Below, in pieces: positions 1 to 13,134 of a DNA stretch of 13,134 nt. Both the position numbers and the translations under genes were made by a program. The notes below the pieces were generated by a model. It saw nothing but the letters and a program-made list of their open reading frames with translations. It did no database searches and was not told the origin of the DNA. Every line of letters starts with the position of its first letter. Positions within the stretch are counted from its first letter, which is position 1. The DNA comes from a virus (lineage: Duplodnaviria; Heunggongvirae; Uroviricota; Caudoviricetes). The stretch lies in the IMG/VR virus record IMGVR_UViG_2645727640_000037; one strand, written 5' to 3'.

Positions 1-125
1 TTTCCCCGTCTCAGTGGGCGGCAATAGGCGTGCTGGGGAGTCTGCTGTTTGGGCTGCTGACATATCTGACTAACCTGTATTTCAAAATCAGGGAGGACCG
101 TCGTAAGGCGGCACGGGGAGAGTAA
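1..125 (+). CDS. Pinholin, class II holin of the phage 21 S21 type; C-terminal fragment, 5' end outside the window
   Basis: Translating from position 3 gives [40 protein letters not shown], stop TAA at 123-125. This closely matches the C-terminus of phage 21 S21 pinholin as I recall it (TM2 plus the charged tail). It lies directly upstream of a SAR endolysin, the usual pinholin partner. Confidence 0.8.
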
Positions 126-129
126 TTCA

Positions 130-480
130 ATGACTCAAAACTATGAACTGATTGTGAAAGGGATCCGCAATTTTGAGAATAAAGTTACGGTAACTTTAGC
201 GTTACGGGACAAAAAACGCTTTGACGGTGAAATTTTTGACCTGGACATCTCGCTGGACCGTGTTGAAGGTGCCGCGCTGGAGTTTTATGAGGCAGCAGCC
301 AGAAGGAGCATCAGACAGGTCTTCCTGGATGTTGCTGCCGGGTTATGTGAAGGGGATGAGCAGTCGCCGGAAAAGCGCCCCGTAATTTTAGAGGCGCAGA
401 ATGTATGGATAACCTACAAAGGAAAGCTACCAGGAAGAATTACTGGTTCTCTGAAGACTCCTCCGGAATCACAACCTTAA
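130..480 (+). CDS. DUF1327 / YdfR-like protein of unknown function, inserted between holin and endolysin
   Basis: 116-aa ORF starting ATG 130, with a GGGGAGAG Shine-Dalgarno about 7 nt upstream. The N-terminal two-thirds (MTQNYELIVKGIRNFENKVTVTLALRDKKRFDGEIFDLDISLDRVEGAALEFYEAAARRS...) resembles E. coli Qin prophage YdfR from memory; YdfR also sits between essQ and rrrQ. Family assignment is from recall, not a search. Confidence 0.6.
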   Translation: MTQNYELIVKGIRNFENKVTVTLALRDKKRFDGEIFDLDISLDRVEGAALEFYEAAARRSIRQVFLDVAAGLCEGDEQSPEKRPVILEAQNVWITYKGKLPGRITGSLKTPPESQP

Positions 481-543
481 GTCACTGACCAGAACAGATA
501 AACCTGTCCGTGGGCAGAAACCGATAAATCCTGATAAATATCC

Positions 544-1077
544 ATGAACGCAAAAATCAGATACGGCCTGTCGGCTGCCGTTCTGGCACTGATTGCCGTC
601 GGTGCGCCCGCGCCTGATATTCTCGACCAGTTTCTGGATGAAAAAGAAGGTAACCACACAACGGCATACCGCGATGGGTCCGGCATCTGGACCATCTGTC
701 GGGGGGCCACGATGGTGGATGGAAAACCCGTTTTTCCCGGTATGAAACTGTCGAAGGAAAAATGCGACCAGGTTAACGCTATTGAACGTGATAAGGCGCT
801 GGCATGGGTGGATCGCAATATTAAAGTAACACTGACCGAACCACAAAAAGCGGGTATCGCGTCATTTTGTCCCTATAACATTGGCCCCGGTAAGTGTTTT
901 CCGTCGACATTTTATAAGCGGCTGAATGCAGGTGATCGTAAAGGTGCCTGCGAGGCGATTCGCTGGTGGATTAAGGACAGGGGGCGCGATTGCCGCCTTC
1001 GTTCAAATAACTGTTACGGTCAGGTTATTCGTCGTGATCAGGAGAGCGCATTAGCCTGTTGGGGGATAGAGCAGTGA
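544..1077 (+). CDS. SAR endolysin (phage lysozyme, T4-lysozyme-like / GH24) with N-terminal signal-anchor-release domain
   Basis: 177-aa ORF. The N-terminus has a Gly/Ala-rich weakly hydrophobic segment ([16 protein letters not shown]), typical of SAR domains. This is followed by an E-x8-D-x5-T catalytic pattern ([20 protein letters not shown]), as in R21/P1 Lyz-type lysozymes. It sits between a pinholin and Rz. Confidence 0.88.
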
Positions 1078-1538
1078 GCAGAGTTGCCGCGATTATTTAT
1101 GCTCTGGTTATCTGCATCATCGTCTGCCTGTCATGGGCTGTTAATCATTACCGTGATAATGCCATTACCTACAAAGCGCAACGCGATAATGTGATGGAAA
1201 AACTCAACCAGGCGACCGCAATCATTACTGACATGCAGATACGCCAGCGTGATGTTGCTGCACTCGATGCAAAATACCTGAAGGAGTTAGCTGATGCGAA
1301 GGCTGAAAATGATGCTTTGCGTGATGATGTTGCCGCTGGTCGTCGGCGGTTGCACATCAAAGCAGTCTGTCAGTCAGTGCGTGAAGCCACCACCGCCTCC
1401 GGCGTGGATAATGCAACCAGCCCCCGACTGGCAGACACCGCTGAACGGGATTATTTCACCCTCAGAGAGCGGCTGATGACGATGCAGATGCAACTGGAAG
1501 GGGCACAGGAGTATATCCGCACTCAGTGCATTAAGTAG
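1074..1538 (+). CDS. Rz: Rz i-spanin (inner-membrane spanin subunit)
   Basis: The protein is near-identical to lambda Rz over most of its length ([38 protein letters not shown] ... [35 protein letters not shown]). The likely start is GTG 1074, overlapping the endolysin TGA stop (GTGA); the ORF track opens at TTG 1059. N-terminal TM helix then coiled-coil. Confidence 0.9.
1294..1476 (+). CDS. Rz1: Rz1 o-spanin (outer-membrane lipoprotein), embedded in the +1 frame of Rz
   Basis: 60-aa ORF fully inside Rz in another frame. Sequence [42 protein letters not shown]... has a lipoprotein signal peptide, a lipobox Cys and a proline-rich mature part, near-identical to lambda Rz1. Strong AAGGAG Shine-Dalgarno 7 nt upstream of ATG 1294. 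Confidence 0.88.
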
Positions 1539-1580
1539 CCTTTTTATCGTGGTAAACATTTCGCAGGGTATGAGGTATTT

Positions 1581-1931
1581 ATGCCATCACGAATCCCACG
1601 TGCCTGCCGTAAGCGTGGATGCGCAGGTACAACCACAGACAGTTCTGGTTACTGCGATAAACATCGTGGTGAAGGATGGGTACAGCATCAACGCGGACTG
1701 AGTCGCCACCAGCGTGGCTATGGCTCGAAATGGGATGTTATACGTGCGCGTATACTGAAGCGTGATAACCATCTGTGTAAGAACTGTCTGCGCAATGGAC
1801 GAGCCGTTGAGGCCAGGACTGTAGACCACATGATTCCAAAAGCTCATGGCGGCACCGATGATGACTCCAATCTTGAGTCGTTATGCAGGGAATGCCACAG
1901 AGAGAAGACAGCAAGGGAACGTATTCGATGA
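1581..1931 (+). CDS. HNH endonuclease, terminase-associated (HK97 gp74-like)
   Basis: 116-aa ORF with paired Cys motifs (CRKRGC...YCDKH; CKNC...CREC) and an HNH core (VDHMIPKAHGG...DDDSNLESLCRECH). Position just upstream of the terminase genes is typical for HK97-type cos phages. GAGG Shine-Dalgarno upstream. Confidence 0.9.
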   Translation: MPSRIPRACRKRGCAGTTTDSSGYCDKHRGEGWVQHQRGLSRHQRGYGSKWDVIRARILKRDNHLCKNCLRNGRAVEARTVDHMIPKAHGGTDDDSNLESLCRECHREKTARERIR

Positions 1932-2284
1932 TAATATTCACTGCTGTAATGCATAAAAATAGTTTCTATATTCATGCAGATACCCGGGAGGGATTTTGGG
2001 TTGTTTTAAGTGAAAAACTGGGATGGGGCAAATTTGAGTTAATTCGCCCCTCAGATGAGTTTAGCCCTACTGGAGGGTTGTTTGAATTAGTCGAAGTGCG
2101 TTCGGCAGATTCAGAACCCCCTGAGTCAGTAACTGTAGGGTCAAATGTTTTATGGCGTCTCCCGGAAGCTCTCGGAGTTTTGAAATCAATCCCTTCTTCT
2201 GATCTTCAGATATATTTGCGACACGGATTATATCCTCAAGGGCAACAATCGTGTCACTGTGTAACCGAAAGGTCTGAACTTTAA
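1928..2284 (+). CDS. Hypothetical protein (uncertain; convergently overlaps the minus-strand ORF 2067-2582)
   Basis: ATG 1928 overlaps the HNH stop (ATGA), which would allow translational coupling. There is no clear Shine-Dalgarno and the region is AT-rich. The 3' 218 nt overlap the minus-strand ORF, so this may be partly or wholly a shadow ORF. The ORF track opens this frame at 1883, inside HNH. Confidence 0.3.
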   Translation: MIIFTAVMHKNSFYIHADTREGFWVVLSEKLGWGKFELIRPSDEFSPTGGLFELVEVRSADSEPPESVTVGSNVLWRLPEALGVLKSIPSSDLQIYLRHGLYPQGQQSCHCVTERSEL

Positions 2285-2582
2285 GGATCGCACTTAAGCC
2301 GCCATCATCGAGAAGAAAATCAATTCCTTTTTCTGTAATGTAGCAGTTAGGGGCACAGAAGATAAACTCAACGCCAGCCATGGTGTCACTGCGTATGAAG
2401 GGGGTGGAAACGAGACCATGCATTTCAAGGTATAACATGCACGCCACAAAGTGATCGTAACTGTCAAACTTCTCAATGAGGTCTCGCTCCTGTGCCTTGT
2501 TTAAAGAGTTAGGCGCGCAATCTATAAGGGCATTGAGGATTTCAAGTTGTAAGGCTCTGTCATATTTTCTGGTTTTATCCAT
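2067..2582 (-). CDS. Hypothetical protein, 171 aa, opposite-strand cargo (moron) between HNH and terS; function unknown
   Basis: Minus-strand ORF with a GGAG Shine-Dalgarno 8 nt upstream of the ATG at 2582. Lower GC than the flanking structural genes. No signal peptide or TM segment seen; mildly acidic, helical-looking sequence. Same place and orientation as lambda bor, but not Bor-like. Confidence 0.6.
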   Translation of the reverse strand: MDKTRKYDRALQLEILNALIDCAPNSLNKAQERDLIEKFDSYDHFVACMLYLEMHGLVSTPFIRSDTMAGVEFIFCAPNCYITEKGIDFLLDDGGLSAILKVQTFRLHSDTIVALEDIIRVANISEDQKKGLISKLRELPGDAIKHLTLQLLTQGVLNLPNALRLIQTTLQ

Positions 2583-2680
2583 TTCTTAGACTCCATCTTT
2601 TATTTATTGAGATTAACTGAATACACCATGCTGAGCATCCTGATGGGTGGCCAGTATCTGCTTTTTGCCGCCATCTTCAA

Positions 2681-2694
2681 GGGGGAGGGGGGGG
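2681..2694. repeat. Homopolymeric G tract, G5-A-G8 (GGGGGAGGGGGGGG)
   Basis: Read directly from the sequence, in the intergenic region between the minus-strand cargo gene and terS. Confidence 0.9.
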
Positions 2695-2811
2695 ATCAAA
2701 TCTCTGCAACCCAGGCTGCTCAGTACCGCCGCCTGACCTTTCCTCGCATCGCCGCAGGTTCGAAAACTTTTTTTTGGAATGTGATTAAATGATTGATAGG
2801 TAAAACCGATT

Positions 2812-3294
2812 ATGTCTGGACCCCCGAAAACCCCGCCACGCCTGCATTTGATACGAGGTAACCCCTCAAAGCGGCCAGTTAAAGACTCCAAAAAAACCGC
2901 TAAAAAGGATGAAAAAGGTCTCCCTAAAATTCCGCAACATTTAGGGGCGCAGGGGAAGTACTGGTTCAGGCGAATGGCGGAAGAGCTGAATGCGGAAGGG
3001 ATCATTTCTCAGCTCGATGCACGTGCGCTCGAGTTACTGGTGGAAGCCTACACCGAATACCGGCATCACTGCGAAATACTCGATGTTGAGGGTTATACCT
3101 ACCGCACGGAAACGCAGAATGGCGATGTGCTGATCAAGGCACACCCGGCTGCTGCGATGAAGGCTGATGCCTGGAAGCGGATTCGGGCGATGCTTGCAGA
3201 GTTTGGTATGTCACCGGCAAGCCGGGCGAAAGTAAATACCGCCGGACCGGATGATGTTGATCCGCTGACAGAGCTTTTAAAAGCGAGAGACTGA
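2812..3294 (+). CDS. Terminase small subunit (P27 family, HK97-type)
   Basis: 160-aa ORF immediately upstream of, and overlapping by 1 nt (ATGA), the large terminase. Lys/Pro-rich N-terminus and a helical core (KYWFRRMAEELNAEGIISQLDARALELLVEAYTEY) fit P27-family small terminases as I recall them. Confidence 0.85.
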   Translation: MSGPPKTPPRLHLIRGNPSKRPVKDSKKTAKKDEKGLPKIPQHLGAQGKYWFRRMAEELNAEGIISQLDARALELLVEAYTEYRHHCEILDVEGYTYRTETQNGDVLIKAHPAAAMKADAWKRIRAMLAEFGMSPASRAKVNTAGPDDVDPLTELLKARD

Positions 3295-5051
3295 TGGCAA
3301 AAGTGGCTGACGGGATCCGCTACGCCGAACGTGTTGTTGCAGGAGAAATTGTTGCTGGCGAATTTGTCCGTCTGGCCTGCCAGCGTTTTCTTGATGATCT
3401 GAAGTACGGCGAAGAGCGGGGGATTTATTTCAGTGAACCTCGTGCACAGCACATCCTTAATTTCTACAAATTTGTACCCCATGTGAAAGGGGCGCTGGCA
3501 GGTCAGCCCATTGAGTTGATGGACTGGCATGTGTTTATCCTCATTAATATTTTTGGTTTTGTCATTCCGCTGGTGAATGAAGAAACCGGGGAAGTTGTCA
3601 TGCGCAGCGATGGCAGTGGACGCCCGGTGATGGTGCGCCGGTTCCGGACAGCATACAACGAAGTTGCCCGTAAAAACGCAAAATCAACCCTGTCATCGGG
3701 TATCGGTCTGTATATGACGGGGGCAGATGGTGAAGGCGGGGCTGAGGTGTATTCAGCCGCAACCACGCGTGACCAGGCCAGAATTGTGTTTGAAGACGCC
3801 AAAAATATGGTCAGAAAAGCCCGGTCGACACTCGGGCGGTTGTTTGATTTCAACAAGCTGGCGATTTACCAGGAGCAGAGCGCATCAAAATTTGAACCGC
3901 TTTCCTCGGATGCAAACAACCTGGACGGTCTGAACATCCACTGCGCCATTATTGATGAGCTGCATGCTCATAAAACCCGTGACGTGTGGGACGTTCTGGA
4001 AACGGCAACCGGTGCCCGTCTGCAGTCTCTGTTATTTGGCATCACCACGGCTGGCTTTAACAAGGAAGGGATTTGCTACGAGCAGCGCGATTACGCCATT
4101 AAGGTATTGCGAGGCTATAACAGCGACGTGGAGGGCGCGGTAAAAGACGACTCCTACTTTGCGATCATTTACACGCTCGATGAGGGAGATGATCCGTTTG
4201 ATGAAACGGTCTGGCAGAAAGCGAATCCTGGCCTGGGCATCTGTAAACGCTGGGATGATCTGCGTCGTCTGGCGAAAAAAGCGAAGGAGCAGGTCTCTGC
4301 GCGGGTGAATTTTTTTACCAAACACATGAATGTGTGGGTCACTGCCGAATCTGCCTGGATGGATATGATTAAGTGGGAGAAGTGCGAATACATTGCTCCA
4401 CAACATGAGCTGAAAACATATCCCATGTGGGTCGGCGTCGACCTTGCTCATAAGATTGATATCTGTGCGGCGGCAAAACTCTGGCGAACCGATAACGGAC
4501 ATGTTCATGCTGATTTTAAATTCTGGCTTCCGGAAGGACGGCTGGAGCGATGCTCGCGGCAGCAGGCAGAACTTTACCGGAAGTGGGCGGAGATGGATAA
4601 GCTCATCCTGACGGATGGTGATGTTATCGATCATGCTCAGATAAAAAGTGACTTACTGGAATGGATTGGCGGTGAAAACCTCAGGGAACTGGGATTTGAC
4701 CCGTGGAGCGCAATGCAGTTCAGCCTGGCACTGGCTGAAGAAGGGATACCGCTGGTGGAGGTTCCGCAGACGGTCCGCAATCTGTCAGAGGCCATGAAGG
4801 AAACGGAATCACTGGTTTATGCCGGGCGTTTCCATCACAGCAATCATCCGGTCATGAACTGGATGATGTCTAACGTTACGGTAAAACCGGACAAAAACGA
4901 CAACATCTTCCCGAATAAATCCACGCCTGAAGCCAAAATCGACGGCCCTGTTGCGCTTTTTACGGCCATGAGCCGCTTTCTGGTAAATGGCGGGGGCGTG
5001 AATGACTTCCTGTCCACGCTTGATCCTGATGAGGACCTGTTAATTCTGTGA
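3294..5051 (+). CDS. Terminase large subunit (ATPase plus nuclease), HK97 family
   Basis: 585-aa ORF with a P-loop-like segment (VARKNAKST), a Walker B-like IHCAIIDELH, and a C-terminal nuclease region. Position between terS and portal. Confidence 0.95.
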   Translation: MAKVADGIRYAERVVAGEIVAGEFVRLACQRFLDDLKYGEERGIYFSEPRAQHILNFYKFVPHVKGALAGQPIELMDWHVFILINIFGFVIPLVNEETGEVVMRSDGSGRPVMVRRFRTAYNEVARKNAKSTLSSGIGLYMTGADGEGGAEVYSAATTRDQARIVFEDAKNMVRKARSTLGRLFDFNKLAIYQEQSASKFEPLSSDANNLDGLNIHCAIIDELHAHKTRDVWDVLETATGARLQSLLFGITTAGFNKEGICYEQRDYAIKVLRGYNSDVEGAVKDDSYFAIIYTLDEGDDPFDETVWQKANPGLGICKRWDDLRRLAKKAKEQVSARVNFFTKHMNVWVTAESAWMDMIKWEKCEYIAPQHELKTYPMWVGVDLAHKIDICAAAKLWRTDNGHVHADFKFWLPEGRLERCSRQQAELYRKWAEMDKLILTDGDVIDHAQIKSDLLEWIGGENLRELGFDPWSAMQFSLALAEEGIPLVEVPQTVRNLSEAMKETESLVYAGRFHHSNHPVMNWMMSNVTVKPDKNDNIFPNKSTPEAKIDGPVALFTAMSRFLVNGGGVNDFLSTLDPDEDLLIL

Positions 5052-5209
5052 AACAGCTTATTACTGATATGACCGGGCTGATCGGTTTCGGTTTGCTCAC
5101 TGCTGGCGTTTATCTGTATGCAGGTCTGCCAGCGTCTCTGATGCTGTCGGGCTGTTTGTTGCTGCTTTATGCACTGGTGGTGTCCATGAGGAGAAAACAT
5201 GCTTCTTGA
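5048..5209 (+). CDS. Possible small membrane protein (about 46-53 aa, two predicted TM helices) between terL and portal
   Basis: Not in the ORF track (under 60 aa). The frame is open from GTG 5048 (overlapping the terL stop) or ATG 5069 to TGA 5207-5209. Translation ...MTGLIGFGLLTAGVYLYAGLPASLMLSGCLLLLYALVVSMRRKHAS is two hydrophobic stretches with a basic tail. It overlaps the portal start by 11 nt. Confidence 0.3.
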   Translation: MKQLITDMTGLIGFGLLTAGVYLYAGLPASLMLSGCLLLLYALVVSMRRKHAS

Positions 5210-6425
5210 TGCTCTGTTTCGCAGTGAGCCTCTGGAAAATCCCTCGGTTCCGGTAACCGAAGAGGCCGCTGAGACGGATAATATTTTTGCCCGGGATGTG
5301 TATGTCAGTCCGGAAACATCCATGAAGCTGGCTGCTGTCTATGCCTGTATTTATGTTATTTCATCCAGTGTGGCTCAGATGCCCCTGCATGTGATGCGAA
5401 AAACGAATGAGCATGTTCAGCCTGCACGCGATCATCCGTTGTTCTGGCTCGTTCATGATGAACCTAATGCCTGGCAGACCAGCTATAAGTGGCGGGAACT
5501 GAAGCAGCGTCATGTGCTGGGGTGGGGCAATGGTTATACGTGGGTAAAACGTAATCGTCGTGGAGAGGTTACCAGCCTTGAATGCTGTATGCCATGGGAA
5601 ACCACGTTACTTAACACCGGTGGGCGTCATACTTACGGGGTGTATAACGAAGAGGGTGCATTTGCGGTAAGTCCGGACGACATGATCCATATCAGGGCGC
5701 TGGGAAACAATCAGAAAATGGGACTGAGCCCGATCATGCAGCATGCTGAAACCATTGGTATGGGAATGAGTGGCCAGCAGTATACCAGCGCCTTTTTTAA
5801 CGGTAATGCCCGTCCTGCCGGTATTATTTCTGTGAAAAATGAACTGAACGAACAGAGCTGGGGCAGGCTTAAAAATATGTGGCAGCGGGCGGTGACAGCG
5901 CTTCGCAGCCAGGAAAATAAAACCATGCTGTTGCCTGCGCAACTGGATTACCGCGCTCTGACAGTTTCTCCGGTGGATGCTCAGATCATTGATATGACCA
6001 AGCTGAACAGGTCGATGATTGCAGGGATTTTTAATGTCCCGGCGCACATGATTAATGACCTGGAAAAAGCCACATTTTCGAATATTACGCAGCAGGCGAT
6101 TCAGTTTGTTCGCTACACGATGATGCCCTGGGTTGCGAACTGGGAGCAGGAGCTTAACCGTCGCCTGTTTACCCGTACAGAACGGGCTGCCGGGTATTAC
6201 GTTCGTTTCAACCTCACGGGGTTGCTCCGTGGGACCCCACAGGAGCGTGCGCAGTTCTATCACTTTGCCATTACAGATGGCTGGATGAGTCGGAATGAAG
6301 CCAGGGCATTTGAGGATATGAACCCGGTTGACGGTCTGGATGAAATGCTGGTCAGCGTAAATGCAGCAAATCCGTTGAATAACTTTAAAGATACGAAAGG
6401 CAAAGAGGAAAAGAACGATGAATGA
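5199..6425 (+). CDS. Portal protein (HK97 family)
   Basis: 408-aa ORF with a strong GAGGAG Shine-Dalgarno. Size and position (after terL, before the prohead protease) match HK97-type portals, and the C-terminus is acidic. Confidence 0.93.
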   Translation: MLLDALFRSEPLENPSVPVTEEAAETDNIFARDVYVSPETSMKLAAVYACIYVISSSVAQMPLHVMRKTNEHVQPARDHPLFWLVHDEPNAWQTSYKWRELKQRHVLGWGNGYTWVKRNRRGEVTSLECCMPWETTLLNTGGRHTYGVYNEEGAFAVSPDDMIHIRALGNNQKMGLSPIMQHAETIGMGMSGQQYTSAFFNGNARPAGIISVKNELNEQSWGRLKNMWQRAVTALRSQENKTMLLPAQLDYRALTVSPVDAQIIDMTKLNRSMIAGIFNVPAHMINDLEKATFSNITQQAIQFVRYTMMPWVANWEQELNRRLFTRTERAAGYYVRFNLTGLLRGTPQERAQFYHFAITDGWMSRNEARAFEDMNPVDGLDEMLVSVNAANPLNNFKDTKGKEEKNDE

Positions 6426-7017
6426 CCGTGAAACGCGCTGTTACAGCGGGGAGGTGCGGGCGGAACAATATGATAATGCCCCGACCCACATTCTGGGGTA
6501 TGGCTCGGTATTTAACAGTCGTTCAGAACCTCTGTGGGGATTTCGTGAAATCATCAAGCCGGGGGCTTTTGATGATGTACTGAATGATGATGTACGTGGC
6601 TTGTTTAATCATGATCCTAATTTCATTCTCGGACGAAGTTCTGCCGGCACATTGTCATTGTCGGTGGATGAACGCGGTTTACGTTATGACATTGTTGCAC
6701 CGGATACTCCGACTATTTGTGACCTGGTGCTGTCTCCAATGTTGCGTGGTGACATTAACCAGTCCTCGTTCGCGTTTCGTGTCGCCCGTGACGGAGAGAG
6801 CTGGTATGAAGACGACGAGGGGATTGTTATCCGGGAAATCACGCGCATTTCTCGTCTGTATGACGTCAGCCCGGTGACATATCCGGCCTATCAGGACGCA
6901 GACTCCGGTGTCCGCTCAATGAAAGCCTGGCAGGAAGCGCGGGCGAGTGGTGCGCTGAAGAAAGCTGTTAATGAACGAATGGCGCGTGAGCGCCTTTTGA
7001 CCCTTCTTAATGCATAA
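6418..7017 (+). CDS. Prohead maturation protease (HK97 gp4-like, S78 family)
   Basis: 199-aa ORF overlapping the portal stop. Position between portal and major capsid protein; conserved His (GLFNHDPN) and Ser (INQSSFAF) candidates for the catalytic dyad. Confidence 0.9.
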   Translation: MNDRETRCYSGEVRAEQYDNAPTHILGYGSVFNSRSEPLWGFREIIKPGAFDDVLNDDVRGLFNHDPNFILGRSSAGTLSLSVDERGLRYDIVAPDTPTICDLVLSPMLRGDINQSSFAFRVARDGESWYEDDEGIVIREITRISRLYDVSPVTYPAYQDADSGVRSMKAWQEARASGALKKAVNERMARERLLTLLNA

Positions 7018-7031
7018 GGATACTACTGACG

Positions 7032-8249
7032 ATGAAACTTCATGAGATGAAGCAAAAACGAAACACCATTGCAAAGGATATGCGTGCACTGCATGAAAAA
7101 ATTGGTGATAACGCATGGACTGATGAGCAACGGGCAGAGTGGAACAGGGCGAAAGCTGAGCTGGATGCGCTGGATGAGCAAATCGCCCGTGAAGAAGAGT
7201 TGCGCCGTCAGGATCAGGCATATGTGGATGAGTCCGGGCCGGAAGAGCGCCAGAATAATGAGGCGGAGAACGGGAAAAAGGCGGTGGAAGAGAAGCGTGC
7301 TGCGGCATTTAACCGTTTTCTGCGTGCCGGATTTGCAGAACTGAATGCTGAAGAGCGTAATCTGATGCGTGAACTGCGGGCTCAGAGTGTAACAACGGAT
7401 TCTCAGGGCGGATATACGGTGCCCACGCAGATGCGTAACAAAATCATTGACACCATGAAGGCTTATGGCGGGATTGCCAGTATGGCGCAACTTCTGACCA
7501 CATCAACCGGGCAGGATATCACCTGGTCAACGTCTGATGGCACGACTGAAGAGGGCGAACTGCTGGCGGAAAATACAGCCGCAACGGAACAGGATGTGAC
7601 GTTCGGGACCGCTATTCTGGGGGCTAAAAAGCTGTCATCAAAAATAATTCGTGTGTCCAATGAGCTGCTCCAGGACAGTGGGGTGGATATTGAATCTTAT
7701 CTGGCAAACCGTATTGCCCAGCGTATTGGTCGTGGAGAGGCAAAATATCTGGTTCAGGGGACCGGAACGGGATCACCGTTACAGCCAAAAGGGCTGGCAG
7801 CGTCGGTGACGGGAACCATCCAGACTGCAGCCTCTGCCGCTTTCACCTGGAAAGAAATGAATGCCCTGAAACATGCCATTGATCCGGCATATCGTGGTGG
7901 GCCGAAATACCGCTGGGCATTCAATGATGCCACATTGCAGACTATTGAAGAGATGGAGGATGGACAGAAACGCCCGTTATGGCTGCCGGATATTGCAGGC
8001 GGTACGCCGGCTACTGTGCTGGGGATCCCTTATGTTATTGATCAGGCTATTGACGGGATTGGTACTGGAAAAAAATTCATTTTCCTGGGGGATTTCAACC
8101 GCTTTATCATTCGCCGCGTTACTTATATGGAACTGAAACGTCTGGTTGAGCGTTATGCTGAGTTTGATCAGGTGGCATTTCTGGCTTTCCATCGTTTTGA
8201 CTGTGTGCTGGAAGATGTGGCAGCCATCAAGGCGCTCACTGGCAAATAA
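7032..8249 (+). CDS. Major capsid protein (HK97 fold) with N-terminal delta (scaffolding) domain
   Basis: 405-aa ORF. The first ~100 residues are a charged coiled-coil (EQRAEWNRAKAELDALDEQIAREEELRRQ), typical of a delta domain that the protease removes. No separate scaffold gene is present. AAGGA Shine-Dalgarno upstream. Confidence 0.95.
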   Translation: MKLHEMKQKRNTIAKDMRALHEKIGDNAWTDEQRAEWNRAKAELDALDEQIAREEELRRQDQAYVDESGPEERQNNEAENGKKAVEEKRAAAFNRFLRAGFAELNAEERNLMRELRAQSVTTDSQGGYTVPTQMRNKIIDTMKAYGGIASMAQLLTTSTGQDITWSTSDGTTEEGELLAENTAATEQDVTFGTAILGAKKLSSKIIRVSNELLQDSGVDIESYLANRIAQRIGRGEAKYLVQGTGTGSPLQPKGLAASVTGTIQTAASAAFTWKEMNALKHAIDPAYRGGPKYRWAFNDATLQTIEEMEDGQKRPLWLPDIAGGTPATVLGIPYVIDQAIDGIGTGKKFIFLGDFNRFIIRRVTYMELKRLVERYAEFDQVAFLAFHRFDCVLEDVAAIKALTGK

Positions 8250-8270
8250 CCACTCGTTGTTCAGTTACAG

Positions 8271-8292
8271 ACCGCGCCGACGCGGTTTTTTT
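8271..8292 (+). terminator. Predicted rho-independent terminator downstream of the major capsid gene
   Basis: Hairpin ACCGCG-ccga-CGCGGT (6-bp GC-rich stem) followed by a T7 run, 22 nt after the capsid stop codon. Confidence 0.5.
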
Positions 8293-8325
8293 ATGCCCGC
8301 ACAGTGTTGCGGGCAGGAGTTTCTG

Positions 8326-8643
8326 ATGGCAGCAATAGTGGAAAAACTCAGGGCGCAGTGCCGTATTGATACAGATGATGCAACTGATGATGAGTTACTG
8401 ATGCTGTATTTCCGGGCTGCCTGCCGCAAGGCAGAAAATTTTATCAACCGTAAGCTTTATGAGGAGACGGTGCCGGAAGGTGATCCTGAAGGGGTGCTTA
8501 TAGCTGATGATGTTTTGCTGGCGCTCATGTTGCTGGTCGGGCACTGGTACGAAAACCGGGAAAATTCCTCAGATGTCAGCAAGGCACCAGTCCCGTTTGG
8601 TTTTTCTTCTCTGCTGGAGCCTTATCGTTTTATTCCTTTGTAG
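8326..8643 (+). CDS. Head-tail connector protein (gp6-like, DNA-packaging / head completion)
   Basis: 105-aa ORF starting at ATG 8326 with an AGGAG Shine-Dalgarno at 8315-8319. The ORF track extends the frame back to 8146 across the capsid 3' end and terminator, which is unlikely to be translated. Position after the capsid gene is typical. Confidence 0.75.
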   Translation: MAAIVEKLRAQCRIDTDDATDDELLMLYFRAACRKAENFINRKLYEETVPEGDPEGVLIADDVLLALMLLVGHWYENRENSSDVSKAPVPFGFSSLLEPYRFIPL

Positions 8644-8651
8644 GAGGAGAC

Positions 8652-8990
8652 ATGCAGGCGGGCAGATTACGTGATCGCGTAATTATTCTGAATGTCACCA
8701 CCGCCCGCTCTCCGTCAGGGCATCCGGTGGAGACGGTGACGGAGGGAGCTACCGTATGGGCAGAAGTTAAGGGTATCAGCGGGAGGGAGATAATCTCAGG
8801 CGGAGCAGAAACCGCTCAGGCTACGGTCAGAGTCTGGATGAGATTCCGGCGCGATGTGACAGCGACTTCACGTCTGAAAGTGCTGACCGGTGCATTTAAA
8901 GGGGCCATTCTGGGTATAGAAGGTCCACCAATACCGGATGCACGTGCTACCCGGCTTGAAATACTCTGCAGCCTGAAGGGGAATGTGTGA
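8652..8990 (+). CDS. Head-tail adaptor / head closure protein (HK97 gp7 or SPP1 gp16-like)
   Basis: 112-aa ORF with an AGGAGGAG Shine-Dalgarno. Size and synteny fit; the sequence has the small beta-rich character of this family. Confidence 0.75.
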   Translation: MQAGRLRDRVIILNVTTARSPSGHPVETVTEGATVWAEVKGISGREIISGGAETAQATVRVWMRFRRDVTATSRLKVLTGAFKGAILGIEGPPIPDARATRLEILCSLKGNV

Positions 8991-9436
8991 TGGATTTCAG
9001 TCTTGATTTTTCCGGCCTGGCGGATATTGCACGGGATTTGGAGACGCTCAGTAGGGCAGAAAACAATAAGGTTCTGCGCGATGCCACCCGTGCCGGTGCT
9101 GAAGTTATGCGGGATGCAGTTGTTGAACGTGCGCCGGAGCGAACCGGGAAACTGAAGAAAAATGTGGTTGTTCTCACTCAGCGTTCAAAGCGTCGGGGGG
9201 AAATTATCTCGGGTGTCCACATTCGCGGACGGAACCTGCGAACCGGAAACAGTGATAACAGCATGAAAGCCAGCGATCCCCGAAATGCATTTTACTGGCG
9301 CTTTGTGGAGCTGGGAACGATAAACATGCCCGCGCATCCATTCATTCGCCCGGCTTTCGATACGACAGAGGAGCTGGCGGCGCAGGTTGCCATACAGCGA
9401 ATGAATCAGGCTATTGATGAGGTCTTAAGTAAATGA
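8987..9436 (+). CDS. HK97 gp10-like neck / tail-attachment protein
   Basis: 149-aa ORF with ATGA overlap to the previous gene; assignment by position in the head-tail joining module. Confidence 0.7.
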   Translation: MMDFSLDFSGLADIARDLETLSRAENNKVLRDATRAGAEVMRDAVVERAPERTGKLKKNVVVLTQRSKRRGEIISGVHIRGRNLRTGNSDNSMKASDPRNAFYWRFVELGTINMPAHPFIRPAFDTTEELAAQVAIQRMNQAIDEVLSK

Positions 9437-9777
9437 GGGAGGCCACACTGTATTCCCTGTTGTCTCAGCTGGCCGGAGGACAGGTTTATCCTTATGTGGT
9501 CCCGCTGACGGAGGGAAAGCCTGCGGTATCTCCGCCGTGGCTGGTGTTTTCTGTGGTGTCTGACACGGTATCTGATGTGCTTGATGGGCAGGCTGAATCC
9601 AGAATTACCGTGCAGATCGATGTCTGGGCGACAGTACCTGATGACGCAGATAATATTCGTGAGCAGGCGCTTGATGCGGTAAGAAAACTGGCACCCTCCG
9701 TTATTTCTAAAACGCAGGGTTATGATCCTGACTCCCGTCTGAGCAGAGCCACGCTTGAATTCCAGGTAATAGCCTGA
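9433..9777 (+). CDS. Tail terminator / tail completion protein (DUF3168, gpU-like)
   Basis: 114-aa ORF with ATGA overlap to the previous gene; it is the last gene before the major tail protein, the usual tail-terminator position. Confidence 0.7.
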   Translation: MREATLYSLLSQLAGGQVYPYVVPLTEGKPAVSPPWLVFSVVSDTVSDVLDGQAESRITVQIDVWATVPDDADNIREQALDAVRKLAPSVISKTQGYDPDSRLSRATLEFQVIA

Positions 9778-9797
9778 GGTCATTAATGATTTTACCC

Positions 9798-9824
9798 ACC
9801 CGCCGCTGGCGGGTTTTTTTATTT
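9798..9824 (+). terminator. Predicted rho-independent terminator just upstream of the major tail protein gene
   Basis: Hairpin ACCCGCC-gct-GGCGGGT (7-bp stem) followed by TTTTTTTATTTT; then AGGAGA Shine-Dalgarno and ATG 9838. Confidence 0.55.
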
Positions 9825-9837
9825 TCAGGAGACGAGT

Positions 9838-10542
9838 ATGTCCTCTAATTTTGAGCGTTCGCAACTGACGAAAATTATGATTTCGTCTGCACCGGTAACA
9901 GCAGAAACCCTGGATTCTGCCAGCTATCTTGGCCTGAGCTGTACAATCAAAGAGGTGCAGTTTACCGCAGGACAAAAGCAGGATATTGATGTCACCACGC
10001 TGTGTTCTGTTGAGCAGGAAAATATTAACGGTCTTGGGGCTGCTTCAGAGATTTCCATGTCAGGCAACTTTTATCTGAATGCTGCCCAGAACGCGTTGCG
10101 CAGTGCCTATGACAATGACACCACGTATGGCTTTAAAGTTATTTTTCCGTCAGGCAACGGATTTACCTTTATGGCAGAGGTGCGTCAGCATACCTGGTCT
10201 GCAGGAACCAATGGTGTTGTGGCTGCAACGTTTTCTCTGCGCCTGAAAGGTAAGCCTGTGCTGACGACAGAGCCGCTGAAAGTGAAGGTTGATTTAAAAA
10301 GCACGCTGCGGGTTGCTTCCGGAGCGAAACTTGAAATGGCGGTTGAGGCTGTGGGTGGTGTGCCGCCTTATTCTTATGCCTGGAAAAAAGGTGGTTCTCC
10401 TGTTTCCGGACAGACGGCGGCAACGTTCAGTAAGGCATCAGCAGCATCCGGTGATGCCGGTGCGTATACCTGCGAGATTTCTGATTCAGCGAGCCCGGTT
10501 AACAAAGTGACCTCCACTTCCTGCACTGTAACCGTCAGTTAA
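9838..10542 (+). CDS. Major tail protein with C-terminal Ig-like domain
   Basis: 234-aa ORF with an AGGAGA Shine-Dalgarno. The C-terminal ~85 aa (VKVDLKSTLRVASGAKLEMAVEAVGGVPPYSYAWKKGGSPVSGQTAATFSKASAASGDAGAYTCEISDS...) has the Y-x-C pattern of phage Ig-like decoration domains. Position before the G/GT chaperones. Confidence 0.85.
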   Translation: MSSNFERSQLTKIMISSAPVTAETLDSASYLGLSCTIKEVQFTAGQKQDIDVTTLCSVEQENINGLGAASEISMSGNFYLNAAQNALRSAYDNDTTYGFKVIFPSGNGFTFMAEVRQHTWSAGTNGVVAATFSLRLKGKPVLTTEPLKVKVDLKSTLRVASGAKLEMAVEAVGGVPPYSYAWKKGGSPVSGQTAATFSKASAASGDAGAYTCEISDSASPVNKVTSTSCTVTVS

Positions 10543-10928
10543 TGAGGATGGATGTGATGACTAAAAATATCCGTAATCTGGCACTGGCAACGATGTCGGG
10601 GTTTCGCCATAAAACCGTTGATGTGCCTGAATGGGAGGGAGCAACGGTTGTGTTACGGGAACCTTCTGCAGAAGCCTGGTTGCGCTGGCAGGAGATCGTT
10701 AAAGCAAAAGATGATGAGACACCGTTATCCGTTGCGGAGCGCGCCCGCCGAAATCTGGAGGCAGATGTTGAACTGTTCATTGATGTTCTGTGTGATACCG
10801 GACTGCAACCCGTATTTTCAGAGGATGATCGTGAACAGGTGATTGCCGTGTATGGCCCGGTGCATGCGCGGCTTCTTCGGCAGTCTCTGGAACTGATCAG
10901 TGATGCCGGCGAGGTTAAAAAAAAGTAG
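10542..10928 (+). CDS. Tail assembly chaperone G
   Basis: 128-aa ORF between major tail protein and tape measure, ending in KKK-stop over an A-rich slippery run. A GAGG-supported internal ATG at 10557 is an alternative start. Confidence 0.8.
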   Translation: MRMDVMTKNIRNLALATMSGFRHKTVDVPEWEGATVVLREPSAEAWLRWQEIVKAKDDETPLSVAERARRNLEADVELFIDVLCDTGLQPVFSEDDREQVIAVYGPVHARLLRQSLELISDAGEVKKK

Positions 10929-11230
10929 CGCTTCCGGGGATGCGTTTTCTGATGATGCTGGCGCTCAGGATGGGGCGCACATTGTCAGAGTTACGCCGGG
11001 AAATGTCCGCATCAGAAATCATGATGTGGGCAGAATTTGACAGGTTCAGCCCGCTGGGGGACGAACGGGCTGATTTCCGGGCTGCCCAGATTGTTTCAGC
11101 TGTTTACGGTGCGCAGGGGGTCAAAGTGTCACTGAATGATGCGCTTCTTCAGTGGGAGAAGGAGCAGACAGAAGGCGCTTCAGATCCATTTGCCGGACTG
11201 GAAAACGCGTTTTTAATAGTGTCTCAGTGA
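10542..11230 (+). CDS. Tail assembly chaperone GT fusion, made by -1 frameshift at 10919-10925
   Basis: The T ORF (ATG 10940 to 11230) is in the -1 frame relative to G and has no Shine-Dalgarno of its own. This is the conserved G/GT arrangement of siphovirus tail genes. Confidence 0.65.
10919..10925 (+). other. Programmed -1 ribosomal frameshift slippery heptamer A-AAA-AAG
   Basis: A AAA AAG in the G zero frame, immediately before the TAG stop at 10926-10928. The -1 frame is open from 10919 to TGA 11228-11230 and contains the downstream T ORF. The same heptamer is the E. coli dnaX slip site. Confidence 0.7.
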
Positions 11231-11236
11231 GTCAAC

Positions 11237-11260
11237 ATAACCGCTTCGGCGGTTTTTTTT
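11237..11260 (+). terminator. Terminator-like hairpin plus T8 between the tail chaperone and the tape measure gene
   Basis: AACCGC-ttcg-GCGGTT (6-bp stem, TTCG tetraloop) followed by eight T; short stem, so probably weak. Confidence 0.35.
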
Positions 11261-11270
11261 CGTCCGGAGA

Positions 11271-13088
11271 ATGCGTGTGGCGACATTACGTGAACTGATT
11301 ATTAAAATCTCGGCAAATTCCCGGTCATTCCAGTCAGAGATCTCCCGGGCTTCGCGTATGGGGCAGGATTACTACCGTACCATGCAGAACGGAGGCCGGC
11401 AGTCCGCTGCTGCATCCCGTGAAATGCGGCGTGCACTGGCAGAAGTGACGGATCAGATAAATATAGCTAAATCTTCGGCACTGAATATGGCGGGGGCATT
11501 TGCCGGGGCTTTTGCTACCGGTCATCTTATTTCTCTCGCCGATGAGTGGAATTCAGTAAATGCCCGTCTGAAGCAGGCCTCACAGTCCAGTGATGATTTT
11601 CAGGTATCACAACGTGAATTAATGGCGATCAGCCAGAGAACGGGGACGGCGTTTTCTGATAACGCCAGCCTTTTTGCCCGTTCTGCAGCTTCCATGCGGG
11701 AGTATGGTTACAGTTCTGAGGAGGTACTGAAAGTCACCGAGGCGATCTCCACGGGCCTGAAATTATCCGGTGCCAGTACAGCAGAAGCCAGTTCGGTGAT
11801 CACGCAGTTCAGTCAGGCACTGGCGCAGGGAGTGCTGCGCGGTGAAGAGTTTAACTCGGTGAATGAGAGCGGTGATCGTGTTATTCGTGCGCTGGCTGCG
11901 GGAATGGGCGTTGCCCGTAAGGATCTGAAGGCCATGGCGGATAACGGAAAACTAACCGCCGATAAGGTTGTTCCTGCACTGATTAGTCAGCTTGGGGCGT
12001 TGCGTGATGAATATGCAGCAATGCCTGATACGGTTTCATCCTCTGCAACCAAAGTTGAAAACGCCTTTATGGCCTGGGTTGGTGGTGCGAACGAGGCAAG
12101 CGGAGTGACGAAGACGCTCTCCGGGGTGCTGAATGGTCTTGCAGGCAATATTGACACCGTGGCAACCGCTGCCGGTGCTCTGGTTGCCGTCGGGGTAGCC
12201 CGATATTTTGGCAATATGGCGTCTTCTGCTGGATCTGCAACTGCCGGATTAATTACTGCAGCCAGAAACGAAGTGGCTCTTGCTGAAGCGCAACTTCGGG
12301 GGACACAGATAGCAACCGCCAGGGCGCGTGCGGCGGTTTATCGTGCGCAACAGGCGGTTGTTGCTGCTCGCGGTACCGAAAGGCAGGCCGCAGCAGAAGC
12401 GAAGCTGACAGCTGCCCAGGCGTCACTTACCCGTAATATTGCGGCCAGAACAGCGGCACAGACAACGCTGAATACTGTCACGTCAGTGGGGAGTCGTCTG
12501 TTAAGTGGTGCGCTGGGGTTGGTTGGTGGTGTGCCGGGACTCGTCATGCTGGGGGCGACGGCCTGGTACACGATGTATCAGAATCAGGAGCAGGCCAGAG
12601 AATCTGCACGCCAGTATGCCGCAACAATCGACGAAATTCGCCAGAAAACGTCGGCAATGTCGCTTCCTGAAGCGTCAGATAATGAGGAAAAGACGCGGCA
12701 GGCACTTGATGAGCAAAACAGGTTAATTGACGAGCAGAAAAGTAAGATTAAATCCTTACAGGAAAAAATTGCTGGCTATCAGTATGTGCTGGCAAACCCG
12801 GGCTGGACAACCGATAACGGTTTTATGATTAACCACATGACGTCGGTAAAAACTGTCACAGAAGGGCTTGCAGAAGCAACAAATCAACTGGCAGTTGAAC
12901 AGTCCCGTCTCACACAAATGCAGGGCAAAGCGCAATCCATTCAGGATGTGCTTGCCGGGCTGGAGGAGCGACGGGTGGCGTTGATCCGTCAACAGGCCGC
13001 GGAACAAAACAAAGCGTATCAGTCCCTGTTGATCAGTAAGCGTCGTCTCAGCACCGTCTGGCAGATCCTGAAATTCCTGAGAGAATAG
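11271..13088 (+). CDS. Tail tape measure protein
   Basis: 605-aa ORF, Ala-rich and alpha-helical, with a hydrophobic Gly-rich segment (GALGLVGGVPGLVMLGATAWY) and coiled-coil stretches. Position after G/GT. The start may be GTG 11277, since GGAGA abuts ATG 11271 with no spacer. Ends at TAG 13086-13088. Confidence 0.85.
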   Translation: MRVATLRELIIKISANSRSFQSEISRASRMGQDYYRTMQNGGRQSAAASREMRRALAEVTDQINIAKSSALNMAGAFAGAFATGHLISLADEWNSVNARLKQASQSSDDFQVSQRELMAISQRTGTAFSDNASLFARSAASMREYGYSSEEVLKVTEAISTGLKLSGASTAEASSVITQFSQALAQGVLRGEEFNSVNESGDRVIRALAAGMGVARKDLKAMADNGKLTADKVVPALISQLGALRDEYAAMPDTVSSSATKVENAFMAWVGGANEASGVTKTLSGVLNGLAGNIDTVATAAGALVAVGVARYFGNMASSAGSATAGLITAARNEVALAEAQLRGTQIATARARAAVYRAQQAVVAARGTERQAAAEAKLTAAQASLTRNIAARTAAQTTLNTVTSVGSRLLSGALGLVGGVPGLVMLGATAWYTMYQNQEQARESARQYAATIDEIRQKTSAMSLPEASDNEEKTRQALDEQNRLIDEQKSKIKSLQEKIAGYQYVLANPGWTTDNGFMINHMTSVKTVTEGLAEATNQLAVEQSRLTQMQGKAQSIQDVLAGLEERRVALIRQQAAEQNKAYQSLLISKRRLSTVWQILKFLRE

Positions 13089-13134
13089 TGGACACCAAAT
13101 ATGGTGGACGCTATCCATGAAATCATTAACCGCA

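Follow-up and report, generated by a model that had tools for sequence, protein, structure and literature searches.

The locus analyzed here raises a simple question: what is a 171-aa ORF doing on the (−) strand between the HNH endonuclease and small terminase genes of a prophage packaging module, and does it stand there alone? The window, by which we mean the whole 13,134-nt stretch of DNA analyzed, covers late genes of a lambdoid E. coli prophage whose head and packaging module are of the HK97 type. The features that frame the question are as follows:

130-480: YdfR-like gene
544-1077: lysozyme gene
1059-1538: Rz gene, with an Rz1-like ORF embedded in it
1581-1931, (+) strand: HNH endonuclease gene of the packaging module (PF01844, E=9e-16)
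2067-2582, (−) strand: gene A, encoding 171 aa from an ATG start and matching phrog_3983
2591-2594, (−) strand: Shine-Dalgarno sequence GGAG of gene A ("ctcc" on the (+) strand), 8 nt before the ATG
2812-3294: P27-type small terminase gene (terS; PF05119, E=2e-25)
3294-5051: large terminase gene

Portal, protease, major capsid and tail genes lie 3′ of the large terminase gene, and 880 nt separate the HNH stop from the terS start. This DNA is also found in E. coli CT265 within a complete prophage adjoining a tRNA-Ser gene, and phage PhiR49_2 (recorded host ECOR13) is ~99% identical to the window over the stretch compared (1500-3300) and encodes protein A with 100% identity (171 aa). The minus-strand ORF and its Shine-Dalgarno sequence were thus found as a preliminary description of this DNA had given them, and its placement of the gene at the lambda bor-equivalent position also held, since the gene lies between the lysis genes and cos, where lambda has bor and phi80 its Tai gene. 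The lower GC content noticed earlier was confirmed as well, with values of 44.4% for the gene A ORF and 42.9% for positions 1925-2680 versus 51.6% for the remaining window.

We then asked how regularly this DNA occurs at its site. The HNH/terS region was matched in 955 of 5426 complete E. coli genomes, and the full stretch was present in only 27 of these 955; the ORF is absent from ~97% of the related E. coli prophages. In a sample of 40 records, taken at even steps among related E. coli, HNH and terS lay side by side (~147 bp apart) in 33, the insert was present in 2, and an IS occupied the HNH-terS gap in 1. The suggestion that the slot holds variable cargo was consequently not borne out: this cassette is the only recurrent occupant, and with the slot empty in most relatives, the site is no variable-cargo hotspot in this lineage. 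Alignment to two empty sites defined the boundaries:

1861-2681: exchanged segment (821 bp), replacing 89 bp of the empty HNH-terS spacer
2682-2811: conserved spacer, common to empty-site relatives and outside the cassette; presumed cos region

On the left, the joint falls within the final ~70 nt of HNH (1861-1931), which differ from the empty-site HNH allele, and the right joint lies directly 5′ of the conserved 130-bp spacer before terS, which we presume to be the cos region because of the HK97-type gene order. The insertion proposed earlier is therefore genuine, and its size has to be revised, as the net gain relative to the two empty sites is ~732 bp rather than 880. Like a moron, the segment is present or absent among otherwise near-identical phages and deviates in base composition. 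The data support the view that the feature is accessory cargo and not a core gene.

Protein A is matched end to end by phrog_3983 (E=1e-56), a family annotated as of unknown function, and has no Pfam, NCBIfam or PADLOC match. One search returned 194 homologues, and an exhaustive profile search of 1.8 billion cluster representatives returned 1,032 50%-identity clusters at E<=0.001; among the best 150 of these 1,032 clusters, homologue length is mostly 155-175 aa. All named homologues are called "hypothetical" or "uncharacterised protein," except for one that carries the label "Transcriptional regulator" in UniRef. The AlphaFold model is confident (pLDDT 87.6) and predicts a winged helix in residues 1-90, a conserved DDGGLSAIL linker (DDGGL) and a C-terminal four-helix bundle. 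At the fold level, the N-terminal domain resembles YjcQ, DUF2513 and MarR. Sequence comparison gave E=0.18 and 12.5 bits for YjcQ, below the Pfam cut-off of 23.3, and DUF2513 matches in 32 of 71 distant relatives at E<=1 (best E 1e-4), all under the Pfam threshold, while a BFVD fold search with A yielded partial YjcQ-like matches only, none at E<=0.001. We regard the predicted kinship to DUF2513/YjcQ as fold-level similarity only. The search for a family, which the preliminary description had left without an assignment, thus provided a winged-helix plus four-helix-bundle fold and phrog_3983, and no named family.

Proteins of the A family are acidic (median pI ~5.5; N-domain net charge -3 to -4), and the putative recognition helix carries on average 0.5-0.9 Lys/Arg versus ~2 Asp/Glu; a DNA-binding role is weakened by this acidity, and is still possible. 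Residues 25-48, on the winged-helix surface, are hypervariable and the C-terminal half is strongly conserved, a pattern that would fit a variable recognition part combined with a constant partner-binding part. The N-terminus (MDKTRKYDRALQ) is hydrophilic and free of any hydrophobic segment. As stated earlier, the protein is not Bor-like (no Pfam match to Bor, PF06291, at E<=0.1) and has no signal peptide; its sequence supports a probable cytoplasmic location. Two other resemblances were rejected. PDB matches to staphylococcal Protein A, with E-values down to 2e-9, proved to be summed weak tandem-repeat matches whose single domains score E 0.3-10, i.e., chance, and a metal site composed of H108, H146, D93 and E138 was discarded given that H146 and E138 vary across the wider family.

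The insertion contains more than gene A. On the opposite strand, co-oriented with the late operon, lies a second ORF that overlaps the 3′ end of A:

1928-2284, (+) strand: gene B, an unannotated 118-aa ORF whose ATG overlaps the HNH stop codon (ATGA)
2070-2198, both strands: dual-coding core, comprising A codons 129-171 and B codons ~48-90

The conserved core of B comprises approximately its first 90 codons (1928-2197), and the tail is unconstrained. Similarity between the window and cassettes from other contexts continues for ~140 nt past the A stop and ends at 1925-1928, i.e., at the B start codon, which directly follows the exchanged HNH 3′ end. Whatever the context, the amino acid sequence of B is conserved, examples being MIIFTAVMHKNSFYIHADTREGFWVVLSEKLGWGKFELIRPSDEFSPTGGLFEL in the window, MKIFTANIHPNGFFINADWNGTYFWIYLSRALGWGKFTLIR in Proteus and MKIYACHFHPNGFFISTEAQHDFWFFLGPLIGWGRFSMIR in Salmonella, and B is intact in 95 of 101 enterobacterial cassettes. 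In the ~46 B codons outside A, dN/dS was 0.14 in the B frame, 0.30 in the mirror frame and 1.06-1.76 in the four other frames; this substitution pattern indicates that gene B is under purifying selection. B has a conserved ATG, which either comes with an SD-like GAGG/AGGAG or forms an ATGA junction. In the AlphaFold model, residues 1-60 fold into a five-stranded beta domain (pLDDT 84-91), followed by a less confident helix and a disordered tail that coincides with the unconstrained part. Gene callers do not call B, and only 17 B proteins exist among 5.8 billion database entries.

A and B are arranged tail-to-tail (convergent) and overlap by 218 nt in the window. In the dual-coding core, codon position 3 of A is codon position 2 of B, and the constraint on A changes there: synonymous differences in A reach 0.71-0.86 (saturated) over codons 1-128 and only 0.24-0.27 over codons 129-171 (the minimal overlap), and third-position pairwise identity is 0.76-0.87 in the overlap vs 0.44-0.48 elsewhere in A. 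The antisense frame over A was always the same one in 19 divergent lineages and remained open for 125-227 nt into A, compared with a median open run of 20-59 nt expected by chance (5,000 synonymous resamplings of A; P<=0.008 per lineage). In 80 further E. coli genomes, the dual-coding core is the only segment that blastn detects. The convergence of A and B over 128 nt or more of dual-coding DNA makes their mRNAs complementary.

The pair also moves. Besides the HNH-terS interval, which itself occurs with two different terS families, the A+B unit was found in at least five other prophage positions. In Salmonella and Klebsiella, gene A separates the Q antiterminator gene from the holin gene, and in Proteus it separates the tape measure gene from that for tail protein M. 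Elsewhere it lies between two glycosyltransferase-like genes or 3′ of a Rha-like gene, and a CPS-53-like prophage carries it in the early-left (integrase-side) operon, with a cI-like repressor gene and ParA upstream. Acinetobacter phage AbIPP1 has A directly 3′ of cI and co-oriented with it, and the A gene of Edwardsiella phage GF-2 overlaps the stop codon of a gene for an Arc/Mnt-like repressor; both positions are characteristic of lysogen-expressed genes. For more distant relatives, an iterated B profile was applied to 80 loci that included Pseudomonas, Acinetobacter, Burkholderia, Janthinobacterium, Stenotrophomonas and Mesorhizobium. Of the 8,408 open frames in these loci, 57 matched, every one of them antisense to A; 50 of the matches fell in coordinate bins at the A 3′ end (loci with A at the standard position); the other 7 appear to come from short-flank loci with A at other coordinates. 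B is present in ~47 of the 80 distant loci, and ~40% of distant A genes lack a detectable B. What had been described as a cargo gene is therefore accessory and antisense to the late operon, as proposed, and the mobile unit is the convergent, overlapping A/B pair instead of a single gene. We hold with high confidence that this is a mobile insertion of two real genes, obligatorily linked by their overlap and fixed in polarity relative to phage operons.

With respect to that polarity, A was a solitary gene running against its neighbours in all lineages that we looked at; crude ORF calls placed A antisense to both neighbours in 71 of 95 loci, and in the remaining loci one nearest called ORF is co-oriented with A. 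In most loci, the start of B and the stop of the co-directional phage gene before it are separated by -4 (ATGA) to +15 nt, a distance too short for B to have a promoter of its own; B must therefore be read with the phage operon. Upstream of A lie a conserved block and the following element:

2640-2654: palindrome CTG-N9-CAG, at -72 from the A ATG; candidate operator/promoter element of the enterobacterial subfamily

The palindrome occurs at -71 to -77 (mostly -72) in 30 of 41 distinct upstream regions, across contexts; no enrichment of the palindrome was seen in non-enterobacterial relatives. The Shine-Dalgarno sequence of A is kept as GGAG/AGGAG in the different contexts. The palindrome was rejected as a LexA (SOS) box, because 32 of the 35 occurrences of the motif are spaced by N9 instead of N10 and the motif is absent outside Enterobacterales. 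A scan for sigma-70 consensus promoters upstream of A in four loci found none. In other contexts, a strong intrinsic terminator lies on the operon strand just beyond the A upstream region; the window has none there, as expected at a site that late transcription has to cross on its way into terS. The order of genes in other phages leads us to infer that A may be expressed from the prophage.

No enzymatic or membrane domain is present in A or B, which leaves no effector activity to be named; PADLOC-DB 2.0 contains no family matching A or the B-containing ORF at E<=1, and A and B belong to no named family. By analogy with published systems of similar layout (see below), the reading that we favor, at somewhat less than an even chance, is that A may be an anti-phage protein of the lysogenic state and B the antidote to it in the lytic phase, convergent transcription making the expression of the two reciprocal. 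Transcription of gene A would start in the region 5′ of it and run against the phage operon around it, and gene B (~90-118 aa) would be transcribed and translated with that operon. In the lysogen, where the late operon would be silent, A would be made and B would not; A could then act as a prophage-state exclusion protein, probably via protein contacts of its acidic winged-helix domain. Upon induction, Q-driven late transcription would pass through B and run antisense across A, lowering A and producing B, which would neutralise A such that the phage does not block itself. The expression pattern, the antagonism between A and B and the defence function are all points that we infer from layout and comparison. 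The suggestion that the gene is a candidate for exclusion or defence is still its best reading, with published architectural precedents in Tai/Ati, TERi and Tha/Ith.

Several alternatives need to be weighed against this reading. Given its winged helix and the conserved palindrome 5′ of its gene, A could be no more than a transcription factor that regulates itself. In the main rival, which we consider unlikely, the roles are reversed: B would be the active lytic-phase protein (serving host takeover or anti-defence, and toxic if leaky), and A a winged-helix regulator or antidote that binds CTG-N9-CAG and controls its own expression; in the lysogen A would hold B silent or neutralised, with the antisense overlap contributing. 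The MarR/YjcQ-like winged helix of A with a helical bundle of the dimerisation kind, the fixed -72 position of the palindrome in many lineages, the embedding of B in lytic operons, and the forced co-inheritance of A and B, which resembles addiction modules, all speak for such an exchange of roles. However, the A family is acidic, its putative recognition helix included, the palindrome is confined to Enterobacterales, and the many A genes without B would be odd if control of B were the sole job of A. The convergent layout is also unlike that of type II toxin-antitoxin operons, which consist of two co-directional, co-transcribed genes.

It is improbable, in our estimate, that A is a lysogenic-conversion transcription factor for host or other prophage genes and B an unrelated small late protein compacted against it. 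Prophages do carry host-directed regulators, and both the winged-helix fold and the database label "transcriptional regulator" on one homologue agree with such a role for A, but its DNA-reading surface is acidic. As for B, the two genes move jointly into unrelated positions, with homology ending exactly at the B start, and the overlap is kept in one frame across orders of bacteria, neither of which is expected of unrelated genes.

We give very little weight to the idea that B is untranslated and that what is conserved 3′ of A is an element working as RNA or DNA, for example a terminator, an antisense RNA or a recombination site. A terminator-like hairpin does lie at the A stop (2062-2080, (+) strand), and the failure of gene callers to report B and its near absence from protein databases are what this idea would predict. 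Against it stand the frame-specific dN/dS of the non-overlapping part, the conserved start codon with its SD-like sequence or ATGA junction, the conservation of A third positions exactly where they are B second positions, and the confident AlphaFold beta domain; Rfam, moreover, gave no relevant match. Finally, an ordinary packaging or cos accessory function of the phage lineage, suggested by the position next to HNH, cos and terS, is most unlikely for a cassette that is missing from nearly all prophages with the same HNH/terS/terL and that elsewhere occupies tail, lysis, early and immunity positions.

Returning to A as the defence protein and B as its antidote, the scope of the proposal extends beyond this prophage, since the A family spans >1,000 50%-identity clusters in Alpha-, Beta- and Gammaproteobacteria. 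It is quite possible, though less likely than not, that A/B represents an unrecognised, widespread prophage defence family with built-in self-immunity, in which the antidote is welded to its partner by an antisense dual-coding overlap of at least 128 nt, and so inseparable from it by recombination, and in which expression is reciprocally switched by convergent transcription. A large unnamed family (phrog_3983 and its relatives) and a wholly unannotated partner family are added to the short list of candidate opposite-strand defence/self-immunity prophage modules, with clear genetic predictions that are testable in PhiR49_2 from ECOR13. Long antisense protein-coding overlaps are usually doubted, and this one is among the better supported in bacteria and phages, by evidence that is evolutionary throughout and drawn from several bacterial orders. 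Gene callers systematically miss the in-line partner, and the mere 17 B entries among 5.8 billion proteins imply that prophage cargo surveys undercount two-component systems. If B is indeed a gene that standard annotation cannot see, other "single-gene morons" may hide opposite-strand partners as well.

The closest published counterpart is Tai/Ati, a tail assembly inhibition and counter-defence system of phi80 and other E. coli and Salmonella prophages, in which Tai blocks tail assembly of invading phages via the central tail fibre (He et al. 2024, PMC11364771). There, the defence gene runs against the late operon that contains it and is mostly found ahead of the packaging module. Lysogens make TaiEcA, and Q brings its amount down; phi80 that has lost ati has a lower titre of its own, and its survivors carry mutations that inactivate the defence gene; and the cognate pair AtiSalB/TaiSalB interacts in a two-hybrid assay (PMC11364771). 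Both Tai/Ati and A/B are moron-type cargo whose commonest site is the interval from the lysis genes to cos, immediately before the packaging module, with the larger gene antisense to the Q-dependent late operon and an overlapping small partner in the late-operon direction; both occur at several prophage hotspots, and PADLOC recognised neither. The geometry differs, however: in phi80, tai and ati meet head-to-head, overlapping by 20 nt with ati downstream, and here the arrangement is tail-to-tail, with B upstream and dual coding over 128-218 nt. Nor are the proteins related in sequence. Membership of A in the Tai family was rejected (hhalign probability 0.2% against TaiEcA and 0.16% against a 12-sequence Tai profile), as was an Ati identity for B (0.25% against AtiEcA); tblastn of A on 50,697 phage records did not match phi80, and the accessions looked up for A and for two E. 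coli homologues (WP_000361881, WP_000357060 and WP_061092239) are absent from the supplement of PMC11364771.

Other systems share parts of this layout. TERi of Listeria phage phi10403S consists of TerI (65 aa) and anti-TerI1/2, and its orf65 overlaps an opposite-strand gene (10.1101/2025.02.27.640495). TERi, Tha/Ith and Tab each have a defence gene with its own promoter that faces the lytic operon and overlaps an ORF there, and self-immunity genes that are part of that operon. TERi differs in its hosts and proteins, homology having been compared via family libraries only, and the gene overlapped in TERi is not itself the antidote. BstA/aba is a further prophage module of the defence and self-immunity class (PMC8585504). 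Pseudomonas phage Fc02 has overlapping exclusion genes, with olg1/olg2 set against gene 10 (PMC9936078); as with A/B, the genes overlap on opposite strands, and, as proposed for A/B, one is read in the lysogen and the other in the lytic operon. The Fc02 system has superinfection exclusion activity, but its genes overlap completely, within the immunity region of a phage that is transposable, and tblastn of A finds no such phage. Lambda bor, a single-promoter unit, is likewise antisense cargo between the lysis genes and cos, yet Bor is a small lipoprotein, whereas A is a two-domain protein of predicted cytoplasmic fold without a signal peptide. YjcQ and DUF2513 (PF09639, PF10711; PDB 2hgc), for which no function is known and for which the literature on DUF2513 gave nothing useful, lack the conserved DDGGL linker and the four-helix bundle that A has in addition. 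In its architecture, the locus has the features of a "non-contiguous operon," i.e., an antisense gene within a lytic operon, a partner in the operon direction and overlapping transcripts (an A/B overlap of 125-227 nt). The layout and position of A/B match the prophage "defence plus self-immunity" class represented by Tai/Ati, TERi and Tha/Ith, as a candidate member outside the Tai family.

We found that a CTG-N9-CAG palindrome (window 2640-2654) lies upstream of A, the minus-strand ORF between the HNH gene and terS, at a constant spacing to its start codon. The same palindrome is present at -71 to -77 from A in loci L001, L023, L047, L057, L063, L065, L069, L083, L086 and L087, and its position is kept between cassettes despite otherwise diverged flanks. 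It was not found among non-enterobacterial relatives. Compared with a LexA box, the palindrome is 1 base shorter.

A second element lies inside B, the plus-strand partner ORF, where a terminator-like hairpin occupies window 2062-2080 on the (+), late-operon strand, with another at 6504-6520 in L048. The hairpin site is the exact point at which the A/B overlap starts and matches the conserved codons for SPTGGLFEL. The hairpin could act as an attenuator of B or arise incidentally from the coding sequence. The two genes are not always paired: one viral contig in IMG/VR (L087) carries two A-family copies (480-971 and 6001-6483), with a B partner beside one and the other without B. Separately, a frameshift splits the B frame in three Klebsiella prophage loci (L015-L017) while A is intact, which may mean either that the partner is decaying or that an error arose in sequencing.

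Other occupants of the neighbourhood were also observed in relatives. In a related prophage of E. coli KFu019 (L004, 580-1065), an antisense GNAT acetyltransferase gene is located between the Rz gene and HNH, and the Rz-HNH gap is a second antisense cargo slot adjoining that of A and B. The HNH-terS spacer itself contains an ISVsa5-family, IS4-like element in one relative, E. coli 2009C-3133 (H34). The deposited record of phage PhiR49_2 (PV340570.1) lists neither HNH nor B among its annotated genes; at the HNH endonuclease gene, a minus-strand "hypothetical protein" is annotated instead (17743-18093 equivalent; L098). The window also includes the following small ORFs:

1294-1476, (+) strand: proline-rich, lipoprotein-like ORF embedded in the Rz gene in the +1 frame, the usual Rz1 arrangement.
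2629-2793, (+) strand: 54-aa "hypothetical protein" called by PGAP; it spans the conserved spacer that precedes terS, presumed to be cos, and is probably not a gene.
5048-5209, (+) strand: 53-aa ORF between the large terminase and portal genes, with two hydrophobic stretches (MKQLITDMTGLIGFGLLTAGVYLYAGLPASLMLSGCLLLLYALVV...); hypothetical according to PGAP.

Regarding Tai/Ati, the defence/self-immunity system of phi80, the consulted sections of the Tai paper (PMC11364771) make no mention of a HEPN-like block. In our alignment of the TaiEcA family (A6), TaiEcA residues 94-101 form an invariant LRNDLAHN block with an R-x4-H pattern. This block resembles the HEPN motif.
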